The position numbers and the translations under genes are program-made. A stretch of 62,838 bases of DNA, filler included, from Gonapodya sp. JEL0774 (lineage: Eukaryota): assembly GCA_027604505.1 (NCBI GenBank). It is 44 parts of 44 records of this genome, joined end to end, with 100 filler letters (N's around TTAATTAATTAA, not from the genome) between each part and the next. Parts side by side here need not be neighbours in the genome. Positions count along the whole stretch, not along the records: positions 60,097 to 61,417 come from JADIIX010003359.1; 43 more parts are not named here. One strand, written 5' to 3'. Below, piece after piece: positions 1 through 62,838 of the stretch (positions are counted from its first letter, which is position 1; each line of letters begins with the position of its first letter). The notes under the pieces are model-generated. The model saw only the letters and a program-made list of their open reading frames with translations, searched no databases and was not told the origin of the DNA.

Positions 1-1185
1 CAATATGCAAAATTAAAGTCTCCAAGCTCTACATGGGATGTTGTATGCTTGGATGTGAGTGCAGCAATCACTCCTACTGCCTACATATGTTAGGAGAATA
101 CATCTTCATGGCCCTCCTGGACTCTTGCCTCCATGTTCTGTGTCATAGGTGGCAGGTCATGGGCGCTCAGATCATGTTACAGAAGGAACCTACTTGCTCA
201 GTCAGCAGTGAGTGATCTGTGAATATTGAGTTCAGTCTTTTTAGCACTTTGGAGAGAGTAATTTGAACTTGGCTATAAAACAGTGTGCTTGATGTGTATA
301 AGGTCCTCAAACAGTGAGTAGTTACATTGTTTATTTGGTGTTTTGCACATTTTGACCACCATGAAATCATTTGTCCATAATTCTGTCACTGGTTTTAACT
401 CCATTCACCTGATAAGACTTCCATTTCATAAACCACACTTTGTTGGCCACTCCATGGGTGCTTCAATTTTGTCCACTGCTGCTGGTACCTTCCCAACTCT
501 TCCTCAGTCTCTCACCTTTGTCGACAACTTTGGTCCTCTGGCACTACCTGAAACAAGGACACCAGACAACCTGAGAGCTTACCTGGAGGCCCAAGAGCGT
601 AACAGCCAGAAGATAGTCTTTCCAACTATTGAGGACGCTGTGAAAGCGAGGAGTCATCCAAGAGCTCTGATACCAATATCAGAAGCTGCTTCCCATATCC
701 TCTGCAAGAGGGGACTGTTACCTGTTTATGATGAAACATCCAACTCTCTCCTGGGATACTCATGGTCTTCAGATGTGAAACTCACAGTACCTCATGCTGT
801 GTACCTTGGATCCACTGCTGCTGGGGTTGAGGCTACATTGATGGCAATACAATGTCCAGTAATGGTGATTGCAGGAACTGATAGTTTCTATAGAAAAGAA
901 GAGAGGAAAAGCACAGTTGAGAAAAGGATTGCTCTGTTGCAGACCTCTGTCGGGCTCAAAAACTTTCAGGTAAGTGAATTGGTGTTTGTGAGGTGTGGAG
1001 AAACTAATTATGATACTCTGCATTTTCGAAACCTATAACAATGATGGTACATTTATTCATACATAATACAGTTTCACCTCGTCCCTGGAACACACCATCT
1101 TCACCTTGAGGGTGAGAAGTCTACTGTGATATGTGCCAACACATTAGTCCAGTTCCTGATGGGTCAAAGACATCTCTTAAAGTAG
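1..1185 (+). CDS. Alpha/beta hydrolase (SERHL/lipase-like), 5'-partial, multi-exon
   Basis: Spliced translation gives VVCLD|VAGHGRSDH, the GxSxG nucleophile elbow HFVGHSMG and a C-terminal PGTHHLHLE (catalytic His). Last intron 970-1071; stop TAG 1183-1185. Confidence 0.85.
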
Positions 1186-1338
1186 ATTTTAGTGAATTTG
1201 AATGCTATATACACATGAGGATTCTCGCAGACTCTGTCTTTTTATCCATGGTGGTAAAACGAGACAGAGAGGAGACTATATTGTAGCAAAGGTATTCTTG
1301 AATTCCCCTCTCAATTTACCACGTGGTATATTTCTCAG

Positions 1339-1438
1339 NNNNNNNNNNNNNNNNNNNNNNNNNNNNNNNNNNNNNNNNNNNNTTAATTAATTAANNNNNN
1401 NNNNNNNNNNNNNNNNNNNNNNNNNNNNNNNNNNNNNN
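1339..1438. other. Artificial contig linker (first of 43 identical 100-nt spacers)
   Basis: 44 N + TTAATTAATTAA (stops in all six frames) + 44 N, recurring about every 1.43 kb (1339, 2777, 4214, 5651 ... 59997, 61418). Contig lengths fall from 1338 to 1321 nt. Confidence 0.99.
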
Positions 1439-2776
1439 CAAAACAGGTCTAAGAGAGAAGAGGTCACATCCATCATAAGCTTGTTTGAACAAATTTCAAA
1501 CTGCGTGAAATGTGCCAACTCACCTTCGAATTGCTGGATGTCCAGTTTCACGCTCGTCTGGCTGGTCTCATGCCACACGGACTCGGCTTTAACATCATTT
1601 TGGTTGATCTCCGTCCAATGAAGCTTAGCTTTTACTTTCTTTTTTGCGGGAGCGGGAACAGGAGCAGCGACAGGAGCTGGAGGAGCGAAACCCGGGGCAC
1701 GAGGAGCCCCAAACGGAGGGGGAGGAGGACCCCCTATCCCGGGAGGAGGCGGGGGGCCGGGAGGGGCAAGTGGGGCCCGAATACCAGGAGGGGGAGGAGG
1801 TGGGGGTGGGCCACCACCAGGAGGAGGCGGTGGGGGAGGGGGGCCGCCCAAGCCAGGTGGAGGAGGCGGTGGCGGAGGAGGTGGGGGAGGACCACCTAAC
1901 CCGGGTGGCGGCGGCGGTGGAGGTGGCACACCGAAGCCGGGGGGCGGTGGCGGTGGAGGAGGAACACCAAATCCAGGTGGGGGCGGAGGTGGGGGCGGAA
2001 CACCAAATCCGGGTGGCGGTGGTGGCGGGGGAGGAACCCCAAATCCCGGTGGTGGTGGCGGGGGAGGAACACCAAACCCCGGTGGTGGTGGAGGCGGAGG
2101 CGGAATTCCAAACCCTGGTGGCGGTGGGGGAGGGGGAGGGGCAGGGGGAACGCCAAACCCTGGTGGCGGTGGAAGGGGGGGAGGAGCGGGGGGAACGCCA
2201 AAGCCGGGCGGGGGAGGAGGAGGGGGGGGAGGTGCAAGAGGTATTCCGAATCCAGGTGGCGGAGGTGGCGCTGTTGGGATACATTCGTTGACAAAATAAG
2301 TAGCATTAGTACCAAATCATGGTACGGAAATGTTTCATATGCATACCTGCGGACATTCCCGGGGGCAATGGTGGCGGTGGTGGTGGAACTGGAATGTGTC
2401 CATCGTTGGACGGTTGATAACCAAACGGTGGTGGTGGAGGTGGTGGTGGTGGCGGAATGGTCACCGTTTCCATGGGAGTAGAGTAACCGAACGGTGCCGG
2501 TGGTGGTGGCGGTGGTGGTGGGATATTGGATATGCCGGATTCCTGCGATTCGGGCGATATGTAACCAATTGGTGGTGGAGGCGGAGGTGGGGGTGGAGGG
2601 ATATTCGAAGGAGCAGTCGCCAAGGGAGGAATATACCCGGGCGGTGGGGGTGGTGGGGGCGGTGCTGGCGGAATGCTCGATTCAATAGATTCGTTGGGAG
2701 GGATGTAACCAAACGGTGGTGGTGGAGGCGGTGGTGGAGGCGGAATACTGGATTGGAAATCGTGTGGAACATATCC
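1439..2776 (-). CDS. Formin, FH1 poly-proline region and start of FH2 (internal fragment)
   Basis: Many PPPPPPPGFGG repeats followed by KKKVKAKLHWTEI...SVW...KLDIQQFE|DLF, the FH2 lasso. Introns at 2271-2346 and from 1523 down. Confidence 0.92.
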
Positions 2777-2876
2777 NNNNNNNNNNNNNNNNNNNNNNNN
2801 NNNNNNNNNNNNNNNNNNNNTTAATTAATTAANNNNNNNNNNNNNNNNNNNNNNNNNNNNNNNNNNNNNNNNNNNN

Positions 2877-4193
2877 AAACGTTTACCTCATATGCGCTGT
2901 GTTCGGACATACCCGTGAAACAACGCACGCAATGCTGAACTGGCGCTTGTAGTCGAATGGTAGCTGTGCCGTGAGACCCACTGCAAAAGTAGCAGAATAC
3001 AGTTTTGATGTCCGATGAATGGCTTTGGAAGAATACTGAGTACCCACTAGCCATGATGCCCTGCAGTATAACGTAATTCTCAGATATTGGAATAACGACA
3101 CTTTGGGCAAAATCGACGTGCTCACTCACGACCATGTGTAACCAATTGAGCAATCCGTGGATCCGATCATTAGCAGAGAACCGTGAGTAGTAGCCATTCA
3201 CCAGATTCCACGACCACCATAATACAAGAAAGAAGACAAGAACCACAACAAGCCCGTGTAAGGTGGGCTCGTAGCCGAAGAGGATGTCCACACGGATAAT
3301 GCCACCCACGTACAGAAGGTCGTAGAAGAGCTCTATGACACCAAGACCAAAGTATGACATCAAGGTTTCATCGGAAAGTTGGCTACGAGCTTACCTTCCC
3401 AGCTGGCACGATGTTCCTGGTCCTCTTCTCCAAAGTCAAAAAGCAGCAACGGCAGGTGCATCAGATGACGCTTGCGATAGAATGGCTGTGGCGAGTTCTT
3501 CGCGATGCGCTCAAATTCTTTTTTAAGAGAAAAGTAGGACCGCTGAGATAATCCTGTTGCGGTTGAATCCACCGAGAGGGTCCGTGAAACAAGTCCAGCG
3601 CCAAATCCAGTTTGTTTCAGGGAGGGTAAGGTATAAGGGCGAGGTCGATTCACCGATGACACCATGGAGACTGTTGGGTGGAACGTGACTCCGATACCAA
3701 GACCGATTTGCTCAGTGTTCGGTGCAAGCGCCCCAGAATCGGCTGCAGCTGAGTTCCACCTATCTCCTGATCTTATCAGTTCTCCACGTGGATTAGGAGG
3801 TCTCACGTTCGTTTCTGCATGGTGTTCGTCGGCGAGATTAGTTGAGTCTGTGCTGAGTGCGAGTCGCAATGGAGATTCTAAGAGGGTTCCGCTTCCTCCC
3901 GCGTTATGTTGAGAGAGGAGAGGTCTCCCAGTCACCGCACCAGGCGAAAGTCCTCCATGCATCTTTGCCATACTTCGGGATGTGCTCTGTGCCTCGTCAT
4001 CATAATGCGAAAGCCTTCGCTCAGGTGTCTCCGTTCGAAAGGAAGAGTCTCCGCTCGCTTGGAGCCCACCAACCTCCCGCGGTCTGACGAGGATGGAGGG
4101 GGGCGGTGGCAGGTAAAGAAGGTCAACGGGTGATAACGTTCGTGGTGGCGACGATTCGCTATCACGGGAACGGCCAATACTGTCATCATTCAT
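2877..4193 (-). CDS. LtrA (low temperature requirement A) family membrane protein, 3'-partial
   Basis: Long disordered N-terminus, then HRASW..IELFYDLLYV and LWWSWNLVNGYYSRF, matching LtrA motifs, with TM helices. Confidence 0.75.
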
Positions 4194-5076
4194 GTAATAG
4201 AAGGATGGAGGATNNNNNNNNNNNNNNNNNNNNNNNNNNNNNNNNNNNNNNNNNNNNTTAATTAATTAANNNNNNNNNNNNNNNNNNNNNNNNNNNNNNN
4301 NNNNNNNNNNNNNTCAATGAGCGGGCGCGCGTTCAATGTAAATTCAACGCTCCTGCAGCTTACATTCATCCAAGTTCTCTTTACTTGCGAGAAAGTACAA
4401 TTCTTAGAGAAAAGTTGACGCTCCTCTTTACGACAGTTCCTGTAATTGTTGCGAAGGTTCAAAGGGCCAGGGGGCGGATCAGAAGTGGTGTTTATCAGCG
4501 TTTGGTGGGATAGTGTTAAGATCATATCACTGACATGTCCCAAAGCTTTTCACAATGTCCTCAATGGTATGCAGGACGGAACGTGCGACCTATCCACTGG
4601 ACTTGATAATGTTAAACAAGCTGAGCGTAAGAATATGGTGTGTACTCCTGATCCATTCGGCCCTGGAGCTCCTTCGTGCTTGTGTGCGATAGGAGCAGCT
4701 GTAATTTTCGAGTGGAGTACATGTTTGCTGGAGACTTCTCTCCAATAAATCTGATCCAGTAAAATATCGGGTTCGTGTTCATAGTCCCGCTCGCCCAAGC
4801 TCAGTCCAGGCGACTTACCGTCCGCAAAACCGGAATGGTGCAAACAACCTTCAGTCATGTGGTTCTTGTCGTAACGAAATTTAAAACACCAGCGTCTCCC
4901 GCGTGATTCCATCACGTCAGTGTTTACGATGGCTTCGATCGTGGCTGCCTTCAGATACCCCGTGCCCTTCGCAATCACTTTTGCCGGCGGTTGAAACCTC
5001 ATCGCGATCCCTTCATCGATTCCATATCTTCAAACTCCACTCCATCGATAACCCTTTCTCAACTTCCAACTCAATT

Positions 5077-5650
5077 ATGGCCTCTACGTCGCCGACGACG
5101 TCTGCTGCCTCTCGTCAAGCAGATGGTTCGTCTGCCACCCAGCCGATGGTTTCTACGTCCAGTTCGGTCGCCAGCGAGACCAATGGAGTCAACGGAAAGT
5201 TGAGGAGATGCAATCTGCCTCTCAGATCGGTCGTCGTCTTGATGATCATTTTGAAGTGTGTGAAGGCATTGTCTGGTGGAATTCTGCACACCTACAATGA
5301 ATACCTTCAAGTCTCCCTGACGCACAATTTTTCCCTTTCAATTTTCTCACAGTGTGGTTCTCGTCGTCGTCGTACTGATTGCGCTCACCACAGTCTCCTC
5401 CAAGGCGAGCAACGACGATGCCATCGCCCAGGGCACTTCGGATATCGGGTTGCTGGCAACCAAGATACAAAAGGATGCCTCGGCAGCTATTCGTACTCAC
5501 ATTGCCAATTATCTGGACAAGGTGGGTTCGAGCTGTCACTACCATGTCTCGAAGGGAATGAGCCTCGCATTATCTGTTCTCCGTTGTTTCATTCAGATCA
5601 TCGGAATCAGCAACACAACGACCAAGTTCTTTCAGAGTGGATTTGCTGAT
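5077..5650 (+). CDS. Hypothetical membrane protein N-terminus (possible sensor domain of a cyclase or histidine kinase)
   Basis: ATG at 5077, S/T-rich leader, hydrophobic LPLRSVVVLMII..VVLVVVVLIAL, then a helical segment; plausible introns. The function is a guess. Confidence 0.3.
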
Positions 5651-6288
5651 NNNNNNNNNNNNNNNNNNNNNNNNNNNNNNNNNNNNNNNNNNNNTTAATT
5701 AATTAANNNNNNNNNNNNNNNNNNNNNNNNNNNNNNNNNNNNNNNNNNNNTAAGATTGAAGGTGAACAACATGAGCATGAGAGGATGAAGGGGGTGCTTA
5801 AGAAAGGAGAGTCTGGATCTGCCCCCCGTTTATATAATCGGAATCCGTCGTGAGAGCGAGTCACTTTCGAGTCCTGCTATATCGCGAGGGGAAAAAACGG
5901 TCACGAACCCGTACGCGATACTGTAGAACGCTAGTGCTACGATATCGCCGGCAAGCGAGGTCGTGAAGGGCGCAATCGTCATAAGATGCGTGACTTTTGT
6001 GGTAGGAGTCCACGCCGGTTGAAGTGGATCAACGGCCGACATTTCACAATCGGGCAGTCCTGGTGCTGGAAGGATCCTTTGCCCTTATATGGATCAATTG
6101 ATTTACCTCATCAAAACCACGTCCTGGAAACCCCGGCCATAATATATCACAGAAACGCCCGGCCAGGCAAAATTTCTTTTCTTGAAGTCTCGTTTACCAC
6201 ACTGCGATCCCATTTTACGCGATTTCGCGGCGGACAGGTCTCGACGGTGGCAGAAAGGCGTTCTGGCAGGATAACGATCCGCAGCACG

Positions 6289-7041
6289 ATGATGTCGCCA
6301 GTAGTCAAGTGGTAGCACCGGCAAACATTCCACACGAGGACTTTTCCCCTCTTGCTCTTCCCTCCAGAGATCGTCACCCGAATACCATCGTTCTGACTTA
6401 ATCCTCGCTGGCGATTGGGACTGCCCCGGAGGGCCCTCAGCCATTCTATTCTCCCTGTCCTCCGAGATCCCGACACAATTGCATTAAGAGCTATTGCAGT
6501 CTTTGGAAACCATCCCGATCGTGACATCCATTCTCCGCCGCGGAGCTAAGGTGCACTACCACGCAATCTTCTTAGCCTCTCACTTTGGGGACTTTAGCAT
6601 TGTCCGTCTACTACTGGAGCACGGGGGAAGACTATCATTCGTGGCGATGCAAGCCCTGATTCAGCGCTTTATGATAATGCAATCTCCAATCAACATTTTC
6701 CCTTCATTCCCAAATTCTTTGACAGACATTTGATGTCGTGCCTTCTAGATATCGCAATCAGCAAACGCAATCAGGAAATGGTACAGCTTCTTTTGGAAGC
6801 TGGTGCTGACATGTACGATAAAAGCGCTTTCGGTGGAGAAAGCGTCCTCACTCGAATACTCAACAACCACTCGGAAGAAGAACCCGCGATAATCATCAGG
6901 TTACTCATAGAAAGGGGCTTTGATGTTGACTTTGATTCCGGCTATGCTCTAAGTAGATCATCCAACTACGGGTTGCTGAACGTGGTGGAGGTTTTGCTTG
7001 AACGCATCCTAACGAGGAAGTTGCACTTCGGCGGGCACTAG
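6289..7041 (+). pseudogene. Disrupted ankyrin-repeat gene with F-box-like N-terminus
   Basis: In-frame stops TAG 6313 and TGA 6394 within FPLLLFPPEIVTRI..LGLPRRALSHSILPVLRDPDTIALRAI. Ankyrin motifs (GDFSIVRLLLEHG, EMVQLLLEAGAD) lie in shifted frames. Confidence 0.7.
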
Positions 7042-7187
7042 GTCAAGAACAACACAGCGTTGTGAATCTGTGAGTTAAACGAGGAGCNNNNNNNNNNNNN
7101 NNNNNNNNNNNNNNNNNNNNNNNNNNNNNNNTTAATTAATTAANNNNNNNNNNNNNNNNNNNNNNNNNNNNNNNNNNNNNNNNNNNN

Positions 7188-7697
7188 ACAGGATTGCGAT
7201 TGCGCGGGCGCTGATAAGAAACCCCAAGATTTTGCTGTTAGGTACAGAGACTGTCTAAACGGTGGCTTGTGTCCAGACAACAGCAGTCACCGATCAATCC
7301 GTTCTCTCTTCATCACAGATGAGGCCACCAGTGCCCTCGACTCAGAAAGGTGTGTATTCGTCCACTCCTTGGCAATCAAATTCCCTCTCTGACCCACTTC
7401 ACTGCTGTTCGATACAGCGAGAAGGTTGTGGAAGCTGCTCTTAAAGTAGCTGCTCAAGGACGCACTACAATTGCGATTGCACATAGACTCTCGTCCATCC
7501 AGAACGCTGATATTATTTTCGTCATCTCCAATGGAGTTGTTGCGGAATGTGGTGAACACAAAGAACTGATGGAACGGAAAGGTGAGCACCTAATAGATAT
7601 CGGTTATCGCACCGGTGGAGGTCCAATTAATTCTCTCTTGGATTTAGGACTATATTATAGTCTCGCACAAAAGCAGAATCTCGGAAAGTCCGATTAA
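7188..7697 (+). CDS. ABCB/MDR-type ABC transporter, C-terminal NBD2 fragment
   Basis: [32 protein letters not shown]...[18 protein letters not shown]...GEHKELM; stop at 7697. Confidence 0.95.
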
Positions 7698-8064
7698 CTA
7701 CCAGAGAACAGATGCCTTCAGCAAAAGGTGACGTCACCATCCCACCGTATTCGCGCCTGAGTTATGGATACACTGTTAGAAATCATGACTTGCTCTTGCT
7801 ATATAGTCTATCGTGGGCCTAATATTATGAAAGTCTGTTGTTGATGTGTAGCTCCTCTCATCCGAGAATTCACAGAAAGACACAATTTAGATGCTATTTT
7901 AAGACCCTGGGGTCCGCGATAGATTCTTGTTCCTCATTTATTTGGCAAGACGGTAGTTTGTTTGTGGCGAGTTGCTCACATCCGCATTGCAGTCGAATTA
8001 TGAGGTAGAATTCAGTCACCACCATAGCCATCACTTCCACGTTTCACGCAGATCGCCGACCACT

Positions 8065-8524
8065 ATGTCGTCCTCTCAACAGAAGCAAAAAGTTCGCGAG
8101 TTCATCACCTTTACCTCCACCAAGTACGCCTTCGTTACCTCTGCTGCTACAATTCTGGCATCTTGACCGATCATTCTTTTGCGTTTTGCGCGGCTGTGAA
8201 TCAATGAAAATGCCATGTGACTCTCAATTTAGTGACAAAACGGCGCAAAAGTTCCTTGCTGCAACAAATTGGAATCTGGAATTGGCGGTGGATTCCTACT
8301 TTTCCGATCCTTCTGCCTCCCGACTGCCCAAATCTGCATCCCAGTCCTCCTCTTCCATTTCATCGTCGAATCGATCAGCTTCCACAGCGAACTTGGATAA
8401 GCTATTCAATAAGTACAAGGGTGAGCAATCAAGGCCGAACTTAGGCGACAAAGGAGACTATCAGATATTTGTATTGCCCCAAATTCTGAGACGGCCTCAA
8501 CATGTCAAAGCTCAAAGTTTCTCC
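8065..8524 (+). CDS. DCN1: DCN1-like protein (defective in cullin neddylation), N-terminal part
   Basis: UBA-like QKQKVREFITFT..DKTAQKFLAATNWNLELAVDSYF followed by LDKLFNKYK. Confidence 0.8.
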
Positions 8525-9252
8525 NNNNNNNNNNNNNNNNNNNNNNNNNNNNNNNNNNNNNNNNNNNNTTAATTAATTAANNNNNNNNNNNNNNNNNNNN
8601 NNNNNNNNNNNNNNNNNNNNNNNNGGCAAACGAAAAGGGCAGGGAGAGGAACACAAGACCGAACCGACGAGAACGTGGTTACTTCGAAGATTATAAAATT
8701 TTCAACTGGCCAGGCTTGGCGGGGCGCGTCCGACATTGGTTCGTGCTTCTAATCTCAACAAACCGAGCATTAACCTGAGAGGAGGACCGTGAATGGACTG
8801 CTAGAGCAACGTCCTGCATTCTTTGCAGTATATTACCTAGGATGCAAGTGCTTTCCCAGGCCAGACCGACCGATAACAGCCTCCTTGTGGTTGGACGCCA
8901 GGACAAGGGAATGCGCAGAACTTACTATCAAAAGGTTATCTCCGAACTGCTCCAGCGTTCTTTGAGCGGTAGTAAACGAAGGAAATTTTTCTCGAGTTCA
9001 TAACTTAAACATTCACAAGCTGAGGTCCTCTTTGTACCGGTGTTGAGGCAAGGACTTGAACTCGGCACTAGCACCTGAGATTAGAGGACCTCCCAGATAT
9101 TCACGGGCTGGGACTTTGTGCTGATCGTTGTGACCGTCCCAGTTAACCCTGCTTTTCTCTCCTGCGTCCACCCTCGCCCTCGCCCTCCCCACCCTCCCAC
9201 CGCTCCCCGCTCCGATACCTCCTGGTCCCCAACCACCTTCTTCGTTCCTCAG

Positions 9253-9872
9253 GCCCGCGAGGTTCTTTCGAACGAAAGCAATGTACAGCCCGTCCGCGTT
9301 CCTGTTACAGTCTGTGGCGATGTTCACGGCCAGTTCCACGATCTCTTGGAGTTGTTCAGGATCGGTGGCAATGTGCCCGATACTAATTATCTGGTGAGTG
9401 ACTCGTGGGTTGTTGGTACACGCTTGCTCTGGATTCGAGTAACAACTGAGACCTTGGACTCGGGAGAGATTCACGCTCGTAGAGAGCGATGGGTGCACGA
9501 GCTGTCCAGCATCTGCCGGAACTAAACTCTTAGGTTCAGTGAACACTGGGACGTAGTATGTTCTCGCCGGCAGCACACTACCATCGCATACTACGTTGAC
9601 ACATCAGGAAGAATCCGTGGTTGTTTCTTGATGCCAAATCTCTCCAATCCCCCGAGTCTCAACCATTCACGCCTATCCTCGTCCTGGGATACCTCACTCA
9701 CTCGTCAACCTTCATTCTCCACTTACTCACTCTTCTCACAGTTTATGGGTGACTACGTGGACCGTGGCTACCACTCTGTCGAGACCGTCACCTTGCTCGT
9801 GGCTTGCAAAGTTCGATACCCCGATCGCGTTACGTTGACGAGGGGGAACCACGAGAGTCGGCAGATTACCCA
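9253..9872 (+). CDS. PPH21: Protein phosphatase 2A catalytic subunit, two internal exons (9253-9393, 9742-9872)
   Basis: [69 protein letters not shown]. Confidence 0.92.
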
Positions 9873-10062
9873 GTGAGTAGTTCATTTGTTTGAGTTGCAG
9901 TCACGTAGGAAATGGTTCTCGAGTTCGGAGGAGGGAGCGAACATTGGCGAGAGTTGGAATNNNNNNNNNNNNNNNNNNNNNNNNNNNNNNNNNNNNNNNN
10001 NNNNTTAATTAATTAANNNNNNNNNNNNNNNNNNNNNNNNNNNNNNNNNNNNNNNNNNNNCG

Positions 10063-11394
10063 TTCGCTGGTTTTGCAGCCGCGGCCAACAGAGCCAGTTA
10101 CGGTAGTGCCCGGGGAGATCCGTTTGGACACTTTGGCGCTTTCGGTGGTATGGGAGGGTTTGGAGGATTGAGTTCATTCGGGACCGACCCCTTCTTCTCT
10201 TCCCCATTCCACAACGACCCGTTCTTCGGGTCGCCATTCGGTCCCACCCGTGGCGCTTCCTCCCGCCAAATCACGGACCCATTTTCCTCCTCTTCGTTTT
10301 CCTCCTCTTCCTTCTCATCCTTCTCATCGAACTCCCCGGGTTTCATCTCCACCTCCACCTCCACCCGCACAACTTTCAACCCCCTCGGGGACCGCACCAC
10401 CATCACCACTGTGCGTGACTCCTCGGGTCGCACTACGACCACCACAGTGAAGACCGACTCACAGGGTAACGAGACCAGGACCGTGGAGGTCGATGGGAGG
10501 TTGGTGGAGGGCGGTGTTGACACTGGGAGAGGCGTGCGGGCACTGGAGTACGGACGTGATAGGGACCCGAAACCGAGTTTGCGAGGGGCGGGGTTGATTG
10601 CAGGGACAAACAAGGCTCCTACGCCTACATCCCGCACTCCCGCGACCAAAATCGACACCAGCTCACGTTACACACGACCCACATCTCTGAACCCTCCGAG
10701 CCCATCCGAAGTCATTGATGTGGACGCCTTGCCTTCTCCTTCTGCATCTGCATCGCCAATGGACGTGGACGCCATACCGGAGTCGTTCGGCAATATGTCC
10801 CCATCGTCGAACGCGTTTCCTCCATCTTCGAACGCATCACATACCGCCAATCATGCAACATCGATGGGCTACTCACGATACTCTCCAGGGGCCGGTGGTA
10901 CGAAGCATGCTCAAACTGCGTCTGCGCCCCCCAACTCCTCGCACACCGTGTCACTGCAAACGCCGTCCGGTCGTGCCGCAGAGAGCACAGGTGGCAACGC
11001 GAACCGAATGGGAGTGACGCGGTCGAACCCCGGCACCGGCGCCACGGCACGCACACGCGAGCCGGCAACCCACCTCTCCACCTCTGCAAACCACACCACC
11101 GCTGGACGGTCGCCCCGATACGATCCGTCCGAGTACGAGGAACCCATCAAACTACCCTCTCAGTCATCCACTCCAATATCCGTAGGCATCTCGGGCGGCG
11201 CTTACGATGGCCACCACGACACACCGGACCGCCGCGTCAACGAGCACCACGGTGGAGGACTGCATCTCCCGCACCTCCACGTACCCCATGTGCCCAACCC
11301 GCTGGCGAATCTGCTGGGAAGACGTGGGTCGAAGGGCGAAGCTGCGAAGGAGAAGGGGAGGGGAGGGGCGGAAGGGGTGCCTGTGGGCGAGAAG
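10063..11394 (+). CDS. G/F-rich and S/T-rich protein resembling the DNAJB6/B8-type J-protein C-terminal region (fragment)
   Basis: The frame is open across the contig: G/F-rich FGGMGGFGG..DPFF, S-rich FSSSSFSS, then ISTSTSTRT..RTTITT..GNETRTVEVDGRL. No J-domain on this contig. Confidence 0.5.
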
Positions 11395-11495
11395 ANNNNN
11401 NNNNNNNNNNNNNNNNNNNNNNNNNNNNNNNNNNNNNNNTTAATTAATTAANNNNNNNNNNNNNNNNNNNNNNNNNNNNNNNNNNNNNNNNNNNN

Positions 11496-12496
11496 GCAAT
11501 TGCACAGCGACGGAAAGTCGCCTGCGCTCTCCTGTGGATATGCTTGTTGACGTAGTGCTGGGATTCCCCACTAGATGGGAGCGGCATCTGGTTAGACCAA
11601 GCTTCGTTTTGTAAGCGATCGAGGGATGAGAGGGGGCATGTCAGCTGTAATCGCTGATTTAATAAAATCGCCGAGTAAGATTCACACCTTCTTGATTATG
11701 TCTTCCACGTGATCCTTGCGTGATTTCGGTGCGCTTTCTTTGAGCAGGGTCTTCTCGATATTGCGGGTCATTGATTGATACTCGTCTGAATACCGACAGT
11801 TTCAACATTGCCACATTGGATTGCTCACCTTGCGCACACTGTCATCACCACCTCGATCGTTGAATTTTGAGGGGGTTTCCGAAAGGAGAAACTCCGCGTG
11901 ATAGGTGATCGTTTCATCGACTGTCAGAGCCGTGAAGAAAGGGTCATACCGCTCAACTGGATGTGGTACCACAAAAAATCTTTGGATGACTCGGTCGACG
12001 CTACAAGGAAGCATGTTGTCTCCCACCGAATCCATATTGTCGGGGCCAAAGATGCGGGTCGCGCGGAGCCCCATCCAACAAGATGGTTCCTTCGAGGTTT
12101 CCCTCGCTAAATCGCCCACTGAGAGCGTTCATTAGCGTAGTTTTCTGCGAACCAAAGTATTTGACGCAAGTTCTGAACACATGGATCAGCGATTGAAGAA
12201 CTAACACCGGCCCCAGAACCTCCGATCAAGGCTACCATCTCCCCTGGAGCATGAATTCTCATGTGGATAAGCTCGAGCCCCGATAGCCAATTGCCAATGA
12301 TCTTGCGCTTACCGCTTCGCAGTTCTCCATCCACACCATGAAGAATCGGTTTCCATTCTTTGGTACCCCGTTTTCCCACGGAGAAGGTCAAATCAGTCCA
12401 CGTGAGCATCAATGATGGCAACACAATATCCACACAGAAGCGATCTTCGAAGCTCCGCCTATTTTGTTTGAAGTAGCGCGATACATTTTGGCACAT
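11496..12496 (-). CDS. ABCG (White-like) transporter, N-terminal NBD fragment
   Basis: LTWTDLTFSV..ILHGVDG..GEMVALIGGSGAG|KTTLMNALSGR..LEGTILLDG..LTVDETI. Confidence 0.88.
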
Positions 12497-13235
12497 AATA
12501 AATATTCAGCAAAACACAATATATTGGACCCCGCCCAAATGCAGAAGAGAAACAATTAGTTGAATCCTAAACCGTAAGATGAACAAGACGATGACGAAAG
12601 GGATGCACACTACCGTGTAGCAGGGGGTATGTGTTAGAGATTGGGGTTCGGTATTCACAGTCAGCGCTTTCTTCGTCCCAAAACTCTTGCGCAATCTACA
12701 AGACCAATTCAATTAGCCTATTCTCTGTAAATTGTCTCCAAGTTCGGCAGTCAGTTGTTTTACCACTTCCGCATGAACGTGCACACAACGTGATTCGACA
12801 AGCACCGTGGGATCGCAAAATGCGAGCGCCNNNNNNNNNNNNNNNNNNNNNNNNNNNNNNNNNNNNNNNNNNNNTTAATTAATTAANNNNNNNNNNNNNN
12901 NNNNNNNNNNNNNNNNNNNNNNNNNNNNNNTGGAGAATCGACGCATTTATGTAAATGCAAAAGATGTCACACCAGGAGAGGGATCGCAGTTCGGATGGCA
13001 ATCGGAAAGAGGGTAGGGCATCGCTAACTCCATCGCTCGCTCTCACAACTTTGGGAGAGACTGTGGGAACTAATTCGAGGCTTGTCTTCTGATATGAAGA
13101 ATCACAACTCAATCCCAAACAACAGCACTCATTAGCCACCTTCTGTTTTCCCACGACGCTCCACCTTAAATTGCCCTCTTCTTTCGGCATAAAAAGACGT
13201 TTCTCTACCCCGATTCCCCTCGCTCGGTACAATAC

Positions 13236-14059
13236 ATGGCTCTCCGCGAAGAGAGACGGCACTTTGGTGGAGCCATCCCCAACCGACGACATAGAAACCG
13301 ACTCCGCTCCCACATCTTCGGAAGCATTTTTGGCCTTTGAAGCACACGACTTCGCCACAGACGCACGGTTTCAAAGTGGTGCACGTGCTGTGCAAGAAGG
13401 TTTCAAGGATGCGGATGAGGACACCAGGCGGACAAAGGAAGAAGAGGCGAGAGGGTGGTATTTTAACAAGTGAGTGATCAGCGGACTTCTTAGTGTCACA
13501 GACAAGGGTGGTCCATATGTATTTCCTGCCACCCACCTCTCTTCGCACAACATCAACTCCTCGCAAGATTTGTCCGCCCCTTTGACTACACCGCCTACCA
13601 AAAATGGCGAGATGCGGGACGCCCATCACTGGCTTCTCATCCCTCAATCTCTGTCTCACCCAACGGAGGCCTTGGCACTACGATCCCGCTTCCCACTGCA
13701 CAACCACCCAGGTCCACCCCGCTAACTTCATCAGAACTGTGGGGGCCTGTGCCGACAAATCAAGATGACGACTCGAGTGCCGGAGTTTCAGGCGAGGCTG
13801 GTGAAGTCGGCAGTGACCAGCCACGATATCCCAAATCATTTCAGGATCTGGTGCAGATGCTCGCCGATGGAAAACCTATTCCTGGTATGTTTTTCTGATG
13901 GCACGGTAAGAACGAATAATGTGGCCTAATGGTTCGCGGTTCATTTTGGTCTCTTTGTGCACAACCTCTGAAGGCATCAAGGTGATCCCCGACACCGTTG
14001 CCGAATCTGCACCTTCCGAGCCTAAACTCCAGGCAAGAAAGAAGCCGTGGGAGCGATGA
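13236..14059 (+). CDS. PEX39: PEX39 / C6orf226 / DUF5572-family peroxin; start codon uncertain
   Basis: N-terminal FEAHDFATDARFQSG...ARGWYFNK and C-terminal YPKSFQDLVQMLADGKPIP|GIKVIPD..RKKPWER* carrying the KPWE motif. Confidence 0.75.
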
Positions 14060-14365
14060 AGTCGACAAGATGTGACGATGCAACGGAAGCTGGGAAGGGG
14101 GGTAGAGTCCAGCGAAGGCTCATTGAGAGGATAGCCGGGACGACATGCGCATGGCGCCTGGTATAAATATCAATTGATTACTGTACACACCACCTCTATA
14201 ATCTGGTTGCATGTCATATCCACGTTTGTTTCCACAGTAGTTGCACAAATCCGCGGTCGTCGTTCNNNNNNNNNNNNNNNNNNNNNNNNNNNNNNNNNNN
14301 NNNNNNNNNTTAATTAATTAANNNNNNNNNNNNNNNNNNNNNNNNNNNNNNNNNNNNNNNNNNNN

Positions 14366-15350
14366 GAGTGAGGTCGAAGAGAGAAGAAACACGGTGGGTA
14401 AGACGCGTGAGGCAAATTGAGATAGTTTTGATTTGAGAGAACGAAGGGGACAGCTCAAAAAGAGCTCATCTACGAACCGTTCAATGTCAAATTGCTCGTC
14501 TTCTTCCATTCTTCGGCTTTCTGCTTTTGTTCCTTCCATCGAGGATCGAGGAGTTCGATACGGATGTGCTTGTCTGTTAAGATACGCCGCAATGAATGCA
14601 GTGCATGAGGAGGAAGTGCTGCTCCGGGTCAATCAACTCGGACTCACCCATTTCAACCCATGGGACTCGTTCACCGCACCTAGGGCAGACCTGAGCCAGA
14701 GCAGCAGTAGGGTCCTTCGACTTCTTTCCCGACAGCGAAGAAGAGGACGAACCATTCACGACAGCACCCGTGCTTGATCCTGGAGCACTCAACGAAGACG
14801 AGCCGGAAGCGGAGGAGGAAGAGAGGGCAGCGGCAGTAGCAAGAGCCAACTTCTTGGACTTCGGCACATAGTCTGTTCTCACTTTTATTGTGGACGTCTG
14901 AGCAAAGGCCGAACGAGGCACGATGACCTTTTCTGCTGGTGCAGAGGTGCGAGGTCCTTCAGGAGACGGCGAGCGCGCAGCACGAGGTCGCTTTAAAGCG
15001 GCCCGGTTAGCAGAAGAGACTGAAGCTGAATTAGACAGGTGGTTGTGGAGTTGTCGCCTGATATCCCTCTTTCTTGCATCGAGGGATGAGGGTGTGTCTG
15101 TACCCCCGGACGGCGACGGAGAAGCGGCAAAGGTAGAGGGAGACGACGGGAACGCCAGAGGGCGCTGCGGCGGCAAGTCCGAGTTAAGTAGTGGGGGCGC
15201 GGAAATGGTCGCAGAGCTTGATGATGCTGGTTGTTGGTGTACAACAGGCTCGCTCTGAGCGGACGGGGCCGAGGACTTTGACAGGAACACCCTTGGATTC
15301 GATAGTGGGACGTTGTTGGCACCAGTTATTTGAGCACCGAAGCGGGACAT
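14366..15350 (-). CDS. Protein containing the SF3A1/Prp21 central motif, 3'-partial
   Basis: IKVRTDYVPK...QVCPRCGERVPWVEM|DKHIRIELLDPRWKEQK after removing a GTGAG..AG intron. Confidence 0.7.
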
Positions 15351-15979
15351 TATTGTTTCAGAGTGCCTCTAGATGCCTGAAGGCGAACTGCGGTGGAAGA
15401 AGGCCTTGGTCGTACAAGAAGCTCGACACAAATTGTGCACAGTCCCATAACTGCCCCAACAACGACAGTTCACGGCAACACTATGGAACGTGTTTTCCAA
15501 GTACAGCGGAAGGTTTGACCGTCTGGTACAATGGGCTGCTCCGTTGGGGTGATCATGATCGAGAAGTTCGTCATATTCCTCCGATAACAATTTTCAGTGG
15601 GTAGTTTCGGAGCATCCTCTGCTAGTGTGTGATCCAGACCACCGTTTTCGAGAAGTACAATGTCACATGAATTGGAATAACAAGATTGACTTTCTCGACT
15701 NNNNNNNNNNNNNNNNNNNNNNNNNNNNNNNNNNNNNNNNNNNNTTAATTAATTAANNNNNNNNNNNNNNNNNNNNNNNNNNNNNNNNNNNNNNNNNNNN
15801 GTGAGGTGGGTTGAGAGGGGTGGCTGGGGGGTCGTTGATGGTGGTCCCACGTCGCGGGTCGTCGCACCGGCCCAATTCGGTCGTTTCTTGCGACCTGTGT
15901 CTTCCGCTCTCCCTTCCCCTTGCTCACTGCACTGCTGAGGTCACACACAATTTGCTAATCCACCGACCCACCCTCGCAG

Positions 15980-16048
15980 ACCAAATTCGACCGCTCCCCC
16001 TACCAAGTCCACACCGACTTCTTGGCGCGGAAGCCCATCACCTACTAG
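15980..16048 (+). CDS. RPS2: 40S ribosomal protein S2 (uS5), probable last exon
   Basis: The contig starts with donor GTGAGG, then a CTAAT branch and CAG acceptor, then TKFDRSPYQVHTDFLARKPITY*, resembling the uS5 C-terminus. The match is short. Confidence 0.55.
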   Translation, partial: TKFDRSPYQVHTDFLARKPITY

Positions 16049-17235
16049 TCTACCCACCCATCTGCCCAACCTGGGGACTTTCGGACCACGGGGCTCGGAA
16101 TCGTAGGTCGTGGAGTGAGCTGACTTGCACGTGTACCGAGCTGATGCGCAAATATATGACTTGAAAAAACCACCCTTGAGAGATCGTGAATCAAGTGGCG
16201 CTCGATCTGGTTCTATTGGTGTGGATGATGAGGCGCGAGGCCCGGTGCGTTTTCCTGGACCGACAAAGTATGTGCTCTTGTACTGCACACGTGACTGGCA
16301 ATGTTGGACAGTATCTACCACGTGCTGCTCGGTTACGCTAAATATAAGTTCTAAATTGTTGCGCGCGCCCGAGACATACGGTTCATCGATGCGTTTGCGA
16401 ATATTCATTCATGGAAACCTCGATTGGCCTGGGAGGTGACCACATTTTCGTGGAACCCAGCCGACCCGACCCGGCACCAAAGTTCCACACTCTAACCCAA
16501 CAGTATCACACCCGCATACAAGATAAGATCAAATGAATGCGGTTTACTTCGTCTACCTGGTCGTCGGAACAGCCGCATTGGGGCTAGGTTCTGCTCCCCT
16601 CGCTGGGACGATCTGTTTCTCGAGTTTGGGTCCTGTTGCTGGTGAGTAGGAAGGTTGACGGGGCATTGGAGCTCACAAGTACCACGTCTTTTTGCCTTTG
16701 GGCTTCTGATCTCCTCTTGTTCAGGCTCTGTTGCCGCCACGTCCATTCCACGACGTTACATTTGGAAGGCTCCAACGCGCCCGGGGGCTTGTTCTCACTT
16801 GGAGTTGAGCCCTATTGCCGAATAAGGCATTGTTCTCCATATAAATTTATTTAGATTACTGTGCGATGCACATCGGCCGTCGCGCGGTTTTCAAGAAAAC
16901 GGCGTGATCAAACCGCAGTCATTTGGATCTGAAGGAGCCACCACAAAGACTCCCAAACCTCCAACAAGCCTTAAAGCCTGATGATCGCAGAAACCGCGCT
17001 TTGTTTGAAACACTTTGCAACGTTATGTAGAGATTGAAAAGGGCCAATGGTGCTGTACATTGTATAGTGCCAACTTCCTTGTAGACCCTGATTCCGCGAA
17101 CTTCCAGCTGTTTCCGTTGCTGCGCCAGCACATAANNNNNNNNNNNNNNNNNNNNNNNNNNNNNNNNNNNNNNNNNNNNTTAATTAATTAANNNNNNNNN
17201 NNNNNNNNNNNNNNNNNNNNNNNNNNNNNNNNNNN

Positions 17236-18570
17236 AACTTTTCTTGCGAGATAGGAAGGAAGTGTGTCTGTTGTTTTGGGCATCATCTCGATGTTTCTGC
17301 TCCCAGTAAGAACGGCGATGTAAGCCGGGCAAGCTTGAACTCGCTCACTATTGCCTTACAGGATTACCCTCAGACTTGTCGTTTTCTGACGATCCGCGAA
17401 AAGGAAATTGTTATTGGGCGCCTTCCTCCCGCGGCTCCGTCTCTAGCCACTAAGCAACTGAAAATGAGCGAGATCCTCGATGAGTTTCGGGACTGGCGCA
17501 TGTATGCTCTGTCTGTAGCACTCATGCTACACCTCACCGTAGTGTTCTCTATCGCCAATTTTTTGCCAACCGTGAGTCACCGAAGCTCCCGCGTATTGTT
17601 ATGAACAATCAACTCCACGACCAAATGTAGGTCATTCAACTCATGGGATTCCAATCTACTACGGCTCAGCTACTGAGTATTCCACCATTCGTCGTGGGAG
17701 CCGTGTGGATCTTAGTAGTGTACGTGCTAGCATCTTTGGTGACTTTCCTCAGAAAATGCTTGTGGGCTCATTGCCACATTATAACTTTATCGCCCGTTGC
17801 CCGTTGTGTTACAGGAACTGGTCATCTGATCACATGCAAGAAAAATTGTTTCACGGGCTCGCGTGTATCTTCCCGCCCATGATTGGCTACTTCCTTCTGT
17901 CGTTCCTTCATATCGATACCCAGACTCCATGGACGAGGTATGGATTGATCAACTTGGTTTCACTTATGAACGCACGTATGTTTTTGAAGGCCTAATTCTC
18001 TATTGAGCGTAAGCCTCCACTCACATGTTCTGTTTCCGCTCTCGAAACGCATCACGGACTGACCCATTTTGATGTGCTCTTGCTGATGCTCGAATTGAAG
18101 TCGTTCCCCTCATTGTGGGACTGAGTACTATCTCGACAAAAGGAACTTCCCGTACGGCAATCCGTTCCGCTTTCACAATTGCTTGCGGGAACGTTGGTGG
18201 GTTTTTGTGTTGGGTAACAGTAGAGCGTAGTTTTCTGTGGCTTCACCAACAATATGTTGCTTTTCCCACCACAGGAGGCGCTATTGGTGGTCAGATCTAT
18301 CGGAATTATGATGCACCTTACTTCAAGCAGGGTCATCTCATCAATGGTTGCTTCCTCATTGGAGTCTTGATTCTTTTCGTAGCTGCGGTGCTGTCGCTAA
18401 ACAGGGAGGGCGAATATGTTGGACCAAAAGCAAATCTGACCGGTGAGAGATGTTTCGAGGAAACGATCTTCCTTTAACGTGTCTCTCACCACCTCGCTCT
18501 CACTGGTTGACCTTCTCGTCAGTGTTTGAGCGCGGTGGTATCGATGTGGAGGGCAACAGATTTATCAGCT
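17236..18570 (+). CDS. MFS transporter, anion:cation symporter (Tna1/Dal5-like) family, C-terminal half
   Basis: LP|DYPQTCRFLTIREKE, FLPT|..MGFQSTTAQLLSIPPF, WSSD, GN..GGAIGGQIYR..DAPYFKQG. Confidence 0.88.
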
Positions 18571-18670
18571 NNNNNNNNNNNNNNNNNNNNNNNNNNNNNN
18601 NNNNNNNNNNNNNNTTAATTAATTAANNNNNNNNNNNNNNNNNNNNNNNNNNNNNNNNNNNNNNNNNNNN

Positions 18671-20004
18671 GGTGGTACAGACTCTCGAAGAACGGCTGAC
18701 GCATCCTTCTCCTCTTCGAGTAGATATTTGTGCACGCGATCGACCGAAACGCTCGCCTCCGTAATACTCGCAATAACCGAAGGAAACATGCTCAGAGGAA
18801 AGCGGAGTAAATTAAACAACGAGAGGGAAACAAATATTTTGGTGGAGGTCAATGGCGCGGACCCCGGAGTGATAGAGTACAGTGCAAACGTAGCGAAAGA
18901 CACGAAGAATGGCGCACAAGACCACGTAAAGCTTGGGTAGAAATGAGATATGAGAGGTTTACTACGGACTATTTGATATGAAGATCGAGATACCTCTGGA
19001 GCCCGGATAGGTAGGCGTAGCTTTTGAGGGTGTCTAATTCTTTTGTTCGCATCTCCGTAATGCTTTGGAGAAAAGGACGTTCCCAAGCATACAATTTTAT
19101 GACCTTGATTCCAGTAAGAAACTCGTCAATCAATTTAAAGCTGACAGAAGTAAAACATCCAAGAGCAAATCACAATGATGTTCGCGATGTAAAGGCTTTG
19201 ATGGCTCGCTTACCGGCCATCTTTGTTCTTCATCTGTTGCTTCTGAATCGCTCGGGACAGTTTCGTGAGATAGGTCTGCATGGATATCAGTTATCAGAAA
19301 AAAACGCGAGACAAATCAAAGGACAGGCGCACATTGATGGGAATCATTAGTATCATAATAGCAAGGCCTGCGAACACAGACGGGCCGAGAGTACCATACA
19401 AGAGCGAGAGCGCCAAGAATATTTGAAAAGGGCCCGACCACAAAATATGGAGATAGGTGCTATACGGGAGAGAGCAGTTGAAACACTCCAGTCCATTTCC
19501 TTAGAGAATCGAATCACCCACGTCAGGTCTCCAATCTTCGCCGCATCTATGCTCATGAGATTTCCAACACTCTGAGAGCCAGACTGCATTGCGGCATTTG
19601 AAATATTGAGTGACTTGCGATAAACCGCAGTCGAAGTGGCAACTTTCAGGCGGATACCAGTCTGAATGACGAGATGGAAGTATCGATGCAGTACAAAAGA
19701 CTGCGTAATGGAGGTCAAAAACATCGCACCTTTTGCGAGAGATTGGTGTCAGTTACTTTCTTTCATTATCCACAGGGGAATCATCTTTCTCCGGCGGTTG
19801 CTCACCGACAATAACAAAACCGCGGAATGGTGGCATGGGCGTGGCACCGGGGACATCAGGCATGTATGACCGAGCGAAATCCATTAACTGACGAAGTAAA
19901 AGCGGCTGCATAAATTGCAAGGAGTCCTGAGTGAACTTATAGAAAGCTGCACCCCAGAAGGGCGCCCCGAAAGCAGTGTTGCATGCGCGAACAAACGAGG
20001 GAAA
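18671..20004 (-). CDS. ABCC (Ycf1/MRP-like) transporter, TMD1 fragment
   Basis: LHRYFHLVIQTGIRLK..AVYRKSL..NLMSIDA, GIKVIKLYAWE, SCAPFFVSFATFALY, FVSLSLFNLLRFPLSMFPSVI. Confidence 0.92.
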
Positions 20005-20104
20005 NNNNNNNNNNNNNNNNNNNNNNNNNNNNNNNNNNNNNNNNNNNNTTAATTAATTAANNNNNNNNNNNNNNNNNNNNNNNNNNNNNNNNNNNNNNNN
20101 NNNN

Positions 20105-21438
20105 TACACAGAAGTTTATTAGTCCCTACGTTTCCTTGCAAGTAGGTTGCGTTGCGACTGTTTGCACCTTGCAATTACTCACGAAATGTGATAATAACTT
20201 TCAGTATCTGCAAGATCCCGACGACAAATCCATTTCTGGGCGAATGTGCAATATGCCATACTCCTACCCGCAAACATTTCCGCAGTAAGTCACGACGTTT
20301 TGCCGTGAGGGGTTCATCTGATTTTCTTTGGAATCGAACATTTGCGAACATATATTCCGGCGATGTACGTGATTTCAAAGACTTGGATTCAATGAAAGTG
20401 AGTGAGAACTCTATGTCCTCCGCTCGAGTGAGCTTTCCACAGCTTACCGTTTTCTTGTAGTGGGTGAAGTGGAAGCGCAGCTTGTCATCCCTAGAATGCT
20501 TGCCCGAATTGTCCAAGGAAACATGACTGTGGATGAATCCACAGCTGTCGCTTGTACCGAGGTTGATGAGATTGTTTATCCGCCGCCGCAAGTCATTGCA
20601 GTCAACAGTATCTCTGGGATAGTCGTTGTCATTCTCACCGCTCTGACTCAACTGTTCTGTGGCTCTGTGGCATATGCTGTTTGGATATATCGCTCGGAAG
20701 CTTCCATCAAAGGACTGCATCCTCCAACCGTGAACGTGATTCTCCTCGGATGCGCAATTGTTCTCTGTGCAATATATACAAACGTGGGAGCGCGTTCTCC
20801 ACTTTCGTGCGGAAGTGCTACAATTTTATTCAACATTGGATTCGGAATGATCGTGGGACCAATCATAATGCGTCTGTATGCAGTTTACAAGATATTTGCA
20901 AGTGAATCTTCTGGTGTTGCCCTTCCGCGGCATCGTCTCTTTCTGATTGGCAGCCTGCCTTTGGTGGGCGAGCTGGTGGGTTAGATATTCTTCGACTCGG
21001 TAATGTTTGCTTGTCTGTCCGTGTATCATATTTTCCCCCTTCGCGGAACAGATGCTCTCTTTTCTTTGGACTCTCCTCAGCCCTCCGGCTGTCGTCAAAG
21101 AAACAAAGCCCGATGGAACCCGACAACAAATATGCGGACGATTGAACCCCGGAACTAACACAGTTGTGCTCGGTGTTTGGGTCACGTACACTGTGTCACT
21201 CATCTCAACGTCCATGTTGCTAGCTTGGAAGACGCGCGGGGTTTATGATTCTTCACTGGCCCAGGGCCGAGACTTGTTTCTCGCATTTGGAAACCTTCTT
21301 TTCATACTCACAATCGCTACTCTTGTTTTGTTGCTTGGTGATCTATCATACGAAGGATCTTTCGTTTTTGTTTCGATATCCTCAATCATCACCATCCTGT
21401 AAGTTTTTACTTCCTCGAAATCCTTTGCAATTGAGGAT
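20105..21438 (+). CDS. Class C (7tm_3, GABA-B-like) GPCR with end of an extracellular solute-binding-like domain (fragment)
   Basis: YRSEASIKGLHP..ILLGCAI, SC..ILFNIGFGMIVGPIIMRLYAVYKIF and LAWKTRGV are 7tm_3 patterns. The upstream segment MLARIVQGNMTVDESTAVAC resembles an SBP C-terminus. Confidence 0.75.
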
Positions 21439-21538
21439 NNNNNNNNNNNNNNNNNNNNNNNNNNNNNNNNNNNNNNNNNNNNTTAATTAATTAANNNNNN
21501 NNNNNNNNNNNNNNNNNNNNNNNNNNNNNNNNNNNNNN

Positions 21539-22872
21539 TGCCTCTGCCGAAATTCGGTATCACAACACCCGTAAGGGTCTGTGATGGGTGTTATGGACGG
21601 CTTACCGGGGACGAACTGCTGGGAGGTGGAGGAGCGAAAGTCGGGCCACCTCCCTTCAACCCACTAGCCAACTCTTATTACCCTGGCACCAGTGGTCCCT
21701 CCCCTCTCGCTGCCGTGGACCCCCTTGATGCGGATATTCAACGTGCAATCCAGCTGTCCCTCGCTGAATCGTCGGACGCCTCACCGGCCCCAGAGAGGAA
21801 AATAGCGGTTTCCTCGGCACCGTCTAAACCCAAGGACGACGACCTCGCCCGCAAGGAGAACGAGGACTTGGAGCGCGCTATCGCCGAGTCCCTCAAGGAG
21901 GTCACAGTGTCGTCTACTCCGAGGTCCACGTCGGGTGGTGGCAAGGCTGGGGAAGCGCAGCTCACTGTCACGGTGCGGCCTAATCCCAACGCTTTAACCG
22001 AGGTAGAGATCGACAACGTGAGATTGTTTGGAGAGTTGGTGGAAAAGCTCGAGGAAGAAGGAGCAGGTGGGAGGTCCTGGCAGGATGGTCCGGTCGGAGG
22101 GGAGGCTGTCGAAGTGAGTTGACGAGTAAATGGCTGCTCTTCATTTCCGCCGATATACGATGGACGATTTCGTGATATGTTACCACATATTTGGGATTTC
22201 GTTAGGCCTTGCATCATCAAATCGCCCTGTTGCAACCGAAACTCGTGTCCAACCTGACTGACGCCGTGCAAAAGTATCGCTTGTTCGTCTCGTTCAACAC
22301 AAAGCTCGAGCAGGCACTCCGAACGTACGACCATATGCTTAATAAGCGACTCGAGTCGGCGCGAAACGCTGGTGTGACTGTCGGTGGAGGCTACGGTGGT
22401 TATGGTTCAGGAGTGGCTGGCACCGGGACGCCTGGGTACCCGTCACTTGGTGCCGGTTACGGTACTGCTAGTTCAGGTCCTGGAGGAGCATCAGGAGGGT
22501 ACGGTGCAATCTACGCGCCTTACGGTGGGCCGACTGCTGCACCAGGGCAGGCATCGTACCAACCTACGGCTGTGCAAAGTACATCGAACCCCTATCCACC
22601 ATCAAGCGGATATCCCGATTTGACATATCCACCTGCAGTAGGAGCGACGGCTCCGGGAGCACCCAACGTGTCTTCGGCACCACCTGCGGAGTACAACTAT
22701 CAGACGTATCCGTACCCACCATCTGCGAGCCCTTCACCACCGGTCCAAGCCAACGTGTATCCTCCGGCGGCGGGCTCTGGTGTTCCACCTTCGAGCTTGT
22801 ACCCGCAGCAGCCGAGTGCCTACCCACCTTCCTCCCAGCAGTACCCCATCCCAGGAACGCAACCTGGCGGCC
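21539..22872 (+). CDS. VPS27: Vps27/Hrs (ESCRT-0) fragment
   Basis: End of FYVE (LPKFGITTPVRVCDGCY), two UIMs (DIQRAIQLSLAES, DLERAIAESLKE), GAT-like helix (LQPKL..KLEQALRTYDHML), P/Y/Q-rich tail. Confidence 0.88.
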
Positions 22873-23164
22873 NNNNNNNNNNNNNNNNNNNNNNNNNNNN
22901 NNNNNNNNNNNNNNNNTTAATTAATTAANNNNNNNNNNNNNNNNNNNNNNNNNNNNNNNNNNNNNNNNNNNNTGACTTACCGAACTCTTTCTTTCCCTCC
23001 CCTCTTCCTCGATATCTTCTGCGAGGCATCAAGCTCAATACGAGTCAAATTGAAAAGGAAAGGATTTCAGGCAACGGAGGTGATGGAAAAGTTTATGTGC
23101 GTGGGTCGGGCGATCAAACACCTCTGACGCTTCTCGAGCCCACTCTCTTGCCTGATTTTTACAG

Positions 23165-23227
23165 CCAGAGGGATCGCAGAGAACAGACAAGCCAAAGAAA
23201 CGAATGAAGTGGTGTAGAATATTGTGA
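23165..23227 (+). CDS. Last exon of a prenylated protein (polybasic + CaaX; Ras/Rho-like tail)
   Basis: After CTGAC..TTTTACAG the frame reads PEGSQRTDKPKKRMKWCRIL*. Confidence 0.45.
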   Translation, partial: PEGSQRTDKPKKRMKWCRIL

Positions 23228-23350
23228 CATTATCTGTCTATGATTGTTTTAACAAATCAAACTCAATGAAGACCGAGCATGGTCGGGATATTCAATCCTA
23301 TCTACATTGGCATTACACCCCCCTCTGAGTTCGTTCTTTGCGACTCGCTA

Positions 23351-23904
23351 TCAGCATGGTGTCATTACGTTCAGATCAATCTTTCCAGCGAGGAGGGGCG
23401 CCATCAGCGGCTGCGCATCTTTGTTGTATTTGGCTTGCATGTGCACGTCAACTGCGGAAGAAGCAAAACGACCAACTTTGGTAAGGTGGTGGTGACAATG
23501 TCGTCGACGGTGACATACCCCAGGCAGACTTATCTGCGTACTGTTGTAGAGCACGGAGGGAGAGCCAAGACGAATCATGAGTTCATTCTCAAAGCCAGAC
23601 GAGTACAAGGAGAGAACCAACAGTCTCAATCATCCATAGGACACTTGGATCACTGCTATCCTGATTGAGGTGGTACTCGTAGCAACCTGGTGAACGAACA
23701 TTGCAGTCATCGTTGACAATTTAGTGCACGTGAGTTGCTCGTGGATTTGTTCGAAGCAGGAAACAACATAGTTTCACCATCTTCCTTAAGCGATTCTTCC
23801 GCTAGTTTCTGCAAGATGGTTTTGAGTTGCTCGATGGTTTCAATCTTCCCGGGAATACGGGCAACGAGACGGAGTTTTCCGGAAAGGTGTTGAGGTTTCG
23901 TCAT
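23351..23904 (-). CDS. ABM-domain (antibiotic biosynthesis monooxygenase/YgiN-like) small protein, complete, 4 exons
   Basis: MTKPQ..LRLVARIPGK..LAEESLKED|GCYEYHLNQDSSDPSVLWMIET|YADKSAW|VDVHMQAKY..LLAGK..*. Confidence 0.82.
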
Positions 23905-24406
23905 GACGGTAGTTGAAATAAGTGGATGATTGCTCGATGGCCCCGAAGACAAACCACACGATATATATAGGACTTGATTAGTCGCATGCGCTGGATTATC
24001 GGCCAAAATTGTGCGATTCTGTGATGGGGATTGAGGGTGCACCCTTTCCAGGCAACGAAGGGCTCAAGTCGTCTGTCTCCACGTCATCAGGTGGGAATCA
24101 TTGTGTTCTTCCTGACCCTCTAATGCTCAGTAGAATGTATAAGTGTGCAGATCGACAGCGAATTCACTCTACAAAGTTACGACGCTTTAATTCTTGCATG
24201 ACAAGAAAGAGGACGTTGGTCTCCAGGCGTTGTCGGCGAATCACTTCGCGATGTAGCCACCTGAAACAGTTACACAAAAGTCCGAGAAATCCTATTTTGG
24301 TGTACCNNNNNNNNNNNNNNNNNNNNNNNNNNNNNNNNNNNNNNNNNNNNTTAATTAATTAANNNNNNNNNNNNNNNNNNNNNNNNNNNNNNNNNNNNNN
24401 NNNNNN

Positions 24407-24483
24407 TTCATGAGCCGCTGAGTGGTCAAGTTGGGTATGCCCTAGCCGTTGGGGCTCTTGTTGCCCGGATATTGAGCGCGAAG
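24407..24483 (+). repeat. 77-bp contig start identical to the contig end at 58498-58574
   Basis: Exact match TTCATGAGCCGCTG...TTGAGCGCGAAG; both copies sit at contig termini. Confidence 0.95.
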
Positions 24484-25839
24484 TCCACTCCTCCATGCGT
24501 GACCCCTTCTATGTTGGTAGGACGTTGGTTTCTGTCTTTACGCATGTGTCCTGGAGCAAACCAAACTTCTCCAGTTCGGTTTGTACACGAGTACCCCCTC
24601 CCATCACCACCCTGCCAACCCATTTTCTCGCCGCGGGGCACGACACACACAGCAGCCTAGTCCAGTACCAGAAGTGCTTTGGACCAGCCATGAAGTGACG
24701 CTGTTTCCCGTCATGCTGATGTTGACCTTTACTCCCCCCCCCCTCCCTCAACTCCCGGGACATTTCACCCCCCCTACACCGTGTCTGTTCTCTGTAATGG
24801 TCCCAAGCTCTTCTCCTGTGCCATCTGACGCCCTAACGTGTGTGAGGTGGTGGATTTGCGTTCAGAGTTCCCGATGTTCCTAACCTCGCCTAAGCGTAAG
24901 CCTAACCTAACCCTCGCATCCAGCAGTGTGAGGAGACGTGTTTTCTCGTTATCTGGTGGTTGCTATATATGCTGCGATGGTTGGGCTGTGAAACAGTGGA
25001 TGGCTGCGCGGCTGGAGTTGTTCGGCTTGTCTGCCCAGAACGTGGTGGGTGAGAGTAAGGGGAGTGGTGCCGTAGGCCCAGCTGTAGCCTCTGTAGCATC
25101 TACATCCATAGAAATTCAGTTTTTCGTATTCAATGAGTGCTGTGTGCTGGTGGGGGGGCGCCATTTGCGTACCAATCTTGGAGACACTCTGACACTGAGC
25201 GCTCACATCTACCAACCCCCTCAGGTCTATTTCGAGAAGTAAAATACAACAATCATGTATATTTGAAGTGAATTTGCCATGGACCAGCAAAGACCACTGT
25301 TATCTGATGAGGGTGAGCTTGGTGGTGGTGTCGCATCGAACGTTGAAAATTCAACACGATGCCGACACTGAACGGGACCACCAATCTGCAGCGGTCCATC
25401 GGGATTCTGTAGATCGAATACAACACTACAATTGATACTAAATACATTTGCCAATCCAGCAGCTTTTTGACAGAAGATTGCGAGTCTTCTCCAAAATGCG
25501 AAGACTCAATGCCGACAGAGAAGACGGACAAATATCAACTTCTGAAGGGGTAGGGGTGCGGCCGCTGATGCACATGAACAGATCTATCCGCCTGTCATAG
25601 GCCGCCGACAATATCTCTCTAATCCCCACCGGGTCATCTATCTTTCACACCAGCCGTGACGGCATGCACTACCATAACCCGGTCAAGGAAATCCGAGGAC
25701 GTAGTTAGGGAGACATTTGTCTTGTGAATACGATGCTTTNNNNNNNNNNNNNNNNNNNNNNNNNNNNNNNNNNNNNNNNNNNNTTAATTAATTAANNNNN
25801 NNNNNNNNNNNNNNNNNNNNNNNNNNNNNNNNNNNNNNN

Positions 25840-27172
25840 CTTAATGAAGACCATTCGTTCCACTGACGCCCACTACATTCGCTGTGAGTGGATCATCTAA
25901 GGTGCAATGAATAATTCCACAGCGTGTAATTGATTGGAGATCCTTTCATATAAAGGTATAAAATCGAATCAAACCAAAACTCCTTTTGGGTTTGAGCCTC
26001 TCATGGTACTTTCCCAACTTCGGTTAGTGTACCTTTTCGCACGTTTGTGAACCTAAAATAATGTTCTCACCACTGATCAGTGCTTGCGGTGTCCTTGAGA
26101 CTATCCGTATTTCCGCGGCTGGTTATCCTTCCCGGCGGAGCTTCGAAGAGTTCACCGACCGCTATTACCTTCTTCTTCGCTCGAAAGATTGGAGTTGGGA
26201 CAACACAAAAGCTTTCACAACGAAAGTCGTTGAGAAGATTGTGGAGAACAAGGACAAATATCAAGTCGGGCTCACTAAAGTTTTCTTCCGGACGGGTGTA
26301 ATCGCGAAGCTGGAAATGCTGAGAACCGAGAGATACAAAGAAGCTGGTCTCCTCCTTCAAAAGTGTCTTCGTCGATACACCGCGCGCCAAAAGTTCTTGC
26401 GACTGAAGAAGGCGACTATCATGTTACAAAGGCGTAAGTTCTGAGTGATCCTTGATCTCTTTCGTTTTGGTGATTCTATTCACTTTTCTTTATGAAATTT
26501 CTAGTATCCCGTGGGCTGATTGCAAGGAAGCTTGCTCAGGCAATGCGGGCCGACAATGCCGCAACGACAATTCAACGTCATGTCCGCGGATATCTTGCTC
26601 GCAAGAAATACCAAAAACAGCGTCATGCAGCCATAGTTCTCCAATCCGGTAGGTATATGCTTGTGATTCCTGGGAAAATTGTTCAGAAAACTGAAATCAT
26701 TTGATTTAACAGGTTGGCGTGCTAGAAAAGCAAGGCTTGAATTGCGATCTCTCCGTGAAAATGTCGCAGCCACGAAAATTCAGTCTGCGTGGCGCGGATT
26801 ACAGGAGCGGAGGCGATATGCAAAAGCCAGAAAGCAAATCATCATGGTCCAGTGCATTACACGCCGTCGTGCAGCTAAGAAAATACTCAAAAAGCTCAAG
26901 TTGGAAGCTCGTGATGTCGGTCGATTCAAGGAGAGAGCGAACCTGCTCGAGAAGAAGGTAGGTCGTCCATCCTGTTCCGTGAATGCGCATGTCTGCACTT
27001 CAACCACTTACTACTTCAGGTATTCGAGCTATCTCAAAAATTGAAGGACAGGGATGATTTCAAAGCGGAGCTTACGAGTCAGATAACGCACATGGAGTCC
27101 CAGGTCGCGGCGTGGAAGCAAAGGGCTGCGACGGCCGAAGTTCGAGTGCGTTAAGTGTTTCCTTAAGTGCAT
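25840..27172 (+). CDS. MYO2: Class V myosin (Myo2-like): end of motor, IQ motifs, start of coiled coil
   Basis: HYIRC|IK, QLR|ACGVLETIRISAAGYPSR, KYQVGLTKVFFR, several IQxxxRGxxxR motifs. Confidence 0.9.
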
Positions 27173-27272
27173 NNNNNNNNNNNNNNNNNNNNNNNNNNNN
27201 NNNNNNNNNNNNNNNNTTAATTAATTAANNNNNNNNNNNNNNNNNNNNNNNNNNNNNNNNNNNNNNNNNNNN

Positions 27273-28167
27273 CTCCTCAGAGTAATTATTCGCAAGTTCC
27301 TCCAGTTCCGTGTACTGCTCATCTGTCCCAGATTTCAAGAGCGCCTCCACGTTGTCCCCTTCGACCTTCTTCAGTATTCTTTTGACCGCATCCATGCATC
27401 CACTCCTGGTCACTCCTGCATATGTAACAGAGTCCTTCTCTTCCAATGCTTTTGCAATTCGCTCCCATTTCTCCGCAATTGTGACGACCTTTTCAGTCTT
27501 TGTAATTGGGTCCAACTCACGCCCCTTCATATATGGATTCTTGTTCGGGCGCTCCTTCAAGAGATCGATTCCCTTCGCTGGATTACTCCAGCAAAACTGA
27601 CTTGCCTCGGCTGCAGCCAAAGGTTCTGCGGAGGGTTCTCCAGCAACTGATGGGTCGCCAGGCACCTAAGACCAGAAGCCCTGGCATTCAGCACGCCAAC
27701 TCAGTCACACTGCTTTTGTTATCAGCGCTCACAGGTGAAGGAACCGCCTCTCGTCCTCGTCCACGTGTTCCTCTTCCTCGTACTTGCGATCCCCCTCGTT
27801 CATCTCCACAGCCACGACCCCGACCCCTCCCACGCGCCACCACCCTGGTAGACTGTCCAGCATCGCCTGGGACTCCAAGAATTGCGCTGGCAAGGTCTGA
27901 GAGGGCTTGTAAGTTGCCAGGCATGCTACATAATTTGACACACCCGTCAGGGCAGAATCCAGCGCCAGCGGTTGCGGAAAAAGACTGAAATGTACCTTAT
28001 GGTATCTTGGAAGTTCTGAGACGTGACGATATGGCAGGTTTGCTCTCGGTGAGCTGAGAAAATATGTATACGGGTAGCGGCTTTCTACTCATTATTTTGA
28101 GATTCAGTTTTTACGAGTAAGTCATACAAAATATTGCACCCGTAATTTACGTGTAGCGCGCATGCCC
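27273..28167 (-). mobile_element. Putative DNA transposon end with a degenerate Myb/SANT-like ORF (PIF/Harbinger-like)
   Basis: ORF ..LLKE..NPY..KWERIAKAL..RSGCMDAVKRIL..LLKSGTDEQYTELEEL, with a broken upstream frame. Candidate terminus GGGCATGCGCG on the minus strand at 28167, exactly where Copia coding sequence begins. Confidence 0.45.
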
Positions 28168-28605
28168 TATTGCCAGGTGGAGTGAGCGCAAGGCTACCGC
28201 AGGGCACAAAGAAGCTGATTTCAACTTTGATGATGACTCAGAAGACCCCATTGTCCTTAATGTTACTCTGGGGACATTTTATCATATTGAAGTACCACTG
28301 TCATACAGAGAAGCTCTGAACAATCCTTACGCAGAATATTGCAGGAATGCAATGGAAGAAAAAGTTGGTGCTCTTCGGAAGTTTGGAACATGGGAGCTGG
28401 TAGAAAAGCCAAGTGGATTGCCTATTCTCTCGGGGAAGTGGGTGTATGTTCTGAAGATGTTGCCAAACAATGTTAAGCGGTATGATGTCCTTATTCAAAA
28501 AACTTTCACACAAAAAGGCTTAATCTACTTTATCCGACGACCATAGCACCGTCCCCAAGTGTGTGCACCAAGTTATCCACGTTCCCTAGTGTAGCTCACT
28601 AACCA
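28168..28605 (+). mobile_element. Degenerate Ty1/Copia LTR retrotransposon pol fragment (start of RT)
   Basis: EVPLSYREALNNP..NAMEE..ALRKFGTWELVEKPSGLPILSGKWVY..K...RY; the YKARLVA motif is decayed and followed by a stop. Confidence 0.85.
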
Positions 28606-28705
28606 NNNNNNNNNNNNNNNNNNNNNNNNNNNNNNNNNNNNNNNNNNNNTTAATTAATTAANNNNNNNNNNNNNNNNNNNNNNNNNNNNNNNNNNNNNNN
28701 NNNNN

Positions 28706-29970
28706 GCGTAAGGACGTGGCACTGGTGGATACTGTGGTGACGCAACGCGCGACCCTAGCAAAGGGGCCGAGACGGTATGGTGGAAAGTGACACTCCGACC
28801 CGATGTGAGTCGGTTTGCCCCCACACTGAGTTGTTGCGCATGACTGCTACCAGTACTGCCCGACGGCTGCTTGTCTGATATTACGCTCAACAAGCCGCTT
28901 GTCGCTCTGACGACATCCACTCCCGTCGAAATGTGTTGACGTACCAACACCGGAGATGACACGATGCTTGAGATCGACTCATCCTCCTGTTCCTCTTGGA
29001 GAGTTGGTATTTCTTGTTCCGCCACGGGTAAATTGGAGCGTCGCGGTGTGGTGCTCTCCGTCACGGCAACACTGACCGCCACACTTTCCTCATATGACGA
29101 AACGCCTGAAAGTGATGTCGATCTGGAGTCCGAGAGAGACTTCCTAGCAGTGGGAAGGGTCGCACCTTGACTGGCTGGTAGTCCAGTGTAAGCGTATCCG
29201 TTCACCGAGCACCGCTTAAAGTCCATGATATTGCAGGTGAGGGTGCCAGTCTTGTCGCTGAAAATGTACTCAATCTGTCCTAAAGCCACAAAGAACGACA
29301 TGGTGAAAATTATATGCGGGCATATCTTTGTTCTCTGTCGGCTCACTCACCCAAATCATCACCCAAGTTCCAGCTCTTCGGTGTGCATCCAGTCACCTCG
29401 CCACCATTCTCGTAGTACATTTCGAGATCTTGGTGGATGAAAAAGGCATGAAACGATTTCACAATTTCGACAGTGATGTACAAGGGCATTGGCAAGATGT
29501 TCTGGAATTGGATAAGGCCATTCCTGGGCATTGAGTGGATTAACGTACATAATCAACAACAAGATTCGACACAATCCATAGATTTTGAGCTCACAGGAAC
29601 GTAACGAATCCGTACCAGCCCCAACTTGACCCTCCAGCATCCGGCACCACCCATGGCCACGAAACCCAAGATGAGGTCTGCAGGAGACCGATGGTACACC
29701 AGAGGCACATGAAGAGAATGAGGAGGAGGTTCACGACACTGCAGTAATAAGAGTTTATCACATCCTCGCATGGAACAGAGTCACGACCGGCATGCTTTAA
29801 CAGAGCTACTCACATATGATTGTTCATCTTAATCTCAATCCTACTTCTCTTACTCCTGGTTGGTCCCATATTCAACCTCAACCTGGTCTCTTCCCCTGTA
29901 AATAGAGCTAGGCAGAGCACCCACCGGGTGTTGCGTACCACGCAGCCCCGAAGAAGGAGGTGGGTCATTG
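28706..29970 (-). CDS. P4-type ATPase (phospholipid flippase) fragment
   Basis: [59 protein letters not shown]. Confidence 0.93.
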
Positions 29971-30137
29971 TTAGGGGAATGCGGGTGCCGGGGAAAGAAG
30001 AAGAAAGAGGGATCTTGTTTGCACTAGAGAGTGCTGANNNNNNNNNNNNNNNNNNNNNNNNNNNNNNNNNNNNNNNNNNNNTTAATTAATTAANNNNNNN
30101 NNNNNNNNNNNNNNNNNNNNNNNNNNNNNNNNNNNNN

Positions 30138-31404
30138 GGGCGTACTCGGAGATATGGGTGGCAGCCAAATAAACTGGTGTTTGACCCGAGGAGTCCACTG
30201 CGTTTGGGTCACTGCTGTGCTGTAACAATAAAAGAACAGTGTCCTTGAAGGGTCTCTCGCATTGCACTGCATAATGCAAGGGCGTCCTTCCAAGCTGGTC
30301 CATCAGCCCCACATCCGCACCAAACTCAAGAAGAAGCGGAGTTATTCCATCTTGAATATCAACCCCCGCGCGCGTCTTGACAATTCTTTCGATCCAACAA
30401 TGAAGTGGAGTCTTCCCATCGCTAGACTGGGCGTTCACCTCCGCTCCTGCGGCAAAAAGCTGCCGCATGACACTGATGTTGCCTTGAGTCAGTGCGTAAT
30501 GCAGGACTGTTGAACCGTCTGAGGAGCGTGCACGAACGTCTGCTCCCTGCTGCAGGAGAAAGCTCACTTTGGATCTTCCAAACCCCACCATCAGACATGT
30601 CATGTTCCGCCAATAGCTTTGATAGTTCACGTCAGCACCTTTTTTAATGAGATAATCCATTATCGTAGTGTCGTCTGAGTGGTTCTGACAAGACCTGAAC
30701 AAAGCCACATTCAACTCATTCGGATTGTTCCCCCCAACGCCACCGAGTTCCATAACTGCCTTCAAAAACCTCAAACTGTCAGAATTCAATGCAAAGGACA
30801 GCGCGCGATCCTTTTCGCTCAGCGGAATCGTCCAACCCCTCTCCAGAAGTACTTCTAGAACAGAGGTCTTGCCTCGATCAAGGGCATACGTAAAAGTGTC
30901 CTGTTCCTCTATCCACGTCCGCCCTGAACTCTCTTCCTCAACTACTAATCTAAAGTACCCTGGTATGCAATGATGATCCATGAGGAGTCGTAAGAGTTCG
31001 CCACTGTCGCTATTGATTATTCGCAACACAACATCCGGTGTTCTTACGAACGGTGTCCAGTGAAAGCTGATTGAACTACTGACTATGGCATTCTGCATCA
31101 ACTTTGATAAAGATGGGATAGCTTGTGGTGCCTTGATGGCTCGAGAAATCTCGCATCGAGCGGCTTTTATCGCATACACAGACCCACGGTAGAATGGTCC
31201 CTTGGGTGAACTTTCACGATGAAGTTGTCGTTGCCGAACGATGGCACGGGCTGCAACCGTCGAGGGGTCCCCCAGAAGATTGTAGAGATATCGCGAGAGC
31301 GCTTTCGTGGGGAGTCCCAACGGATATTCGGTCCATAAAATGGACATGAGGAGGAGAATACTCGGTGGGATTCGTAGAAGAAGAAAGCGCTTGTTTGTGA
31401 GCAT
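30138..31404 (-). CDS. Ankyrin-repeat protein with F-box-like N-terminus, intronless here, 3'-partial
   Basis: Repeated GxTPLHYA/GADVN motifs; N-terminus LLRIPPSILL..LPTKALSR..DPSTVAARAI. Confidence 0.88.
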
Positions 31405-32464
31405 GTTGCGGCAGTGTGCGCTCGCTGAATGTATAACTCAGCCGCCAAAAATGGCTGGGGTTGTCAGTGNNNNNNNNNNNNNNNNNNNNNNNNNNNNNNN
31501 NNNNNNNNNNNNNTTAATTAATTAANNNNNNNNNNNNNNNNNNNNNNNNNNNNNNNNNNNNNNNNNNNNGGTTCCGAGGTGTCGATGGCCAATGTTGCTC
31601 ACCTGGAAGCTAACTGCTTTCCGATGTGTGTTGGGGGGCGCTTGGTAGTTTTTATGAAGGACCGCCTATGCACTGTCTCAATATTTTGTGCGAAATTATG
31701 TTTTGATGCATGTGATCGCCAAAACGGATCGCACACGAACTCGCATCGCCCGATAAAACGAAAAGCAACTCCGAAATATTCAACTGAGTATCTCTTGCTC
31801 GCCTGGACGTACCTTGTGAACTCAGATCAATGCGATGGAATCATGATGCGCATAGCAGCACATTTCATTCAGTGTCCAAGCGAGTACCATGAGCGATTTC
31901 TGTAGCTGTATACATATCCATAATTCTACTTCTTTGAGACCAAGTTGTGGCAGCTATTTGTGCATTTGATGTCTTCCTCATTTTGGAAGGGAAACAGCGT
32001 TGCACCCTGAGCCATTCGGTAGTGTATAAAAACACAGGTAACCCCTCCCCTTTCACCTAATCCTTCCGTGACAGTCACGGGGATTCAGAAACCCTGACCA
32101 TGTGCCTCTCAACTGGCAGAGAATGACCCAAGTGCTCCATGACGAACTGTGAAGGAAGTTTCATGACAGGTATTAGCACTCAGAAGGTCACTTGCTGAAT
32201 GTTGGCAGTTAGAATATAACAAGCGGTTTTAAACGTCCTTTGCTTGTTCTTCGGTAACTTGTGCCTTGGTGCATCAGTTTGGAGAATACATCACTCTGTT
32301 GCAAGGAATCTCAATTTTATTCAACACATGTCTCGTTACTACAACTAACTTAAATACTTGAGTATTCATAGAATTAGCGAATTCGTTGTTCATGATACTC
32401 AATACGTCACAACGAAGAACATACCAAATAACAGATCTGCCTCGCGCGCACACCTCACGAGCAT

Positions 32465-32900
32465 TCACGTCGCAGGATTCGGTACCTCTTTACCTTTGTG
32501 GTTAACGGATCCAGAAGTCAAACTTCTCCACCGCTCTCGCATCGCTAGCTTTCGCAACCTCCACTTCAGCGGTGCCGGCAATCGGGCCTTGCGTTCCCAC
32601 ACGTCTTCCCAAGTCGGAATTGCCCCATTGTCCAAAAGTCTTTCCACTATTGCCGCCACGTACGTATCAAATTCCATGTAGCCCGTCGGTGACTCACGCA
32701 ACACCTGAGACAGAGCTGTTCTTCCAAGTACGGGATCCACTGCACCGATTGAGGCGCCACGCTCCAATAACAGCTTGACAACTTCACATTTCCCCTTGCT
32801 TGCTGCACCGACAAGGGGTACACGGAGACGAGGTCCAGTCGGTTCTACATGTCCACCATGGTCTAGGAGAATCCTGAGAACTTCCATTGTCTCCGAATTG
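32465..32900 (-). CDS. Ankyrin-repeat protein C-terminus
   Basis: EVLRILLDHGG, AASKGKCEVVKLLLERGA, GRTAL, IVERLLDNGA. Confidence 0.82.
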
Positions 32901-33139
32901 NNNNNNNNNNNNNNNNNNNNNNNNNNNNNNNNNNNNNNNNNNNNTTAATTAATTAANNNNNNNNNNNNNNNNNNNNNNNNNNNNNNNNNNNNNNNNNNNN
33001 GTTGATCAGACCACCAAATGCCCCATTACATCATGGTCCCGTATGCAGCGCATCTGCCCAACCTGTCACGCCGTTCTGGTGCCGCCCCTCTATTTCATAC
33101 TCCGTTCCCTCCACCAGCAGCTCGCCATCCATCTCTTCT

Positions 33140-33964
33140 TCATTCAAGAACCGCTTTGACATTCCGGTCTGGCACTGATTCAACCTCCTCCAGAGTACGT
33201 ATCACGTTCACATCTTCGTCTGCAAAAACACCACCGACACGATCCAGAGGCAAGTACCCCGCACGCCCATGCTCGTCCGTTACACGCATGACGTTGGTCT
33301 CAGGACCTCCACTGGACTCATCGCCCTTATCGCTCTGCGATTTAGGCCCCAAAACTGCATTAACACCGTGGTCTCGTGCTACAACGCCCCGTCTGCCCTT
33401 TTCATCTACCACGGTTTCCACCATGCCATTCGACAGGGCGCCGCTGGTTGAATCATCGCCCACTACTGCGCCGTGAACAATCGTAGTTATAGGAGCATAT
33501 GCGACATAGGCATTGACTCTATGTTATAGGATCGGATTTTGCATGGTCAGAATCGCGATAGAGAGTTTCGAGGAGATAATGACGTCATCGATAACTCACT
33601 TCTTCGCGTCATTCCCACCTCCTTCAACCCCTGCTCTCGAAGATTTGCCTTCTGATATGCTCGGATCAGCGTGAACTTCTGCCTGTCTGCTAGTCAATTC
33701 GTCCGTAGAGGGCTTCAAATCGGCATTCTCGTCGCCCGCGTCCATTCCCTTGCCCACCGGAGGGATACTCATTGGCACGCCAACGGGCGATCGAATTGAG
33801 TATGGGTCAAGTGAAGAAGGTGGCTTTGGGAACTCGCGTGGATCCGTGTGGAAGCTGTGAAGGCGAACGAAGAACCGTATAATTGAACGGGGATGCGATA
33901 AAGCATGAAAGGATAGCGGTGCCAAGGAATGGACACGACTGAAGTTGTTGCGCAGCTTTAGCAT
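33140..33964 (-). CDS. Hypothetical protein (two long frames, probable intron; R/S/L-rich presequence-like start)
   Basis: Long same-strand ORFs separated by a GTGAGT-initiated gap; no family recognised. Confidence 0.3.
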
Positions 33965-34431
33965 CGGGTTTCGAAAAGCGCTGAGACTGGTGGGATGATA
34001 ATATGTTGTGGCGCGCAATCATCTTTACTTGTACTCCCCACCGAAATCGGCATACAATTGAAGTTTTGTCCAATGAATTTATTTACTTTGCCTATCGATC
34101 ATGATGCTTTTGATATCCCGAATTCGGTTGGAGTTGATCGCCCTTCAGTGTTTGGCGGGCCGTGCTGCTCTGAAGCTTCTCTTTCTTTTAGTCCAGAGTT
34201 CTCCTTTGCGAAAAGGCGAGAATGTCCCCCAATGATCTGTCCGAACGGTCACCACTTCTTTCAAAGCTCTCCAACGGTCTGACACACGGGGACTTGCTTG
34301 ATGGCGAGGAGATCGTTGGGGCGACTTCTGTNNNNNNNNNNNNNNNNNNNNNNNNNNNNNNNNNNNNNNNNNNNNTTAATTAATTAANNNNNNNNNNNNN
34401 NNNNNNNNNNNNNNNNNNNNNNNNNNNNNNN

Positions 34432-35630
34432 TAAACGAATGCAGTGGGCTGGATAAGAGAAGAAGTAATTGAGCACCTACCCCGCCCAGTCCCTGGTACC
34501 ATTCGCAGATTGACCAGCGTCCCAGATGTTGAAGAGTACAGCGCCCAGTCGGTCCGGATATGACGCGTCTCCGGTTTCGTTTCTCCGGACCTCGCGAACC
34601 ATGTTCCCATCGACGTACCACTTGATGAATTCGTAGGTCCTTTCCATCGCGAATGTGTGATACTCGTTGTGGTAGTCAGCACCCGTGGTGCTGTCAAAAG
34701 CTTGCCCGTTGCCGTACCGCTGGCTTGCCGCAGGAGCTCCAATCGGATAATTCAGCTGCCCCAAGGCGAACCAGTTTGTTTGATACGATGAAGTAGATTG
34801 GCCGGTCCATTCCTGGTCCAATTCATCACCCGGATCGTAGCCCGGGGTGTACGAGTCGACGATGAAGGCAGAGACAACACCCTTGCCTTTCGCAACCTTC
34901 ATGGTGGCTTGAATCATTCCGTAGTGAAACCAACGAGAATGTGCTACGATGACGTTGAGGCCTTTGAGTGGGAAGTAGCGAAGCCGAAATTATCGCCGCG
35001 ATGGCCGTTTTATGTGGGACTTCCAACCTTGAAACTAGCGCAATATTAAGTCCCATACATACCTTGCTGCTTGCCGGTCAGAGTCGATACGCCCTCTCCT
35101 CGAAGAGTGAGTACTAGCTCGCCGTTGGAGATGTTCGCGTTTTGGGCATCTTCCATGATCCACACTGCTTGGTCGGGATTATTGAACCAGTCCACCCATG
35201 AGACTTCAAGAAAATCAGGAAAAACAGGTGCGCGCGATGCATACCGAGTGAGAAAGTGCCGATAACTTCGAGTCAGCGGACTCATACGAACCCAGGCGTG
35301 GGCGGACACTCACTCAGTTTAGACGGATCTTTCCAATCCTCGGTATAATTTTTGCAGGGTGGCTTGACACTATCTCCGTACCATTGCTGTGTGCATGATT
35401 GTGCGTCCAAGTACACACATACGATCAATATACAGTCAAAACCTCTCAAAGCAACGATGCGAGCCAACCTGGTGGCGAAGCGGTTGTCGATTTGACTGCT
35501 GTAATTGTTGTGAATATACCGGTGAGACGAAAACGAGGGAAACAATTGCAATGACCGAAAGGAAGAATGACGGGTGTCGATGGGGGCAAGCCACTGGGAG
35601 CGCCGTCCAGGCGGAAGCAGGAGGGTACAT
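34432..35630 (-). CDS. Secreted GH16 (Crh/Utr2-like) transglycosylase, multi-exon, 3'-partial
   Basis: Signal-like N-terminus, GVVSAFI, catalytic DELDQEW (ExDxE), QTNWF, IKWYVDG..VR, IWDAG..GTRDWAG. Confidence 0.88.
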
Positions 35631-37090
35631 CCACACGAATTGCCAAAAGAAAGGACTGTTCCACCCTGGGGATCCCAATATCTCGGTGCGGTTGAGGTTT
35701 GGGTCTCTTGAGGGCGGAGGTTTGGAGGTGCCCGATGACAATAATTTTCGCCTTCCAAAAANNNNNNNNNNNNNNNNNNNNNNNNNNNNNNNNNNNNNNN
35801 NNNNNTTAATTAATTAANNNNNNNNNNNNNNNNNNNNNNNNNNNNNNNNNNNNNNNNNNNNGAGCTCGTGGAAGGGGCTGTGAAGGTGTTGGAGAAGGCG
35901 GGCGGGTGGGCGGGGGACAGGAAGGTGAAGTTGTAGTGTAGGGTCGGTGACGTGGGATGCCCGCTGCATGTTAGGTGTCGAAAATCAGTACACGTATGAT
36001 TGTGGCGGGAGTGTTTTGGGCGCTGATGAATGGCATTTGCGCCTGGACAGGTGGGGGCTCCGATTACTCCGTATCACTCGGTTGGTGAATGCAGGGGACA
36101 AGCCTCGGTGTACCAAGTTATGTAATAGAACAGCATACAATTTGCAATGACGTGTGAACTTTGCACCGGGACTTGAAAGAGTGACCAACTGGCAACTGCG
36201 TACTGCGGAAACAACAAGGTGGACCTGCGGCTAGGCACTCAACGCACGGTGCTTGGCATAATGTCAGAAGACCTTTCGAGGCCCAGCTGGGTGGCAGCCA
36301 CGGTGAACAGAAAGCGTATGAAAGACTACTCATGGTGGTTCAATGGCGTTACACAACCAGAGACGGGACATCACGGACAAAGAAAATGCACGAAAAAGAG
36401 ATGTTGTGCGGGTTATATGTATTTGCAAACCACCGAGTGCGCCGTTGGGTCCGGGGATCTTCTGTTTTGCGACGCAGTCGCAAGTTCCTAATATATGGAA
36501 CGTCGATTGCGCCCAATATTCTTGCATCCCGTAGGACATTAAAATAATCGAACATCACAATTATAATAGAAGGAACTTGCTTATAAAAGCTTGTGCTAGT
36601 AGAGAGCAGCGCCATGCGCGCACCGAACCCAAAAAACTCTGAACTGTTATATCACATCCGAATGGACAGCAAAAATATTATTGCACTTGAGACGGTTGTA
36701 TATAGAAATCATTCGGTTGGGTAAGTACAGCCAACGGCCAACCTCAACGGATTCCCATCGCAAGAGACACTCGCAGATCTCTGCGGGGTCTGGACATCGA
36801 GACGTCTGTACGGCTTTCTAGTACTTGCCATGCGTAGATTTATCTGAATGGTTGAAATTATACACTCTAAAGTGCGAGCGGTGGTTGGGTACCGTGGTCC
36901 GGCCAGGCCTGTGCGTTCTCTTCCCCTTCTCCCTTCGGACTCGAACTCGCAACGACGACGTTCCAGACTGAAATACGAAGCGCAGTAGCAAGCACATCTG
37001 CAACTGCCCTGCCACGTAGCTGTCACTACCTCGCCATCGACACGTCACACCGAGCGCAGACATCACCAACACCGAATTCTGGTGACCATC

Positions 37091-37191
37091 ATGCTCGTTC
37101 TGTTCGAGACACCCGCGGGGTATGCCCTGTTCAACCTGCTCGACGATGGAAAACTTAAGAAGCCAGATGATTTGGAAAAGGTGTTTGCGTC
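37091..37191 (+). CDS. NOP58: Nucleolar protein 58, N-terminus
   Basis: MLVLFETPAGYALFNLLDDGKLKKPDDL. Confidence 0.85.
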
Positions 37192-37576
37192 NNNNNNNNN
37201 NNNNNNNNNNNNNNNNNNNNNNNNNNNNNNNNNNNTTAATTAATTAANNNNNNNNNNNNNNNNNNNNNNNNNNNNNNNNNNNNNNNNNNNNAATACATAC
37301 ATTTTTACTAGAATAGGAAGACTGGGGTGTCAATCGTTGCAGTGGAGGGCTACGCATTCCCGTCTACCGAGCCCCCGCCAGGACAGTCCCGGTGGGCGTA
37401 AGCTTAGACTCGCATCAGTCCCTCAGCTAAAAAAGAATCATACTTGGAAGCTGCGTACACGAATTATGGAGAGAACTTCTGGGGAACGGGCATCAGGATG
37501 ATCCTGATCTCGATCCCATGATCCACTTTCATCGGCACACAATTTCCGACCCTCCAACTCCAAAAATATACCAGAA

Positions 37577-38621
37577 ATGCCCATCACTCTCGTCAACGCC
37601 GGCACATCTCCGTTTGGCATCAAATGCAAACTAGTTCTCCTCGAGAAAGCCATTCCATACACGCTGCAACCTGCGGGTCCGTGGAACGTCGAAGGACATC
37701 CGAGGCGAGAACTGCCACTGTTGATTGACGGGGACTTGAACGTGTGGGATTCGAGGATCATTTGCGAGTACTTGGTGGGTGAATGATGGCTAGGGCTGTG
37801 CATCTGGTGCTTCGGATTGAGTGTCATCAAATTTCACGACAAATTGAAACGAGACAGGAAGACAAGTACCCGACACCCACGCTGATGCCTCGGGATCCGG
37901 TCCTGCGAGTTCGATCACGTACGGCAGCGGAAGTTGTTGACACCCACCTGGAGGCGATAAATTGGGGCGTGAGTACACAATGATAGCGTTTTTCCAAGAG
38001 CGCAAATCCTAACACCAGTTCTATCTCTTCTAAGATGGGTGAAGTTCTGGGATTTCAGCGTGCAGGCCCTCCAGAGAGCCCTCTTCGAAAGCAACTTATT
38101 GAGGCCGCACACAAGCAGTCCGCCAACTTCTTCCAGTTCCTATCGAACTTACTCTCATCGGATCCATCTCAGCCCTACTTCGGAGGGGACTGTTTCTCGA
38201 TCGGGGACTGTGCTGTGGTGGCGAACTTGATCCGTAGTACAGGGCTCGGTATCGTGCCAGAAGAAGGAACGAAGCTGGCTGCGTGGTGGGCAAAAGTGAA
38301 GGAAAGGTCGAGCGTAAAGAAAGTTTTGGAGGAGGTAAGTTTTGCGCAGCACGTGGTAGTACTAATGAGTAATTCATGTTTGTGTTCACAATGGTTTCTT
38401 CAAGGACGCCTACGACATGGAGAACAGGGCTACTCTCTTCCCCGATGTTCCCAAAATGATTGCGGACGGTACTTTCAAACGTGAATGTGAGTCGCAAAAC
38501 CGAACTCTCCAGTTGCGTCCCGATTCGCTCAACATTCTAACGTGCACTTTGTCTTTGCGATCGTGACCACGGTCATCATCACAAGACCGCGATCACCGCC
38601 TCGAATGGATGGTGCGTTCGG
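37577..38621 (+). CDS. Glutathione S-transferase, multi-exon, 3'-partial
   Basis: SPF..K..LLEK, ELPLLIDGD..WDSRIICEYL|EDKYP, DTHLEAINWG, FSIGD, C-terminal RDHRLEWMVRS. Confidence 0.9.
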
Positions 38622-39216
38622 NNNNNNNNNNNNNNNNNNNNNNNNNNNNNNNNNNNNNNNNNNNNTTAATTAATTAANNNNNNNNNNNNNNNNNNNNNNN
38701 NNNNNNNNNNNNNNNNNNNNNGAATGATGGACTCTGTGGGGTTGACCCCTACTCTGGCTTGACGGTTGGTCTACTGGAACAAGTTTTGTGATGTAGGGTG
38801 TCAGTAATCCGTGAGTTAAAGTTCATTGGAAGGACAGCACAGACCGAGAAAGGAGGGGGGATTATGAGCCGGTGCATCGACCTATGAGTCATGACTGCAA
38901 CTTTGAATCTGCTCCACAGTCCCCATCAACCACACCACGAGATGATCAAATTTAATTAAGAACGAGGCGACAGATACCCTTGGACAGGAAGGAACCGACG
39001 AGCGGTGGAACGGAGCAAGTTTGTTCCGTTCAATCCGTCTGCCTGTGTCAGGGTTCCAAGGGTCCAGGCCCTTGCGACCGAAGGAGTAGTGTTGGATCAC
39101 GCTGCGGTGGAGATTGGCGGGAGGTGTCTGTATCGGAAAAATTCTGGAGAAAAAATGGCGTCGAATGGAATGATTGAAGGGGCCGGGTGGGGAGTTTTCG
39201 GTGATCTGTATGGACC

Positions 39217-39939
39217 GTGGATGGGTTCAAGGCGGTGGCTTGGCGGAACAAACCAACACCGGTATATAATAAGACCGACAGGAAGGGAATTGGATTAGGA
39301 ATCGACAGCGGCGAGCAGGAATTAAAAATGGGATTGGCAGAACGGCGACGGACGCTTGCGATGCTTCTTGGGATGTGGAACGGAGATGGCGGAGGCGGGC
39401 AGAGTTGGAGCGGGACACACAACAGCAGCAGCATCAACAGCACCAACAGCACCGGCAGCACCGGCAGCACCGGCAGCACCGGCAGCACCGGCAGCACCGG
39501 CAGCACCGGCGGAGGAGACACAGCAGACACTGCGGCATTGAATCTGCGCCACCATGCGGCGCACTCCGCCACGCTGGGCCACGTCAGCATTCCTCAACCC
39601 GCAGTCGCGCACTGGCATGATCCGCTCAACACCCCACACACCTTCCCGCATGTCCAACACCAGTCGACCACACCCACCACATCCACACCATCGACACACC
39701 ACTCGTATTCCCACTCCGCCCACTCGGGTGTCGATGCTTGGACACTCTCAGGCGACTACGGGGGCAGATTCGCTGGGGGGTGGGGAAACGTCTGGGGCTC
39801 GACTCCGCCGGTCGCCGCGGTCTCCCCAGGGTCGCGCTTCTCTTCGCCTGCCGGAGTCAAGTATGAAGAGCGTGTTCATGACGGCTACTTTGATGGTGCG
39901 TTTGTTCCTCCATCTGGCTGCTGGTTTGACCACCACTGA
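39217..39939 (+). CDS. Hypothetical low-complexity protein fragment
   Basis: 240-codon ORF containing an STG repeat; no family recognised. Confidence 0.3.
   Translation: MDGFKAVAWRNKPTPVYNKTDRKGIGLGIDSGEQELKMGLAERRRTLAMLLGMWNGDGGGGQSWSGTHNSSSINSTNSTGSTGSTGSTGSTGSTGSTGGGDTADTAALNLRHHAAHSATLGHVSIPQPAVAHWHDPLNTPHTFPHVQHQSTTPTTSTPSTHHSYSHSAHSGVDAWTLSGDYGGRFAGGWGNVWGSTPPVAAVSPGSRFSSPAGVKYEERVHDGYFDGAFVPPSGCWFDHH
39448..39510 (+). repeat. 9-bp minisatellite (AGCACCGGC)x7
   Basis: Seven perfect tandem copies, read as Ser-Thr-Gly in the long ORF. Confidence 0.95.
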
Positions 39940-40151
39940 TCTACAGTCCGGCCCCTTCTTTGATTCTCACCCTTCCCCCCAATGTGTTTGACCAGGCGCC
40001 CACCTCGAACCCATGTTCTACTCCTTCTCGTCTCCTACTCCTCTCTCCCCTNNNNNNNNNNNNNNNNNNNNNNNNNNNNNNNNNNNNNNNNNNNNTTAAT
40101 TAATTAANNNNNNNNNNNNNNNNNNNNNNNNNNNNNNNNNNNNNNNNNNNN

Positions 40152-40376
40152 GGTCCTCTCCGGTCTCTGCTTCGCGAAGAGTATGGTGTGGAGACCCAGA
40201 CACCATACGTGCGCGCTGACCGAGCAAGTGATGGACAATCTGAAAGTGTCACGGCATGGCTAAGGTTGTCCGCGCCTGTGTGGATCGGAATGGACGCTTT
40301 TGAGAAGTTGGCAGAGGCGGTGGTGGATATAGTGAAGCGTCTGGAGATCGGGGAGAACTTTGAGAAGTATCTATAG
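40152..40376 (+). CDS. PLP-dependent class V aminotransferase (Egt2/cysteine desulfhydrase-like) C-terminus
   Basis: LREEYGVE...WLRLSAPVW..DAFEKLAEAV. Confidence 0.55.
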   Translation, partial: GPLRSLLREEYGVETQTPYVRADRASDGQSESVTAWLRLSAPVWIGMDAFEKLAEAVVDIVKRLEIGENFEKYL

Positions 40377-40612
40377 AACCCAATGAATAGAGTAACGGAC
40401 CATTTATGTTGGAGTTCATATAGCAAAAACTGCGTAGTGAAAATGACCAGGCCTTAATGACTATTGTGCGAAGGTGCGAAGGTTGGTGGGCCGGTCGTAC
40501 AGTGCGCATTCCCTCCCGCCCATCTAAAAGTTGAAACGGCCTTTCCCAACAACTTTTACCCTCCCAGACTCACTTACCCACGCCCGCCTCCCATCATCAC
40601 CGTACTCCTCCC

Positions 40613-41479
<867 letters not shown>

Positions 41480-43007
41480 NNNNNNNNNNNNNNNNNNNNN
41501 NNNNNNNNNNNNNNNNNNNNNNNTTAATTAATTAANNNNNNNNNNNNNNNNNNNNNNNNNNNNNNNNNNNNNNNNNNNNAACTCAACTTACTTCTAGATG
41601 AGGTAATAGCAAGTCTGGAGCTTGGTAAGGGTATGCTGGTCGACCGAGACCTCGCCAAAAATGATCGCGAACCCACCCTCGCAGGGTATCAAACCTTCGT
41701 GGGTTGGAGGCTTGTGGTTGGAGAGGGATGTGGATAGGAGGAGGAGGGAGATCAGGAAGTTGTGGTCGAGCGACGTTCTCTCCGAGGTGGGGGTCATTTG
41801 GATGGGTTGCCACCCCATTGTCGTACAACATGCACTCACCATTGACACCACACGTGACCTCAATGCATATCCGACAATACAGAGCCACCTCAAGGTTGAC
41901 CAATTTAATTGTACGATGCTCTAGTCGAATGCATTGCTACTAGTAATTCGCAAAGTAAGTACTCGGAGAAATCCAGTACGTCAAATTGGAAATAATCTAT
42001 TTAAAGTGGAGGTGGTGGAGTAACGATGGATGGTTGGCTATGCCGGCGCGTTTCCAGACTCATCCTGCGGCCGTGCACGACCAGGCGACAGACCTCCTTT
42101 TCTGCAAAATAACGTTGAGTCCATTGACGCGTGAAATGCTTGGTGAGTCTTGCCTGCGGCCTGAGGTGAGGGAACTTCGTGTTGGAGGGCCATCGCCTGG
42201 ATGTATTGTCAACCATCCCTCTTTGTGCGGTTTTCATAGTGAATTGTCTTCATCCTTAAAGTGACGTGCATACTTATTATGTTGGCTGGAGTGAAGCGTG
42301 ACTTGATGTTGCAATGTCAAGTAAATGGTCAACGAAGTACAACCAACTCTGGAATAAGCGAAGTGATGTTCCCACGGAGTTCTTTGCGCTTTCGCAAAAT
42401 ACGGAGTAGTGTTTGTAGGGACTCCCCCGTGAGCTTATCTGTGCGTCCCTTTTAGTCGGTTCTCGTGAACGGCGCTCTGCATTTCTAGGTCCTTATTTAT
42501 GGCTTCTATTGACTTGGTAACCTCAGGCTGGATGAGTAGAGAGTTCTTGTTCAGGTTTGTTGACTTCTCGTTCAGCGAGTAGCTCTTCGCCTCTCTGCTC
42601 CTCTTGGTGCCGTTATTGCGTGCAGCCAGGCTGTTATTCAGGTGAGTAATCAAATTCTCATACTGTTTTGTCTCGTCATGCATTGTCTGTGCAGTTGAAA
42701 GAGTTTTGGTGCGCGTGCAAGGAAAACCCAGGCAGGGAGATAGAAGAGGATAGATTGGAAAGGTGGAATGAAAAGAGGCAAGCGAAGGTGTGTGGTGGTG
42801 TTGTACACGTCTCGGAGTGTGGTTGACGGTACTTGTTGTGTACCCGTGACATCTGACCCACTGGGTGGCCACAGACTAGTATAAATACCCACATGTACTA
42901 GAGACACNNNNNNNNNNNNNNNNNNNNNNNNNNNNNNNNNNNNNNNNNNNNTTAATTAATTAANNNNNNNNNNNNNNNNNNNNNNNNNNNNNNNNNNNNN
43001 NNNNNNN

Positions 43008-43687
43008 CATTCTGTAGACACTCCCATTCACTGTGCAGAGAGTGCAACGATCCAAGGAATGTGGAAGGAAGTGTAACTGTAGGGACACCATGCTGACCAC
43101 CCACAAGGACAAGTTCCTCGAGCCTGTTGCACCGCGCTAGCAGCTGCTGCAAAAAACCAACAGACGTGACGGTCCAGGAATCCACACTGAGCCTCCGCAA
43201 ATTTGAGGCAGTGGGTAAAAAAAGGTGTGTGGTCTCTTTGGCAGGCCACCCATACCCATAGGCAAATTCCAACGACACGACGCAAGGTGTAACTTGTCCA
43301 AGGGTCTGAACCACACGGTCCACTGTCCGCGTCTTGGCTTGCGATTCCAGTCCGGAGATTTTTACATGGCGTGGTTGAACGCGGCCCTTTGTCCGACTGT
43401 CAAACAGATGGAAGGTCTTTGTTCGCAGTTTGCTGCCATACGTGTCATCAAACGTCCCGCTCTTCCTAAGGGCGCCAAAGGCGATTGGTAGCCGAATTTG
43501 CTTCATTTTAAGTTTTTGATTGAGTACAAGTTTCAACTTTGTCAGTTGCAGAAGGCTATCGGCCCAATCACCCAGACCCTCAGTCGCTGAGAACTCACCA
43601 AACTTGGACACAGGCTGCTTGGTCTGCTACGTCCAGGCTACTCATGATTCTCGCAAAAATGTCTGGGATGGAAAGTGCGTGGTTCAT
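43008..43687 (-). pseudogene. F-box/LRR-like gene with an apparent frameshift after intron 1
   Basis: Exon 43687-43599 MNHALSIPDIFARIMSSLDVADQAACVQV(C), intron 43598-43501. The homologous frame resumes only after a 1-nt shift near 43495. LRR-like LRRLSV, RCNRLEELVL. Confidence 0.65.
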
Positions 43688-46201
43688 ATTTTGAGGGACC
43701 GACAAGCGCTGGTTTGCGACTGTCAAAGGAACCAAATATCAAAATCCTAACCACTTGTCCATAAACAAACAGGCGTCAGTCATCAAGTGGAAATATGTGT
43801 TATTGCCAGATTAAGACACGCCAAGATGATTGACACAAAAAGGAAGAGTATTCAACCAACAGTTAGTTTGCCGGGTTGACCCCAGCAAAACAACAATTAA
43901 TTTGTGATTCGCTTGTCAAGATGCAACTCCGTCCCAAAAACACGCCTCGGTAGTCCAATCAGCATACCTTTTCTTGAATTTGCACGTGACCTTAAGACCT
44001 CACATCTGGATGTACTTCCCATATAGAACCCTGGTGGTGCGCAGGCGTAAGATGCCAGCCAACCAACCGATACCAATGTCTTGCTGTCATTCAGCATAAA
44101 GAATACCTCTTAACCTAAGATCTTCACTAAAATACATGATTTCAATATCTCATCTCCTGCAGAGAGCAAGTACAAACAAACACCCAAGTCGAGCACCAAA
44201 GAGAAGCCTCCTGGTTGCACAGACAGAACCATGAGCAGATGCCTCGTCGCTAACCTAACCAATTATATGTGATTGCAGACCCTAGCTATATATGTAACCA
44301 AGCATGCCCTGTCACTCATATTCATCGCACGAGNNNNNNNNNNNNNNNNNNNNNNNNNNNNNNNNNNNNNNNNNNNNTTAATTAATTAANNNNNNNNNNN
44401 NNNNNNNNNNNNNNNNNNNNNNNNNNNNNNNNNAAAACAGTACAGTGTGGATGCAGGGATATTCTGGAAGTGAACGGAGTGATTAGGTTTTTGAGCAAGT
44501 ACAAGCAGAACTGACAAAGGTCTGGTGTGAGATTGAGCATATTGTTTGTGATTCTGCATTTGATGCACATGTTTACAATGGTAGCAAAACCCAGTGACTA
44601 TGGATGCAAGACATGATGAAAATATTAACAGAATTTATGACGAGATCAAAAACTTGGACCTTCCATTCCGTTTGTCCAACCCTTGCCTTCGCCCTCAAGG
44701 GAGGTGGTCCCCTCCTCACCTCACTCATTCGCCCATTATGCCGGCCAAGAACCTGAACCCAACCTCGACACGAATCGGATCGTCCACGCCCAACCACACA
44801 CCTTTGTCGATGACGGCAAACGAGTCGGGGAATGGAAAGAAGTGAAGGTGGAGGTAAGAGGAGTCGCTAGTGTTTTCAAAGACGAATGGGTCACAAGATG
44901 TCATCTGCATCCATTTGGTAACGGGATACAAACCCAATTTTGCACCTTGCGCTCCGGAGATCGTCGTCGTTCCCCGAGACCATGTTCCAAGTAAGTCTTT
45001 GTCATGGGCAGTAGCATCAAACGATGAGAAGACACTGATCACCTCGCACATGTGGAACCTCCTCACTCACTTTGCAAACTTGGAGAACAAGGTTCCCACC
45101 CCGACACCCCTGCCCTTCCCGCCACTCCCTCCGCTCGCTCCCGCTCTTCCAAAACCTCCATCTCTCGTCCAGGCCACCTGCGGGTAACTCGCGTAATCTC
45201 GAGCACCGTCCGTGTTCCTCACACCGGGGGAAGTACTTATCTGAGGTCGTATGTTGCCCATTTCTCCCCAAGAAGTGTTGAGCGAGTGGGTTGTGCGGGC
45301 GACTACGAGGCCGCGAGGGGGTGGGGGCGACGGTGACGGTGTGTTCAGGGCGGACGAAGAGGACTCCTCGGGTTTCAGAGGTTCGGATGGTGTGGAAGAG
45401 GACGCTTCGGGTGCAGTATGGGGGAGAGACTTGGCAACCCGGAGTTCGGTACGTGGGGCCAAGAGGGCGTCTCGGGCGAACCGTGTGGGGGAAGTCGGCT
45501 TGGAGGGAGTGGAGAAGCCCCATCTGGAGGTGTGTGCGCACGTTGGGGAAGTAGAAGGACGAAATGCATCTGTCAGCCATAATATTATGTTCTGCAGCCC
45601 ATTTTATTGTGTCCTTTGCGTCTTCTTCACCAATCCCAGTTGTTGAAGTCTTCAATGTCCATAGAACGTCCCATTTCAAGATTCAGACAAACACCGACTC
45701 ACCTCCAAAGCATCCTACAGAAGATAATACCCTGACAGCAGTTGACGCTTCTGCAAAACNNNNNNNNNNNNNNNNNNNNNNNNNNNNNNNNNNNNNNNNN
45801 NNNTTAATTAATTAANNNNNNNNNNNNNNNNNNNNNNNNNNNNNNNNNNNNNNNNNNNNAGATTTTGATGGCTCTCTTGTGTCTGGAATCGTTTTCAAAG
45901 TTAATCGAGGATGTTGCCCATGTTTATTGGATCTTGCGGAGTACGTAAGCCGTGGACGTCTACCCACAAAACAGCGTGATTCGAGGGACGATCAGCCTGA
46001 GTGGAATCGCACTGATAAGCTTACTTCGAGGAGAGGGATCTATCAAAGTCCGGGAACTCGCGATGGGCGTCTTCCATAATTTTCACTCGTTGAAACCTGC
46101 AACGCTGCACGAGGGCGACTTCTCAATCTGGCAGATCTATGCAAGCCCCAATAGATGGCACTGACCCCCCTCATATACTACAAAAGATATTGGCGTATAA
46201 T

Positions 46202-47184
46202 TTATTTGCAACGTTGGACAATTTCCTCTACGAATCGCTTCGCGAATCCAGGGCGGGCAGCCTCAAGTTTGGACAACCCGGCTTGAACAGATCGAGCAGC
46301 CTCAAGGAAAGCCGCGGATTCTCCCGTGGTCGCCTTAACAAGGAGACATCGCATGATTGATCGAGAGAAACAGCTGGTGAAATTGTAATCACACATACGG
46401 TCTCAAATGCCGGTCGCAAGACCGTTTCCAAGGTATTCCCAGGAAGAGGGGGAAGGGCCGACCCCTGAGGGGCAGTACTTCGTAGCTGACCTTCTGGAGG
46501 CCTTACGTTGGAGATAGATTGATTTTCTCGAAGACCGACTTTTGTGCCTGGAACATGTGGCTGGCTCACAGGCACTCCAACGTTGTCGATCAGGGACCTG
46601 CTTGAGTCTGATCGCGACGCGAGCTTTTCTTGAGGAACGTCTTGGCGGTCTTGCTTTTGCAGAGGAATTGTTTGGGGATTCGAAGGTCGAGATTCTATTG
46701 CCGTTGGAGGAATCGGCGGAAGTTTCGGGTCAGCCTTCTGAGCCTCGGCTGGGGTTGGTTTACGGACTTCCGAAACAGCTGGAGTAGGAATCGCAGAGCG
46801 AGCATCACTACTGGATATATTCGTGGCGGCTCTCGATGGTTTGCTTGCATCGGGTTTTAGTACTGCAACCGGCGCTTCCAGTCGTGTTTCAGAAGAGGCA
46901 CGAACTAATGAGCTTTGAGTTTGACTCGGTTGGGCAATGGAAGTGGCAGCCTTAGCATGTGACGGTAGTACATTCTCGGCATTCGGCGGTTGCTTGTTGA
47001 GCACCTTCGAGGCCTCTAGAGAGGCAAGCTTCGCAGTAGCCTGATCAATGTACTCTTTGTCGCGTTGTGGAACCGACATGGGTTCCGATTTTTCAGCAGA
47101 CTTCGGACCCATCACCGACGTTCGGGTTTCATTGCCTGCGAGCTTCACTGTCCCGATAACTTCCCCAGAGTCGTCGTGACGGGG
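46202..47184 (-). CDS. C-terminal region with a PDCD10/GCK-III (STE20-family) dimerisation-like domain
   Basis: Long P/S-rich linker, then LETVLRPAFET|..LSKLEAARPGFAKRFVEEIVQR*. The kinase domain is not on this contig. Confidence 0.5.
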
Positions 47185-47284
47185 NNNNNNNNNNNNNNNN
47201 NNNNNNNNNNNNNNNNNNNNNNNNNNNNTTAATTAATTAANNNNNNNNNNNNNNNNNNNNNNNNNNNNNNNNNNNNNNNNNNNN

Positions 47285-47732
47285 TCTCAATCCCATCCTC
47301 ATCCCATCCCCATCCCCATCCTCAACAACTTTCGAAAAGTTTCAGAATCTCAATCCCATCCCAATCCCCATCCTCAACAACTTTCGAAAAGTTTCAGAAT
47401 CTCAATCCCATCCTCATCCCATCCCAATCCCCATCCTCAACAAGTATCGAAAAGTTTCAGAATCTCAATCCAATCCCAATCCCCATCCTCAACAACTTTC
47501 GAAAAGTTTCAGAATCTCAATCCCATCCTCATCCCATCCCCATCCTCAGCGACTATCGAAAAGTTTCAGAATCTCAATCCCATCCTCATCCCATCCCAAT
47601 CCCCATCCTCAACGACTATCGAAAAGTTTCAGAATCTCAATCCCATCCTCATCCCATCCCAATCCCAATCCCCATCCTCAACAAGGTTCGAAAAGTTTCA
47701 GAATCTCAATCCCATCCTGAAAGACTTTTCGA
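47285..47732. repeat. Tandem array of 52-69-bp units with a palindromic core and a terminal inverted copy
   Basis: TCGAAAAGTTTCAGAATCTCAATCC at 47332, 47384, 47447, 47499, 47556, 47619 and 47688, separated by variable ATCCC/AATCCC runs. Inverted CTGAAAGACTTTTCGA at 47717-47732. Confidence 0.95.
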
Positions 47733-47776
47733 GAAGGTTTAATTCTCGTCTCCCATAAACATTTCTGAACAGTTGT

Positions 47777-48592
47777 TTACTCATACACTCGAATGTAGTC
47801 ACAACTCATTGTAAACGGAAGAAGAGACGAATTGATAGATCCACCAACGTCCCCGCCAAGTGCCACATTGAGGATCAAGAACATTCCATTACGAGGCCAG
47901 GCGCGCGAGTCGCCATCGTTTGAATATGTGAACGCAAGTTGGTCGTTAAAGTACATCTTTATAGAAGATGTGCTCCACACTAGCTTTACAGTGAACCATT
48001 TCGTCACGTCCAATGCTACTACTCCGTTTCTAAATGTGGACGTGGCATAATAATCGCGATCAGTTTGAACGGCGGCCTGTATGTTACCCGCGCCCCACGT
48101 GTGTGGACCGTACTCAAATATATCAATTTCTCCATCCCCCGGTGTTCCAGACTTCCAAGAATTATCACCCAACCCCCAGAACGCCGGCCAGACCCCCGAC
48201 GTGGTTCCCGAAAACTTGAACTTCCCGACGACAGTCGACCCTTCCTTAAAAGTGAACAAACCCTGAGTCTGGAGTTTCGCACTAGTTAAATCAGCCTTGG
48301 CCACAATGTTTAAAGACCCTCCGCTGACCGTGTAGTTTCCGTCGGATGTATAAGTTTGAGCTTCATTGTTGTACACTCCTCCTGTATACACGCTCCACTT
48401 AGACTTGTCTAGCGAGGAGCCATTGAATTCATCGTTCCATGTAAGAGTTTTACCATCCAAAGTTTTTGGAACATTTCCACTCGAGGACGATGAGGTGCTG
48501 GAATCATCTTCCTGTGAAACGGTGCGACTACAGTATACCCAAAATGCAATGACAATGGCGACAGATACAAAGAGTGTCAATGACACCGACAT
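47777..48592 (-). CDS. Intronless GH16 laminarinase-type (beta-1,3-glucanase) with N-terminal membrane anchor
   Basis: LTWNDEFNGSSLDKSKW, NNEAQTY, TSAKLQT, GVWPAFWGLG, GEIDIFE, FLILNVALGG, DYIRVY*. Confidence 0.92.
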   Translation of the reverse strand: MSVSLTLFVSVAIVIAFWVYCSRTVSQEDDSSTSSSSSGNVPKTLDGKTLTWNDEFNGSSLDKSKWSVYTGGVYNNEAQTYTSDGNYTVSGGSLNIVAKADLTSAKLQTQGLFTFKEGSTVVGKFKFSGTTSGVWPAFWGLGDNSWKSGTPGDGEIDIFEYGPHTWGAGNIQAAVQTDRDYYATSTFRNGVVALDVTKWFTVKLVWSTSSIKMYFNDQLAFTYSNDGDSRAWPRNGMFLILNVALGGDVGGSINSSLLPFTMSCDYIRVYE

Positions 48593-48709
48593 ACTGAAAC
48601 CCGTCAATGNNNNNNNNNNNNNNNNNNNNNNNNNNNNNNNNNNNNNNNNNNNNTTAATTAATTAANNNNNNNNNNNNNNNNNNNNNNNNNNNNNNNNNNN
48701 NNNNNNNNN

Positions 48710-50033
48710 TAGAGAGCTACGCCCTTCTTTGGAGGGATACACAACACAACAATCAGTACGAAGAGGCTGTTCCCGCTGCTCAGACTAACGACGGCAGGGT
48801 TGCCGCAGTGGTCCGATGCACACACGAACATGATACCGTGCTGTTTACTATCAAAACGGGGACCGTGAGCACACTTCTACCAACCGAGATGGATTCGACG
48901 TGGAGTTAACTTTGTATGACATTTGTCCTCATTCAGCCACCGAGCGTGGAATCCATAACCACTGTTAAGCGAACCATGTCAGATTTTATGATGTTGAGAT
49001 CACACGTGAGTTTTAGGTATCTTTGCGTCACTTTTCGAAACTCATCAACATCGCGGTTTCGTTCGTCCTCTTGTTCTTTCGCCCATCACAGCTACTTGAA
49101 GAGCAACCGCAGTCATGCATCCCCGAACTTCGAGATCTGTCAGGAACACAACACCTAGTGGCAGCGCTCACGCTTTCAATTCCAAAGCATTCGACAGAGT
49201 ACCATGACCTTTTCTCGCCTTCAGTGACAACATCCCCCGTGCGAGGTCAGGAGACTATTGCACTGGATCTTAAGCGCTCGAAGCTGACTGCTCAACAAAT
49301 CGAGGAAGCTTTGCAAACTGCCTCCAATCCCGGTTCTGCGAACCGTGCAGTGAAACGCATCATACGGCGCTTAAATCGCTTCTTGATCTGGCTGCTGAAT
49401 CATCCGTCTTTGAAATCGAACGAGCTTGTCTGGGAATTTTTGGTTTTGCCGGAGATCGACTGGTTTGCTGTGCAACATCGGACACTTCAAAGAAAGTTAG
49501 ATCTCATTGATCAAATCATGGATGATTACCCACCTATATTTCGAGATCAAGTCGGACAAACTGGAGCCAATGCCGAAATTGAGTACCTTGGACACTTTTT
49601 TCGAGAGCAAGAAGAGAAGCTCACAGAAGCAACAACTGGCAATAACTCATGCGCTGTTCGAGCAAAAGTCATGTCCAAGTTTAAAAGGTCTCTGGCGTCT
49701 GCTCTGGGGGTGCTTTCTCATCAAATTGGGCGACCAACGAGCATGATTTGGGAATGTGAACGTGATGGAACTTCTGACCGACTGGGAACTGACTTTTTGA
49801 TACATGGTTACCAAGGACCGGCCACGGGTATTCTCATGCGTACTATTGGAGAGTGCATGACAGAGTCGGTGAGTTGTCAAGCTTGGGTCTTGGCGAGTAA
49901 GAAGGTTGTGGTCTGTTTCGCTGACATTTATTTGCTGTACTGCGAAGGCTGCCCGGGCTGCGTGGGATCTCTCTCAACTATTCCAGGAAACAGTTCTCGA
50001 GATCGAAGGTACCAAGGGACTTTTGAAGCGTCA
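48710..50033 (+). CDS. PX-domain protein, probably the C-terminal part of a Vrl1/VARP-like (VPS9-ankyrin-PX) protein
   Basis: DGRVAAVVR..VLFTIKTG, KRTMSDF..L..EQPQSCIP, RFLIWLLNHPSL...VWEFLVLP. Confidence 0.55.
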
Positions 50034-50135
50034 NNNNNNNNNNNNNNNNNNNNNNNNNNNNNNNNNNNNNNNNNNNNTTAATTAATTAANNNNNNNNNNN
50101 NNNNNNNNNNNNNNNNNNNNNNNNNNNNNNNNNGC

Positions 50136-51457
50136 ATGAAACCCAGCGTCTTGGCCTCTACACTGTCATCCGAAGGGTTTCTAACCCCGACGAAGTCACC
50201 TCCCCCTGCATCCTCGGCCTTGCGTCTTTGTCCCCTCTTGACCAGTGGGGCCTTCTCTCCTTTCCCGCGCCGCCATCTGCAGCAGGTAATGGAACAGCCA
50301 ATGTCACCTCTGGTGGCACAGTGCTCGTGAACGGTACCGTCGTGGTCAACGGCACGGTTGTTGCGAATGGTACTGTGGCGGTGAATGCCACTGCTCCGGC
50401 GAACAGCACTGTCAATCCGAACGCCACCTCGACGGGCACTGCTCGGCCAAATGCAACTACTACGCCAACCGCAGTTGCGCTGCAATATGCGGCATTCTAT
50501 GTCGACCGCAACCTCTCTGCACTCCTCTCAACACTTCCCCGGGTATTCAATCAATCTACAGCCATACCCATCACTAACGCCACGATACCCTTGTTAGCGC
50601 ATGCGGTACCGGAAGCCTCTGAATGGCTTAACTCGACCACTCAGACCATGGTGGATGCGATCGTGCAGTGGGGCACCCTAGACGTGGACGCAATGTTCAC
50701 CGACGGAAACGATGTGAATGCGTTTCCTAGGGACGAGCCGAAACTCGTGGTTGTGGGAACTGTGGGGGAGGTCAAACCTTTGGCGGTTAGTTTGTAGCGG
50801 AATCGTTTTGCATCCACTCGACCAGCATGTCACTGAAAACGCGCCATTCGTGGACGCCTGACCATTTCAGCGCCTCGAATGGCTCCTCTTCATTTCTTAT
50901 TTCTTCAACACAGACGGTGCCGCTCTGACGCTCTTCAACCAAGTTCGAAACCAATACCTCTGCAGTGTGGACTACGTTCTGAAAAACATAACCCAAGCCG
51001 GTCCTAAGGTTCTCTGGACCGGGAAAAGGTCTGACGGTAGTTTCAGAGGTTTTGATGCCGGCTGGACAAGCACAGTGTTAGGGGATGCTGGTGAGTGTTG
51101 GCATTAACATCATGGCATCGATGTCTACCCATCTCTCCGGTCTAAAACGTCTCTGGCTGTCTAGGTGCTGACGTCCTCTTGGGCGACGAATCCACTCTCC
51201 GAACCTCGGGTGGATTCAGGGCTGTCGATGTCCTCGTGGACGACTCCAGAGCTTCAATGGACTACACATCTATTCTCGCTGCGTACGGACTAGCGAATTT
51301 GTCGGCATCGGCGCTGAGCAGCTACGCTTTCATTGCGAACAAGGTATGAGATTATCTCCCGTGCCCTCTTCCGATCGTAAAATCCACGTCAGCGGTCATC
51401 TAATTTTGGTGCTCCACCTGCTACCAGTATATGTTCCGCCCAGATCGTATTCGGAAT
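50136..51457 (+). CDS. Secreted or surface glycoprotein with a possible helical-backbone (Fe/B12 periplasmic-binding-like) domain
   Basis: Dense NxT sequons; spliced VRNQYLC..PKVLW..GDA|GA..VDVLVDD..YGL..YAFIANK. Family assignment is tentative. Confidence 0.4.
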
Positions 51458-51557
51458 NNNNNNNNNNNNNNNNNNNNNNNNNNNNNNNNNNNNNNNNNNN
51501 NTTAATTAATTAANNNNNNNNNNNNNNNNNNNNNNNNNNNNNNNNNNNNNNNNNNNN

Positions 51558-52881
51558 ACAGTACGTTGTGCCGACCCTTGGTAGCCATGAAAGAAAGGGT
51601 TGGTTACCTGTGGTGCTGTAAATACGGATAAAATGCAGGGGTCAAGCTCCGCCACTCACCACACGAGTGCCTGACGGTAGACCAGCTCCAAGATATTTGT
51701 GGGGAGGTCAAACTCGTATCGACCAAGTATCTTCTTCAACAGAAATGCTTGTACAATGGTTGTTACACTCGTGATCGCGAGGTCAAGCCATAAAAGCCTA
51801 TTGGTAAGAAACGAAAACGTTAGTATGCCGTCTAGCGAGTTTAACAACCATGAGCATACTGGTAAAATTTTTGGCCCACATTGTTCTCCCAACAATATGT
51901 CAGCTTAGAGTACCAACCAAAGGTACTGTATCAGTCATACGCTTACAAACCGGAGCATACGATTGATATTGCGATCCCTCACCTTATGGCTGTCATAAGC
52001 CGCGCTTTGAGTAGAGAAGTCCTGATAGAATGAGTATAAGACTACATATAAGCTCGCCATCTTTAGAAGAAAGGATCTGCGCCACATATTCTATTCAATG
52101 AGATACAGTTGATCACTCCAACGAATGATGTAAGCTCACCGCATAACACTGAAAGTCATTGCCACACTTGGCGAGTCATACTTCTCAAAGTCTCCGAGCA
52201 AGACAAAGAACACGGGCATGATAAAGTTGAGGGATGCGACGACAATCGACGTGTATTTCTATACGAGAAATCGGAAGGAAGTTCTTACAGGGACACAGTG
52301 CAAAGTGGTGAAGATCAGCGAACCTGCAAGTCTGGAATATTCCCCCCCGCAATTGTTCCGAGTAGCCCTCCATTAGGCATAATGAACCCGGATATCAAGG
52401 TCCCCGATATTCCCATCATAGTCAACCACGCCAAGTTCGCGAGCAACCTCCTCGCAAAGAGTCGCAACAGTTCCTCCCTCGATCTAAGCATGCGCACGTT
52501 TTGACGATTCACGCTTGATATCAGAGTGCGCATGATGGTGGATATCGCTGTGGAAAGGTTTCGGCGACCGACATTGGTCGAGACACCGTGGTTCCAACCT
52601 GTAAAGGCAACCGTGGCAAAGGGGTGGATGGAGTCGACATCGAGAGTCGAGGAGAGGGTGTTTCGTTGGACGTAGTGGTGACGCATGCTGGTCGAGAGAA
52701 ATGCAATGGGAGGAAGATCGGGTCATTTGTGTCTGTACAGAACATTGGGCATGGCGACAGTTACTGACGTCACAACAATACCTAGAAAGCTGGAAACGAA
52801 GAATGCGCAAATGACGGCAATATAAGCCAAGTCCATGCGATATGTCGGAAACGGTTCGTTGGTGTAGTATCCGTAATAGAA
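51558..52881 (-). CDS. Transmembrane channel-like (TMC) family protein, internal fragment including the TMC domain
   Basis: FYYGYYTN..YRMDLAY, AFTGWN, and CWENNVGQKFYQ|LLWLD...EFDLPTNILELVYRQALVW|VGTTYC, matching the TMC-domain pattern CWETxVGQE..EFxIxxNVLxLIYxQxxxWxG. Confidence 0.85.
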
Positions 52882-52981
52882 NNNNNNNNNNNNNNNNNNN
52901 NNNNNNNNNNNNNNNNNNNNNNNNNTTAATTAATTAANNNNNNNNNNNNNNNNNNNNNNNNNNNNNNNNNNNNNNNNNNNN

Positions 52982-53576
52982 CCGCATTAGTTCATCTTCC
53001 TTCCTTTTGATTCCGTGGAGTCGAGAGCAAGTGGTGGGACGTGCTCACCTGCTACAAACTCTAATGAGCATCCAGAAACCATGTCGTAGTCAACGAGAAC
53101 CACTGTGTTGCCCTTGATGTTATCCCATTGTTGGGAAACGATGGCGATGGACCTATTCTCATTCGTACTACTCGCAACGGAACAGAACGAAATTGAGGTC
53201 GTGTTGAAGCGAATTGCCCTGCCTGCCCAGAGTGTAGTGTTTGTGATAGACTGTCTCCCGGTAGAGAAGTAGAGAATGGAGGTCGGTGAAACTGTCAAGT
53301 TTCGACTAAGATCGGGGACAGCTGAGGAAGATCGATTAACAGTCCAGGAGGGAACGAAGACCGTCCCACCGCACAACGAAAGCATGAGAAAAATTCTCGA
53401 GATCACAAAAACTGGCTCGAGAACTGACCGAGTGCGATAGGCGTGGCCGCTAAAACAGTTTGTGTTGCGAGGAGAATGACCAGGGCGACAATCCCCACAA
53501 GCGAAGAGACTCCGGTTGCTCCCCGAGCTCCACCTAGCGCCAGTGGAAAGGACGCTGCGAAACTCTGCCGTCTCAT
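52982..53576 (-). CDS. Hypothetical secreted protein N-terminus
   Basis: Hydrophobic LVGIVALVILLA leader and an NxS/T-rich downstream frame; exon structure uncertain. Confidence 0.25.
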
Positions 53577-54405
53577 CGATGCAGAATAACGTGGCCAACT
53601 TGTTTCGAAACGATCGGGTCTCGAGTCTGTACCGCCTGAACCTCTTTGACAAGCAGCACCAGCCCCATGTCTTGCCCAGGCGAAGGATAAAATGTCATCA
53701 AGCGTCAGCCGTAATTGTGAAATATGTATTATTGACAGGTGTGAATAATGATTCTGTAAAAGCCCCATTTTTTATCCCTTTGTTTAGGTGCCCCAATATT
53801 GCGAGATCATCTTGCATGCGAAGTTCTCCTCATCAGCCAGTGTTACATGGCCGCCACAGCTCCCGTTGATCCTTCTATGGTTGGCAGGTCTGACTCGGAT
53901 ATCTGTGAAAGTGATTTGCGCTTGCGCACAAACTCAGCCCTTTTCTCCGCTGTATCGTGTCGTTGCGGTCAAAGATCAGTCGTTGGTACAAAATGAATCG
54001 GTAAGCGCTCTCAACATACACAACTTTAGCTTCTCCAATTTTTCAGCTTCCATTGCTTTCCTTCGAGCCTCGGCCTGCGAGAGTTTGGATGCGATTTCTT
54101 CCGCTCCAGGCTTCAGTCTGTTCGAGGTGGAATACGACCACACCATCGATCAAAAAGAGGACTAAGTATCCACACCACGTGAAGGATGCACTCACGAGTC
54201 CTGGCCAGCAGCCTCCTTCCTTGCTTCCACATTTTGGTTGTGCTGACGAGCAGCCTCGATCTTTTCTTTCTCAAGAGCGGAGCGGCGCTCAGCGGCTGCT
54301 TCGAGNNNNNNNNNNNNNNNNNNNNNNNNNNNNNNNNNNNNNNNNNNNNTTAATTAATTAANNNNNNNNNNNNNNNNNNNNNNNNNNNNNNNNNNNNNNN
54401 NNNNN

Positions 54406-55048
54406 ATTCCATCGACATCAGCGGAGCCGTAACAGTTGAATGGTCCGAGAATGGCTGCGCGGTGGGCTAGGGCAGGAGCATAACGATGAGCGTACACCTT
54501 TAGCATGGCGCTGCTTATGCGTACGATCAATGGCAAAACTCACACGGGGCGTCCAACCATGCCCCAAGTACCGTGCTCTCGTCGGGGAACCTGCCCGCGA
54601 CATTCTCACTGACTTGAAGCCATCCTGGAATGAAAGCCAATCGCGTCAACGGGTTGGTGCCGTCCGATCCAAAGTGAGAAACACCGGTGTTAATGGATTG
54701 ATCGGTTGAGTGGGCGAGTGCTGCAGTGGTGAGGCGGCTTGAAGGAGGGGAAACGGGGAAGAACGATTCGAGATGGTCAGAGGGCGGAGAAATTGGATGG
54801 GTCAACGAGTTATCCGAATGAAGGATGAAAATCTCTAGGAACAGAAATGCCTTTCGACCATTCCTCGGTGTTGCTCACTCAACTCACTCGTCTAACCCGA
54901 ATGGTGGCAATCCGTTATCCGCCCGGACTCGGTTCACTTTGCAAAGGAGTATGGTGGGGTCGGCGGAAGCGACCACTGCGGCTGGCTGGTGGATCAGAGC
55001 AACGGAAACTACGAGCAAGACCGTGAAGAGGAACGAGACGGCCGTCAT
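54406..55048 (-). CDS. Secreted CAP/SCP (PR-1-like) domain protein, 3'-partial
   Basis: Signal peptide MTAVSFLFTVLLVV, LLCKVNRVRADNGLPP, RLTTAALAHSTDQ..SHFGSDG, ENVA, AWLDAP..HRAAIL. Confidence 0.82.
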
Positions 55049-55829
55049 GTCTGGTTCGCGCTTGGAGTGACAGCTGCCTTAGATGACGTGTGTTGTGGAA
55101 GTTGAATCCCGACAAAGAGCGAATGAAAACTTCCTTGACGAAGAATCTCTTTTATATTCCTGTCATTCCCGATTTAGGTTGGGTAAATTTTGCAAGTGGA
55201 GAGATGCGGCAAGGTGACTCACTGACCGCTTCTTCCCGATTCGGAGACAAGCGAATCGTCTATCGAGGCCTTTTGACAGAACGTGTTGAAATAGTAGAGA
55301 CCGGAGGGAATGAGTGGAATGATTTTCACATTGGTTCTAGATTAGACTGTAATACCGTTGCGGTTGGCTTGCCGTTTGTTCACACCGCAGAAAAGGTCAG
55401 TCCTCGTGAAATAAAATATGAAACCGAGATTCTGTGCTTTACACGCATCTCCTTCACCCCTTTCAATGATCATGATGGCTAATACAGGCGGTAGATGAGT
55501 ACTACGGAATCGAGCTAAGGAAGGAATGGTCTCGACCGTGCAGCAAATATGAAGGACATGCAATGAAATATATACAACCCCCGCGATCCCCACTTTTGGA
55601 TATTCCATCACAAATTAATCCCCATATACTCACTACCAACGCCCGCGAGATCCTTCCTCAACAGAACCCTCACCGTCGTTCCGTGGCTGATCAACGAAAT
55701 GAACGAAACCCAACCCGTCAGCCCGACAANNNNNNNNNNNNNNNNNNNNNNNNNNNNNNNNNNNNNNNNNNNNTTAATTAATTAANNNNNNNNNNNNNNN
55801 NNNNNNNNNNNNNNNNNNNNNNNNNNNNN

Positions 55830-57152
55830 CTTACAACGTGCATGTTTTCGTCGAGAAGGAGGTTGGACAGTTTGAGGTCTCGGTGGATGACACCCTGGGG
55901 ATTAGGGAGACGGGAGATGAGAGAATGGCACGAACAGATAAGAAGCGAAGCACCCAGAAATACAAGAAATTGAAGGAAGGAAGGAAGTCCGGCGTTTGTA
56001 TGGGTGGGAAAGGGGAACATGAGCGTGCTGATCACCTCCCTTTCATTACTTGCCTCGTGCTGCAACCAACCCAGCCAAATGAGTTCCTTCTATTATAAAC
56101 AACTCACCTCAGAATGAAGGTACGCAACACCGCGCACCACATCTTCGGCACACCAACGGGCCTCGGCCTCCGAGAGCGCCCCTGGTGGCAAGCCGTTCTC
56201 CGGACTCGGACTCGAGCGCCTCTCCCTCGCCAGACCTTTACCTCCGTTTCTTTCCAAGTTTGCCGTACCAGACCGACTTGCGCCTGGCGCAGGAGTAGCG
56301 GCAGATGATGGATTTCTGAAGGCGCCTCGGTCACGGAGGAGGGAGAAGAGGTCAGCATTTGGGCAGAGGTCTTGAACGAGATAGATGTTTCCAGGTTTAT
56401 CCGAGTTGTCGGCGGTCTGCGGGTCTCTCGTTCCGTCTCCAACTCCACGTTCCCGGAAAGAAGTTACGTTCTGCAGGATTTCAGCGTCTCCATCTCGGAA
56501 GTGAGCGAGGAGTCGGACAACATTGGGGTGGGACAAGGAGCGATGTACAAGAATTTCTTGTCTGACGCGATTGGCGGTTGTGGGGTGAGAAAGGGTGGTC
56601 GGAGGAATCTGGTGGCAGGAGGGTAATGGTAGATGGGGAGGTCAGTTACGACACATTCCAGTGGAGTTTCGGCCAAATTCAGTATGGTGAGACTGCCACA
56701 GTGAGGTTTCAGCCTAGGTGTGTCGGTGAGTGCCCGCTGTGAGGTCTCCTCATTGTCTCCGAGATTGCCTTCCAACGAATGTCCCTGGCTCCAATCTTCT
56801 TCCCACACACATAAAGCCCATACTCTACCGACCCAGACACTGTAGCTCTGCTGGAGTAACATGTCCCGAACTCATGCCCAGTCGCGACAACGCCGTTTCA
56901 ACTTACAATCTTTATCGCCACTTTTCGTCCCTTTGCCGGCCCCTGCACAATCGTGGCTTCCCTTACGACGCCAAAACCACCACGTCCTAGTACTTTACCG
57001 AGCGAATAGTGCTGGATGATAGGGTGCGGGGTCACTGTGAGCTGTGGCGTGCGGGCTGATACCTGGTGATACGGGGCGACTCACCTTGATGTCAAGGGGC
57101 ACCTGGGGCGATTCCACATGATGGAGGACAGAGTGAGGAGCAGGGACAACAG
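55830..57152 (-). CDS. Polo-family kinase, PLK4/SAK-like (kinase domain fragment)
   Basis: LGRGGFGVV, VAIKI, NRVRQEILVHRSLSHPNV, YLHSE|GVIHRDLKLSNLLL. Confidence 0.7.
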
Positions 57153-57252
57153 NNNNNNNNNNNNNNNNNNNNNNNNNNNNNNNNNNNNNNNNNNNNTTAA
57201 TTAATTAANNNNNNNNNNNNNNNNNNNNNNNNNNNNNNNNNNNNNNNNNNNN

Positions 57253-57891
57253 AAGGTGCTTTGGAAACTACTAGGGAGAATGACGTCAGTGTCGACAAGA
57301 TGGACACCGAAAGAGAGTTCCTCAAGTCCGGTGCATTTAGGGAGCAAAGACTCCAACGATGCCCTTGCCCCGTTATCTGGACCATACAAGGGGTACGCCA
57401 GTCGTTTTAAGGATGCAGCAGATGCCGCAAAGACCTCAGTGGCGCATTGCGTTAACCCGTCCGTGGTTATACTGCTAAACTCAAGGGATTTCACCGAGCC
57501 TGATATTCTTCCAAGCACCGATTTGTAATAGACCATATCAAAGTGCCGCCATTGGTCATACATTCTGCCTATTTCCACGTGGTATGGTCGAATGATGGCT
57601 TTGGTTTCCTCATCAAAGGACTTGTAAGTCTCCATCCTTTGTACATTTTGCACGTCGCCAGACAGAATCCAGGTTCTCCAAAGGGCCTGCCGAGCAATCT
57701 GGTCCCACCCTTTGCTTCATTTCGGCATATGTAGTGGAGATGTTAAGGTTGGTCAGAGTGAAAAACTGTGTGGGGAAGCTTTCCTACATCGCGTCAACTC
57801 ACCATACAAGGACACAGCTTGCGCAATCCCTCACCTCCAGGTAGCTTGTAATCATCTTGAAAATAAGTGGGTTGAATAACACATCACTCAT
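57253..57891 (-). CDS. F-box/LRR-like protein, 3'-partial
   Basis: Exon 57891-57803, intron 57802-57715; spliced MSDVLFNPLIFKMITSYLEVRDCASCVLVCKGWDQIARQALWR; later LKRLAY, KCTGLEELSF. Confidence 0.82.
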
Positions 57892-58497
57892 GGCGATGGC
57901 GGTCAAGAGTTGAAAAATCTGTGCCAAGTGTATGCAGCGCACCAAAGGGCGGTTTGCATGATTGCGCCCATTCATCAGATCAGCATGTCCTCTACTGTTT
58001 TCTCATCTCCAAGACGGCCCCATGCAGCATTGCTGGTTCAGAAACTTTATTTTACCACTTCTATCTCCCTTGTGAATCCGCCGATTCGGTCTGTCGTTCC
58101 GGAACGTACGCATGGATAAATGGCATGTGTTCCCATGCCGTACAAGTACCCGGAAAAATCTTCGTGGTGCGGGTGTGTCCCGGTACAACGTGGCAACTAT
58201 CAAAGGTAGGACCAAAGCGATATCATTGCGTTTTGGGCGGGTGGGATTGCCCTCACCCTTGGTCGCCTCGTCGGCTTGAGGGCCTGGTTTCCCACTCCCT
58301 CTCAAGATTTCCCCGCTCACTTATTCCTTGACCTCTCCTTTTTATTTGTAGAGTTTGGATCCGCTGCCTGTATTTGTCCTTTGTCATGGCTAACCCCTCG
58401 TTCCCCCTTCTTCATAACCTGACTCCATGCATGCAAGGGAATGAAGTTGTCCGGAACAAGAACCTTCGCCAAATTGTTATCCTGGGTGATTGGTGAG

Positions 58498-58574
58498 TTC
58501 ATGAGCCGCTGAGTGGTCAAGTTGGGTATGCCCTAGCCGTTGGGGCTCTTGTTGCCCGGATATTGAGCGCGAAG
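58498..58574 (+). repeat. 77-bp contig end identical to 24407-24483
   Basis: Exact terminal match. Confidence 0.95.
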
Positions 58575-58674
58575 NNNNNNNNNNNNNNNNNNNNNNNNNN
58601 NNNNNNNNNNNNNNNNNNTTAATTAATTAANNNNNNNNNNNNNNNNNNNNNNNNNNNNNNNNNNNNNNNNNNNN

Positions 58675-59996
58675 TCTACGAAACTGATACTTCAGTATCT
58701 TGCCGCGATGTCTACAAAGCAAAGCCTTGTACAGGAGCAAATTCTGGACGCAAGCCCAATTTTAGAAGCGTTTGGTGAGTTGAGCCGTGCTTTCTTGTAC
58801 TAGCAGTATGGTCGGTCACCCTGAAACTTCTTCGGCACACGCAGGAAATGCGAAGACGGTCCGCAATGATAACTCCTCACGTTTTGGCAAGTTTATTGAA
58901 GTACAGTTCAGCCTGGATGGATCGATTTGTGGAGCCCGAACATTGGAGTATTTATTGGAGAAGGTACGTAACGGGCAGGAATCTGATCTGGTGTCCTTGC
59001 AGCTGACGACTACTCAGTCCCGCATTACAAGCACCACTAGCGGTGAACGATCTTACCACGTCTTTTATAACTTTCTCGAAGGAGCCAGTGCAGAAGAGAA
59101 AGGTATGGGCTTGCGGCGGTCCAACTGCCAATTTTTTTGTGTGACTTCACACCTGCATCTTCTCATATAGCCTCATACAATCTTGGACCTCCTACCTCGT
59201 TTCAATATCTTTCTCGGAGCCCATGCATTAGTCTTCCTGGAGTTGACGAGGCGGCGGAGCTCAGGCAGATCAAAGACTCAATGCACACGTTGAAGTTTGG
59301 TGACAAGGAGAAAGATATATTCCGTGTCCTAGCCGCAGTACTTCACTTGGGAAATGTGGATATGCAGAAGACTCCCGAAAAGGACGACCAGGCGGAGATC
59401 GCGAACCCTGATGGTGGGTACTCGTTGATGGAGGTTAATCAAAGTGCGCGATTTCGCTTCATTGAAGTATTCGCTAGTTGTTGATTTTATTGCTCCAATT
59501 ATTGGTGTCGACGCAATGAAGTTGAAGACCGTACTTACTTCCCGCTCGCAAATAACTCGCGGAGAGCTATTCGTTACGCCACTTACACAAGCTCAAGCAA
59601 TCGACACGCGGGACGCATTGGCGAAAAGTGGGTGACAGAAGTGTTACTGATCTCGTTTTACGATCTTCACGATGTTTTATTGCCGCGATCGACAGCTTTG
59701 TATTCGCGAATGTTTAGCTGGATTGTTTCGTTTATAAACTCTGCTACAACTAGCAAAGACAGTACTTTATCTGTGGGAGTCCTTGACATATTTGGATTTG
59801 AAGATTTTCAGACAAATAGCTTTGAGCAGCTATGTATTAAGTGAGTCTGAAACAGCTTGTTACGGAACACGGTCGCCATGTGACGCTGGTTTGCACAGCC
59901 TTGCCAATGAGAAGCTACAATCATTCTTTAACCTCCAAATATTCAAACTTGAGCAGGAAAACTATCAAAAGGAGGGCATACGTGAGTGTGCTGTGC
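58675..59996 (+). CDS. Unconventional myosin motor fragment (class VII/X/XXII, MyTH4-FERM-like)
   Basis: [80 protein letters not shown]. Confidence 0.85.
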
Positions 59997-60096
59997 NNNN
60001 NNNNNNNNNNNNNNNNNNNNNNNNNNNNNNNNNNNNNNNNTTAATTAATTAANNNNNNNNNNNNNNNNNNNNNNNNNNNNNNNNNNNNNNNNNNNN

Positions 60097-60401
60097 GCAC
60101 CAAACGTTCATTCTCGATTCCACTTGGCTTCATTGACATGAATGAATACTTGAGCACATACTGTAAGAGATATCACCGCCAAGAAGTGATTCAGTGACTG
60201 TTATGTGCCTGACATAGCGGTCAGTTCTCACCCTATATACGCACCAAACATTCATTCTCAATACCACTTGGCTTCATTGACATGAATGAATACTGGAGCA
60301 CATACTGTAAGAGATATCACCGCCAAGAAGTGATTCAGTGACTGTTATGTGCCTGACATAGCGGTACATATCAACACATCGCACAACATACTCAAACATA
60401 C
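60097..60401 (-). mobile_element. Introner-like intron, copy 2 (3' end runs off the contig)
   Basis: Begins with GTATGT at 60401 on the minus strand and is nearly identical to 60538-60846. Confidence 0.75.
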
Positions 60402-61417
60402 CAATGCATAGCAACTCCATAACGAAAAAGTCCACTTCCAATTACGGTAAAAACAATCGAGGATAAGCGCATTTGTCGAGCTACACCATCAAGAGTCGTA
60501 ATAAGTGGGCTAGGTGGTCAGTTCTCGCCCCATCTACGCACCAAACGTTCATTCTCGATTCCACTTGGCTTCATTGACATGAATGAATATTTGAGCACAT
60601 ACTGTAAGGGATATCACCGCCAAGAAGTGATTCAGTGACTGTTATGTGCCTGACATAGCGGTCAGTTCTCACCCTATCTACGCACCAAACACAATCATTC
60701 TCAATACCACTTGGCTTCATTGACATGAATGTACACTTGAGCACATTATGTAAGAGATATCACCGCCAAGAAGTTGATTCATTGACCTGTTATGTGCCTG
60801 ACATAGCGGTACATATCAACACATCGCACAACATACTCAAACATACACCTTCCGTCGTCCCATGTGTTGTATCAAAGCGTCCTCGAATTTTTTGGCATAG
60901 TTTGCAGCATTCATTATATTGCTCCTATCCAAAAGATCACGTACTTCCGCAGACCCGACGTACTTGCGACTTATCGCCATTTGTGTTGCCTTTTCCACAA
61001 ATTCATCTTCTGTTGACGCCACACAATCGTTTGCTAATCCAACTTCTGTGAGAAGAGAGCCTGTCACCCTTTGTACATGCGCAGCATTTCTCTTTGCCAG
61101 TGTGATTATTGGTACTCCCGTGTAAAGGCTTTCCCAGCTAATAGTAGTGCTACTGTAAGGACTTTGATCCAGGAGGCAGTCTGCCTCAGCATATTGCATC
61201 ATGTGGTCCCTGTAACCGAGCGAACCGGGTAGAAGAACAACCCGATCGCATTGCTCTGGCGGGACAAACCGAGACAAGAATGTTCGCGCAAATGATGTAT
61301 CTAGAAAGAGTCGAGACTTGATGAGTAGCAAAGAACCTGACACGCCTTCTAGAATCCGAAACCACAGCCGGAACGTCGCTGCATTCAGTTTGTTAAGTTT
61401 AGCAAACACTGCAAATG
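60402..61417 (-). CDS. SPINDLY-type GT41 glycosyltransferase C-terminal lobe continuing in frame into a further domain (exons 61417-60847 and 60509-60402)
   Basis: KLN..WFRILE..LLIK..DHMMQY..DCLLDQSPYSSTTISWESLYTGVPIITL..HVQRVTGSLLTEVGL. Splicing gives RRK|VPLITTLDGVARQMRLSSIVFTVIGSGLFRYGVAMHW. Confidence 0.85.
60510..60846 (-). mobile_element. Introner-like intron, copy 1 (337 nt, with an internal ~144-bp tandem duplication)
   Basis: Minus strand GTATGT...GAACTGACCACCTAG gives donor, branch site and acceptor; removal restores the reading frame. Confidence 0.8.
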
Positions 61418-61517
61418 NNNNNNNNNNNNNNNNNNNNNNNNNNNNNNNNNNNNNNNNNNNNTTAATTAATTAANNNNNNNNNNNNNNNNNNNNNNNNNNN
61501 NNNNNNNNNNNNNNNNN

Positions 61518-61938
61518 GCATTGTTCTTTGGCGAAGCGGGAGGTGATCCAGTGTATCTGATGAACCAGGGCAAGTACATTTTGGCGGCGATCAACTGCGG
61601 AGCTGGTGAGTTTTCACAGCGGGAATCGTGTTGTTTGCAAATTCGGTTGGTTTGATTGTATTTACTTACTGGTGATCGATTGCGTGACTCTAGTGTTTTT
61701 CGGAGCAAATACCTACATCGGTAACGCCCCAAACTTCCTCGTGAAGAGTATTGCGCTCGAGAACGGTGTACCCGTGAGTTCTCTCTTTCTCAAACCGTAA
61801 AACGACAGGATTTGGAAGGAAACGCTAACCGTGGTCTCTTTATAGATGCCGACGTTTTTCCCTTACATGCTCTGGTCTACCGGGATATTGATCCCTGTAT
61901 TTGTTGCCGATACCTTTATTTTCTTCTGGGGGAAATAG
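61518..61938 (+). CDS. Bacterial-type CitMHS_2 (putative citrate transporter / Na+:H+ antiporter) C-terminus, with two introns
   Basis: LAAINCGA|VFFGANTYIGNAPNFLVKSIA..GVP|MPTFFPYMLWS..*; introns 61606-61693 and 61774-61845. Confidence 0.82.
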
Positions 61939-62838
61939 TATGTAGTTCATCGCATCGTCGGTCTTGCATCAAAACAATATACCTCTCTCAATGTGCATTC
62001 GTTGTTTGATCCTGATAAGCCATAGCGCTCGGCTAGAGTGATCGAAGGAGATGTATCTGCGGGTTTATGCAGATGTGCATGAATATGACGCGTAACAGCG
62101 ACAAGTGCACATCCCGAGTCAAAATATTGAATCAGCAGTGGTTAGTATTTCGGGTAGTTATTGTCACAATCATATGTTTCAAAGGGCGTCCGTGTACACC
62201 AAAATCACGGGAAAGTTAGCGCAATATCGTCGGTTCACAGACGCTTTACCGGAAATCGAAGGCGGACAGAACAGACCAATACTTGAGAATCGCGAGAGAA
62301 AGTACATAAACTGAAATATCAAAATCTGAATAGATTTCCAAACACGTGCACTGGGAATTGGAAACCTTGGTCGGGAGGAGGACGGCCATGCATATGGATG
62401 CATGTCTTAGCACCTCACTCGCGATCGTCGGCGGTGCAGGTGTCGTTAACGGGATCCTCAAATCGCAGATACAACATGTAATGATTTGATTAACAGTACA
62501 CACTTTACATAATCTTGTACAGGGTATGTCGCTGGTAAATGAACAAAGGACGGCACTACGCGTTCCTTCAGTACCGGTGAGGACCACTGGAAAATGTTGG
62601 CAACACAGGAGCCGATGGCGGTTTCACTGTCTCCGCAACTTTTGGTGCAGCCTGCATGCAAATCATTTCTGCGTGTCGGTGAGCTACCTTACCAGCATTG
62701 ACAGAAGGAACACAATGGAACTCACCGGTGGGCTCGTCTCGTAAACAACGCGGAACATGTTGATAATAAGTGAGAGGCCGATCGCGAGAATGGCGACTAT
62801 CGATAAGGAAACAGGAGAGGAGCGTATTAGACCCGGTC

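What the first reader, a model, noticed from the sequence alone, without database searches (positions are those of the whole stretch)
60097..60846. Two consecutive near-identical spliceosomal introns: a candidate new introner family
What looks like a tandem repeat is, on the minus strand, GTATGT(60846)...CTGAC-CACCTAG(60510), then a unique 108-nt exon (60509-60402), then the same sequence again from GTATGT(60401). Both introns are phase 2, and splicing extends the GT41 frame without a stop. Similarity starts exactly at the donor G and the preceding exons are unrelated, which argues against segmental duplication and for a self-copying intron. At 337 nt it is several times longer than most introns here, and no TIR or target-site duplication is visible. 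Introners are established in algae and some fungi; whether this family is undescribed needs a search.
Basis: partly seen in the sequence, partly recalled or inferred. Interest (0 to 1): 0.88.

Follow-up and report, generated by a model that had tools for sequence, protein, structure and literature searches.

The report
Locally duplicated intron-like block, chytrid gene
At the end of a sugar-transferase gene in a chytrid-type fungus, an intron-like stretch occurs twice, 108 bases apart; it was most likely copied by an ordinary local DNA duplication rather than by a jumping intron family, but the sequence stops 28 bases before the point that would decide this.

Summary
The repeat is real. Two copies start at GTATGT (60846 and 60401, minus strand), match at 295 of 305 aligned bases, and are separated by 108 unique bases. 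The organism is a Gonapodya relative. The introner reading is not shown. Copy 2 is cut by the contig end 28 nt before its acceptor, so the 3' boundary and next exon are unseen. Unrelated upstream exons are also what a head-to-tail 445-nt duplication gives. Each copy is a 37-nt head plus two ~144-nt tandem units that carry their own donor, branch point and AG, so the 337-nt length comes from an inner duplication and other splice paths exist. The G. prolifera orthologue ends within 2 aa of the unspliced stop. No further copy was found in the other 43 contigs or in three collections. A published survey lists 0 introner families in both Gonapodya assemblies. For real splicing: a consensus donor exactly at the boundary, a strict branch-plus-AG motif, an open and weakly periodic 108-nt frame. 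Verdict: a likely same-gene duplicated intron, a known class. Local tandem duplication 0.5, intron-only local copy 0.2, dispersed introner family 0.15.

The parts
60840..61415 (-). GT41 (O-GlcNAc/SPINDLY-type glycosyltransferase) C-terminal domain, 192-codon open frame, cut at the contig start; unspliced it ends at TGA 60839-60837
   Evidence: Pfam PF13844 E 1.4e-9; 61% identity to Gonapodya prolifera P0001 over 185 aa
60510..60846 (-). Copy 1 of the intron-like block, 337 nt: GTATGT donor, ACTGAC branch motif near 60521, TAG acceptor at 60510
   Evidence: splicing is predicted, not observed
60810..60846 (-). 37-nt head of copy 1, identical to the head of copy 2; holds the in-frame TGA of the unspliced gene
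60662..60809 (-). Inner unit 1a (148 nt), the most diverged unit; its inner donor GT reads TA; ends in ACTGA followed by a TCAG acceptor-like site at 60650
60518..60661 (-). Inner unit 1b (144 nt) with a 47-nt exon-like stretch (60649-60603) and an intact inner GTATGT donor at 60602; followed by the 8-nt tail 60517-60510
60402..60509 (-). Unique 108-nt stretch, candidate symmetric (phase 2-2) exon; one of three frames open; no homologue found
60097..60401 (-). Copy 2, 305 nt: head 60401-60365, unit 2a 60364-60221, unit 2b 60220-60097; cut by the contig end 28 nt before the expected acceptor

Best explanation
Two near-identical copies of an intron-like block lie 445 nt apart at the end of a GT41 gene, and they likely arose by two nested local DNA duplications rather than by a mobile intron. 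First, a roughly 189-nt intron-like region (37-nt head, one 144-nt unit, 8-nt tail) likely duplicated its 144-nt middle head to tail, using an ACC microhomology. Later the block plus the 108-nt stretch behind it was likely duplicated head to tail, donor to donor; because 108 is a multiple of three the frame would survive. Neighbouring units likely exchanged sequence by gene conversion. This predicts a second copy of the 108 nt just beyond the contig end. Whether the cell removes the 337 nt as one intron, as 197 + 93 nt around a 47-nt exon, or not at all is untested.
For: Shown: the inner 144-nt tandem duplication with ACC at its junctions, so the locus does duplicate at DNA level. Shown: five sites separate a-units from b-units (104, 107, 119 scored in all four units; 135 and 139 only in three, 2b being cut), so the inner duplication preceded the outer. 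Shown: unit 2a is b-like at seven sites in positions 23-78 and a-like from 104 on, a mosaic that fits conversion (runs test P 0.0025, or 0.054 when the 116-118 event is counted). Shown: 108 = 3n, same phase at both donors. No other copy in the other 43 contigs or at their ends, nor in viral, metagenome or prokaryote collections. Both Gonapodya assemblies and Hyaloraphidium have 0 introner families in PMC12130899 supplement file 7. In fungi half of same-gene near-identical introns were segmental duplications (PMC3609843).
Against: The left breakpoint falls exactly on a donor with no shared upstream base; for a DNA duplication that is a coincidence of the order of 1% (inference; donor-like sites 0.3% per base), while a mobile intron predicts it. 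The other half of same-gene pairs in PMC3609843 lacked duplicated flanking exons and were put forward as possible transpositions. The predicted second 108-nt copy is not seen. The GT41 frame has no intron in about 570 nt (P about 0.08 at 4.5 introns/kb), which mildly favours recent intron gain. The negative searches cover 58 kb of a genome of tens of Mb and collections that hold no close relative; young repeats break short-read contigs and could be missed by annotation-based surveys.
Confidence: 0.5

Rival explanations
1. Intron-only copy within the same gene: the 337-nt intron was copied once into the next exon (reverse splicing into its own transcript or template switching), with no genome-wide family.
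For: Exact start at the donor G, unrelated upstream exons, no TIR or TSD. Strict branch-plus-TAG at the end of copy 1, open frame and weak codon periodicity in the 108 nt (P 0.018, post hoc; codon score z 1.32, within the 0.75-1.59 of GT41 itself). Such pairs are described in fungi (PMC3609843; mechanism reviewed in PMC3443670).
Against: 3' boundary unseen. Equal phase is a 1-in-3 chance. Needs a 43-aa or longer tail, while the orthologue has 5 aa after the aligned residue and the unspliced frame 7. GC3 of the 108 nt is 0.20, below all 41 windows of trusted exons (minimum 0.31). Inner donor and acceptor would compete.
Confidence: 0.2
2. One reading: two members of a dispersed introner family, inserted one exon apart and spliced out whole.
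For: [quoted passage not shown]
Against: Only two copies, one gene; none in 43 other short contigs, whose ends should be enriched for a high-copy young repeat. 0 families in both surveyed Gonapodya assemblies (also 0 for G. prolifera). Length explained by the inner duplication. Fold not clearly beyond shuffles (5 of 100 as good). Orthologue ends here.
Confidence: 0.15
3. A non-spliced dispersed repeat (MITE- or SINE-like) or plain 3' flank: GT41 stops at TGA 60839-60837 and the splice motifs are chance.
For: Unspliced end within 2 aa of the orthologue's; 84 of 149 homologues end within 15 aa of this point; no homologue of the 108-nt peptide; GTATGT occurs several times in the block.
Against: Needs three coincidences: boundary on a donor, boundary three codons before the stop, strict branch-plus-TAG (0.017% per base). 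No TIR or TSD. 49 of 149 homologues do continue for more than 40 aa.
Confidence: 0.08
4. Assembly chimera: the contig was joined through a repeat shared with another locus, so the 108 nt and copy 2 belong to a different gene.
For: Fragmented short-read assembly (44 contigs of 1321-1338 nt, one 77-nt end overlap); unit 1a carries a cluster of private changes; orthologue lacks the extension.
Against: Longest exact repeat inside the contig is 70 nt, below the 77-nt overlap seen between contigs; the four units differ at consistent sites. It would itself need further copies.
Confidence: 0.07

Closest known systems
Same-gene duplicated (SGD) near-identical introns of fungi (Collemare et al. 2013, PMC3609843; passages seen)
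   Same: Near-identical intron-like sequences seen only within one gene; no TIR or TSD; no clearly stable fold; class holds 82 of 1610 duplicated introns in 24 fungi, half segmental.
   Different: Here the block is about five times the usual local intron length because of an inner 144-nt duplication with nested splice signals; splicing unproven; lineage (Monoblepharidomycetes) is an early-diverging fungus.
Introner-like elements (ILEs) of Dothideomycete fungi (as summarised in PMC3609843)
   Same: Longer than regular introns, canonical donor, branch point and acceptor, no transposon ends.
   Different: ILEs occur in up to hundreds of copies in unrelated genes and have significantly stable folds; here two copies in one gene and z about -1.9.
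Introners in the sense of Gozashti et al. 2022 and 2025 (PMC9860276 sections 7 and 15; PMC12130899 section 12, passages and supplement search)
   Same: Similarity starts at the 5' intron boundary and does not enter the upstream exon; length within the 30-654 nt range.
   Different: At least 4 copies in different paralogy groups and similarity to both boundaries are required and not shown; 0 families listed for Gonapodya and Hyaloraphidium.
Tandem exon duplication of a symmetric exon (general knowledge, recalled; search gave no fungal paper on it)
   Same: 3n exon with the same phase on both sides; repeat period equals intron plus exon.
   Different: Breakpoints usually lie inside introns, not at the donor; second exon copy not seen here.

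Membership tests
Introner (Gozashti 2022/2025) | At least 4 similar introns in genes of different paralogy groups | not testable with these tools
   No genome held. 2 copies in one gene; 0 in the other 43 contigs and 0 in collections.
Introner (Gozashti 2022/2025) | Similarity begins at the 5' intron boundary and not in the upstream exon | tested here: met
   First 59 nt identical from the donor G; upstream flanks unrelated.
Introner (Gozashti 2022/2025) | Similarity ends at the 3' boundary and not in the downstream exon | not testable with these tools
   Contig ends 28 nt before copy 2's expected acceptor.
Introner (Micromonas criteria, PMC4540971) | In sense orientation in a transcription unit and removed by the spliceosome | tested here: inconclusive
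   Sense to GT41, consensus signals, frame open in silico; 13 alternative paths enumerated; no RNA data.
Introner (Micromonas criteria, PMC4540971) | Presence/absence pattern of intron gain against orthologues | tested here: inconclusive
   Only the orthologue's protein is available; it ends 5 aa after the aligned residue, before the proposed downstream exon.
DNA-transposon-type introner | Terminal inverted repeats and/or target-site duplication | tested here: not met
   11 of 30 terminal matches; no same-offset repeat at the junctions except a 3-mer 10 nt away. Not required of all introners.
Fungal ILE | Longer than regular introns | tested here: met
   337 nt against 54-73 nt in 9 of 10 inferred introns, one 348 nt; excess partly due to the inner duplication.
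Fungal ILE | Significantly stable predicted fold | tested here: inconclusive
   z -1.86, 5 of 100 shuffles as good; single units z -0.06 and -1.64.
Fungal ILE | High copy number in unrelated genes | not testable with these tools
   No genome or reads.
Same-gene duplicated introns (SGD) | Near-identical introns found only within one gene | tested here: inconclusive
   True of all sequence seen, but the rest of the genome is unseen and splicing is unproven.
Same-gene duplicated introns, segmental type | Flanking exon sequence duplicated too | tested here: inconclusive
   Not on the 5' side; 3' side beyond the contig end.
Structured RNA array (snoRNA, snRNA) | Rfam match or C box / Sm site in the unit | tested here: not met
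   0 Rfam hits at E up to 5 and at gathering score; no C box within one mismatch in the units, no Sm site.
Helitron (features recalled) | 5' TC, 3' CTAG with hairpin, insertion between A and T | tested here: not met
   Copy 1 ends in CTAG but starts GT and is not flanked by A and T.

The most novel reading that the evidence does not exclude
A young introner family without TIR or TSD in Monoblepharidomycetes, the most intron-dense fungal lineage and one where a large survey found none, missed because its near-identical copies break short-read contigs; the element would carry an inner tandem duplication with nested splice signals and hop between adjacent sites of one gene.
Probability: 0.15. Interest if true: 0.6.

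Novelty: new member of a known kind. Interest (0 to 1): 0.27.

Why it matters
As a local duplication it is ordinary: same-gene duplicated introns are a described minor class in fungi. It matters only if the sequence after copy 2 is unrelated to the 108 nt. Then it would be a very recent intron-only copy, a rare snapshot of intron gain, and with more copies the first introner family in this early-diverging, very intron-rich fungal lineage. One BLAST and one read pile-up would settle it.

Tried and rejected
No whole genome is held. No sequencing run was listed, which is no evidence either way. Exact-pattern scans found 0 matches in viral contigs, metagenome contigs and prokaryote genomes; blastn in phages none; no GT41 relative in viral contigs. 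The metagenome scan for GT41 relatives gave 78 loci at 30-43% identity, none close, none holding the block (best chance hit E 0.19). I suspected that the 108-nt peptide is a second GT41 'GVP..R..S' segment: rejected, score -1.1 bits against 26.2 for a genuine piece, 181 of 1190 scored shuffles (2000 made) as good. No homologue by word search (9 candidates, none at E 10) or Atlas; both weak for 41 aa. snoRNA/snRNA array and Helitron rejected. A viral origin of the GT41 gene was considered because G. prolifera holds giant-virus islands (PMC5294986 passages); nothing ties this gene to them. Earlier scan findings: none by sequence or place; eight unrelated introner notes by words, not used. PMC5647799 and PMC4540971 (passages) gave no case of adjacent identical introns. 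Supplement files 13 and 14 of PMC12130899 were not searched, and the supplement of PMC9860276 was cut when stored. The orthologue's DNA could not be obtained.

Full report
Setting. The window is 44 short contigs (1321-1338 nt) joined by N linkers; the finding lies on contig 60097-61417. Two unrelated proteins of the window have Gonapodya prolifera as their only close hit: the GT41 frame at 61% and the frame at 49200-50030 at 55%. The organism is therefore likely a Gonapodya relative (Monoblepharidomycetes). No genome and no sequencing run were available, so copy number and splicing could not be tested.

Observation. On the minus strand a 337-nt block runs from GTATGT at 60846 to ACTGAC..TAG at 60510, then 108 unique bases, then the block again from 60401. 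The copies match at 295 of 305 aligned bases with 4 gap bases, the first 59 identical. Similarity starts at the donor G; there is no TIR or target-site duplication. Removing copy 1 keeps the GT41 frame open through the 108 nt and both donors are phase 2. Ten introns inferred from Pfam piece junctions in four other genes (from 150 of 152 candidate frames scanned) measure 54-73 nt in nine cases and 348 nt in one; these are predictions without RNA. Copy 2 stops at the contig end, 28 nt short of the acceptor (my notebook says 32; the alignment shows 28).

Each copy is a 37-nt head, two tandem units of 144-148 nt, and in copy 1 an 8-nt tail. The unit junctions share ACC, so the block grew from about 189 nt by a DNA-level duplication (inference). 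Five sites split a-units from b-units, so this came before the outer copy. Unit 1a has about ten private changes, among them GT to TA at its inner donor; unit 2a is b-like in its first 100 nt and a-like after, which fits gene conversion (P 0.0025 to 0.054 by how one complex change is counted). Because the unit contains a branch point, an AG and a GTATGT donor, the one-intron parse has rivals: 13 paths were enumerated, among them 197 + 93 nt introns around a 47-nt exon with all signals at consensus, which stops after 29 aa inside the 108 nt.

Is it spliced? For: donor-like hexamers occur at 0.3% per base, GTATGT at 0.024%, strict branch-plus-YAG at 0.017%; the 108 nt shows base periodicity in the open frame (P 0.018, post hoc; 1 of 5 GT41 windows and 0 of 6 intron or block windows were below 0.05) and a codon score like GT41's own (z 1.32; 8.6% of open shuffles as high). 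Against: the orthologue ends 5 aa after the aligned residue V999/M185 and the unspliced window frame 7 aa after it; 84 of 149 homologues with a scored last domain (167 stored) end within 15 aa, though 49 go on for more than 40; the open frame alone has P 0.15; GC3 of 0.20 is below all 41 reference windows; the peptide has no homologue. I put a real donor at 60846 at about 0.7 and the single 337-nt excision at under one half.

How was it copied? They do not: a head-to-tail duplication of 445 nt (block plus 108 nt) gives exactly this picture, and differs from an intron-only copy only in what follows copy 2, which is beyond the contig end. For the tandem model: the locus has already duplicated once at DNA level, 108 is a multiple of three, no copy occurs in the other 43 contigs or in the collections, and the 2025 survey lists 0 introner families for both Gonapodya assemblies and Hyaloraphidium (PMC12130899 supplement file 7; I do not know whether the window belongs to either). 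Against it: a breakpoint exactly on a donor is roughly a 1% event for DNA duplication, and the negative searches are weak because they cover little of this genome. In 24 fungi, near-identical introns within one gene made up 82 of 1610 duplicated introns; half were segmental and half possibly transposed (PMC3609843, passages). I commit to local tandem duplication at 0.5, with an intron-only local copy at 0.2, a dispersed introner family at 0.15, a non-spliced repeat at 0.08 and a chimeric contig at 0.07 (longest inner exact repeat 70 nt against a 77-nt contig overlap). These odds are judgement, not computed.

Comparison. It works like a same-gene duplicated intron of fungi. It cannot be filed as an introner: the definition needs at least 4 copies in unrelated genes and similarity to both boundaries (PMC9860276 section 15; PMC12130899 section 12), and neither could be tested. 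It shares the length of ILEs but its fold is only borderline (z -1.86). Searches for 'introner' with 'Gonapodya' gave two papers, neither reporting one by the passages or listing I saw (passages of PMC8476143; the other as listing only).

Verdict. Real repeat, probably intron-derived, probably locally duplicated; a new member of a known minor class. Interest 0.27. If the flank after copy 2 proves unrelated and more copies appear, it would be the first introner in this lineage as far as these searches reach, interest about 0.6.

Noticed in passing
window 60840-61415 (-): The GT41 gene looks horizontally acquired or unusual: its G. prolifera orthologue (1004 aa) lists only PF13844 and no TPR family, the next hits are SPINDLY-like proteins at 26-40% identity, bacterial where named, and about 570 coding nt have no intron in an intron-dense genome.
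   Followed up: partly
window 60748-60747 (-), unit 1a: Both invariant bases of the inner donor read TA instead of GT, only in unit 1a, within a cluster of private changes; could be silencing of a duplicated 47-nt exon.
   Followed up: partly
window 9394-9741 (+): A predicted 348-nt intron in a calcineurin-like phosphatase gene, unrelated to the block; long introns do occur in this genome.
   Followed up: partly
window 47285-47720: Tandem array of 52-63-nt units built from CCCAT/CCCCAT motifs and a TCGAAAAGTTTCAGAA core, beside a GH16-like frame; satellite-like.
   Followed up: no
window 24407-24483 and 58498-58574: Two contigs share an exact 77-nt end overlap, an assembly-graph neighbour pair and not a biological repeat.
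   Followed up: yes
window 1441-2776 (-): Proline/glycine-rich repeat frame with 33-36-nt units.
   Followed up: no
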